From: Lama glama
Taxonomy: Eukaryota
DNA length: 64,000 nucleotides
NCBI GenBank assembly: GCA_028534125.1
Contig: CM052850.1
Span: 2,356,001 to 2,420,000 of the forward strand
Direction: 5' to 3'
Shown: piece after piece, positions 1-64,000 of the stretch
Position numbering within the stretch: the first letter of the stretch is position 1
Layout: each line of letters starts with the position of its first letter
The notes under the pieces: model-generated
Seen by the model: the letters and a program-made list of their open reading frames with translations, nothing else
Database searches by the model: none
What the model was told of the DNA's origin: nothing
Program-made: the position numbers and the translations under genes

Positions 1-1100
1 ATGGGGACGCTTCAGACACACTTCGGCCACAGTCCTGCACCTTACACCACTTCAGGTCATGTTGTGAGTATCACTGGGTGAGTCCCCAGTGGTGTTTCAT
101 GAGAATGAATCATCCTGCAATGGCATAGTGTCCAGTAGAGGAAGGCGGGGCAGGTAAGCTTGGATTGGGTGGATCTAACCATCTCAGGAGCAGAGTCATT
201 GCTAACTCGCAGCATAAACAAGGGCTGTGCTGGGAGGACAGAGGGCAGAGGACATTCAGGTGCATCGCAAAGTGGATGTGAGGGAGGGCGTGAGCCAGGA
301 TGTGTGCTGGCTGAGTCAGGGAACACAGGGTCTGCTCTTCGTGGTCCCAGAGTCAAGGGAAGGCAAAATCCAGAGCACCTGGAGGTCAGCTGCAGAGACG
401 TGGCATCAGTGCTCTCAGTCCCTCATGGGGAGATGTGAAACTCACAACAGAAATAGATTCCCCCACTAGAAAGGACACAGCCCCACCTCGGGCAGTTGTG
501 TCCGGGGGGTGCTCAAGGGTACCGCCCCTTCACAGTGGCGGTAATTGTACCCTGACCCCAGCTCACAGGGCACCTTGGCCTGGAGCTCTCCCCCCTTGTC
601 TGAAGGGCTGCTGGCACTCTTTCCCGCGGGGACTGAGACAGGGAGAGGGACACACATACACAGAAAGAAAGATGGATGCCCCCCACCCGCCCCATAAGTC
701 CGAACGGAGGCTTAAGGGAAGAGAGGACTGTCTAAACACAAACCTAGTTAGAACGTCTCTCTGCCTTGCTTTCTTCTCCTCCTTCCTTCTTTTCCCCTCC
801 CCTCCCCACCACCTCCCTCTGTTTGGTTTTGAGGGGACTCTGAAGACTCATATTAGCAAGGGAAACTGGGCCTGGAGCTAAAGATTCTTCAGGGGGCCTA
901 CGGTGCTCAGTGTGAAATCCAACCCTGGTACTGGTCCTACTTCGCTTGCAATTTCTCAAGCTGCTGCCAAACTTTGTAATCCCAAGAGAAGCACAGGTTT
1001 TGGGGTTTTAAGGGGGCCTCTTTTCAAGGGAAAAAGGCAGAACCTCCTACCTAGGACTGGATCTCGCAGTCGGCTATTAGAGGGGCGTTCGCGGTTCCTA

Positions 1101-1106
1101 TTTATT
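1101..1106 (-). promoter_or_regulatory. Candidate polyadenylation signal AATAAA
   Basis: tttatt on the plus strand, about 2.8 kb after the stop; the downstream GU-rich element is weak. Confidence 0.35.
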
Positions 1107-1339
1107 CAGAGGCGGAAGGAAACCATTATAAGATTATGCTAATGAGTTCCGTGACTTAACAGAAAATTGCCTTTGATTTTCCGGCCTTAATAGGAGGGTA
1201 ATGCAGGCTAAAGGATAAGAAACCCGATGTGCTGGTCAGGGGAAGTTGAATAAGATGAGTTCATAGGTTCACGAGCGCTAGAGGAGCCCAGGTGGCCGAG
1301 GGCTGCACCCACACTCCCGCCGCTTTGTTCAGGACCCCG

Positions 1340-1369
1340 GCGCGTGTGTGCGCGCGCGCGCGCGCGTGT
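1340..1369. repeat. Alternating purine-pyrimidine tract with (CG)8 core
   Basis: gcgcgtgtgtgcgcgcgcgcgcgcgcgtgt. Confidence 0.9.
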
Positions 1370-3890
1370 TTAAGGAGTTCAGGTGTCCGGGAAGCTTTCC
1401 CGGCGTGGTAGATTTTGTGTTTGTAGTATGTTTGTAATGTTGTGTGCAGGCAAATTCCACTTCTGGTAACTGCTCTGCCAGCCTGAATTCCTCCTGGTGC
1501 AACGGCGTAAGGTGTCACTTCACACTCCCTCGCTCAGAACACAAGGCGGTAGACTCTGGCCGGCGCAGAACGGCCCCCCTGTAGTCGGCCTGTCCCCTGG
1601 GAAAGCTGCATTTCCGAGGTGAAAGCAAGCAGTTCTGCGCACACAAAGCAGCCTGGGGCAGCACTTTGGCGTGAAATGACGCTGAGCAGAGGGAACCTTT
1701 GAGACAGTACAAGGCCCAGAATCTGAGTCTTGTGCAACCATTAGGCCTGTTAGGCTCAGGTGTCACAGACCGCATTCCCGGGTACCCCAAGCACACGTGT
1801 GCTGAGTCGGGGGGGCAAAGTGAAAAGGGAAGAGGGTTTGAGAGCAGGAGGCCTCTGTCTCTGCATCCCTGGTCTCCTGCCCCAGAACAACTTTGGTTTG
1901 GGGGCTGACAGTGGGTCCTGAATTCAGCCCCATCAATGTCTAGAAGGCAGGGCCATCTCAAAGGATTCTGCAGCCACAGGGTTGAACTTGACTTTTCAGA
2001 GCTGACACAGCTATGCCTTATTTCTATGTCAACAACAACAAAACAAAAAAACCAACTTTGTAAGAAAACAGAGGCTCCTTCTTAGAAAAATAATGGCCAC
2101 CGACTGCCCCTACCCAAGAGGTGGAGTCTGGGCTGGAGGAGGGTACAGACTGCTCATCCCCTGCCAGGTCAGGCCAGGGACCTCTGATCCTCCCCAGGGA
2201 GGGCTCTGTGAGGCGGGCTCCATCTGCTCCTGGCTGGGAAAGGGGGGCCCTGCCTGGTCCCTGCTCCAGGAGAACCTTCCACCTCAGTGACAGTGCTGGG
2301 CATGGAGAGGGACCTAGGGGATGGTGTGTGTCTACTGAGCGGACAATCTACGTAAAAAAAAGGAGCGCTGATCAGCCAAGAAAGGGCTCTCTTTTTCTCC
2401 CTGCATCTGAGTTTTGGGGGTTAGGAATGATGTCCTGAGGCTGTCTCCTGCTCAGTGCCTACTCGGGGCAGGGATAAGGCCCAGGTCTGTCACACTGTGC
2501 GCTGAGGCCCATCCAAGCCGGCTTTGCTAGAAGAGCAGCCGGCGTCTGTGCTGAGGTATGTTTACTAATCACCTTGCAGTCCCCTGACCTGCTGAGCCTC
2601 AACCACAAACCAGCTGCAGAAGCTGCCAGACCGAGGTCTCTCCCTCCAGACCGCCTCTCTCTCTGCAGCTTCTCTCGTTTCGATCTGCCGGCCTCTCCCA
2701 TCTCTATGGAAGTCCCTACCAGGTGGTGCGTAGTCCACCTTGGATATGTGTGCTGCCCTCTTGGGGAGTGGCCAGGCCACGGGCACTCGGCTGCACTGGC
2801 CTTGCCGCTTGGCAGAGAGGCCCTCTGCCTCCTGGACCAGAGTCTGGGATGACACTCAGCCGGCGTGTGCTGGGGTAGCCATGATGCTGTTCCACATACT
2901 GGACCACTTCTCTGCTGGTTGGAATACGGACTCTGCCTGGAGCCCCCTAAGTGCCACACTCACCCTACCCTAGGCTGCTCCACGGCCAGCGTCTCCAAGG
3001 CTCAGGCCCGCCGTGGCATGGCACCCCAGCACTGAGGCTGGATCCCACTCTCGTCAGCTGGTGGCCTGGTTACACAGGTTGTTAAATCCTTTGACAGTAT
3101 CACCCTTACCAGAGCCTCAGGCACCTCTGTGGACCCCAGGGGCCCTCCTTAGCCTGAGTGGCTGACAGGACGGCCCCGCCCAGCACCACCGACTCTCTGC
3201 TTCTTTGGTCCCCTCCTCTACGGCATGGGCTGCCGGACTATGGCTTTGCTCATCCAGACCAGCCCTCGCTGCTGCCGCCACAGCACCAGAGGCCTTCTCC
3301 TTCCTCCTCCCTCCCCGCCTCCTACCCCTGGCATCCTGAACTCAGCCTGTGCTTCTCTGGCGGAAGCAAGCCGCAGGGTCACACATGAGATGCTGCTGCA
3401 GTCACCCTGGTGGCAGTGGCACCGGCTGAGGAACACGAGCTGGTAGGGGACAAGGTTCCTCTCCTAGCGTCTTCACGACTCCTCAGTTAAGAGCCACAAA
3501 GTCTTCCAGGCTTCTCAGGGCAACGGGCGTGGACACAGGCCGGCTCGGTCCTGCCTGGGCTGTAGAAAAGTGGGCAGGGGCAAGGGGAAGCAAAGCCATC
3601 CTCGTGTCCCTTCTCCCCTGGGACTAACCCTCCGTGTTCTTGTGTGTTCTTTCCCCAGCAGAGAGGCAGAACTATGGCAGTGCCCATCCTGCACAGGGAA
3701 ACAAAGCGATTCGGTGGGCTGGACTGGTGTTCCTCTCATCCTTTCCTTCCTCTTCTCTGATAGCGCACCGTGTCCTTCCATCCGTCTCCTTCCTCCCTCT
3801 TCCTCCCCCCCGGGCCGCACCGGCTTCCCAATTCGGGTCTTGGTTTTCCCCGCATGAGAGAAGAGCATGCATCGGAGGGGGGAGCAGCCT

Positions 3891-4433
3891 CTAGCATTTG
3901 TCGTCCTCTTCCGTGTCACTCAGGAGGTCGCTGACAGCGCCACACATCATGCCTGGTCCAGTTCCCCCGCGCCTCCGCCGCCGATAGTGCCCGTTGGGCA
4001 TCTGCCAGCTGTGCCGCAGGGGCGGGGCAGAGCCGATGGTGTTGGAGCGGCCCAGGCTGGTAGCCACGGCGGCTTCGAAGGTGAGCGTCTCCTCCTCGCC
4101 GCAGTCCGAGGCGTGCGAGTCTTCGTGCAGGGCCAGGTAGGGCTCGGAGATGTAGCGCTGTGGGGAGGGGCGCAGGCCCTGCGGCGCGTGCCGCGGATTG
4201 GAAGACTCAGGCAGGCCGGCGTCACTGCTCTCCAGAGTTTGGGAGGCCAGTGGGGAGCCACCCTCGCTTCCATCAGCAGGTGGGGAGATGCTTCCACTGT
4301 GTCTCATCAGGGAGCTGTAGGAAAGGAGGGGCCGAGGCTTGGGAGGGACAGGGGGCAGCTGCCGACGACTTCTTCTTGGGGTGCTGGTGTCAGAGACGGA
4401 GGGGATGGAGCTTTCGCTCAGGGACCCCGTGCC
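3891..4433 (-). CDS. CACNA1E: Cav2.3 last exon ~48, coding part ([11 protein letters not shown]...[12 protein letters not shown]...SDTEEDDKC*)
   Basis: acacag acceptor, 180 codons plus TAG; contains the RQLPxxP SH3-ligand motif and a terminal DxxC PDZ-type ligand. Confidence 0.96.
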
Positions 4434-4604
4434 CTGTGTGGCGGGAGAAACACGGCATGTTAGACTGGGTTTGGCTTTGTCCCTACTTGGGACCATGTGA
4501 AGGTTCCTAACCCTTCCTACAGAGAGCCACCAGAGTCCCCTCGCTCACATCCGCTCAGGGACGCAGAGATTAAAGGAGACTGAGGAGTCAGTGCCATGGA
4601 GACC

Positions 4605-4770
4605 AGGGCACGTCAACTTTCAATATGCCTACATGTTCCTGGGGGGTCTTGTTAAACCGCAGATGCGGGTCAGACAGTCTGACCTGGGTGGGGCCTGAGA
4701 TTCTACATTTCTAACGAGCTCCCAGGGGCTGCTGGACCACGGACCAAACATGCTGAGTTGAGCAGCAAGG
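4605..4770. mobile_element. hAT-Charlie MER5A-like element
   Basis: cttgttaaaccgcagat...gggtggggcctgagattctacatttctaacgagctcccagg. Confidence 0.7.
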
Positions 4771-5950
4771 ATGTGGATGCCCTCTCTCTATAGCACGGGG
4801 CACCCCGAAAGAAAGCCTTCAGCCTTGGGGCAAGACAGCTATGTGAAAGGTGATAGAAGGCTCTAGAGTTGCTCTGTCTGGGGAACTTTCTTGGGAATTG
4901 GATCTAAGGGAGCAGCAAAGGGCTTCCCTCTTCTCCTTTTGCATCCGTGTTGCCAGTCGCTTGCTGAGGCTAACGCAGCGTCGACAACACACACTCATCT
5001 GCCAGTTCAGGCCTTACATGACCTGCTCAGCTATTCCCAAGAGCCCCTGACTCGGGTGTGAGTACATGGACCTCCAGGACGGTGTTTTCTCAAGGTGCGC
5101 GTGTGACCTAGGAACCACCTGCTCGAGATCGCCTGGGAAATGCTGGGGTCTCTCCAAGTGCAGACTTGTGGGTTCCACTCTCCAGTGGGTCTCACTGCTG
5201 AAGCAGGAGCCTTGAGGTCCCAGGAATGTGCAGTGACAACAGGCCCTCGGTGACTCTGTTTTGCAATAAAACTTGACACCACTGCTCTGGAAGTGAACGT
5301 CTCAACTGCCTCTGAGTGTCGGCTACTCGTCCCCACTGCTCACCACGGGTGAGTGGGGCCTCCCAGCAGGGCTCTGAGATGTCGGGCAGGGATGGCAGTG
5401 GGGACAAAAAAACAGAGCCAGAGAATGTTTGCACTCCGCTCTGGAAGTTATTCTTAGACACAGGCTCCTGCTTCAGCCACAGGCCAGAAGGAGAGATGGC
5501 TTTCATTTGTCTAGTTTCCAGCCGTCCCAAAAGGAAGTTAAATTGATCTGACTTAGGAATCCTATGCTGAGGGATGAAAAACTGTTCTAACCTATACTAA
5601 GGTCAAAGAGACTTTCCTGGCTGAAAAAAAAAAAAAAAGACAAAGCTTTCCTCTTAAATCTGCCTGAGGTATTTGTGAACTTACTTGTTGTGACTTTGTG
5701 CCTCTGGATCTGAGGACAGAGACGAAATGCTCCCCTAGACACCACTGTCTTTCTTGGGGGGCTCTGCTTTTCTGTGAATTCGTATTTCTGAGCACACAGG
5801 CATTAAGTAGCTAACCTCTCTGCACAGTGGACGTAGTTTCCTTGACACTGAGGTCTGTGTGGGTGCAGGATGCCCAGGTTTTGTACCTAATGTTAAAAGC
5901 CCGTGCCTTCCCGTCTTTCTGCTGAGACGCCGCTTACTCCCCACACTCAC

Positions 5951-6141
5951 CTGTCGGCTGGGGGTCTGTGACCTGCCCTCGCTGGGAGACCGGGACTGAC
6001 GGCGCTCTGGGGACTCCCAGTCTGCCTGGGTCCCTCGCTCCTCAGAGTTGCAGCGGGACACGTCAGGGGACAGAAGGTGCTTCCGCTCTTTCGATCGTCC
6101 CCGCTCTCTGCCTCCTGAGCGGTGGGTGTCGGACTTGTGGC
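5951..6141 (-). CDS. CACNA1E: Cav2.3 exon ~47 ([21 protein letters not shown]...SQTPSRQ)
   Basis: 191 nt, tcacag/gtgagt, phase 1/0. Confidence 0.95.
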
Positions 6142-7035
6142 CTGTGAGAGATGACAAAAGCAGCTGGTCATAGCTCCGCCCACCCTGGCCGCTGAACCGA
6201 GAGACAAGTCTTACAGCCTGGAACTAGGCCCCTCCAGGACCCTGGCCTCTGCGGACATGCCACCAAGTGACTGGAAAGCGGGGCAGGAGAGGAAGGTTGG
6301 AATATTACCCTTTTGTGATGAGGGAAGTGTGCAGGTTGCCACTGGAGAGACTCGTGCACCTAGTGATGCAACTGTTCACTTGTGTTTCCATTTATGCTAG
6401 ACATCATGAAGCAGACTCTTTGCCAGCAACGTGGCCCAGGAATTCTCTGGGTCCTAAACATGAGTGTGTAATTTTGGGGTGGAAGATGGCACCAATAGAA
6501 AGGAATTAAGAAGTTGCTACGAACAAAGGAATGACAGTTACCATAATGCCCTGGGACTGAAGTCAAAGGATTTCACTTCTAGTCCCATTTCTGTCACTTA
6601 CGGGTGCTGTGACACGGGGCATGTCACTGCTTTTCTAGCTTTGTTCCCTCACGTAGTAAAGAGTTTGAGCCAGACTCATGATATTCTATATGACCCTTTT
6701 CCTTAAAAAAAAAAAAAAAAAACTCAAAGACAAAGCGATCCCAGGCAGCGCTGTCTGGGTTGAAGTAGCGTTGGCAGCAAAGCCCAGCCTGCCAGGGGCG
6801 CTGGGAGCATCACTGTGGCCCGTGGTTTTGCAGATGGCCACTGGAAACTGCCTGTTTTAATGATTTCTGTGGCCCTCCCCTGGAGGAAAGGTGTCTCCGG
6901 AGCCTCTGTGATGAGGATGGGGGTTTTGTTGCTTTGTTTCAGGATGGGAGTCAGAGAGAGGACCCCCTTTGTGAAGGAGCAGCCTTCACTCTCCGCGACC
7001 CTGTCTTGATCTGGATTCCACCCCAGTGATTTTCA

Positions 7036-7323
<288 letters not shown>

Positions 7324-8282
7324 TTACCGAAAGGATCTAAAAGTCGGGGAGGAGTGGGACTGGGATTGCTAAAGGATGCAAACTGTAACCTCCCTCCAGT
7401 CCCTCTCGCTCAGACCTCAGCTGGGGAGGCGCTTCCAGAAAATGTCTGTTAACAGAGTCACTGGGCTGGTGCAGGGCATCTCTTCAGGCTCAGGAAAGCA
7501 AGCAGCAGAGTGTTCTATGCAAGCCCCTCATTGAGCCGTCTACCACAGAGACTTGGCCAGAACCTGCCGTGAACCTGGAGCCACTTGGAACTAAGTGAGG
7601 GCAGCTGTCAAAATGTCTACACCAAGAAACGAGCACGGCTTTGCCTTCTGCAGTCTGCCCTCCCCGGGGAGGGCCCCGCCCTGGCGCGCTAGAGCTGTGG
7701 CGAGCGTGTAACTGACTGAACAGCTGCTGCGGACGCACTGCTGTCCCTCCATCACCCACCCCACCCCTGCTCCGCCTTCAACTCTGGCACCTTGAGGTGC
7801 CACAGATGTTCAAACAGATCCACAAAAACTTCTTGTCTCTGTCAAAACTCGACGTAAGACAGACAGACAGAAAAAAAAGGAAGCCAGGAAAACAGACAAA
7901 GAAATGAGGCGTGGCCTGCACCGGTTAGGACAGACAGTCCTGACACAGAGCTGTGTGTGTAAGTAACTGCCTACGTGCTAGAGGGGCCAGGAGGGGAGGA
8001 AAGGAGGGGAAATACGCAGGGGAAGTCCTGGGAAACACTTCTTGCGATGGTTGGCTGGATCTTGACGTTAAGCCCATCTGCAGGGGGGGGCGCCATTTTG
8101 CCTCATTAATGGGGAGGAGCAGGCTCTGGAGAGAAGGCCCATGAGCCAGGTTTTGCTTATAGCGAAGGGGGTCGGGGACAAGTCAAGGGATCACCTGAAA
8201 ATGTCAGCTGTTTCTTCATAACCCACCAGTTCCATGCAGCCCAGGAGGCCACTGCACGTGGCAGGTGGTGGTTGCTCTTTAC

Positions 8283-8411
8283 CTGGGGATCCATAGTCAG
8301 GCGTGGCATAGAGGACGCCCTCCCCGATCCCGCATGCTCCTGGGTGTCCGAAGGAAGGTAGATGCCATGGTTAGAGGGCTGCGCGCTTTCTAATTCACTA
8401 ACCTCTGGCTC
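8283..8411 (-). CDS. CACNA1E: Cav2.3 alternative cassette exon ~45, 43-aa C-terminal insert (EPEVSELESAQPSNHGIYLPSDTQEHAGSGRASSMPRLTMDPQ)
   Basis: 129 nt, ttctag/gtaaag, phase 0/0, open frame; matches the known optional 43-aa C-terminal insert of Cav2.3; not in ORF track. Confidence 0.92.
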
Positions 8412-8894
8412 CTAGAAATAAACACACAGCCAAGCTTGTGGGACTTGGTTCCATCTCATTGCTTCTCACTTCCAGTGGGTGATTCTGCCTCCTCCATACG
8501 AAGAGTGGCTTTTAGAAGAGAGACTTGCACCTTTAAGGTCTCGGTTGTATGTGTATGTCTGTCTGTGTCGGTGTGCACATGCGTGCTATACCAGATGTCC
8601 CGAACAGAAAGCACTAACCAGGACTGCAAGGACCTTATTTATCGCTAAGCAGTGCTTTAGATTCTACAGCTTTGTGAAACTTGCTTTGAGAGTTGGTAGT
8701 GCTGGGTTTAGTCTTTCAATCTGTAGAAGCCATCTGCCAATTACATAGAAACCATTTTTTAAGGGAAGTCACCAATTTCGGATGTCCAATATATGTTCTC
8801 AAACCTTAAGACATGTGATTCTTAAGAGGTTTCTGATGATAAAAAGCATCCAAAAAAGGGAGTGGGTGGCCATCTTCCAGGAATGCTCTGGACT

Positions 8895-9190
8895 AGTGCA
8901 GTACGGTAGAAACAGAATGCAAACCGCTTAGGTAATTTTAAATCACCTAGTGATTACAGGTAAAAAAGTAAAAAGAAACATGAAATTTAATAATAGATTT
9001 TATTTAACCCAATCTATCCAAATATTCTCATGGTGAGATGCAATCAATATTAAAAAAATTAATGAGCTGCATTTTTTGGTACCCAGCCTTTGCCACTGGA
9101 ATGTATTGTACACTTAGGGCACAGCTCAATTTGGACTAGCCACTTTTCAAGAGCTCAGTCACCACATCTGGGCAATGGCTACTGTACTGG
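8895..9190. mobile_element. hAT-Charlie MER33/MER3-like element
   Basis: tatttaacccaatctatccaaatatt and gcacagctcaatttggactagccacttttcaag...tggctactgtactgg motifs. Confidence 0.65.
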
Positions 9191-11275
9191 TCTGTGCAAG
9201 TTGAGAGCTTTAAGTAGACTGGATTGGAAATCTCTAAGGTCCTACCCAAATCATTTAATTTTCTTGGCTAAATAATGTTAGTTTGGCAAATGTACATGCT
9301 CTATCTAGATAGCCAGTGTCACTCTATAGAATAGAGCTGATTTAAAAATGTGTGCATGGCCACCCAACAAAGAGACCTAGGAATATCTTGGACATCTGGA
9401 GATGACACCAGAGAAAAGCTATTTTATGTTTAGGAAATGGTAGCCTAGCAACATGGGCATAAGAGTAGGGCACTGTTAAAGGAAAGGGCGCCTGAGACAT
9501 CCCCTTGGCATCCATCCATGACCATTTGGCTGAGTGGTTCCTGGCATGAACAGGAGGAGTCCCTTCCCAGGACATGTGATATGTGCACTTGAGGAAGGTA
9601 CAGTGTTTTTGCAGTGTATGCTTTATAGAGCACACAGGTCCGACTCGACACAGATGTGACGCTGCAGTTTACGTGGTAACAACACTGCAGTCTGTGGGTG
9701 TCAGAGGTGGCACAAGACACCCACGCACACACAAGCCATGGCCGTGGCCCAGCACGTGGAGCAGGGGCCCCAGGGGATGGGCAGGAGTACACAGTGGTGA
9801 GTGTGCAGCACGGGCTGACACCTGGATTGAACTACAGACACCAGTACTGACAACAAGATGAACACACAGCCGAGAAGTCCTGGCACTACGGCTCAGCCCT
9901 GGGGAGCCTGCAGAAGGGATGAGGCAGTAAAGCCTCCCTGTGAGAGAAAGGACACGTTATTGAGGCTTCTCCCACCAGACACATCGCCAGGCAAGCCAAC
10001 AAATACTGAGGGGCCCTGTTAAGAATTAAACTATCTGTGCCAGTTAGTCCCTGGGCCTTGGAGCTAAGTTCCGCAGAGAGGAAGGCAGGGACTTACTCCA
10101 AGGACTCTTATCCACCTTACCAAGAACGCGCTCAAGTAACTACTCACATCCGAGGTGGGGGGCGGGCCTGGTCTGTCTCCCCAGCATGACCACGCACAAG
10201 TCCCTGTCTTGTCAGCTACAGGACATGGAATCACTCATTTGCTGGGGCGACTGAAATGCTTTTTCCCCTCTGAAGGGTACCCATTCCATCAGACAAGCCC
10301 CCCAGGAGCAGGCCATGCCCACACGCCCCCCACATGTCCATTCAGGAAGGCTCTGGGGTACACAGTAGCAGTGGGGAAGGGTCAGGAAAAAAGAAGGGGA
10401 GAGAAGAACACAGATGAATTAGAATCAAAATGACATGGAACTCACTCAGTACAAGCGGGCTGCACACTCGATTGCAAAGGCCAGGTTTTACCCTTTCTCT
10501 CTCCAGCCAGTGAACACCTGGGCTTTGCCGCTAAGCTCAGGAGGGAACTTTATTCCTTAGCTCCTGAACTAGGAATAATAAAGTCCATCATCTCTGGGAA
10601 TCATGTTTTGGCTTTGGATCAGCAAAATCTAAAGTTCCATCTGCCCTCTTGTCTCTAAGTTTACACTCCATTTAAGAGAGTTCTCAGGAATTTCACCATT
10701 TCTGCTCATGAAAATCTTTAGACTCCAGAGAGTGATTTCAGGGAACTCTCAGAATGTATTTGCCCTTTTAGAAGTAGGACCAAAAGGGCCAGTCTGCTTG
10801 AACCCACACTGAGCAGAGGACCGAGATTCTTATGTGCTACCCATGAGTTCTCCAGGAGGTGAGCGGAGCTAAGGGGCTGGCGGGTGGCATTTTTGTTCTC
10901 TGTGAAGCTGCCCGGTTGGTGCCACTCATTCTTGTGATTCATCCTAAGGCTCCTTATCAAAGGCAAGATTTTATTTGTGGCTTCTGCTCCTCCATGTAAT
11001 GCACAGGGGTGTAAATCAAGAGGGCTTGACCTGAAGCATCATGAGTTCCTGCAGCAGGTAAGGGTGGTCTGGGGCAGTAGGATCTGAAGAGGGAGCATTT
11101 GTCAGAGTACATGAGACTCCGCTATGAAAGGGCAGGTGGCAGGTAACACCCAGGGTAATTGGTTGAACTATCAGAAAGGCTTTTTCTGGTGGATCATGGC
11201 TATGAAATAAAATTTGAAAGTGAGAGTGGGAGGGATCAGGAAACCAAGGAAGTATTTTTGAGGTCATGTAACTCA

Positions 11276-11566
<291 letters not shown>

Positions 11567-13639
11567 CTAGCCCTAGAATAGAAAATTTAAAAAAAAAATA
11601 CAGCACTGGAAAAGAGAAACCACTGTTTTCAACCTGCATTTGGAACCACTCATCATTCTGCTGGCGACCAGCATATCTGTGACAAATGACATCATTTGTC
11701 ACACTCAGCCATATGGAAGACCAGTGCTAGATTGTAAACCAGTTTCTGCTCAGTTTCTCCATTTGGCGGAAAAATGCCAGGGTTTAAACAGTGAACAGTT
11801 TGTTTAAATATTAAGCAGTCATGGTCTTTTAAAAATTTTCCTCTACTCTCAGTAAGAATATGGTTTTATTGTGCCAACATCCCTGGCCAAACTAAACAAT
11901 TCAATGCCATGAACATTTACTGAAGGGATTACTCTACCAGGCGCTGTGTCTGTTGGGTTATGAACTGGGTGGAATGATTTCAGAGGTGATGCTGAGGTGA
12001 CAGCCTCTGGGGTTGATGGCTAGGCAGGGGGATGCTTACATGGTGATGCGGTAAAAGGACAGGGACCAAGTTAGCCAAGCCTTTAGAGGACTTTCTGTTT
12101 TGACTGCAAATATGCAATATATTGCATGTAAATACATACATATACTGAACATATTTTTTAAAAATTTACATATATGTACTCTTCATTGTTTCTAAGAACA
12201 GTTTAGAGCTTTAGCTTTTTAAACTTACCTAGTTATCAAAGGAATAAAGCCAACCACAAAATAAGAATCAACAGAACGCAGCACTCCAGTCATAAAGGAC
12301 AGTCAGATGTGCTTGCACATATTCAAGAAATCAGTCATCTACATTATAAATAATTAGTTCATTTGTGTCCTTTTTGTTTTTTAAGATTCCACATATAAGC
12401 GATATCATACGGCATTTTAGAGGCCTTTGAATGAAAAGGATGGAGAGCTGTCATCACAGTATACCTGTTATTAAATCACTATTTGGTTCCTGCAGACACC
12501 CTTAGCCAATGGGATCCACTGGGCTGGTTAGGAAAAAAAAAAAAAAAAGCAGCCAGTCCTGCCCGAGTATTTGTCAGCTGCTGCCATTCACTGCTACAAG
12601 GACAGGCACCCTTTGACCGAGGCACGAATGCAGACCCAGCTTCCTGATCCTGGGAGCGGGCACAGGGATCAGTGCCTGGGCAGCAACTCTCAGTGGGTGT
12701 GGAGCTGAGAGAGCGAGATGGGACACCGTCTCTGCCAGTGTCCCAGAGAGAGCCACTGCACAGTCCACTGCTAGTGACTGTGAATCCAGTGGAGAATCTG
12801 AGGCATGAGCAAGGATTTCCAGTTACTTAAAAATAATCCATAGCTTCAAGCTTACTTAGACTGGGATCACAGGGAAAAAGCTGAAGTTTTTCCCCTAACC
12901 TGTCCCCTTGCTGCCCGTGAGGGCTTTAGCTGGGTTTTCACAACTGCTAGAGAGCAAAGTGATATTTAAATGTTGGCTTAAATGTCAGTATCACAACCAC
13001 CTTCCTCAGCGTGTCTTTGCCTGAGAACCACTGGGAAGATGAGTACTGCTCTCCAAGAAATGGGTCCCTTTTTGTCCTACAGAAAATGAATAATTGCAGG
13101 GTCCCCAGTCGGTAGCAAGGGCTCTATAAATCACTGAGTGACCTCAGAGAGTTGAATAACTGGAACCCTGAGTGACCTCTTACTCTGAAAACCTTGTCTG
13201 GCTTCTCATTGTTGCTCGGATGGAGTCTGGAGACCTGACCCTGGCCCTTCTCATGATGTGGGTACCACCTTGCCAGCCTTGCCTGTATCCTGTATCCCTT
13301 TCCCTGACTCCTTGAATGCCAATGTGCTGGACTCTCTTACGGGCTTCCTTCTGCCTCAGGGCTTGAATAAAGGCTATTCCCAGAGTACAGAATGTGTCTA
13401 ACTTCCCTGGCCCATGCAAGCTCTTTCTTTTTTGAATTCTTCCTTTAAAATTCTTATCAAGTGACTTCCTTAAGGAAATCCTGACATCTCCCCCCACCAG
13501 AACTGAGCAGAGTTCCTGCTCACATGCACTCAGGTCAGACTAGCACTTAGAAGAACTGTAACTAACTCATCAAAAATGACAAGTTTTCTTCTTCCTGATA
13601 ATTCTGTTTCATGTCTACCAGATGTAAACGCGATGAGAG

Positions 13640-14380
13640 AGGAGCCCTGTCCACAGGACCCCCGGTGCACTCTCACCTGAGTGATACAGGGCACTAGAAA
13701 CACGGGCGGTCATCTTTTATTCCTCCCTCTCCTCCACGCCATGTAGCAAATCAATCACCAACTCCTATCCATTCTATGCACTAATTACCTCTCAAGTCTG
13801 ACGGTCTCTCCTTGTTTCTATCCTGTTAGTCCAAGCCACAGTTATTAGTAATTTACACAATTGCAGTCACTTACGAAATGGTGTTCTGTCTCCCAAATTG
13901 CCTCCCTCCCATCCACTGAGTCCACTCTGGAAAAAAGAGGGGTCTTTGGAAAGCCCAGATCTGTTCATGTCACTGATGATCGTGTCAGCCATTATCCTTG
14001 GATGAAACTAAACTTCTGTGTCCCTACACCCAGGCCCCTAGGTAGCTCTCCAGACCCATCACCTGCCATCTCCCCTGATCTCTCTCTGCACCAACCATTC
14101 TGACAGTTTTTAGGTTCCTTAAACACTTTCTCTCACCTCTCTTGAAGTATTTGCTTTTGAGTCTCGCTCCAGTGTTACTTCCTCAGGGAAGCGTCCTCAA
14201 ACTGCTGCCTCCTTTACACGGCATCACAATACCTACCCTTCCACATTTTAACTGTTCTCACTCTTGCGTCCATGGGGACTGCGATCATGTTGGCCACTGA
14301 CTCCCCAGTGCCTGAACCAGCTTTTGGGTCACATTGGCTCTCAGTAACTGTTGGTCAAATCAATGAGTAAATGAATCAAT
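13640..14380 (+). mobile_element. Degenerate LINE-2 3' region
   Basis: Pyrimidine-rich L2-like body ending in ctcagtaactgttgg...aatgagtaaatgaatcaat; boundaries approximate. Confidence 0.45.
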
Positions 14381-15164
14381 AAATATATGGGAGAGACGCT
14401 GGGATGGTCCAGTGGTGGGTGTTAATTTGCACAGCAAATTGCTGTGGATAAAACAGATCTCGATGGGGGAGGGTGTCCTCTATTTCTAAGCCAAAGACCC
14501 CTGAAAAGCACTGTGAACTCTTCCAAGGAGGCAGTGGTCCTGCTCTAGTCTTCCCTCTTGACCTCCTTCCTGCACAGATCAAAGAGAATCATCTATTTGC
14601 TTCCCACAGACAAAGCATCCACAGCGTGCTACCTCGTCACACCACAGGTTTGTAAAAATGACCAACAGCCTTGGTCAGGACTCTGGTCCTTTTCTTCTGT
14701 GTTGGATTGTGGCCTCTGAAAGCAATGCTTTTCTAAAACAGGTCTCCAACACCACGGGCAGAAATTCATGGTGCGAGAGATTCCAAACGGTATTCTGACC
14801 AAAGTCTCATTCCCGAGCCCGGGATTTCACTCCTCTGATAATTACCGAAGTTGTGATACTGAGTGGTGACTGCTTCCATGAGAGCTAGGACTGGCAAGCA
14901 GTCACCAACCACAAAAAGTCATGTACACTGGGCGGAGGGCCTCACGCCCTTTGGGTACTCCCTACATGCCGCTGCTAATAGAAGGACAGTGCTACAGTGA
15001 GGTGTGTATATTATAACGGAGACTGCATGATGGCTAATGGCCTTGGCAAATTCCTTAATTAAGGTGTTTTTTTTTTCACTTTCAATATAGAAAATTAAAA
15101 AAAATGTTTTGCCTGATTTAAGGTTCCTTTTGTTCACCACAGATAATACCATGTAACAGGGAGA

Positions 15165-15275
15165 TTCTGGGCTTGGAAATAATTCCAGTTCAGCTGCCTA
15201 CGAGCCACGTGGCTTTGGGCAACTTAGTTTAACCTCTCTGAGTCTCTAGTTCCTCACTGTAAAGTGGTGATGCCA
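15165..15275 (+). mobile_element. MIR SINE fragment
   Basis: MIR core ttgggcaacttagtttaacctctctgagtctctagttcctcactgtaaa. Confidence 0.6.
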
Positions 15276-15543
15276 ATACACCCCCTTCCTCCTTTGTCCG
15301 TTTGCAGAGTTCGCCGTCTCCTGAGCTGGCCACGGCACCACACAGGCTTAGCCTGCTCTTCTGCTGTCCCTGCTGAATGACCATTTTAAGGTACCAAATG
15401 CTGTCTTCTCAAGGTCAGAGGCGGGATCATCCATGAATCTCAGAGTTAGGAGTCTTTCCCGGGCACTTCCTGGGCCTGCCCACCGGCACGGGTGGCGAGG
15501 CCGGCGGGAGACCCGTCGGCCCCCGAGGGCCCTGTTATACTCA

Positions 15544-15729
<186 letters not shown>

Positions 15730-15844
15730 TTACTTGAGTAAAACAGGAATGTGACTGATACCTTGTTTGACTGTTTGAACCTCTGCTCCCCCTGGGTTTC
15801 TAATCCCCTGATCCTAGAAAGTTCCTGGACCCTGCAACAACTCA

Positions 15845-16156
<312 letters not shown>

Positions 16157-16509
16157 TCATGGAGGGTTCCATACGGGCCAGACACTGAGGGTCCCCATAT
16201 GCAACCTCAGGGAGTGCCATGGCCACCTGGCGAGGGGGATGACACTGGTGGTCAGCATCACGCTAGTAAGCACCACCCCACACTGGTCCAGGATTCCCTC
16301 TCCTGTAGCACCACTTTCTCCCCAGCCATTTGAAGGTTTGCGGACCCATGTTATGCTGGATAGACAGTCATGCACCCAAGAAGTTTCACCCCCAACCTCA
16401 GTGACCTCTCTTAAGACACTGTTTTCAATTAATAATGACAAAAGGGGCTCAGGAAGTGAAGGACTTTTATTTCCTAAGAATGAAAGAGTGCCCCTTATCT
16501 CTTTAATCA

Positions 16510-16725
<216 letters not shown>

Positions 16726-17554
16726 TCATAACGAAAAGAGAACAGACCTGGAAATAACGAGGACCGAGGGGGGAGGGGGGCGAGGAGCTGAGTCAGCGTG
16801 GGCTTCTCGCGCTCTCCGAGGAAATCTTGGCGCTTAGGCACAGTGGAGCTGGCAGTACTGGGCCTTTCTGCTGAAGAAGCAGAACACGGTCCGGCTCCCA
16901 TTTTCAGTGGCTCAGGGACATCCTGCCACAGAGGTCTGAGCCCTGGGGCCCAGATCAGCCTCCTCATTCATTCAGCAAGTGTCCCAGGGGCTCACTCTAT
17001 GAGCGGGGAATGAAGGGAGACAGGGTGGGCCGCCTCTGTCTCATCAGACGCACATCAGTTCTTCCCAGAGTCGGAGTGACCTGATTTTAAAAAGGATTTG
17101 GAGCAGGCAAGAGCAGGAAGCTGGAGGTCCCTCTGGAAGTAGTAAACCCTTTCTTTCTTAAAACCACTGGACTAGAAATCAAGAAGAACAAAGTGCTGCC
17201 TTGATGGTGCCTGCCACCAGAGCCTTCCAAGCTGGTAAGATGCCATGAAAGGAAAAGAGGACAAAGTTAAGACTCACCTGTCCAACAAGCAGCTATTTCT
17301 AAAATGCCTCCCACATGCCAGACACCAAAGATCATTTACTGCTAACGCTGAAGGGAGCCTTTGTGATTATCAAACCATTCACGTCATCAGGGGGAAAGGA
17401 CACACATTATAGTTGCTGCATCTCACAGGACAAATGGGGACCCCACTATCTGATTGCCTGGTCACTGCACTGGCAGATGGATGAACGTTCAAACATCTCC
17501 ATCCTGTACCACCCTCTGTGAGTTGTTCCAGAATCTTTTTCCTTCCTAAGCTTA

Positions 17555-17860
<306 letters not shown>

Positions 17861-19709
17861 CTAGGGAATGATGCCAAATTCCATGGGAAGAGGGACTAGT
17901 CATTCTGTAGGACTCCTCCACGGTCCTAAGAATGTCTTTAACAGGGATCCTTAAAAGAAAAAAAGTGGTTCAGGCAAAGGAGTCAGCTCTGCGAGGTGGC
18001 TCCATTCCCTGTTCCAGGAATGCCCTGGATTTCCACTTGTCCCATGAATACTGCCCCCTCCCCCAAACTCAGGTGGAAAGATGGTGATGGGGGAGATTGT
18101 TGTTTTGCTTCTCTGATTTGGAAGATGCATCCTGATGCCCCCTTTTTGAGTCTTTAAAAGATGAAGTTTGCCAGCACATGGTTGAACATGCAGAAGTTCA
18201 GCTTATCCAGAGGATGAGGCGGAGCAGAATGGAAGAGTAGGAAAATGCAAACAGGGTCCAGGGGGAGAGGCGTGGGGAGAGCGGAGAAGAGAGAATGGGA
18301 GAAGGGTGATCAAGGCAGGAGCAGAGTGGGCAGGCCTTGTGCCCCTCACCCAAAGGAAGGGGATCAAACTGAAATGGCCAAATCCACTTTCCAGAGAGTA
18401 TCTTGCTTTTTGGAATTCTTTAACTTTTCCTCCAATCCCCACATCCCTTCTCCCACCAAGCTTCACCCCAGAAAGTCAAAGAACTCGGGGCCACATTCCA
18501 CCACCTGGTACTTTGGGATGTGGCATCATGAGCAAAAAGGATGCCAGCCCCTACACTGCACGGAAGGAGCCCTGTAGTGGGGTGGGTGAGGGTCCCTAAA
18601 GGGCCCCGTTGCAATGAGATGCTCTCTGGAGCTGTCGACTTAGAGGTAGCGGCAGAAGGTCCTCCGGCAGAACCACCAGCCTAGCAGGAAGGCGAGTGTT
18701 TCTTCCCAAGGCAGGCTCTCTAAGACTCCATTGTAGCATCTTGCCTAATGTGCTTCCACAAACATGGTGTCTTAGAGTGTAAAGCCATTTTGTGACTGAG
18801 TTCTATCTCTCTTTAAGCTTCTGGAGAAGTGGCAACATTGTTATAGTGAATTCCTAGGGGGATGAAAGAGCTCCAGAGCTCAAGGTCAGTCTGAACAGCA
18901 ATGGGGAATGAACAGCAGCTATAAGTAACTGTGGAGAAAGACTCAGGCCCCCAGGCTCTGAGCACCCTAATGGCAGGCACAATGCCTAATGGCACCCGAG
19001 GTACAACGCTGCTCTAAGCAAGCTGAGGGGAATCCACCCATAACTCAGCCATACCAACAAGACAGATCTAATGCTGAATGCAACAGGTGCCCATGGTCAC
19101 CCTTTCCCTTGTACTGCGAGAAAATGGGTAGCCGGGCTAATGGAGAAAGGGAGCTGCATACTTCATCATGTATCGCGGGACAGAAGTCATGTTCCTTTCT
19201 TTCTCATACCTAGAAGGAACCATGCCATCATTCCTTCCTACATCATGAAGAAATTTAAGTTTTCCTCTCTCCTAAAAGTTTCTTTTTGAACCATGTTTAG
19301 AGGAATTTCTGCATTATTTCCTTTGCTTTTCTGATTGAAGATGTGGTTTTTTTAAATAAGCTCTGAGAGCTGTCTTGCTGTAGGGCCTCCTTCTTGCCCA
19401 TATGTACTGTCCAGCCGGCCACCACTCTGCCTCCTCTGAAAGGAAATGTGCTACTTAACCCATCTTTCTAGTGATCCACTCACGAGAAACCACACATTTA
19501 AACACAGAATAACATATTTTAAAACCTCACGTTGAATAGTATCACAAACCACCTTGTGTATCGATTCAGGACTTTATCCTTTCAGAAGACCTTCCTGACC
19601 CTCTCATCTAATTTCTTTTGCCGTTGGTCCCCCTCCTCCGCCTCCCCAGCCCAGCTTCCTCCCCACATTCTGGCCTCCCCGCAGCGGGATCCCATTTCCT
19701 GCTGGTCTC

Positions 19710-19857
19710 NNNNNNNNNNNNNNNNNNNNNNNNNNNNNNNNNNNNNNNNNNNNNNNNNNNNNNNNNNNNNNNNNNNNNNNNNNNNNNNNNNNNNNNNNNN
19801 NNNNNNNNNNNNNNNNNNNNNNNNNNNNNNNNNNNNNNNNNNNNNNNNNNNNNNNNN
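19710..19857 (-). other. Assembly gap (148 N), probably containing a copy of the EF-hand exon (~39, downstream copy)
   Basis: The N-run is seen directly; its content is inferred. It is preceded on the minus strand by a 156-nt AG-free pyrimidine-rich tract ending ...cccaccccac. Confidence 0.65.
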
Positions 19858-21675
19858 GTGGGGTGGGAGCGGGGCGGGGTGGCAGGGAAAAGATGCAGAC
19901 GGGGAGGGGGCAGGAGAACAGGCATTCCCACGGAGCCAAAACAAACAAACAAAAGAATACAGAAAACAGGAAAAGAAAAACAAAAAAGGACAAACAGGAA
20001 AAGAATAGGAAACCTGTTAATCAAGGCAAAATCGTACACGTGTCTCCATCCTGGTGCAGATTTATATCACGCCCCACACAGACCCGGGAACGAACGTGGC
20101 GGCCACCTCTGGTCCCACCGACTCTCCTGTGAGCTGTCACAGGGACTGGTTTTCTCCTCCTGGGTTAGCATCACCCTACTTTCCTGTGGGCGCCATCCGT
20201 CCCCCACACCACACAAGCTTATCTTCAATTCCCAGGGCTGTGTGCGGGCGGTATAAACCGGATAGACGGCGCTCCAGCCGTGGGCTCGGATTTCTGGCCC
20301 CGGCTGGGGTGGGCCCTGGCCTGGAAGTCAGGCCTGTCTCCTGCTCTGACCCACAGGCGGAGCACCGTGTATCCCCCTCTGTGCTGAGTGCAGCCGGAGG
20401 CGGCGGCTGGCGCTGCAAGTGGCGGCTGTGGCTGCTGCTCAGAGTTGGCCCGTTGCTTCCACCTGGCTCTGCGGAGGAGAGGGCTCTGTGTGCCCCGGCA
20501 TGCCCCGGGGCCACGGTAGGCATGCCAGGGACAGAAGAAACAAAACCAGGAGGAGGAAGAGCATCTCGCATGCCATGCTGCCCTCCCCGGCTCTCCCCCA
20601 TGCGGCTGCCGGCTTCACCAGGGTGGAGTTTAAAGAGTCTTAGCAGAGGCAGCTGTTTGGCCTCCCGAGTATGGGAATCACTTGTCACCACCCCAGGCCA
20701 GCTCCTTTCCATCGCCCTGGCTGGCAGTTTCCTGGGCCTAAGTCTTATTCCGGCCCCAGGGAGCCCCGCTTCCCTCCTGTGCGCCTGGACAGGCTTCCTT
20801 ATCTGGTGGGTGTGGCCTCGGACAGGGGCTTGGTGGAGCCACTGGGTTAAGAGTCCCCAAGGTCTGGCAGAGTTGGAGAGGGAGGTCCTGTGTGCCCTGA
20901 ACAATGTCCTTGGTCCCACAAATAAGCAGTGACTCAGCAGTTACCCCTTGGCCCCCTCAACAATATACACAAGGACCCTCAGGCAAGGAATCTGGTCCAG
21001 AGACCCCGCCATCCATGCGACCTTCCCAGATCCTCTGAGCTACTAAATCCTCCCCCACAACACCAGCTCTGTCCTCTGTGTGTTCTTTACTTATCCTCAT
21101 CTCTTGCTCTCATTTTGAAACTGTTTTTCACCTCCTTTCTGTCCTACAGCTTTTATAATTGCTTGTGGCCAAGCTACCTGGGAGCTGGGGGTGGGGGTAG
21201 AGGCCAGGGTGGCTAGAATCAGACTTTTCTACATCATATATGGGATGAGCATACAATTTTCCTAAAAAGAAGCGCTCTGTCGCCAGTGAAAAGAAACCAG
21301 AACTTTCTGCTGGATTAACAAGACTTCTGCATTTTTCTGGAGGAGGGAGAGGTCCCTTGAGTTAAGTCCACAGATTAAGGTGGAGTGAGAAAGAGAGTGT
21401 GTGTTCACGAATGAGTGTGTGCAGGTGAAGTAAACCGAGAGAGGTGAAATCAGCCTTTGTTATTAAGTCCTTGACTCATTTTTTCCTGCCTTCCCCAGAA
21501 AAGGGGGCCCTTCTTCCTTGTGTAACAGCTGCTGGTTCTGGGAGGGTCTGGATCTCTTTAAACTCAAAGGAAAGCAACATGAAGGTTCCCTCATGTGGCG
21601 CAGTGGTGGTGGAGCAGAACGGAGAGGAGGGGGGCTGGAGGCTGCACCCCACCGCCGGTCATGGTCACGGTCACG

Positions 21676-21839
21676 NNNNNNNNNNNNNNNNNNNNNNNNN
21701 NNNNNNNNNNNNNNNNNNNNNNNNNNNNNNNNNNNNNNNNNNNNNNNNNNNNNNNNNNNNNNNNNNNNNNNNNNNNNNNNNNNNNNNNNNNNNNNNNNNN
21801 NNNNNNNNNNNNNNNNNNNNNNNNNNNNNNNNNNNNNNN
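21676..21839 (-). other. Assembly gap (164 N), probably containing a copy of the EF-hand exon (~39, upstream copy)
   Basis: The N-run is seen directly; its content is inferred. The minus-strand flank entering the gap is gctaagctgtcatttctctcc (branch-like plus pyrimidine tract), and the required 3n+1 exon is absent elsewhere in the intron. Confidence 0.6.
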
Positions 21840-23449
21840 GGAGAGAAATGACAGCTTAGCCACGACGGGGACAGCTGGAAGAGAAAGGGCAGCTTCTTTC
21901 CTTGGGCCCAGCAAAGCCAGGGCAGGAGAGGCAGAGGACAGTAAGCATCAGAACCATCATTTTGCAAACTGCACTGCCTCTAATTCTCTAAGGAAATCAG
22001 AGCCCGTTCCATGCCTAGTGACCACGAGCACCTGTCTGGCCCATACCTGGCCAGATGCAGAAAATGGAGCCTGGCTCAAGCTAGACTTCAAAGAACAAAG
22101 CCCACCAGTTCACAAATGCCTCTGACTGCAGTCAGCAGTAGACACCAGGATGCCGTGAAGCAGACTGCAGAACACTTTGCTTTTCACAGACACTGAATAC
22201 AGTCAGTTACTCAGACCCGCTCGTCAGGGAAGTGGGAAGTCAGCGTCTTCCTACAGAAGACCAGAGGGAAATTTCCTGTTAGGCTAATTAGCAGGGGGCA
22301 CAGCTGGCATGAAGTGATTTGCAAAGGGCTTTGTTTCTCTTTGTGGCAGATTTTCCCCGAGTCCCGCTTGGACAAACTCTTCTCTATTTGGTGGAGCCCG
22401 TTGGGATCTGTGCTCTGACAGCAGCCTGAGAGGGGGCCGCCACGTTCTCCCCCCAGCCTTGCTCCAGCCACCCGGCCCATAGGCAGCCGGTCAGATCCAG
22501 TCAGAATTCCAGGAACAACGTGACCTATCTTATCAACCCCCTTTCACAGAGCCTGCTGGAGAATCCTGGCAGGACAGAATCAACAGTTGATTCATTTTCA
22601 GTGGTTACCACATCTGCTCCATCAGGGGCCAAATCACAACGGCCAGGGGTCTGCAGGTCTAGACACATCCTGGTACCAACCAGGGCCTCCGCCGGAAATT
22701 ACAAGCAGGCATCTCCACCTGCAAGCATCCAACCCTCACCAGCCGCGTCGAGACTGCAGTTTCACCCCAGCTTCATTCTTCCTCCTTTTCTTGATTTTGC
22801 TGTTGATTCTTCCTTTTCTTCCAAACAGCGGCTCGCCAGTACTCCCAGGTCTCCTGACTCTTGAGAGGAGGTTCCTTTAACCACGTGTTCTTTTGTTCCT
22901 TATCGCAGCTGGGATGTGGGTGAGTTGGCACTGCTGTCTGTGGGCCGGTGTGCTCTGCAACCTGCCTCATTCTCCTTTCTGAAGACGCTGGCTCACTGGT
23001 CCTTTGCTGGTTTCCCGTCTCATCTCATAGAGAAGGCCAGGGAGATGGTAACCAGGGCGAGTTACACTGCGAACTTCGAAGCAGACACAAGAGGTGCTCC
23101 TTGGTGTTCTTGCTCTTTTACAGCTCGTGTGTCCGAGTCTTACGATTAGACCCCGTGGAATCATTTCTTCCCAGCCGATGGAAACACTGGGGAGCAGCAT
23201 TTGGGCCCCAAAATACTATGGAGCCATAGGAAGCTGGGGTTTCTGAGAGCCAAGGGCACCGGCGTGAGGCTAGGTGAGCAGCGAACCCCTTGGCTAGCTG
23301 CTGGTTTCTCCTCCCTCAGGTGAGTGAGGAGGCCCCTTTTTGGTCTCTTGATCCCATGGCCATCCAGCTTTACAGATGCTAATTTTCCATGCTTTCTACT
23401 TGCTTTCCCATATGGTGACTGTTAATTATAACAACAGTTACATATATAA

Positions 23450-23560
23450 TTTAACATACACCTCACAAGGTAGGTGGGATCATTGCCACTATTACACCGA
23501 TGAGGAAGCTCTGGGTGGTAAGGTGACTTGCCCAAGGCCACAGAGTTGATGAAGAGCAGG
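23450..23560 (-). mobile_element. MIR SINE fragment
   Basis: gatgaggaagct...aaggtgacttgcccaaggccacag. Confidence 0.6.
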
Positions 23561-24028
23561 CTGGCTGCCCTCCCCTGTAACACGCTGCCTACCGTAGTTT
23601 AAGCAGCCTATCCGACTAGAAATTAGGCCCAGAAAGTAACAGCCATTGCTCAGCCATTGTAACAGGAATGGATTTACAAAACCCTGTGCTCTAGGTCATT
23701 AATAATTACTGAGAGGAAGAGGAACTCTCACTCACTCTTCCAGCATCTGAAGCAGTGACCCAAGTTCAACAGCCTCATAGGAGGACAGATTTGGGAGAGG
23801 GTCTTAGATTATGAAGTGGCTCCAGGTGGAAGCAACGTGGTCCATTCCTGTGAAGGATGGCATTTCTGGTAGTATTTTCAGAGGGGGACCAGAATGGATA
23901 GATTGCTGAGATAAGATCCTGAAACTCAGATGCCTTGGGACTGGACAGTTCCTGTGGAGTGAGGGCTCATAGGACTCCCACCCCACCTTCAACAGTGAGG
24001 GCCAAAAGCCTGCCCTTGAACTCTAAAG

Positions 24029-24242
24029 CAGGGACCGGCAAACTTCTTCAGTAAAGGGTCAGATGGTAATATTTTTGAACTGGAGGGCCAGATCGCCTTT
24101 GTCACGACTATGTAACTGCCTTGCAGTGTGAAAGCAGCTGCAGACAATACATAAATAAGCATGGCTGTGTTCCAATAAACCTTTATTTGCAAAAATACAG
24201 TGGGCCACAGTTAGCCCACGGGTTATAGTTTGCCAGCCTCTG
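24029..24242. mobile_element. hAT-Charlie MITE, MER58A-like, full length
   Basis: Terminal inverted repeats cagggaccggcaaac / gtttgccagcctctg; perfect 8-bp TSD ctctaaag at 24021-24028 and 24243-24250. Confidence 0.85.
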
Positions 24243-24672
24243 CTCTAAAGTCCAGAAGGCACATGGTCACTGGAGAACTACTGCAAAGTGAAAAGGACCT
24301 GGGCGAGGTCATCCCCAGATTCCTGCCACTTCCTCAGTGCCACGCCACAAAAGTCTACAAGTGTTTCAGGGGTCAGGTGGAAGAGAAACTCGATTATTTT
24401 ATAGAATTTCAGAGTCACCTGGCAGTGTACCTTTTGAGAGGGATGAAAGACATAAAACAGTGGTGTCACTGCCCATGGTGGCTGGATGTCCAGCCGGCCC
24501 AGAAACCCCGTCAACCCCCCGGTGACTCAGAGGAGTCCACTAACGATTTTGGAAGCTCCTCCAGGGACTGAACTCAAATGTTCTGAGGTGAGGACTGTGT
24601 GCTAAGATTGGCAAAGGAAGGGAAAAGCCTGTCACAGAAGGAAAGTGGGGAGGAAGGAAGACAGGGAAGCTA

Positions 24673-25173
<501 letters not shown>

Positions 25174-25767
25174 TCACGTTCCTAGGCCCCTTTATATCAG
25201 CGAAGTCCTCTCCTGTTGCTTTTGTGAGCCATTCAGTTTCCTTCATTGTTACCACAGCTGCAGAGGGAGCAGTGGCAGCAACAAGGGTCTCAAAGGCTGG
25301 AGGGAGTCAGGACCTGAGACACCAGCCTCCCTCCCGGCCTCCCTCTCGGCCTCCCTCCCCAGCCCGTGCTCACCAAAGCAGCCAGCAAGAGAACCACTGA
25401 GAGGTCTCAGAGCTGACTGCGGGGCTTCCCGGGAAGCTGCTCACTGCCCTTAAACGCTTCCAAGACCCTGGGCTCCTGCTAATTTGTTCAACATTTATTC
25501 TGCACCCACTGTGTTCCAAAGAGAGACCCAGGTGCTGTGGATGGGAGATAAAGTTCCGGTCCAAGACCTGTCTCCATGCCTAGCACGTTGCTTAAAGCAC
25601 CGTAGGGGTTGGTTAGATGTCCTTACTTGAATATTCTTTGAGACTTCCTTAGTAGTTAGTAGAGACAGTGATGTGTTGGAAACATACAAATGTTACAGAT
25701 TTTTTTTTTTTGAGAGCCATGAAAGAAGCATGTGCAGCTCACAGTGGGGACAGAAAGGAGTATGGGT

Positions 25768-25927
25768 TTGAACTTCATATAATTTTCATGTCATGAAATA
25801 TTACTCATCTTCTGATTATTTTTTTCTCGACTGTTGAAGACTGTCAAAACCATTGCTAGCTCATTGGCCATACAGAAACAGGTGGTAAACTGGATTGGCC
25901 TGTGGGCTATACTTGCTGACCACTTGT
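25768..25927. mobile_element. hAT-Charlie MER58B-like fragment
   Basis: tgaacttcatataattttcatgtcatgaaatatt...ggcctgtgggctatacttgctgaccacttg resembles the recalled MER58B end. Confidence 0.65.
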
Positions 25928-26199
25928 CTAGATTACGCTGTAGACAACAGGAACTGTTAGAGGGGTTTAAACTAGGAGAGAGAGCAAGGGCTACCTGCGT
26001 TCAGAAAGAACCCTTGTGGAAGGTGGGCAGGAGAGGGGAGGGGGGTCTGCGGCGCTCCCGAGCCAAGCACACGGCAGGACACCAGCCTAGACAGAGACTA
26101 AAAGGAGGTGGACTCGTCAAGCCTTGAGCAGTGAACAGCACCGCTTTGTTGCTTCCTGGCTGCCCGGCACCCATTTACTGCACTCCCGGTCTCTTGGGG

Positions 26200-27100
26200 A
26201 CACAACCTTTGCCTATTCCCAGTTAATATGGTTGAGTGGGGCACCAACCATGACCCAGGCCTCAACCAGCCATTGAATCTCATCCCCCTGGGCCACAGTG
26301 ACTGGTGATTCAATCAAGTCCGAGAAAATGGCTTTGAATTTTCTGAGCAAGAGACTTGGTCTCCTGATCAGTCTTGGATGTGTGGGGACTGAGGTCTGGA
26401 GCTGCTGCTGCAGCCAACTGGAGCCACGGGCTGGGAAGGATGAAGAAAGAGCTCACATGGAGAAGGCTGGGGAAGAGATCTGTCAATAGAGAAGGAATCC
26501 TGGTCCTGGGGATGTCATCTGAGCCCCAGATCAAGCCTGCTTAAGCCTGTCCTGCCGGAGTCTTCATTTACATGAGCCTGCAAAATCCCTGTCTGCTTAG
26601 GTCCAATGCAGCTGGACTTTCTGTCACTTGCAGGTGAAAGCAGCTTGCCTGACAGAGATGAATTGGCTGTGGGGGTGAGAGATAGGACTGATGATCCCCA
26701 GGTTAAGCAGCAGGGTGGGTGGAGATGCCAGATATGCAGACAGGATACACAGGATGAAGTCTGCAGGAAGGGCCTGGCGGGAGTCTTCTCTGCAAGACAG
26801 AGAGACAGCTGGCTGCATCCTCATAACCAGCCTCCTCTCTTCCTTCCTTCCTACATCCTACTGCCTAGAACATGAGTGGATGCTTGGAAGTCTAGCTTAC
26901 CATGAGGCTGAGGGTCACTGCCTGGAGGTGAGGCAGCAGAAAGCAAGGAGTCTGGGGCCCTAGCCACTCTGTGCAGCCACCAGAGCAAGCCTGCACTGCC
27001 TTCCTCCAGACTGTACTGACCTTGGAGGAAGACAAACATCCCTCTTGGTTAAGCCACTGTTAAACGAGGAGTTCCATCGAATGCAGCAGAACCTAATCCC
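26200..27100 (+). mobile_element. Old MaLR LTR (MLT1-like) fragments, probably two
   Basis: MLT1-type 3' ends (atgagcc...aaatccct...ttctgtcacttgca; ttaagccactg...tgcagcagaacctaatcc); boundaries approximate. Confidence 0.45.
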
Positions 27101-27187
27101 AGCATGGGCTCTTCCCTCTGCTGCGGAGATTGGAGCCACAGTGAATGTATTCAGTCACTGTCTGGGTTATAAAGGGTTTTCCATATA

Positions 27188-27506
27188 CAATCATCCCTCG
27201 GTATCTGCGGGGAATTAGCTCCAGGACCTTCCCAGATACCAAAACCTGCAGTCCCTCAAATCCCTTACATAAAATGACACAGCATTTGCATATACCCTAC
27301 ACACAACCTCCTGTGTACTTTAAACCATCTCCAGGTGGCTTATAATTCCTAACAAAATGTAAATGCTATGTAAATAGTTGCTGGTGTGCAGCAAATTCAA
27401 GTTCTGGTTTTGGGAACTTTCTGGAATTTTTATTTTAATATTTTCAACGTGAGGTTGGTTGGTTGAATCCACAGATGCAGAATCTGCAAACAAGGCCAAC
27501 CATCCA
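27188..27506. mobile_element. TcMar-Tigger MER2/MER2B-like element
   Basis: ta-caatcatccctcggtatctgcgggg start, internal atttgcatata...aatgtaaatgctatgtaaatagttg, end ggttgaatccacagatgcagaa. Confidence 0.75.
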
Positions 27507-29463
27507 CACATTTTCCTTATACTCCATTCAGGATACCTGTGATTAATGTTAACAAAACCTGTATTATTACTGCCTGATATTTACATAGTCTTTGACAGTT
27601 GTGTGCACATTCATGCCTATCATGCGTCTTAATGCTTGCTCCAACCTTTTGTGCGGCAGGTTTAATTGCCGGCAGCCCATCAAGGACACAAGCGCTCCCT
27701 ATACGCTTCTGTATCCTTGGCCCCGGGCACATACATCGGGGAGCACCAGTCATCTTTCCAGAGTGACTGCTATGAGCTGAGAAGCGGTGTGACTTGCCCA
27801 AGGTCACAGAGTCAACGTGGGGCTGAGATTTGAAAGCAGATCCTCCCATACTGAATATAGCCTCTTTAAAAATAACATCAATGTGAATTATGCATTACCT
27901 TCCATCTCAAACTTCTAAAAGTCCCTTTATAGTCTCTAATTAATTTTCCAGTTATAGCTTTGGTTTCTCTTAAAATATTTATCATTAAACACTTAAATGA
28001 TGTAGGCTAAAAGTGAGATTTCTACATGCTCTCCCACATGCCCCACGTCCCCCGTCGGCAAGTGCCGATATTCCTGGATGACTCTCACCTACAATCCCAG
28101 GTGACAGAGGGACTGAGACTCATGGACAGCTTGACCCCAGTGCCTAAGTCAGTGCAAGCCTTTTCACGGCCACCCAATAAAAGTGTGCTGAAAATAGGAA
28201 TGAACAAACAAAAAACTCCAATTTATAGCATCATTCTAAATTTCCTCTCAGTTATTTTTAGTATACATTCCACTCCCCTATTTATAAATAAGGTTTTGTG
28301 TTCTTTTTTCATTAAAAAAAAAAAACCTTTCACATCCATGAGAAGGAAGTGTATTAAAGCAAATGTATCAATTCACTGGACAGGTAACACTCTTATCATT
28401 AAGTCATTCTTCTTCCCATTTTACAGAAGCCACAAAAGGGAAGGTGTTTTGGCCAAGGCTAGAACCACAGCAAAGCCAAGGCCACAGTGTGGGCTCCCCG
28501 TGCCTCTGGTCATTCACCCCCTGCTGCATCGACCTGCCGCCATCCTTAGCAGTCTGTATGTAAGCCACTTGCCCACACCCGACAGCTGGACACGTGGCCA
28601 GTCCCCTTGGGTTCACTTTAAAGAGGGAGAAATACCCAGACATGAGACAGCTCACTGATGCACAGCCAAGACACTGACCACTTTTAAATGGCATTGCTTC
28701 AGTTTTAGATTTTTATGCAGCCAGTGGCATTAGCCATGAAGCTGAGCTGAGGGTGTCAGGGTGGCTGGAAACACCAGACTGGCCCATTTAGGGACCCAGT
28801 AGCACTGATCGTGCAGGGGAGAGACTTCTGGATGCGGGTGTGTTAAGTCATGCTTTCTCCCAAAGGAAGAATTAAGAAGGCCCTGAGGCTTCTTACCATT
28901 TCATAGTGGGGTGCGCCCCACAGGTACCACTCAATACTGGCTAGTGCCCAAAGCAGTCACAGCCTTACAGTCTATCCAGCTGGCCAAATGCCGCCAAACG
29001 TGGAGGCGTAAGAGAGAATCGCATCTCTGACATTGTGTGCTGTCATGATTCTACCATTATCAATGCTATCAGCCCCTTATATTTTCAAGGTATGTTTTCT
29101 CAAACAGCTCAAAGGTCTCTAAAAGAGAAGATATTCTTAGCCCTGTTGGTGAGATAAAATGCTGGAGGTACAGAAGAGAAAGATTTACTCTGGGTCACAA
29201 CTGATTCGGTGTGACCGTTCAACGCTCCATTCACTGAACCCTCCCTGACTCTTATCTCTTCTCCTACAGCCCCTCCCTAGAAGCATCAGAGGCTTTTCCC
29301 AGACAAGGAACGTCACCCGCCCGTGCATCTGATAAGCCTTCTGGCCTCCAAGAGGTCTCTCTCAAGGAAGACCTGTTTCTGAACATGGACTGGAGTGCAT
29401 GACTGAACGGACACTGAAGGGAACCCATCTGGTCAGCAGAGGGGTGGGCTGGGCCACTTCTCA

Positions 29464-29910
<447 letters not shown>

Positions 29911-30194
29911 TCAGCCCGTAAATGGAATTTGGTCTGCAATCCATCCTCACCTGCCCCTTCTCAGAGCCCCGTGGGACGTGCTGACGTGCAACTTACAAAC
30001 TGACCCTGGAGTCAAAGATGTGGCAGAAACTTTCTAGTGTCATCAGAGCAGTTTTCTGGAGGCCTTGCCCCCACACCCTACCATCTACCCTGCTGGAAGC
30101 AGAGCCAGCAGAATGAAGAGACAAAGGCGGATGGGAGGAAGAGGCAGGCCAGCTCTGCATCCCTCTGGCAGGAGCGCTCCAGCCACCGCAGTCA

Positions 30195-30494
<300 letters not shown>

Positions 30495-32044
30495 TTACAT
30501 TTTCCAGTGAAGCAAAGAGGATGAATGCTTGCAAGGACCAGAGAAGGCAAGATCTTCGGAGTCAGCCTGCTTATATGTCGTTCCTCCCACACCTAATCTG
30601 GTCTTTTTATCTTCATGATAGCTGTTCACCACGGTGCTGACCATGGTACTTAAGCCATCTGTCAGAGCTATTAGCCTGTAATAGGAGTGCAGGGAATGCA
30701 CTGCCCCCCGCCTCCCTGCCTAGGGTGGTAATGTGATGTCTCAGGTTATGAGAACATTTGTATTTGCAGAAGATGTGAGTTATTCCTTAGGCAGATGCTG
30801 CCCTGGAATTTGCAAGCAGTTTAAGTCAGAGAGGGGGCATCTCTGCCTTCCTGGGGTGTGTTCCTATTCAGGGAGTCACAGCTCAGAAGTCTGGAACAGC
30901 GGTAATCCAGAGTCCATGAGAATGAACACACCGCCAAGTCCAGGCCAATAGGATGAAGAAAGGCAGGAAAACCGGACACTTGGAAAAGGAAGAAAGAAAA
31001 CAGATTTGGGCAGATCTGGCTATAGTGTGCTAACTAATCTGCTGTTGGCTGCTGGGCTTAGAATGTGGTCACTGTGCAAGTTCACGTGGAAAAAGAGGGA
31101 CAACGTGGAGACCTTTATACGCAGTGAATACTCAACGAGCCAAGGTCGATCCCACGGCTCTTTGGATGGGACGGGTGCCCTTACATGTGCACCTGCCCCC
31201 CCAGCCACATTTCAGATCTCAGGATCTACTCTCACACATCAACTGAAGGCTTACAGGTCACCCTTCCAGCCTGTTGAGACAACGTTCAGCCTGTGTTTAA
31301 CACACTTCAGTTTCTCTAATATATGCTAAATGGAACACGTTTCCCCCCCGCCAACAGTGTTTAGAATGTGCAATTGATGAACAGTCTCTGCTCTTTTGCT
31401 CAAATAACTCCCACTGACACCTGCTCGGGGAATTTGTTCTAAACACTATTTTTCAAAGCCTAAATCTTGCTCGTCTCTCAGGGAGAATGGAGTTGGCAAA
31501 CTTGGCAGCACTGGGGGAGCTGGGGAGGAGGAAGGGGCCCCGGTCAGACAGGTAGCAGCACCGATAAAACCCACCCAAACCATCGAATCTGGTTCTGGAC
31601 ACCCCAGGTGGAAGCTGTCATATAGCCTTGCCTGTCTTCATAGCTGCGTCTGTCTTTTCACCCTCTTAACTCAGAATCCATGATTCATCCTTGATTCATC
31701 ACATATACACAATTTAGTGTTTTTTCTTCCTGTGACACTCCTGAAGCCATCATTAGTTGTCATGATTGTCTCAAATACCTTATCCAATCATGAAGCAGCT
31801 TGGAGGGTGCAATGGGATTTTACCAAAGGTACATGTGTAACAGTCAAGGAGCCCAAAGCCAGAAATGTACATTTATTATGAAGGTGGTCTTTAAATTTTT
31901 CACCTTTTTTTTTTTTAATCAGTCCTTGACATTAACCCAAATCTCTAACATCAAAAGGAAAGGATACGGAAGAGAAAGAAGGTTTGCTGAGACCCATCAG
32001 AAAACATAATTGAAGTATAGGCTTAAATCCGTTTTCACTTGCGC

Positions 32045-32220
32045 TCACAGAACTTTAAGCCTGGAAAGGACCTGCAAAGCTATCTGTGCAGCTCCTCTGC
32101 TGCACTGACGACGGTGTTAAGGCCCAGAGAGGCTCAGTGACTTGACCAAGTTTGTACAGCTGGTCAGTGCTGGAGGTGAGGCTTTCAGGCTAAGGACCTG
32201 TCGCCCCAGGGCTCTTTCCC
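32045..32220 (-). mobile_element. MIR SINE fragment
   Basis: aggcccagagaggctcagtgacttgaccaagtttgtacagctggtcagtg. Confidence 0.55.
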
Positions 32221-32898
32221 AAACCCAGCAAGTTACTTCTTTCTTCTACCTTCAGATTCCTCTGCAAAGCTCTCTTCTTCCAAGAAGCCCTAGAAAGTTC
32301 AGAATAAGGGTTCTTCTCAAAGATACTTCAGTTGCCACTTATATCTTTCCAATGCATGTCTATACTCTCTCTTTGTTTTTCTGTTTGTATAGATCCCTTG
32401 GCTTTGTCATGACTATACAAGATACAGCCTTTCTAGTCACAAGCTAGGTGTCTGCTCTGTGCGTGGTGTGGGGTCTCTGTTGCGGGCCAGGCTGAGGATG
32501 GCCAGCTCAAGGAAGTCATGGTAGGAACACCCGTCATGTCTTGTTGGAATGGATAGGAGTGCTCTTATTTTTTGGAAATAAGTCTAAGGGCAATAAAGTA
32601 TTACATATTACAGTTATTGTAAATATTGCAATTTCATAACAGCTCCCACCTCCCACTAAAGGGTCAAAGAAATACTTGGGTTTGCATGTGGGTGGGAGGG
32701 GAGACAGCACAGAGAACACGCAGTACAGGAGGAACGTGCGCTGCCAAGCAGGCAGGGCTGACTTTAGATCTCAGCTCTCCCACTTACTATCTGAAATCCT
32801 GAGTGTGTTACAAGTTACTTAACCAAGTAAGCATCAGTGGAGACAATGAAACCCACCTATAAACATTCACATCACTCCTGAATACATTAGTCACATAT

Positions 32899-32920
<22 letters not shown>
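32899..32920. repeat. (TG)11 microsatellite
   Basis: Read directly. Confidence 0.9.
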
Positions 32921-32929
<9 letters not shown>

Positions 32930-34488
32930 AATACATATATTTGGGGTGGGGGAGAGAGAATGGGAGAGAAACGGAGGCAGGAGTGGGCAAGAACATATAT
33001 TTAGCACAGTGTCTGGGACACTCAGGAATTCAGGTTACTGTAAATAGTGTTCTCATTATCAGCAGTATTTCGAACAGGTTAGTATTGGAGTTGGTTTTAT
33101 TCTAGTTTATTTTGCTTGAAGATGAAAAGGGGATAAGAACAATTTTAAGCATGGATCCAAAAAAATCCTTAATTTAATCAAGTTTCATTTGGCTGTTCAA
33201 GAACATTTTAATTCTAGAATCAAATATTTGAGAGTTAGAAGGGACTTAATAGAAGTCATCAAGCCAATCTTCCACTTCTGCTGGGATTCAGCTTGCAACA
33301 CACCCCTGACATCATCGTTAAATCTCTACCGAAATATCCTCTGTGAAAGAGAACTCATTATTTCTCAACCAAGCCTCACACTTTGACATGTGACATTCTA
33401 TTGTATTTTTGGAGAACCAAACCCTCCAGTAATGGGATTAGAAAATGGACAAAATTAGGGGATGCAGGCAAGAGAGAGGAGCAAAAAGAAGGCATTTCAG
33501 AGAGGCGCTGGAAAGGGCTGCGGATACAGCCAGCCGGCGGCGGCGGCGGGGGGGAGGGTTGTGCAGTGGCTCCAGATGGCAGGCCCCATTGAGAAGGCAG
33601 CTGGCAGCCCAAAGGCAGCCTGACTGCAGGAGACCGCCACTTGGCTGAGGTCCTATGCTGGGGTTTAGCCTCCACATCTCCAAGTCGGAGAGTCTGCCTC
33701 CCTGTGCCCGGCAGAGAGCCTGTGTATCTGCCTAGGATAGTTGTATGATGTGCTTGTAGGATGTGCTGCTGGTTCTTCACCCCCCACAAATGGCAGTTGC
33801 CTTTGAAGATTGGCCTCTGCTGCTCAGTGGGCCTCTGGTTACCTTATTCTCAATTTGGAAACTGGAAAGGATGTGGTAACCAAGGGGCATTGTCCAGCAA
33901 GCTGCATGGTCCTTTGAGATGGACTGGCTGGAATGTGGCCGGTGGGTTTCCTTAGGGTCGGGCACACTGCCAGGAACTCTGAGTTGTTCCCGGTGGTGGG
34001 ACTTAAGAGCATAAATCTCTGCCTTTGGAGACATAACTCACACACATTTTGTGTTGCTGTACACAGGAGAACAACCACTTGATCTTTCAGGGTTACTCAC
34101 ACATGGGGGTATCCTGAGATCCAGATCATCAAGGGCCTCACACTCTCCTCAGTCTCCCGGGGGACCCTCTGGCTAAGAACAACTGTGTCACCTTGGCTGG
34201 ATTTCTGCTTTGTGCCCACAGAAGTCCAGCTGCATGTGAAGCAGCGCCATGATCTGCCAATCTCAGAGGCAGCCCCTGTATCGGACCACCCTGAACACCT
34301 GGGCAGGTGAGCGGGGAACCCTGCACATGTGAATTTCCAAGGTCACATTGCATCAAGATCTTGGGAGCATACCTCTGGGCAAGAAGAGATTCTTTAAAGC
34401 ACCTTCAATCCTGTGTGCTCAGGCTGGAAAGCCACACACTATCTGGGCAACAACTGTCCCCCACCAGGCCCCCGATGCGCCCGCTCAC

Positions 34489-34554
34489 CTGCATCCCAAT
34501 GATGGCATAGATGAAGAAAAGCATGGCGATCAAAAGGCAGACGTAGGGGAGGGC
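34489..34554 (-). CDS. CACNA1E: Cav2.3 exon ~35, IVS5 ([22 protein letters not shown])
   Basis: 66 nt, ttccag/gtgagc, phase 0/0. Confidence 0.96.
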
Positions 34555-36634
34555 CTGGAAGGAGAGCAGACACACGCGGACCGTGAACTCCAAGGCAGGC
34601 AGTTCCAGGATCAACCACCTGCAGTCCCAGGCAGTACAGGAACTCTTGCCCTGAGGCTGAGCTAAACACAGGGCCAGGACTCTGCTCCCTGGGGCCATTC
34701 TATCTCATGGTTCCATGCTTTTTTAGATGTCCACGTCCTCTGACAGAGATGTAAGCTGTTAGCCCCAGAGAGGCTTGTAAATGGTCATCTGTCAGGAATA
34801 TTCCCTCACCCAGAAGCAGAGCCCAAACCTCCAAGGGAGAGCTGGGGAAATGTCCCGGGCTTGGGGTTCATCCCACTCTGCACGCAGAGCGTTAATCACC
34901 TAGGCAACTGTGATGCAAATTACACAGCAAGAATCAAGCTTTGGCTCCCAAGTCCCTGTCTCACCCTTCCCACTCCCTCGGCTCAATGTGAAGCTCGTAA
35001 TAGAGCCTCTGGGCAAAAAAAATCAAACAGCTGGGGTCTCAGTTGTTGGTCAGTTCCTAGAAGTCTTCCTTCAAACTCTGATGAAACATCTCTTCCCAAT
35101 GGTTAAGCCTCTTGACCTTTCATTACATGTCCTGCAAAATTCCAAAAGGCCTTTCAAAGTGTGAGCCACCACAAAACCCTGCCACAAAGCCACGTGGTGT
35201 CAGATTCCACCCTGTGCAAGCTAACTTCCACTCGGGGATGATAACACATGAATGACGGGGGTGAAGGGGGCCCATGCAGGAGATGGAGGGTGGGGAGTGG
35301 TCCTTGGTGGCTGGGGGAGGATGGAGACGTAGGGCAGCTTGGTTTGGGGGCCAGCATGGCCACTCTAATCCTGGGGTGACCTCAGTGCTGACACAGAAGC
35401 CCATCTCCTTCACCGGTAAGCTTCCCTGGCAGGCGATGCAACTCCGAGTCTCCCCTCTACCTTGAGTGTGAACAACACAAATCCCAGGAGAGCAATTGAA
35501 GGCTTGCAGACTGCGCGAGCAGGGCAGAGCTTATCAGCAGAGCTAACTAAATGAAGAGCCCTGGAGACTTCTACAACTTGAGTAAGGAGTAACATTAAAA
35601 TGCAACGGAAAGGCCGCGGGAGGACCCCGTCTCCTGTGATGTGCTGATTCCCAAGGACTGTGGCAGGAGTGGCTGCATTTTGAGGGGCCGTGAAGACACC
35701 CTCTGCTGAGAGGAGAGGGTAGGGAGGCAGGCCTCACCCCTCTTGTCACCTTCTGCCCTTTACTTCCTGCCCTTATTCTACCGTCTCCACTCCAACGGCC
35801 CCAGCCCCTAGTACATCTCTCCCTACCCCCAGCTTTGGGGAGAGGACCAAAGATTCGTCCTGATCTCTTTTCTTGTCATGTTATAAATTCCAACACAAAA
35901 TAAGAAAGAGAGAGAGGAATGGAGGCGGGGTCAGTGGTGGAGAACTGGGTGATGCCTGGGGGGTGCGGTATAGGCGGTGGCAGTGCTGTTCGCACTGTGC
36001 GACTCTCGGCTGTGTGTTTGCAAGGGCAACTTCTGCTAAACCAACTTCAAGAAAACAACATCCACACTGTGCCCCAGGGCTGTTCTGAGAAGGAAACACC
36101 CACGCTTCACAGTGTCACCTGGAGGCAGACTCACACCTGTCTCCACTGTTCTCTGTTTACTGGAATAAGCCATTTGGCCATCAATTTTTGACATGCTTTT
36201 CCTTGCCCTCAACAGTATACAGTTTTACAGAGAAGCAGTGATCATGATAACATGACAAGCTGACACAGATTTCTTCAGAGACTCACTAAGCACTGTAACT
36301 TCTTGGGTAGGCTGTGAAAAAATGGTCCAAGAGCACCTTGTGTTTCAAATTCTACACCAGATTCTCCTGAGACTCAAATGGTCAATTCCTGCTATGGTTT
36401 TAGACTTCTCCTCTGCCATTTAGCTTTGGAAAAAATAGTTTTCATTGAGGTGAGGCCTCTGTGGGAGTCATCACACCAAACAATTACTCTGAATACAATA
36501 AAACTGTCAAGGCTGCTCATAGGAGCCTGAACATCCTTGCAACTGGTCTCACCTCTCAAATCCCACAGACCTTGATGGAGAAGTAAATCAGTGATGAAGG
36601 CGTGGGGTGCACTCCCTTTCAAATGATGGGAAAC

Positions 36635-36724
36635 CATGAATTCACTGACCTGCCTTCTTTAGTTCAATTTGTAATTAAAATACATAAATAATTAAAATAA
36701 AGAAGGCAGGTCAGTGAATTCATG
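36635..36724. repeat. Perfect 27-bp inverted repeat with 36-nt AT-rich spacer
   Basis: catgaattcactgacctgccttcttta (36635-36661) is the exact reverse complement of taaagaaggcaggtcagtgaattcatg (36698-36724). Confidence 0.95.
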
Positions 36725-37588
36725 ACTTCTCATCTTTGAATCAATTTCATCAAATGTATTTTTAAAATACATTCTGAAAACCTGTTTTTAAAAGAGGAAA
36801 ACATTAGGCTATCAAAAAGCACTGATGCCCCTCAAACCTTAAAAACAAACTAATTACCAAAAATTAATTATGATATTTGCTAGAATGCGAAGATTTTTAA
36901 ATATGTTTGGAAAACTCCTTTTACTGGAAGCCTCCGCCATTAAAGTGGGTCTCAGGTACCAATTTTTAACTTGTACTTATTACATATATACCTCTTATGG
37001 CCCCATGAGACCATTCAAATGAAGCCCACCATATTAACCTTGGGCAGACGTCCTATTAGTTTGCAGGACACAGAGGTGACCACCAGCATGCCATACATTC
37101 AGTGGTTCAGGAAAGACACACTAATGAAGACATGAGTGGGACTGGTATGAATCATCCTGCTATAAAACACAACTCAAGGAGTCCCCTGAAATGCTGTTCT
37201 GTGGAATAAAGCCACGGACTGAAAACGCAGAGGCTGCGTGACTCCAGGTGGCTGGCTCTGCCCGTGGACGGACTTGCTCAGGACACCTTGGAACACCCGG
37301 AGAGGGAACAGCCCTCATAAAACAGGCCCCCACCTCAGCGGACAGAGAAGACAACTGAGTTACACAGCTGAGGTGTTCGAGAACGAGATTCCAGCCAATC
37401 AGCGGTGAGCTGCCCGCCGCCTGGCTGAGCTGTGCTGTAATGAAGAACTGCTGGGTCTACTGGATGCTTCTGGCAACACCCATGTGCAGAGGCGAGGGCT
37501 CCTGTGGAGTGATGCCATGTGGCCTGCGTGCTGTCTGACACGACAGGGCCCCCGCAACCCTCAGCGAGGAGGAGCTGGTACCCTTTAC

Positions 37589-37714
37589 CTTGAAGGACTG
37601 CACGAAGGTCCAGAGTAAAATTCGGATGGTGTAGCCCTGGCGCAGAAGCTTGATGAGGCGGGCGGCTCGGAAGAGCTTCAGAAAGCTCATGTTGAAGCCA
37701 CTGGTGTTCACCAG
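37589..37714 (-). CDS. CACNA1E: Cav2.3 exon ~34, IVS4 ([42 protein letters not shown])
   Basis: 126 nt, caccag/gtaaag, phase 0/0. Confidence 0.96.
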
Positions 37715-38415
37715 CTGGTGGACCAAAAGGAAACGTGTAATTAGTGACATTATGGTCATTTAGAAAATCTAAGCACTAGTATTTGTGCATTTATCCTTCA
37801 TTCAGATCATAAAATTGAACACAGATTCCATCTTTCGTTTCTAACCCCATCTCCAGCTGACAGCCCCCGGAAGGACCATCTCTCTAGGCCTCCCAAGCCT
37901 GCCCTCAGTTCCCAGGTAGGAAGGTATGGAAGTGCCCCGGGAGGGCGCCCCACACTCAGCTGACAAGACTGAGCTCCCTCATCTTCTGTAAGCGGTCCTC
38001 ACTCTGCTCTTGGATGCCAGAGAGCAGACCAGAGAACCCCTCCAATGTTCAAAGAGCTGTGACGAGCAATCCACGTCTTCTTTAGGATAAACAATTTCAG
38101 GTCTAACCACTTTGGGGGTGAAGACTCCGTGCCTCTTGTGTGCCTCCCAGAGTCCAGCAGAGCACCGTGCTCACTCGGCCTCTCTGGCGCCCTCTGTCCC
38201 ACTCGCCCCCTTTGGGGCTGCTACTTGAGTCACACAACTGGAACCAAGCCTTCTAAGAGATCCAGCACCACTTGGATATTTGCATTTTCTGGCAAAAGCT
38301 CAGGAAGTGCATGGGGGCTATGCATTTGGTTTGAGGAGTTAAAAATGGGCTGAACGTGCAGAGGATTTTTTTTTTTCAATGTCACTCCTGGGCCAAGCTT
38401 AAAGAGAGGGATCTA

Positions 38416-38607
<192 letters not shown>

Positions 38608-40124
38608 TCACTTGGAATTAAAACTTGTCAATTCAAGTACAAGTTCCTTCTAGCTTTGGCTTTCGTATCCTCTTTCTCACCAGAAATGCTGTTTCTCCTT
38701 AACTAATCTGAGATTTCTCCTTTGGGTAGGTGTTGCGTCATTATTCAGAGATCTTGTTTTTGAAGCTGTCGCTAAAAAGCTACATAAAATATATGTAAGA
38801 TTTTTTAAAATGGAATATTACATAAAAATACGTAAGAAAGGGATGTGTGGCCTAGAACATTATGACACCCAAAAAAGAAAACATCATCATTGTCACCCAT
38901 AAGACAGTAGAATGATTTACAACATTACTCTAAGGTTTTCCATAACGGTGGCCTTTAAATTATGTATATAGTATCGCGTGACCCTACAGATAGACAGCTC
39001 TGACTTGCAACTTTCAATAAAAGTCACATAGGCATCCTAAGTGACTAAAACTCAGAGATGTACCAAAAATCTCTTCCTGACTCTGCTGAGCCTTTTCAAA
39101 CCAACTGCTGATCAGCAATGAGATGAACAAACCCATCTTTCCACTCCACTCTTTCTTTGCTCTGCTCCACCTTTTGAGGAGCTGTAACTAAATAAAACGC
39201 AAGGAAGAGGCAATAAAATGAGTGGGTTGAAGGAGACAGAGAAATACAGGACCTGGATGATGCACCAACCAGGTAACATCCCGCATCATAGAGAAGGGGG
39301 ACTCTGCTCCCATCTCCAGGGTGCAGGCGAACACAGACCTTAGACTACATTCCTTAAAAGAAACAGGGCGACTGGGTACCCGAAACGTTACCCACTTGCC
39401 CTTGGGGAGCACCTCCCATAAGGGACCCTCTGAGCACGGCGCAACTGACACCCATCCTGACAACTGGCAGTAGTGAGTCCTTACTACGTGTGCCAGACTC
39501 TGGGCCAGGTCCTTCCCTGGCATCCTTTCAGTTCATTTATTCCTCCCATGGATCCTCCAAGTGGGTAGTGATAAATACCTCATGCTCATAAAATACTGAG
39601 TGGTAGGAGTGGCAAGAAGAGTGGGAAGAGATACGCAATAGAGAGGGAGAAGGAGTGTAGGGAGAGAGAACGTACGCTTAACCAGCGCCTCGCAGGACCA
39701 GACGCCTTGGTGTGTTCCCTGACTGGACACACACACGGTATCTAAGGCTAGAGGGCAGCCCTGTTACCCTCCTATGAATGAGAAAACTGACGCTTCAAGA
39801 CGCCGGTCTGATTCCAAAGCCACAGGCACCTGCCAGGCATGGAGAGAAACCAGGCACACAGCCTCACGACTCACTTCTGCAGAGGAGACCTACTCCTTCA
39901 GGAGTGGGGCCAGGTGGAGTCTCCGAGGTCCCCAGTTCTCAGGGCTCTCCTAATCCCACCCTGGGGTGAGCGTCTGAATTCTTGGATAGATCCAAATACA
40001 AGAACCAGAATATGAACCTAGATCTCAAGAGGACAGAAGCCCTGGATCCCAGCTGAGAAGACTTGACAATATGGTGTGGTCGAGCCCAGCCCAGTGCAGT
40101 CCAGACTAGCAGATCACGGTGGAC

Positions 40125-40335
40125 AAAGTGAGGGCTTTGAAGTCAGACAGACCAGGATCTGAACCCTGGCAGCTGGCGCTGCCTTCCTGTGACCTTGTGC
40201 AAAGCACTGAATCTTCCTGAGCCCGAGCTCACCAACAAAGGAGGAAAGCACCTAATGCCCATCTAACAGAGTTGCTATGAAGTAAAATACGTAAAGCATT
40301 TGGTATTTAGGAGACAACCAATGTGTGTTAACTCG
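40125..40335 (+). mobile_element. MIR SINE
   Basis: ggctttgaagtcagacagacc...ctgtgaccttgtgcaaagcactgaatctt...gtaaagcattt. Confidence 0.6.
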
Positions 40336-42020
40336 CTCCCTCTTTCTTTTTCCTTCTTCCTTCCTTTTTTATTCCCATTCTACTTTCCAGTTCTACTGCT
40401 TTTTACTGTGTAATCGTCAAAAAGCGACACAAGTTTTTCTGAACGTCAATGTCCTCATTTAAAATAACAACAACAACAAAAATAATGACAGTCTCTGCCA
40501 GGCCTGTTTCAGAGTCACTGAACACGTCTGTCAGCACGGTACACGACAGGGAATTCTGAAGTCCTGCAGCGCCGTATCAGTGAAAATTCAGGGCGAGTGG
40601 TGCCTTTCATGGTGTGAAAATGCGTGTAGACCTTGAATGAAAATATGGGGGTGAGGGTGGGAAGGAGGCAGACTCTGGGGCCGAATCATCTAGCTAAGCT
40701 TCTAAGTATGTATTCAGCAGCCACCATAATCAGACACGTAACTGGGGACTTAAGTCACAGACAGTTGTCAATACGACAGGCAAGTCATCAAGACGCAGAG
40801 AAACACTTCCCCCTCGTGGCACCGCTTCCCCTCCCCTGCACCCAGCCCAGGGCTAGGCTATTACAAAGGCTTCCTTGACGGTGTGCTTTCTTTCCACTTT
40901 GTCATTTCCCCAAGTCTCAAAACACTCAAAAGGGAGTCAAACAACCCACAATACAGCCAGAGCAATGGGCTCCCTTCAGCTCCTCAAACCATCAAATCAG
41001 TGACTTTTCAAAGAACCACCAGGAGACCAGGAGCAAGCCCCTCCATCAGCCCTTACGATCCTCGGGCCAGAGTCCTGGTTCAAGCGGCCGCCGGACAAAC
41101 CCATGATCAGATAACAGGCTAAGTTTCTCTTCTCTCAGGGAAAGCCATACACACATCTAATTTGAAATGGGAGCTCAAGCTCACACACTGAATAGGTGTG
41201 ACACAGCTGTCACGCGGGTTTATCTGCATCCCGCTGATCTCACTGTAAACGCTGAGCCAAGAGCTGAGGGGTTTGGGGACAGAGGATTATTTTGTTTCCA
41301 GGACACTGAAAAAAAGGGCTAGGTTTGCTTAACGTTCTTGGTGGCAGATGCAAGAATTTGCCAAACAACTATGATTAGTAGTTGAGGAGAAGTAAAAGGA
41401 GGACTCACGGCATGGAAACACAGTCCAACCCCCCTGGAACCCAATTCCAGAAACCCCCTCTCATGCTCTCTCTCACTCCTTCTCTCTCTCACACATACTT
41501 ACACACTTCAGAGGTCATTAGCCTTTGTAAGCTTAAGTACTGAATATTTATTTTTATTGGCAGAAATTACTCTTCACGTAACTACAGGGAAGAGGACAAT
41601 CAGGTACACTCTGTCATCTGCTATGTGCGAGGCCACGAAGGACAGATACTTTCCCATTTGAGTTATAAAATCTTCAGTCTTCTACCAGTAAAGTAGCACC
41701 CAAGGCTGATTAGTCCGATCCTTGTCTTATTCCTTACCAACATACAAACCTTACTAAATTCTAGTGAGACCCAGTGACTGTCACCTCTCAACCACTGACA
41801 GAACTTGGCAGCAACAGAGCTGATGGCTACATGAATACGGAGCTGGGGATCTGGTTTCTTTTGCCCCTTCTCATGACACCCTCACACATTGTCTTGTCTC
41901 TATGGCGGTTTACTGAGCAGTTGAAACAAGCCCACAATTAGATGGGCAGGTGTGTGAACCATTTCTGGAACAGCGGTAACCACCCCCCTCTTCCAACAAG
42001 GCTGGGGACATACCCCCCTA

Positions 42021-42176
<156 letters not shown>

Positions 42177-42545
42177 CTACCAGGAAGAGAAAAGAGGAGA
42201 GAAAGAATCAAACCCTAACGGTGAGAGGGTGACCACGTCACAGAGGCCGGCCGCCTCTCATCCCAGCCACCTCTCATCCCTGCCCTCGGAGGGCGTGCTG
42301 GTGCACGACGGAGGAGGAGAGATGGCCACCGAGTGCTAAGGAGGAGAACACATCCTTGGTAACAGGACAAAACAAACCAAACAAAACAAGACAGGAAAAC
42401 CCAGATCATGCCCCACTGAGGTCACTTATTAGCAAAACAGCCAGTCTTCCTAGAGATTAAGGTGGGAAGGGCATCTATATTTTCTACAGTTAATTTCCTT
42501 ACCATTTTGTAGTCAGTAACTCAAACCTCTCCCAACTCTCTTTTA

Positions 42546-43100
<555 letters not shown>

Positions 43101-43847
43101 CTAGATGGTTAGACGTGGAGGACGGGGCAGGAAGAAGGGCTAGGGCTGGACAAGCAGAAGTAAAAGGGGCAAAAGAAAAGATCCAGACAAAACTACGGGT
43201 GAGACGTCACCTTAAATGAACACACAGGACACTAGAGGGATTCTATCCCTTCGGGCCAGAACTTAATGGTTGTTAATAACGTCCTTTTACACAGCATGTG
43301 GCTGAGACATTCAGGCAGGGAGACGCCTGCAGTCAGAAGTAACACTCTAGGCCCCTGTGCATTCTCGTAACATTTTATTTGCACTTCTCTTACAGCCTCT
43401 AACGACGTCTAGTTCAGTTCTACTATAAAAACAATAACCTCTACAATGTGCCCGTGCGCTTGTTACTAGAAGAGCAGTAATAAGTAAGCAAGTTCCCTGC
43501 CCTTACGGCAAATACACGCCATCGAGGGGCATGGCCATGTAAGCAGATGTCTTAATGTTGTAACGCTGACCGACATCTTTTACCCCCACATCCAGACCTC
43601 GCACTGCATAAAGGTAGAGACTGCATCTTAAACACCTACGTCCCTTCCAGGTCTCTGTGCATCATACCAGGGCATTACACAGAGGAGTAAAAAAAAAAAA
43701 GTTTATTTAAGGACTAATTAGTTAGTCCCATCTTCTCTCTAGAATTGACAAGAAAGTTAAGAACGTTCCGTCTTTCTCCTAACGCGGCTGGCCAGAGAGT
43801 CCTTTCCAGAGCCCCGGCTGCCCCACGCTCCAGGCCACTTGTCCTAC

Positions 43848-44049
43848 CTCATTCTTTTCCAGGCTGCACTCCTCCATCATCTTGTCCCCTTGCTCCTGGA
43901 AGGTGATGATGATGAGAGCCACGAAGATGTTGACGAAGAAGAAAGGGAAGACCACGAAGTAGACCACGTAGAAGATGGACATCTCCATGCGGTTGCTGCG
44001 GCTCGGGCCCCGGTCTTCCTCGGTCACGTCGACGGAGTGCTGCAAGACT
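43848..44049 (-). CDS. CACNA1E: Cav2.3 exon ~30, IIIS6 ([17 protein letters not shown]...EECSLEKNE)
   Basis: 202 nt, ccccag/gtagga, phase 2/0. Confidence 0.96.
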
Positions 44050-44901
44050 CTGGGGACAGACGGAGGGGGCGCGGATGGTGATTGGCAACCTCGGCAGCTG
44101 CTCAGACTCAAGGCTCCATTAGCAGCGGTGCCCCCTATTGTATTTCCTTATCTGGCTTTTTAAACTTTGTGGCTCCTCCATGAATCTGGGGTTCCATAAC
44201 CAAGTTGGTGGAGGTCCAGTGACACCCAATCCACTGCTCTTTCTAGCCCCTGGGCCACCATGCAGCCAACTCCTAAGCACCAGAGTGACTTTTTTATAGT
44301 TGAGGTTGTCATAATGAGTACCAAGAGACTCCTGAATTTCCACTTGGCGTTTTGCTGCCAAGAGAGTACGCTGCCACCAGAAAGTGGCATCTAAGTAACG
44401 GCCAAGTCCCTGAAAAAATCAGCCTGCAGCTACAGGCAGCAGAAGAAACTGCATTCTGTTACCTTCTTCATATGAGGTATGATCACAGAAAGCATCTCTG
44501 GGTTCTGCCAGCTCCTCTTTAACCCTCAATCCTCAGGTCCAGGGCCAACTTGGAGGATAAATCAGTCTCTCACAGTTGTCAGGGACTCTCCTAAGGTGCA
44601 CAGAGCTGTTCAAAACACCTTTGTTCTAGAGGAGCCAGAGGGCTTCACTCAACTCCTCCATCACTGGCTGAAATATTAAGGGTTTCAAATAGTTCCCTGT
44701 CTTTGCCATCTCCCTCTCGATTCCTGCCTGAAGGATTTTCACTCTTCCTCTCTGCGGCCTGTCTCGCCTACTCAGAACCACTCACTTTCCCTGGAACAAA
44801 AACAAAAGGTTCGCCCTGTTCATCTTGAATCAGCTCCTCAAGGCAAGCAGCTGGCCCCAGCCAGCTCCTGGGTAAGCGCTCCAGCTCGAGCCCCGCACTC
44901 A

Positions 44902-45111
<210 letters not shown>

Positions 45112-45553
45112 TCATGTATGGGAGTCACCATCGGCATTCAAACACAAGGAAGGAGTTTCATTAAAGGCAGTGTATTACTGTGGGATAAAAATGGGATTTG
45201 GTGCCCCACAGACATGGACGATAAAATCCTAATCCTTCAGTGATCCCACTGTAACCTTGAGCAACTTCCTTCAACTTTCCAAGCCTCAGCTTCTACAACT
45301 ACGATGTGCAAATGAAACCCATCTCAAAATGTCATTACAAAGATTTAAAATTAAAAACCGATGTCAAATGCCATGGACCCCGTCTGACACAAAAGAGGTA
45401 GTCAATCAAAATTCAACAACTTCTTATGTTGCCTTTTCCCCAAAAGAGCAATGAGGGTGGGAAGAGAGAAAGAACAGACTGTCCACAAAGGGTCGAGCGG
45501 ATCTCATCGGAGCACACATGAAAGAAAGTGAGAGTCCGTGCTGGTGGCACTTA

Positions 45554-45868
<315 letters not shown>

Positions 45869-47941
45869 TCAGCCCCGGCTTCCAAGCTGGTCCTGACTGT
45901 AGGAACCTACCATTCGGGAGGGGAACACACGCTCTGAATCTGAAAGGAAACCCAAGGCAGGAGAGACCAGATGGTACCAGGCAGCCGAGGGAGTCCTCTG
46001 TGGAATCCCATTACGTGCTCTCCACTTAGTGTGAAACACAGACATTCACTGCAGAAAAAGGGGTCCTTGAAATCCTTTAGCCTTTTTCAGGCATTAAATA
46101 GCTTATCCCTAACCTCATGTACGTGGTGATAGTCTTAGATTTGATTTATATACTGAGTAGGTTTTGTTTTCTCTTTGCCTTTCTAAATGGATCAGAGAGT
46201 AATTAAATAATAAATTATCATCTTTGCTCATTTTAATGATGATCTTGTAACAAGTTCATACACTTCCTCCAATTATGTTTGACAGTTCACATAACTGTTC
46301 TCTAGCTTCAAGCTGCTGTGAGGGGTACAGATTCAACAGGTGGCGGCGGAGCTGGGTGAGAGCCGCCCCTCTTAGAGCTGGGAGGACCATGTGGGGGGAT
46401 CAGGGACTTGCACTTCAGGTCAAGGCGGTGGGACTTCAGCTATATGATATACCCTAGGCCCTAAGCGCTGAGAGATATGTGGGAATTCAACACAGTTGAA
46501 GCCATTTTTAGGTTATTTGCTAGGTTTTTAGGTTTAAGCTCACTGGCGAGCCTAGCCCCACAGTGGTGCTACACTTGTGTGCTTGCTTCTTCGCAGCGCT
46601 GGGCAAACACTGCCCGTTTAACTAGTTCAGCATCACAGGGAATGAGTGACACGCAGCATTGTGGAATTCTCGGAGGCACCGACATTGCCCTCAGGTGATG
46701 GAGCTGCAGAGAGAGGAGCCCGTGCTTCCTAATGTGTTGGAAATAACCAGGGTGGAGTCGCCTTCTCCAGCCTGTTAACGAATCTCATCACGCTCCTCTG
46801 GGGACCCCAGTCTAGCTCAGAGGAGACGAAACCACTGGACCTGGGCTGCAGCAACGGCAGTGGTGAGACCCCAGGCCTCCCGACCATACTTTGCTGGGAG
46901 CGAGGCAGACAGGAATGGACGTCCATGGGCAATGACCCAGCCCAGGCTCTACGCTGGGCCCCCCAAACTGTGGGAGACGCCTCATCCGGGGCGGAAGGTG
47001 GAGAGCAGGCAGTGAGGACACCCCCTTTGGTGCACAAGTACCTTTCCCCGGAATTCCGTGCAGACGGCCAGGGCTCTGGGCTCTGAGAGGACGCCAGGTC
47101 TCAGCCAGTGAGGGGCTTTTCAAAAGTGACTTTCCTGCGTTCTGATGCCTTTGGTAAACCTAGCTGGTTTGCCGCCTCTCTGTAGAAACAGAGGGCTGAA
47201 GGGCGGCGGGGGAGGTGGGGAGGGATTGCTGGGGAGGATCAGAGGTTGTGCAAACTCAATGGGAAAGAAGAACTGGGAACACGGAGAGGCCCCTGGTCCC
47301 TCCCTGATGGTGGCTGGCTCTCATTCACAGGATCTGGGGGAGGAGGAACTTTTTTCCCCGTGAGGCTTAGCTTCCAGATCAGTGATGTGGGGGGAGGCGG
47401 GTTCAACGTGCTAGCCAACTTGAATGGTAAAGCACGCCCTCTGAGGGCAGGGAGGCTCAGGCAAGGCGCTCAGGGGCGGGTGAGCAGGGAGGGCGCTGGC
47501 TGGGAGCAGAAGAACCAAGGTAACGTTGTCTTGGCAACAAGAACTTAGTTCATGTCAGCTTACTTCCCTGCTTCTTCTCTGCAGCGGCCAAAAATGCCTG
47601 TGTCCTTGGGCAGTTACTGACCTATCTGTGCCTCAGAAATACAAAGGGCCAGGGCCAGAAGATCCTTTCGCTTTACAGAATTATGAGGAAAGAAACCCTC
47701 CCAGGCTGCCTGGTCTGATCTCGTGTGCAGACCACCATGGAGGGCTCCGGCCGCCCCCACCTCAGGGTTCTGGGTCCGCCTGAGTGGCACAGGGGGCGCT
47801 GGGACAATGCCACACAGGGTTCCTCCTAGATGACCTGGCGCAGCGTGTATAACCCCTCCTGGGTTTGGACTCAGAGGCAAGAACCTCCTTGTAGATCTGG
47901 GATATTGGTTATTTTCCTTTGAAACTGAGACCTTCAGCTCA

Positions 47942-48244
<303 letters not shown>

Positions 48245-49828
48245 TTAACAACGGCAGGGGAGAGGGCGAGAGAGGTAGGCAAGAGGCCAGAGGAGACTCG
48301 TTTAGGGAGACCCCCCCAAAAAACACGCTCCAGGAAAAATTTTTCAATGACTCCCAGGGTGCACACACTCATATGCACACACACCCCCACATGCACGTAC
48401 ACACCCACGTACACTCAGAGGCACACAGAGAGGCACCCGTGCGCACACGGTAATCAACACGTCCTCTCCCTAACAGCCATCACCACACTGGCCAAGTGCA
48501 AATGCAAGGCGGGTGGACTAGAGAACACGACCGTGGCGTACTGCAGAGCCTCACGGTGCCTGGTCTAGGAAGTCTTCACCGAGGCTCCCAAATGATGTCT
48601 GAATTGAACAGGGAGCTACGGTGGAGATCAAGTCTCATCAGGGGACTCAACCTAGTCCTGTCTTTGGCTCTAGGTTTGTCACCTCTGCACTGTTCACTAG
48701 GTCAGGGGAGACCATGGTGAGGAAGCCCGGTGGGGCACAGGACACTTGTGCTGTGCTGGGCTGCGTGCTCCAGGGAGACCATGTCATGCAGGCTTCTTGC
48801 CAGGACCTGGCTCACACCCAGATTCTCTGTGCGGCTGGCTCTCCCTGTGGTCCCCTCCCTTTTCCAGCCCCCCTGCACCCAGCACAAGCTGCAGAGAGCC
48901 TTACAGCGGGAGGAGACCCGAACCGCAGCCCCTGCCCACCTCCATCCTTGCCCTGCAGCTAACGACCCTCCCTATTCAGCCCCTTAGAAATGTTTCTCCT
49001 AGTAGATAAAATACACTTCTCTCTATTTTTAGGGAGGAAATGAATAAATCGGCCTGCATTTCTCTCTCCACCCTGAGCATCCCCTGAGATCCTCGCATTC
49101 AAGTCAAACAACTGCAATTTGTCAAAGACGCAGATGGTAGGAAATGAGAGTCTAAGTAGTGAGCTCAGGCTCTGGTTCTGTCCTCACGGTGGCCCCAATT
49201 ACCATAACACCAGCTCTCCCAGGAAACGCGAGCCGTCCAGGACATCAGATGGAAGCTGCAAGGCTTCGGCCTGTTTTTGACCCTGTCCTTCTTGCCATCC
49301 CTACCCCCGCGACGGGAGTTCAGGGGCCCTCTTCTCTTTCATACAAAGCAAGGTAGGAAGACACTGAATGTAACCAAAGAATGCTGACTTTCCCCAGAAC
49401 GTGAATTTTAAGACCCTCTTAAATGGTTACAGGCCATGGCCGACAAGTCACTTTTACTCAGCCCTAGATCTGCATGTAGATAATCCAAAGTACCACGTTG
49501 ATAACAGTGGCTGTTTGCATCCATGGGCTTTGTATATTTAAAGAACTCTTTTACTCTATTAAGTTCATCTATCTACCTGTCTAAAAAGGCATCAGCCAAG
49601 CCAAATACATCTCCAAACCAGAAAGAGTCATCAGCTTCCCAAGAAGGCTTGGTGACCCCTGATTTTTCTCTTCTTGGACAGCCATGGAAACACACCACTC
49701 ATAGAAACTCACCCCTCCCTTCTCGACGAGCCGGCTCCTTCCCTCCCAATCTTACTTTCTCCATCCTCCACCCATCCCTATATACATATTTTTTTACTTC
49801 AAAGAAAATTGAAGGAAAAAATATTTAC

Positions 49829-49840
49829 CCCAAAGCATTC
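49829..49840 (-). CDS. CACNA1E: Cav2.3 12-nt microexon ~26 in the IIIS3-S4 loop (GAATGCTTTGGG, adds NALG)
   Basis: ccatag|GAATGCTTTGGG|gtaaat; phase 2/2 matches the flanking exons and restores ...FALANALGTNKG as I recall it in Cav2.3. Confidence 0.9.
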
Positions 49841-50629
49841 CTATGGAGGATCCAAGCAGAAAGCAGGTTAGGAAAAAAAAAGGAGTGGAGAGAAAGGAGA
49901 TAGTCAGTAAACTTCAGGGAGAGATGAGAACTCGACAAGGACGACGGGAAACCGGAGAAGCCCAGGTGCCTGAGAAACCCCGCTTACAGCCTTGGCACTT
50001 ACAGTCCACACGCCAGGGGAGGGGAAGGGCCCGCGCCCTCTGCTCCACACCCACCCCTCCAACCTGCAAAGCCCCTAGTCAAGCATGGGAACCCTGCCTC
50101 TAACTAGATGGCATTTCCCCATTTATTCCACGGAGCCTGGTGTAATGGACGTTTTCTAAATGTAGGCTTTCATTTCCAGTTCCTTGGTAGTCTTCAGAGG
50201 AACTCTTTGTTTGCAGTGAATTTATACGGAACCAGGCAAGAGGAATTAGGCCTACTCTGGGCCAGAAACCACCTCTTGGGCAAGGCGTCTCCAGTCCTAG
50301 TGGAGTATCTACGTGTAGGAAGGACTTCATTTGAAGGGGGGACACGCAACCACCGTGAGAGGGCTACTCTGACGTCTCTCAAAAGCGTGGACAGACCACG
50401 GCGTAAAACCACCTTGACATATGGGGAGGCGCTGTTTGTCAAGGTCTTGATGTCACCCAAAGGGATGCCCTTTGATAAATTATATGACCATCTGTCCTTC
50501 ATGCAGCTTGAAGAAATACCATCTCAGCTCTACTGGTGAGGCTTACCCAGGACAAAAACAAAGGTGAGAGCAAAAATAGAAAACAACTGAGATAGAAAGC
50601 ATGAGAACTAACTTTTAAAATATATATTC

Positions 50630-50790
50630 TGTGTTAAGCGCTTTAAGTGCAACTCTTTATGTGGCCCTCCTGATAACTTTAGGGCCAAGGTGCCAGTGTC
50701 TCGAGCTCACAGATGAGATTCTGAGAGTCAGGGCGAGCTGGGACTTGAACTCAGGTCTGTAGGCTGCTCAGAGCTCTTGCTCCACACCAC
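50630..50790 (-). mobile_element. MIR SINE fragment
   Basis: cacagatgagattctgag...gagctgggacttgaactcaggtctgt. Confidence 0.55.
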
Positions 50791-53457
50791 TAAGCTTTCG
50801 CACCAGCAGGTTTTGGTTCTAAGCTCTGCCAAACACGTCACCAAATTCCAGAGCTGGAAGGGATCCCCAACATCCACTTAAGTGCAAAGGAAACTGCGGC
50901 CCCAGGAAGATGTGCCATGCATCACACGGTGAGCAAGCTGCAGGGCCACGGGTGAACGGGCCTGCTGCTCTGAAGTATCTAGAATTCAGGCTTCACTTCT
51001 TAGCTGTTGGTTGTAGCTAAAAAGGGTATTTTTTTCCTCCCTTCCTTTCCTTACACGGTTTAATATACCACAAACCTATGTTACACCAACATATGCCACA
51101 GCAAAGACTCCTTTCTAATGACCATTTTATTCAGCGAATGATCCGACATTCAAAATCATATTGACTTTCACTGTAAATACCAAATGAATGACGGTTTGAG
51201 AATTAAACCCAAGGCTTTATAAACCTTAAGTCCCTCACATGAGAATCTCCAAATATGCAGAAGGCAGAGGGCCTATCTTCCCCCGAGTCACAACAGGGGC
51301 CTCTTACGCATGAGACTGAGCACGCGGTCGGCCAGCCCAGTTCAGCTTCGCCCTTCCATGCAATAGCATTGCCGGAGTCTTGGTATGTCTCTGGTGCTGT
51401 TCTAGGTGCTGGATACACTTCTGTGAATACAACAAATGAGGTCCCTACTTTCTTGGACCTGACCTAATCTAGTAGGGAAGACAGGCCTCAAGTAAACAAG
51501 CAAACAAATTAAAGTATAATTGCAAGCTAAATGCCATGGGAAAAAAAACGGAATTATCTGATTGAAAAATTTTACCAAAACAACTACACAGGTCACCTTC
51601 TTTTCCCCAGGCTACATTCATCTCAAGGAAAGGCTAAGGGAGACCTTTCCATATCCCTGAAATGGAATCAATGGATGGGCAGGTGATCCGGGGTCACACA
51701 TACCAGGCGTCCAGCTTCTGCTGAGCCTGGGTCCTTAACCCCAAAACTCTGACATCCAGTAGCATCAGTGGGTTCTCAGAGGTTCACATTCACAGATGCC
51801 CACCGTAGGAAGGAAGGACACACCTGGTTAAAGGCCAGAATTTGCTCTCTACAATTAATTTTGCCCTGGGAGCCTCATAAAATATAATGCTATGGAACAA
51901 AGGGGATCTCTGACCATTGTGTGTGTGTGTGTGTCCCTTGTTTTGGAAAGTGGAGTTCTTTGATGGTACACTCTGATCTTAACAGCTGACTGTGGCTGCC
52001 AACGTATGGGGTACGGGGCTATTTGTCCCATTCAGACCCCCACAGATTTGAGCCCAGGATAGTAATCAGACACAGGCCAAAAGTAAAATTAAAATTAGTC
52101 ACTGCTCTGCGTATCTTTCAAACAGTTCTCTTACTGCAGAGGGGCCACTGAAAAGCCATGATTTTGAGTGGTTACAAAAGAACATGCTTACGCTCTCAAT
52201 TTTCTCCAACATATGTTCGGTCCAGATTTGAAAACTGCCATTAAAAATGAAAGGAATACTGGATAACCAAGCCACAGAGTCAGGAAAAGCTGCAACACTT
52301 TGGACCCCATTAATTAAAATATATCCTAAGTGTTCACACGGGCTAGGTTGGACGACCTCTCCCAAACCCCCGCATGCAAGAGTCATTAAGCCACTATCCA
52401 AGTCAACAAGATTGCAAGGGAGACGTTTTTTCCAACTAAGAGGACAAACTCTTCAAGGACTTCAACTGAGGCACACTGATTTAGAAAAAATTCAGGAGCT
52501 TTTTACAAATCATTTAAATATAATCATTTGATAACACTTTGCTAGTCTTTGCTACTAAACATATAACCAGATTTTGTTTTTTACACTCCCTAGCTAATTA
52601 GCGAAATTTTATCAGGTTTACAAATTGACTCTAAGGTTAAAATCTGAGGATAATAATTTCACAGGCGCAGCTGTACTGCCCCACTTTAATGGGGGCTCCA
52701 CTGGGCTCACCCTTTCCCCATTTATTTCCTACTTATTTGTTAAGTTCTTGGCTGCTCTCCAGGAAGAAAAATGCCACGTTCCTCTTATGCCTCATCAGCT
52801 AAAAAATGAGAATTTTCCAGCTCAATTGTCGAGTTGCCCTCCAGATCTTTCATGTGTAATCACTCAGCATTCACTGTAATCTTTCTTTTCAGCTTCTAGG
52901 CCCCCCTTTCTCAAAGGACATGCTCTCAAATTGATTTCTGCTGGGAACTGATTCTCTTTCCATGGGGGCCAGAGCCAGAACACTGGGTTGTGAAGAGTCC
53001 TTCTTCCTTGTAAGTGGAATGACCTTCTGCCCTCCCCCCACTGCCCCCCCCCCCCAGGGTGGGAGGGAACGGCACAGGGCTGGGAAGGAATCTCTTGCAT
53101 TAGGGAAAAGGACAGGCTTGCTGGACTGTAAAGGGGGGCGGAGGGCTTAAGACGTGAGGAGCCCTGAGCATCGCTGAGTGTCTGGACCATGACTTGGTAG
53201 TCAAGAAGAACTCCCATTCCTTATGCACTTACTAAGTGTTTGGGCCTATATTGGACACTGAGTATGTTTTAGCTTGTTTAATTCTTACAAGACCAAAATA
53301 CAGCTATGTTTAATTTCTACTTACAGATGAGCAAGTATAGGTTCAGAGAGATAAGACAGCTAATAGTTAACAGTGCTGAGTTTACTTTACTCTGAAACCT
53401 ATGCTCTTATTTAGAACGTTACAAAGCCTTTTCACATGGGCACCGCTGGAGGGTTTT

Positions 53458-53594
53458 TATTTATTTTTGGCGGGGGGGAGATAATTAGGTTTACTTATTT
53501 GTTTGTTTGTTTTTAGTGGAGGTACTGGGGATTGAACCCAGGACCTTGTGCATGCTAAGCATGTGCTCTACCACTGAGCTGTACCCTCCTCCCT
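53458..53594 (-). mobile_element. tRNA-Ala-derived SINE (camelid vic-1-like) with TSD
   Basis: Minus strand reads gggaggagggtacagctcagtggtagagcacatgcttagcatgcacaaggtcctgggttcaatccccagtacc (A/B boxes, AGC anticodon) plus an A-rich tail; TSD acc(g/a)ctggagggtttt at 53442-53457 and 53595-53610. Confidence 0.88.
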
Positions 53595-56041
53595 ACCACT
53601 GGAGGGTTTTAAACAAAGACGGAAACAGCAAAAGAAACCAGCAGCTCCCGAGCTGGTCCGAGCGCATCAACTGCCCATCTATCAGTATCCTCTATCAGTC
53701 TAGGGTCTGTGAGGGCTCATGGGAAGAAAAAGATACAGATGCAACAAGACGAACAAGGTCAAGGACGCCTTCTCCTTCTGGCCCCTAGGACTTGTCTGTC
53801 TCCAGGTGGAGACAGAGGAACTGCAGGATGAGGGTAGGTCCGTACCAAGCCACTACGCTGAGTTTACAGAGGTGAGCCACTTAGAACTAAGCAGAACGTC
53901 AGGGGCAGAAGGGAGCTTAATGTAATGGAGAAAGCCTGGAACTTGAAATCAAACTTACCAGTGGTCTAAGAACTGGCTCTTCTACAGAACTAGTCAAATG
54001 AGCCAAACTAGTCAAACCTCGGGCAATCCATTTCTCTCCTGCAAAGCAGGACTGCTGAGTGCCAAGTGGAATACAGAACGTGAAAGCACTTTCAAAGTTC
54101 TAAAGACCCATGGAGGTGAGGAGGCAGTTTTCCCCTTTGCACCGGCAGTGCTCGTCTCTGGAAACAGAACTCTTCAGGACCCGCTGGCAAGGCTAGTTCA
54201 TCTGTGTGAAGAATCTAAATCCGGCACTTTGAACTTGTCACTGCTGGCTGCTGATGTGGGGATGGTTCTTCTTCCTGACCCATACCCCCAGCATCTCTTG
54301 GGGCCACCCATGAGCCCTAAATCCTTTAGAACTCTGCCATCTTTCCCTGTTCTGGGACCGGAGCACTCGCTCTATTCTAAGTGGTTAGTGTACAGTCCTT
54401 TGCTTGTTGCATATGGACCTCAGTGAGCTCCTGGTACACACTCATCACTGCCTTTGCAAACTTTCTCCTTTGCAAAACACAGCGCTATACTTTTACTGGA
54501 AGGTATTTTTGTCCAAGCACTAAGAAACAGCAAGAGACAGCAAAGCACCTGTCTCCTAGCAGTACTGTTATTCATTCTGGTGAACAGTCACCTGATTCGT
54601 CTTGCTTCTTAGTCTTCATATTCTAAATATACCCAAAGACCCCCTCAGCTGCTGATCTTTCTAAGAAGGCCATGGTGCCGGCTGCAGTCCAGCCAATACA
54701 CTCCCCCAGCTGGAGACTAATTCATAATGCTACGCTGTGCCTCTGCGAGTGTGGATTAAGCAGATGGCTGACAGTCCACATGGTCTGAGCTGATACTTCC
54801 CAAGTCCCATCATGAAATCTTCTGACCCAAATTACTCTAAAACCTTCTTTTAAATCTGGAGGGCACAGTGACGGGTTTCTGCTAATCCTGCAGGACCGGG
54901 CTCTTCCCACGGTGGCAAAGCCTCGCCTTCTGTGCAGGGTGCTTTTTGCATCTGAATCTGATTAGCCAAATTGTTGGTTATCATGTGGATGGGGCCATGT
55001 TCTCCGATTGGACCCTTTCATTTTGTTTGGTTCTATGGCCACGGGCTGAAATCCTATTTACAACCAACCATCTCCCAAATTTGTGCTTGTTAAAAGAAGG
55101 CCAATCCCTGGGCATTCACACTCGTTACCTCCATGAGATAAAGGTCTCTGAGTGCACATTTTCCACGGGGTTCCCCAGCGGAACCAATGGCACGTGTAAC
55201 AAACAATGCTTTTTCCAGTGTCCATCAAAAAACATGCACGCTGGGGCAGGAAGACTGGGAACTTACCCCTTCCTTTCAGACACTCTCTCCATGCAGCTCC
55301 CACTCTGACCCTTCTTATTCCCTCCCAAACCCCATCTGCAAGGCAGCTAGGGTATAAAATACAGCAGTGGGAACCCCAGGGGTCCCTCCCTGGGCACAAA
55401 GTCAGATAAAGTCATCCTCACCAGCGAGGTGACCCCTAAGGCTGAAGTCTCAAGCAATGACATCCTTCTGTGTGCTCGCTGCTGGAAATTTCCAATTCCA
55501 GCCCAGCCAGCATCCTAAATCCACAGTTAATGGGCTACCTGACGGCTAAATTTAATTTTCATCTTTCATTCTCTTCCACAGAGCAGTGGAACTGGATGAC
55601 CTGTCTGGCGCGGTGCTAAATGGGTCTTCTTTGCATGAAGCAGGACTTCGTCCACTGTTTTCCCCCATAAGATTAATGTGTAGTCATAGCTCCCTGTGGG
55701 AGACACCCCCTTCAGTTTTAAAAGAACGGGGGCTGTCAAGAAAGGAGCCCCAAAGGCAAAGCCTGAGGCTTGCGGGCCCTGCCTTAGACACAGGCAGGCA
55801 GCGAAGAACAGGAGGAAGGGTCAGGCAGGGGTCAGGTGAGATGTGGGTTCTACTGTTACCGCGCTCTGCCGTGTGTGAGCACACACCGGCACTTCAGTTC
55901 TAAACAGTCACTCCCTTCTCGTGGGCACGTTCCCACCTTCGCAAACACAAAGCTCAAATGCAAAACCAGAACCAGAGTACCATATTCTGGGGCTCCTTAG
56001 GGACCTTCCAAATCTAAAATTGTCTGTGTTTGTGTATTTCA

Positions 56042-56095
56042 CTGAATGAATTCAGAACCAGCTCTGCCAGTGTGGCTGGTTCTGAATGCATTCAG
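56042..56095. repeat. 21-bp inverted repeat (1 mismatch) with 12-nt loop
   Basis: ctgaatgaattcagaaccagc (56042-56062) pairs with gctggttctgaatgcattcag (56075-56095). Confidence 0.9.
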
Positions 56096-58799
56096 AAGAC
56101 CTGACCCATCTTAGAGTCGAGGGCAGAGTGTCAAGTGTCAGGAAAGTGACATACTTCAATGAAAAGAATGTAATAAAGGCTAATGTGGGAACTCTGGTTC
56201 CTTCTGGCATCAAGAGGCAGATTGCCTCATGTTTTCCTTCTCTGGCTAAGGACTGAACAATGAATGGCCAAGTGCGGCTGTGACCCAGATGCCCCGCGGG
56301 CCAGGGAGTCCTGAACTTCCCTAAGGCCCTGCTACGATGGGAAGTGGCCCTGGGAAGCTGTGGCATCAGGTGGCCCAGAGCCTGGGTGATTCTGACTGAG
56401 GCACAGACCCACGTTGGGGAGGAGGTGGGAGCAGAATTACTAGGTATTTTTCTTTTAAACTGTTTGGTGTTGAGAAACATCGTAGGCTGTCAGTTTACCA
56501 CTTAGAATCCAACCCGGGACAGCTCACCTGGCGACCTGACTTGAGCTAATCCAACAACATGCTGTAGAGCAATGGGAAGGGGGGGGTGCTGAGCTGGAGT
56601 CAGAACCACACACGTTCCTGTCCTCCCCTGGGGTCCCTCCTGTCCCTGCCCACCCACCTCCCCAAAGTTGGAAGCCTTCACTTAGCACTGAAGACAGGAA
56701 ACCTGAGGGCCAGACGGCATCGCCGTCACTGTGCAGGCTCCCGTAAGGCTCATGAACTCAACCTGCAGCATGGCCACATGACCCCCCCACAAGGAAGCTG
56801 ACTCTGGGGGTGACCCAAAGTGGGGGGATGTGCCCGATGTGCACATACCCAGAAATGCCAAGGCTGGCCCATCTCTGCTTTCCCACTCAGCAGGCCGGGA
56901 AGCAGGAGTGATGGCAACGGGGTGTGAGGAAACCGGGAAAAGCAGGTTCTGCTCTTTCAGTGGAAAATAATTATCAAACAGAAGAATTCCTCTTTTTCAG
57001 ATAGAAAATGATAAAAGAGAAAGGTTTCATAGATCCAGTCACTCACCAGACTTTTCTTGAAACCTCAGAGAGGAAAAAGCACAGTCAGGATATTTATAGT
57101 TGGCAAACACTCCGTGTCTCCATATGGCCCAGAAAGGGGGGTGCCGGGAGGGCAGTGGGGTGCGGGAGAGTCGTAGCCAACCTCTGCCCAAACTCTCGCC
57201 CTCTATCCAGGTACTGGGCTTACAGAGGGAGACCTGAGTGTTCTTATAAATGCTTTATAATGTAAAAGTGGGCTGGCGTGAACAGGAAAGGTGCAATATG
57301 GGTATTTTTCCATTTATTTTCTTGCCCCCTGGTGTGCCCACACAGAAAATAAACCCCCTTCCCCTCCTCCTCAACAGTCAGTAAAGTCCCCACGTGGGGT
57401 TTGTCGGGTTTACATTATAAAGAATCCCTTCACTTGCTGTATGCAGCTACAGAGAAGAGAGCTTTCTCTTCAGCCACTACACAATCAACATATATGCTTC
57501 TAGAAGACATACATGACGGCAGGTGCAGACCTCCGCAGGAGGAGGGCTCAGCTTTCCCTGAGAATTCAGCTAGAGGCCGTTTTCTCCCCTTGGTTAGGGG
57601 TGCTGCTCTCAGGACACGGGCTGGGTTCTGAGAAGGCTCTGGCTGACACTTCTGATTCCTGAGGAGCCACGTAAAGGGGTTACCATGGCAATTACCATCA
57701 GTTCTGCTCACACTGGACAACAGCCTTTGCAGAAGCCTCAGTAGGGTGAGGTTCAATTTCCGCGAGAGAGACAGACAGGGGTTAAGCTTATCCGAATGGT
57801 GGATATTCCTAGGGGCAGAAATATGGGATATGGCAATGCAAGTTGTGTCCACAGGGAGGGAGGTCCTTGACAAGCCTACAGGAAAACTCACATGTGGCTT
57901 CCTGTTGGTCTGAGCCCCGGAGCAGTGCCCCACAGTGGGACGTGGGCCTTATTCCGAAGTCAACCTGCCCCAGGCTAGGCCTTCGCTCTGCTGGCAGCGG
58001 AGACCCTGGCTAACCCTACCAAAGTCATGGGAAAGCTGAATTCTCTGTGCCCTTAATAAGGAGAGGGAGAGAACAGAGTTAGGAAGCACGAGCACATGAG
58101 CAAGAGAAAGCGCTTCCTGGACCTCAGCAAACGTGGGGATGGCCAGAGGAGTGGGGTGGGGAGGGGGAGGGGAGCCCACTCCAGGAGCAGGAGAAAGGGG
58201 AGAGGAAATGCGCATGGCAAGCTGAGAAGGGTGCTAACAAAAGAGAGTGTGGATGGAGAAGGATGAGCAAATGCCATCTACACCTCAGAGGGAAATGAAT
58301 AAGAACAGTCAAGTGACTAAAAGCAAGTGATGGATCGTACCTCTCAATCCATCACATACGCGTGGACCCCAGGACCAGGGGGTTCCTGGGGTTCCCTGCA
58401 CTGTACCTGGTCTGAGCACCAACAGAGAGGCTTCGGCTCCGGGCGGTTAAGGCTCCCCCTGCCGCCAGCACCAAAACTACCACCGCCAAGTTTCAAAAGG
58501 CACAAAGAAAGAACAAGACAGGTGACGGCCCTCCAGCCCAGCGTCGCTGCCCCGGATCTGAGGAGAGAGGGCTGGACTGCAGACCTGGGGAGGCCCGCAG
58601 AGGCTTCCTCTCACACACACCTCCTCCCCACCGGCACCGACCCAGGCCAGGTGTGTGCTGGACACACAACCGCCATGGCGTGGAAACCAGCCTGTGCTCA
58701 TCTTCCACTGATGCCTCCACACACCTTCTGCTCCCTAGTCAGACTTCACCACGTGATGGAGAATGGGAGTGGAAGAGGGGGAGTTCACATTCCTGCATC

Positions 58800-58970
58800 A
58801 CTCACACTGTGTCAGGCCCTGGACTAAGCACTCGACACACGGTATTTTGTTTCTACGGCCGAGATGAGACACTGAGGTTAAGAGGGTTAGTATCCTGCGA
58901 TGTTGCTCGAGGCCATGAAACTGGGAAGTAGAGGAGCTGGGATTCCAGCCAGTGCCTTCCTGACTCCACA
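58800..58970 (-). mobile_element. MIR SINE fragment
   Basis: gagatgagacactgaggttaagagggttag...ggagctgggattccagcc. Confidence 0.55.
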
Positions 58971-59239
58971 GCCCAGGCCCCTCCTTCCAGCCCAGCGAGC
59001 CCTGTTCTTCCTCCAGAGGGAGCGGCTTCTTTCCTACATGCTTCTCTCCCCTTGTCCTTTATTTCTTCAAAGAGAGACAACTTATTTTACTGAGATCAAA
59101 AATAACAGAGAAGAAAAGTACGGTGAACAGTGTATGCAAATGAGTTGGTAAAACGAGAAGGGACCCTGACTTTAAAAGCTCGGGGTAAGATTTCTCTCTG
59201 ACCAAAAAGGTGGACCTTCTCAGGGCGAAGGCCAATTTT

Positions 59240-59397
59240 CTTTTTTTTTAAAAAAAAATTTATTTCATTTTATTTAAATTTGGGGGGGGGTAATTAGGTT
59301 TATTTCTTTCTTTCTTTTTTAGCAGAGGTACTGGGGATTGAACCCAGGACCTCATGCATGCTAAGCATGCGCTGTACCGCTGAGCTGCACCCTCCCC
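59240..59397 (-). mobile_element. tRNA-Ala-derived SINE (camelid vic-1-like) with TSD
   Basis: Highly similar to the 53458-53594 copy; TSD cgaaggccaa(t/c)ttt at 59226-59239 and 59400-59413. Confidence 0.88.
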
Positions 59398-60951
59398 GAC
59401 GAAGGCCAACTTTGATGCTTCTTTCCACGAAGGACGAGGAAGAGGAGGGGGAGTCCCCTCCGGAGAGCGAGAATCACCTTTATTTTTACCCTGCTATGAG
59501 AGTCCATACAGGATCCAGATGCTTGGGAAAAAGTCCATACTTTTGTGTAATTTCCTCCCAAACAGCTCAGCCACGCCCAGTAAGAGGCTTCCTTGTTGTG
59601 AGCGGCACAGTGACTCCACGTGAATCTAATGGGTTAATACACTGGTGGGCCTAAGGAACAGGACACTAGAATTGTCCTGACTGCCAGCCCAGCTCTCCTC
59701 TGGGGGGCCCCCCATGGCCAGTGCAGCAATGGACATGTCCACTTCTAGGTTCTGGGAGATCTTAAACTCTTCGCATAGCAGGGAACCCCTCATCTCTCTT
59801 ACAGACAGAGGGCTCCCCACCCCCAGCCACAGAGGAACATTCCTTAACTCTCACCCCATTTCCTTCTCCACCAGAAGGGACAGGGATGGAAGCTGACAGT
59901 GTCTGGGGAGAAGGTGGGATGGATGGTCCCTTTTTGACCACTTGGATCCGGGAAGGTCAAATCTATGGTGGTGTTTGGTTCCTTCCCTTTTGTAGCTGCA
60001 GCGATGATGCCAGCTCCTGAACACTTGCCGTCTGCCCCATCACACGGTGTAGCCAGCCTTGCCTAGAAGACACGGCTCCCTCCATGCTCAGAGAGGCTGC
60101 AGGGAATTCTGCTGTGCTCTCTCTGGGAGACGGTGATATTGCTCTGATGGCGGAACAAGGTACAGACAGACCCCAAAGGCTGTCATTCATCTTCTGGGAC
60201 CTCTAACCACTAACTCAGGGAAAAGGCCCTGACCACAGGCCTACTTCCTCCCTACATCCCAGAGGGCTAAGAGAGCCCTTGCCTGGATCAATGTTTGAAA
60301 AATAAACAAAGAAACAAAACAAAAAACCAAAAAACCCTAATGTAATAAACATGGTTTAGTCTCCCGAATGGTTTAAGACGATATTGCTAAGTGTGTTACC
60401 AAGGAAGGTTGGAAAGTCTTCCCTTCCAGAGCTTACTAACATATTACCACGGTTCTTACGTTCCTAGAACAGCGCTGGGGCACCCCTGCTCATGCACAGG
60501 GCGTCTCCCCAGGCCCGGGATTCTATGATCCTCAGCTCTGCTCACCCTCTGCATTCTTCTTTCAAGCTGATCCTCCGTTTGACAGAATCAAGCAGGGAAA
60601 GGGTCTGTCACCTGTCCCTGGGTCCCTCCCTGAGCCTGTGGGGGCACTGCCCACACAGGGGAGGCCTGCGCAGGCTTCCTCATCACACAGGAGGGAACTC
60701 CAGGGCTTTGACTTCTCCCTACAGATTCTCCCTGCCCCTCCTTCACCAGCCCTACCCCTCAGGGCGAGTGAGCTGAAGCTACCGGCTCTTAGGAGCTGAG
60801 CCAAGGGCGATGGGGAAGCAGCCCCCAGGGCAGCGTTTGCTGGCACCACTGAGTGAACTATTTCTCAGACTGGCCCTGGAGAAGACCTCTCATCAGCCAG
60901 CCTCAGGAGGAAGGGAAGGAAGGGAACTGAGTGAGAAAAAGGGGTTACTTA

Positions 60952-61263
<312 letters not shown>

Positions 61264-61761
61264 TCAATTAGACAGCTTGGCTCCCAGGACCCTGCCGCAC
61301 CCCTCCTCTCATGAGTGGTTCCGAGCACCACCATCACCACGTATGCACAGATGGGAGGAATCCCAGACGGGTGAGACTGGGAACAGCACTGACGTGCGGC
61401 GTACTCGGGCGGTGGGGGACAGAGTGGAGGGCGGTGGCATCTTGGGCCGTGGCAGGTACCCAGGCTCCAACCAGGAAGCACGCTAGGGAGGTGAGAACCG
61501 TCCCCACCCCTGCAGCACTCTTGACGCCTGCCTGAGGCGGGGCCTGGCTCCTCCTTCTCGGGCCACGCCCTCCTCGAAACAGATCTATGCAGTCATGTCA
61601 TGACACGACAGACGTGACCCGGATCTGAGGCCAGAGGGGGGGTCAGCAGAGGCCCCACTGTCACTGGAGGTGACAGCCCTGGGCAAGGGCACTGTACTAG
61701 AGAAGGTGACCAGTGACCCATCCAAACCCCCAGCGCCCAGGTTTGCCCTACAGGCTCTCAC

Positions 61762-61821
61762 CTTTATAACCATCTCAAAGGTGAACACGCCGGTGAAAAC
61801 ATAGTCAAAATACCTCAGCAC
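61762..61821 (-). CDS. CACNA1E: Cav2.3 exon ~24, IIIS2 (VLRYFDYVFTGVFTFEMVIK)
   Basis: 60 nt, ttacag/gtgaga, phase 0/0. Confidence 0.96.
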
Positions 61822-62493
61822 CTGTAAGACACACAAAGGGAAGAGGAAGAGGACCACATGTGACCGTGGGCTCCATGCACTCCACAGACATGGGCATTCT
61901 TACCTCCAAACAGAAGCTTGTAACTGCTAGTTGGATGCAGGGAGGAGAGGAGCCATGGAAACCATGGGGGTCGCACAACCCGGTGGCCAGGACTTGGTCC
62001 TTCCCTCCCCGGGGTCAGAACTTCACGTCCTGGGGCTGAACTGCTCCACAAATCTCTCCCTTTCTGGAATCCTTGTCAGTTCAAATCCTCCCCACCTCTC
62101 TCACACCTTGCAACATCCTCCCGGGAGCCCTCCAAGAGACGTCTCAGCTCCCCATCTTCACTCACATCACCCACCACCCTATGCCGGATCCCGCTTCCAA
62201 CCCAGGCATGGCCGTAGACCCCCTCTTCCAAAGCCCTGACTGGCTCTGGGTGTACAGCCTGCTGCTGACGCACCAAGGCAAGCAGTGATATTGGGGAGTT
62301 AGGGTCGGGGTGAGGGCTGGTCTTGAAATGCTTCACACTTTGCCCTTAGGAACAGGGATGGGCAATTTCCCAAGCCTTCCTCATCCCCAGGAACCTTCCT
62401 TAGTTCCCCTCTAGTGCTGGGATGGGAGGGAGCTGGGACAGAGCAGGTACCAGGGCACTAAGGAGGTTAGCAAACGGCCCCCTGGGTACCCAC

Positions 62494-62623
62494 TTTGTTG
62501 CGCTCCGAGTTGGTCAGGACGGGGTCCTCGGCCGCCAGGGCGATGCTGCTGGCTGCGATCACCAGGAGGATGCACATCTCGAAGTAGCGCAGGTTCACGA
62601 TGTAGTGGCAGGCCCTGCGGATG
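62494..62623 (-). CDS. CACNA1E: Cav2.3 exon ~23, IIIS1 ([20 protein letters not shown]...NSERNK)
   Basis: 130 nt, cccag/gtgggt, phase 2/0; within ORF 62467..62703. Confidence 0.96.
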
Positions 62624-63758
62624 CTGGGGGGCAGGGCGGAGGGGCCTGCTGAGCCGGCCCCCTCCCTCCCATCCCCACCCTCGCTCCCCACCCCCAAGCA
62701 CATCAGCCTCTCCCAGACAGCCAGGCCCTGGCCGGAGGAAGAAGCCGTGGGGAGAGCAATTTAATTTCTGAGGCACCACCCTTGATTTAAAGCCCCAGTG
62801 GGGAAGGTAATCAGATTGGTTAGAGGCCGCGGTACGCAAGCCAAGATACATTATCTTGCAAGTGCCTCTGAGCTGTGGGCGCAGCAGCAGCACCAGGCTA
62901 TACACACGGTACCTTCCACCGTGTCTCAAGGTCTACGCCCCTCGCTGCACAGAAACTGGGGCAGAGCAAGGAAAGCAGAAGAACCAAGACACAGAAAACC
63001 AGGCCTGGATTCTAAGACTCCTGATGAAAGCAGCAAGAGGTTTCCGTGAGCCTCGGGGACTCTGATCAAAGTCACTACAGACCACACCCCACTCTCAGCT
63101 GGCCTGACGTACCCTGTTAGGTTCGTTCCTTCCCCCCCAGGGCCTTGGCCGAATGCTGCCCACACGGTCACTGGAAGCCCTCCCGTCTTCCGGGACCACC
63201 TGGATGTCTTGCTCACTTCCAGGGCAGAAGGCAAATTTTCCCTTTCAAAATTCCATCTTTCCTGAATCTAACCTCCCTGATTCTTCCATGCGACCCCATC
63301 TCATGGCCCTGCCTCTGCTCCGAGGAACACGTCCACTTCGGAATTCACACGGAGGGCAGCCAATGGCTAGTCTAGTTACCCCAGGCTCTGTGCTCAGCCC
63401 CGCCCACCTCTGGAATACTGGGTGACACATTCTAAGTAGGTTTCTCTCCTTCCCACCCCCTGGCACCTACTGACCAAAGAGCAGGTGAAGGGTCTTCCTT
63501 ACGACATTTCTCCTGCTGTCCTGCCTTAAATTACCCTTTAGACTCTGGGCACAGAGTTCTGAGTCTGTTAATAAATTCCATGATCCACCTCAACTCACGA
63601 GTACCCTGGATGCTTCAGATGTCTGGCCATGTACCACCAGGGAGGGTCAGGAGGAAGACCAGACCCTCATCCCTCCTCTTCCTCCTCACCCCGCCCCGAC
63701 TCAAACCCTGCTTGTGGACCTCGGCATCAAAGGCGGGTGGTGATGGAGGGCGCCTTAC

Positions 63759-63918
63759 GGGTTGGTGGTGCTGAAGATGAACATGGAGCTGTGGGGCACC
63801 ATGGCTTTGCCCGTCTCACGCTTCTCCTTCTTCTGCTGCTGCTTCTCCACCTCCTCCTCCTCCTCCTTGATCTCTGCTTCCTTCAACGGACTGGCTTCTC
63901 CATCAGTCTTGTTGCTAA
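63759..63918 (-). CDS. CACNA1E: Cav2.3 exon ~22, end of II-III loop ([15 protein letters not shown]...[12 protein letters not shown])
   Basis: 160 nt, ttgcag acceptor and gtaagg donor, phase 1/2; read directly, not in ORF track. Confidence 0.95.
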
Positions 63919-64000
63919 CTGCAAGAGGAACAGATGGACATCTTCAGAAACATGTGAGAATGGTGCCCTGCATTTCCCACTGGGGATGGGATGGAGGAGA

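What the first reader, a model, noticed from the sequence alone, without database searches (positions are those of the whole stretch)
19710..21839. Missing EF-hand exon and two exon-sized gaps at 3' splice sites: probable hidden pair of mutually exclusive Cav2.3 exons
Seen: exon 24866-24993 ends in phase 2 (...RAA-TG) and the next readable exon (17560-17665) starts in phase 0, so an exon of length 3n+1 is required between them. I found none in the readable intron. The only two gaps in 64 kb (164 and 148 N, about 1.8 kb apart) both fall in this intron, and on the coding strand each begins right after a pyrimidine tract (...catttctctcc[N], ...cccaccccac[N]). Known: the missing segment is the 97-nt EF-hand exon (GRIHY...VAYK), which in CACNA1A and CACNA1B exists as mutually exclusive 37a/37b. 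Inference: each gap holds a copy. Including neither copy, or both (194 nt), would frameshift, which enforces exclusivity. Standard Cav2.3 models as I recall them show only one such exon.
Basis: partly seen in the sequence, partly recalled or inferred. Interest (0 to 1): 0.85.

Follow-up and report, generated by a model that had tools for sequence, protein, structure and literature searches.

The report
Known Cav2.3 exon-37 pair under N runs

Summary
The minus strand carries CACNA1E (Cav2.3). Exon 24866-24993 (human residues 1714-1755, 100% identical) ends in phase 2. Exon 17560-17665 (residues 1789-1823, 100%) starts in phase 0. The 33 residues between them, 97 nt, are missing. A profile of a-type and b-type exon-37 peptides finds nothing in the 6,888 readable intron bases (best 4.7 bits, against 72-76 bits for controls). 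The window's only two N runs both lie in this intron.

The reading "one copy per gap" is well supported, but only indirectly. Hatje et al. 2017 list a validated human CACNA1E pair of 97-nt, phase 2-0 exons whose starts are 1984 nt apart, conserved in 17 of 18 mammals. The two N runs start 1982 nt apart. The longest AG-free stretch of the intron (157 nt) ends exactly at the second N run, and a pyrimidine tract precedes the first. Skipping both exons puts a TGA at the junction.

The novelty claim fails: several papers already describe 37a/37b in Cav2.3. Verdict: already known, low interest.

The parts
24866..24993 (-). CACNA1E exon '36' (128 nt). It covers the end of IVS6 and the start of the GPHH/EF-hand region, and ends in phase 2 with TG of the split Cys codon, followed by the donor gtgcgt.
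   Evidence: 100% identical to human Cav2.3 residues 1714-1755. Pfam Ion_trans positions 221-240 and GPHH positions 1-13.
21840..21851 (-). Pyrimidine tract (11 of 12 Y) just upstream, on the coding strand, of N run 1. It looks like an acceptor region, but the AG itself is not visible.
   Evidence: only 3.6% of intron positions are as pyrimidine-rich. The AG-free run here is only 15 nt, which is uninformative.
21676..21839 (-). N run 1 (164 N, length estimated). Inferred to cover the orthologue of exon 37a (97 nt, phase 2-0) with both of its splice sites.
   Evidence: It begins 3026 nt after exon 36. It starts 1982 nt before N run 2, against 1984 nt between the human 37a and 37b starts. No 37a-like sequence is found anywhere in the readable intron. 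Letters not read.
20240..20700 (.). GC-rich block in the intron between the two N runs (GC 0.65, CpG obs/exp 0.51). It holds five GCATG motifs on the coding strand at 20503-20603.
   Evidence: Long ORFs on both strands have no Pfam match. Its role is unknown; it may be regulatory.
19858..20014 (-). AG-free, strongly pyrimidine-rich zone of 157 nt that ends exactly at the coding-strand start of N run 2. This is the AG exclusion zone expected upstream of an acceptor with a distant branch point.
   Evidence: it is the longest AG-free run in the 7.2-kb intron, and only 0.01% of intron positions have 156 nt or more. The acceptors of exons 36 and 38 each have 54 nt.
19710..19857 (-). N run 2 (148 N, length estimated). 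Inferred to cover exon 37b, the canonical 97-nt EF-hand exon (human residues 1756-1788).
   Evidence: The exon is required by phase and is absent from readable sequence. The AG exclusion zone abuts this run. It ends 2044 nt before exon 38. Letters not read.
17560..17665 (-). CACNA1E exon '38' (106 nt, starts in phase 0), covering the end of the EF-hand region and the start of the pre-IQ/IQ domain.
   Evidence: 100% identical to human Cav2.3 residues 1789-1823. Pfam Ca_chan_IQ positions 1-17.

Best explanation
The window's minus strand carries the domain III to C-terminus part of CACNA1E (Cav2.3, R-type calcium channel). The intron between exons 36 and 38 holds the already published pair of mutually exclusive 97-nt exons 37a (upstream) and 37b (downstream, canonical). 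These exons encode alternative versions of the second half of the EF-hand-like motif in the proximal C-terminus.

In this sequence each exon, with its splice sites, lies under one of the two N runs: 37a under 21676-21839 and 37b under 19710-19857.

Exclusivity is enforced by reading frame. Each exon is 3n+1, so with neither exon the e36|e38 junction reads TGA (shown). With both exons, 194 nt shift the frame (inferred), and such transcripts would be expected to be removed by nonsense-mediated decay.

Shown here: the gene identity, the exon phases, the absence of any e37-like sequence in the readable intron, the spacing, the AG exclusion zone and the TGA.

Inferred: the contents of both N runs, and that both exons are used in this animal.
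For: 1. Exons 36 and 38 are 100% identical to human Cav2.3 residues 1714-1755 and 1789-1823. Exactly 33 residues are missing, and every other segment of Cav2-like probes is collinear in the window.
2. No a-type or b-type e37 sequence is in the readable intron: best 4.7 bits against 72-76 bits for controls.
3. Hatje et al. 2017, Dataset EV2 of validated mutually exclusive exons, lists human CACNA1E cluster 255 with two 97-nt, phase 2-0 exons. They lie at chr1 (GRCh37) 181748579-181748675 (then unannotated) and 181750563-181750659 (annotated). The cluster is conserved in 17 of 18 mammals, including Bos taurus and Orcinus orca.
4. Human start-to-start spacing is 1984 nt. The N runs start 1982 nt apart. 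The range possible with the stated N lengths is 1919-2029 nt.
5. The longest AG-free run of the intron (157 nt) ends exactly at N run 2, and a pyrimidine tract precedes N run 1.
6. Reviews state that 37a/37b are conserved in CaV2.1, CaV2.2 and CaV2.3.
7. Skipping both exons gives TGA at the junction.
Against: - The letters under the N runs were not read (barred), so neither exon is seen directly.
- N lengths are estimates, so the 2-nt agreement in spacing may be partly luck.
- Support for N run 1 rests on spacing, a 12-nt pyrimidine tract and conservation in other mammals. Its AG-free run is only 15 nt.
- Gap edges in assemblies tend to fall in low-complexity C/T-rich sequence, which could mimic acceptor tracts.
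Confidence: 0.8

Rival explanations
1. Only one N run (most likely 19710-19857) holds the single canonical exon 37. The other N run is ordinary intron or low-complexity sequence that failed to assemble. Exon 37a has been lost, or has decayed beyond recognition, in this lineage.
For: At least one exon is demanded by phase, and the AG exclusion zone singles out N run 2. N run 1 has only a short pyrimidine tract and a 15-nt AG-free run. The sequence just after N run 1 is a GTGACC-like short repeat and GC-rich, the sort of place where assemblies break.
Against: The pair is conserved in 17 of 18 mammals, including two cetartiodactyls. A decayed 37a outside the gaps should still have been picked up, yet nothing exceeds 4.7 bits. 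A second gap landing by chance within about 220 nt of the predicted 37a site has a probability of roughly 0.7% over the window, or about 6% within this intron (my estimate).
Confidence: 0.12
2. The two exon copies are near-identical in this species, through recent duplication or gene conversion, and that is why both dropped out of the assembly.
For: Both N runs coincide with the two expected exon sites. Repeats a short distance apart can break short-read assemblies (general knowledge).
Against: The readable flanks of the two N runs are no more alike than shuffled sequence: upstream score 13 against 12.8±1.8, downstream 11 against 9.6±1.4. So no recent duplication reaches beyond the runs. The published a-type and b-type exons form separate, old clusters shared by all three CaV2 genes. 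Another note on this genome (s1-861261) suggests that N runs here fall on conserved exons in general, which would mean masking rather than collapse.
Confidence: 0.05
3. Misassembly: exon 37 is not in this intron at all in the true genome order, or both exons lie in one N run whose length is badly underestimated.
For: N lengths are only estimates, and nothing was laid across them.
Against: At least 18 exons are collinear across 58 kb, with only this segment missing. The human intron between the two exons is 1887 nt, matching the 1818 readable bases between the runs plus the remainders of the runs.
Confidence: 0.03

Closest known systems
Human CACNA1E (Cav2.3) mutually exclusive exons 37a/37b (Hatje et al. 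2017, MXE cluster 255; Thalhammer et al. 2017 'CaV2.3a/CaV2.3b' as cited in PMC7235277)
   Same: Same gene (flanking exons 100% identical in protein), same intron, same required length and phase (97 nt, 2-0), and the same spacing of the two sites (1982 against 1984 nt).
   Different: Here both exons are hidden under N runs, so their sequence, intactness and use in this species are not shown.
CACNA1A (Cav2.1) EFa/EFb and CACNA1B (Cav2.2) e37a/e37b
   Same: Homologous position in the proximal C-terminus (EF-hand-like motif after GPHH), 97-nt exons, and frame-enforced exclusivity. The a-type and b-type exons cluster across the three paralogues (PMC7235277).
   Different: Functional effects are worked out for Cav2.1 (Ca2+-dependent facilitation, coupling to release) and Cav2.2 (nociceptor current density, G-protein inhibition). 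[quoted passage not shown]
Exons with distant branch points and long AG exclusion zones (a class enriched in alternatively spliced exons; my own knowledge, Gooding et al. 2006)
   Same: A 157-nt AG-free pyrimidine-rich zone abuts N run 2.
   Different: The branch point and the acceptor AG are not identified here, because the AG lies in the N run.

Membership tests
CaV2 exon 37a/37b mutually exclusive EF-hand exon pair | Lies in the intron between the exon ending ...WAEYD-AA-(C) in phase 2 and the exon starting RL..MNMP in phase 0 | tested here: met
   the flanking exons match Cav2.3 residues 1714-1755 and 1789-1823 at 100%.
CaV2 exon 37a/37b mutually exclusive EF-hand exon pair | The exon needed is 97 nt (3n+1), so that none or both break the frame | tested here: met
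   33 residues are missing, including the split codon. The e36|e38 junction reads TGA. The effect of including both exons is inferred only.
CaV2 exon 37a/37b mutually exclusive EF-hand exon pair | Two homologous EF-hand-like exon sequences, an a-type upstream of a b-type, each with AG and GT | not testable with these tools
   Both candidate sites are N runs, and operators bar filling them or looking up their letters. The readable intron holds neither type.
CaV2 exon 37a/37b mutually exclusive EF-hand exon pair | The two exons about 2 kb apart, as in human CACNA1E (1984 nt start to start) | tested here: met
   The N runs start 1982 nt apart, and the possible range is 1919-2029 nt. Human coordinates come from PMC5740500 Dataset EV2.
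CaV2 exon 37a/37b mutually exclusive EF-hand exon pair | Acceptor-like sequence upstream of each exon | tested here: inconclusive
   N run 2 has a 157-nt AG exclusion zone, found at only 0.01% of positions. N run 1 has only 11 of 12 pyrimidines (3.6% of positions) and a 15-nt AG-free run.
CaV2 exon 37a/37b mutually exclusive EF-hand exon pair | Splice-junction reads from exon 36 into each exon, and from each exon to exon 38, bridging the other | not testable with these tools

The most novel reading that the evidence does not exclude
In this camelid the pair differs from other mammals. Either 37a and 37b have been homogenised by gene conversion, which would explain why both dropped out of the assembly, or 37a is lost or disabled under the first N run, which would leave Cav2.3 with a single EF-hand form.
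Probability: 0.07. Interest if true: 0.35.

Novelty: already known. Interest (0 to 1): 0.12.

Why it matters
It matters little beyond annotation. It shows that a gene model built on this assembly will lose exon 37, and so break the Cav2.3 frame, unless the N runs are resolved. Annotators should also expect two alternative exons there, not one.

The biology is published: a frame-enforced a/b switch in the EF-hand-like motif of all three CaV2 channels. What remains open in the field is what the switch does in Cav2.3, and this window cannot address that.

Tried and rejected
- The look-up of encoding contigs was meant to fetch the orthologous intron from other, non-human mammals.
The single call was used and nothing was laid. 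Later local scripts read the window file and printed only numbers or positions for that place. One search was asked for 20040-21675, but the tool itself listed ORFs running into that place; I did not use them.
- The search of protein representatives with exon 36 returned mostly read-through fragments. It was useful only as a source of e37 probe peptides.
- Thalhammer 2017 and Gray 2007 are not held in the library, so I rely on papers that cite them.
- The 'near-identical copies' idea was tested on the flanks and found no support.
- The long ORFs in the GC-rich block between the N runs have no Pfam match, so I rejected them as genes.
- The human peptides of both exons were printed by the paper tool. 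I did not use them to fill the N runs or as probes.
Exons were searched one by one, by reference. The only joining was a local translation of the e36|e38 junction.

Full report
**Observation**

The window has exactly two N runs, 19710-19857 (148 N) and 21676-21839 (164 N). On the minus strand, exon 24866-24993 is preceded by an acceptor ...ccag and ends ...GCC GCG TG|gtgcgt, so it is 128 nt and ends in phase 2. Exon 17560-17665 follows ...cacag, starts in phase 0 and is 106 nt.

Searched one at a time by reference, the two exons match human Cav2.3 (PDB 7xlq chain A) at 100%. They cover residues 1714-1755 and 1789-1823, and they score better against Cav2.3 than against Cav2.2 or Cav2.1. Pfam places them at the end of Ion_trans plus GPHH positions 1-13, and at the start of Ca_chan_IQ. 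Residues 1756-1788, together with the split Cys codon, are therefore missing.

Local tblastn with two Cav2.2-like full-length proteins returned shows at least 18 collinear exons from about 62.6 kb down to about 4 kb. Only this 33-residue segment is absent.

**Is the exon anywhere in the readable intron?**

No. tblastn with e37 peptides gives only noise inside 17666-24865. I then built an HMM from eight e37 peptides taken from proteins the search returned, covering both a-type and b-type. I scanned all 333 stop-free segments of the intron in six frames. The best score is 4.7 bits (E 0.56). Two a-type peptides left out of the model score 72-76 bits. So neither copy, nor a recognisable relic, lies in the 6,888 readable bases.

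**Gap flanks**

The flanks of each N run share no 10-mer, so they are not overlapping ends. Neither flank has coding similarity, so frame continuity across a gap has no meaning here. Any exon must lie wholly inside an N run, together with its AG and GT. That needs at least 101 nt, which fits within 148 and 164.

On the coding strand, N run 1 follows 11 of 12 pyrimidines, matched by 3.6% of intron positions. N run 2 follows 10 of 12, matched by 8.6%.

The AG-free runs say more. The longest AG-free run of the whole intron, 157 nt (20014 to 19858), ends exactly at the start of N run 2. Only 0.01% of intron positions have 156 nt or more behind them, and the acceptors of exons 36 and 38 each have 54 nt. 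This is the AG exclusion zone expected for an acceptor with a distant branch point, a class known to be enriched among regulated exons (my own knowledge). N run 1 has only 15 AG-free bases, which says nothing either way.

**What is known**

The literature says otherwise.
- PMC7235277 describes 97-nt mutually exclusive exons 37a/37b in CaV2.1, CaV2.2 and CaV2.3. It calls UniProt Q15878 residues 1756-1788 'CaV2.3b' and reports that the three a-exons and the three b-exons cluster separately.
- PMC7555146 says the pair is conserved across the three channels and that little is known about its role in CaV2.3.
- PMC6802325 says Cacna1e contains homologues of e37a and e37b.
- Hatje et al. 2017 (PMC5740500) give the hard data in Dataset EV2, their table of validated mutually exclusive exons. 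CACNA1E cluster 255 has a then-unannotated exon at chr1 (GRCh37) 181748579-181748675 and the annotated one at 181750563-181750659. Both are 97 nt and phase 2-0, and the cluster is conserved in 17 of 18 mammals (all but Ochotona), including Bos taurus and Orcinus orca.
- The same paper accepts frame shift with a premature stop as one of the mechanisms that make such exons mutually exclusive.

**Geometry**

From those coordinates the human exons start 1984 nt apart, with 1887 nt of intron between them. The two N runs start 1982 nt apart, with 1818 readable bases between them. If each run holds AG plus 97 nt plus GT somewhere within its stated length, the exon starts could be 1919-2029 nt apart, and the human value falls inside that range.

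One run must hold the canonical exon. By my estimate, a second, unrelated gap would land within about 220 nt of the predicted 37a site with a probability of roughly 0.7% over the window, or about 6% within this intron. I used only coordinates from the paper. The paper tool also printed the human peptides of both exons, and I did not use them to fill the runs or as probes.

**Mechanism**

Joining exon 36 directly to exon 38 reads ...GCG TG|A GAC..., a TGA at the junction (a local translation only, not sent to any search). Including both exons would add 194 nt and shift the frame. This is inferred, since the letters are unknown. So exactly one of the two must be used, as in CACNA1A and CACNA1B.

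**Why both exons are unread**

The readable flanks of the two runs are no more alike than shuffled sequence, and the a-type and b-type exons are old and distinct, so I find no support for that idea.

Another note on this genome (s1-861261) says that all seven N runs in another piece fall on exons or 3'UTR-like sequence, and it suggests masking rather than gaps. That is an unchecked lead. It does fit what I see here: two N runs, both at expected exon sites, with spacing accurate to 2 nt.

**What could not be done**

I did not recognise any human contig and kept none.

**Verdict**

The structural inference, one exon under each N run, is the best explanation. I put it at about 0.8 overall, about 0.95 for 37b under N run 2 and about 0.85 for 37a under N run 1. 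The feature is the published CACNA1E 37a/37b pair, so it is already known and of low interest. Its practical value is for annotating this assembly.

Noticed in passing
window 20240-20700: A GC-rich block (GC 0.65, CpG obs/exp 0.51, up to 0.64 in 20240-20439) lies in the intron between the two N runs. Stop-free ORFs of 247 aa (minus strand) and 292 aa (plus strand) have no Pfam match. It is probably non-coding, and it might be a regulatory island between 37a and 37b.
   Followed up: partly
window 20503-20603 (minus strand): Five GCATG motifs (the core of an RBFOX-type site) fall within 100 nt, out of ten in the whole 7.2-kb intron. They lie about 650-750 nt upstream of N run 2.
   Followed up: no
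window 21630-21675 (minus strand, just after N run 1): A short GTGACC-like tandem pattern and GC-rich sequence directly follow the first N run. This kind of low-complexity sequence can also break assemblies.
   Followed up: no
window 7791-7838: An earlier first-reader note (s1-862811) proposes an unannotated 48-nt in-frame cassette exon in the Cav2.3 C-terminus. I did not examine it.
   Followed up: no
proteins P0004-P0031: Many database 'proteins' that match exon 36 are prokaryote-style read-throughs of the exon into its intron (...RAAWCVG...), called on animal contigs. They are artefacts of gene calling, not real isoforms.
   Followed up: partly
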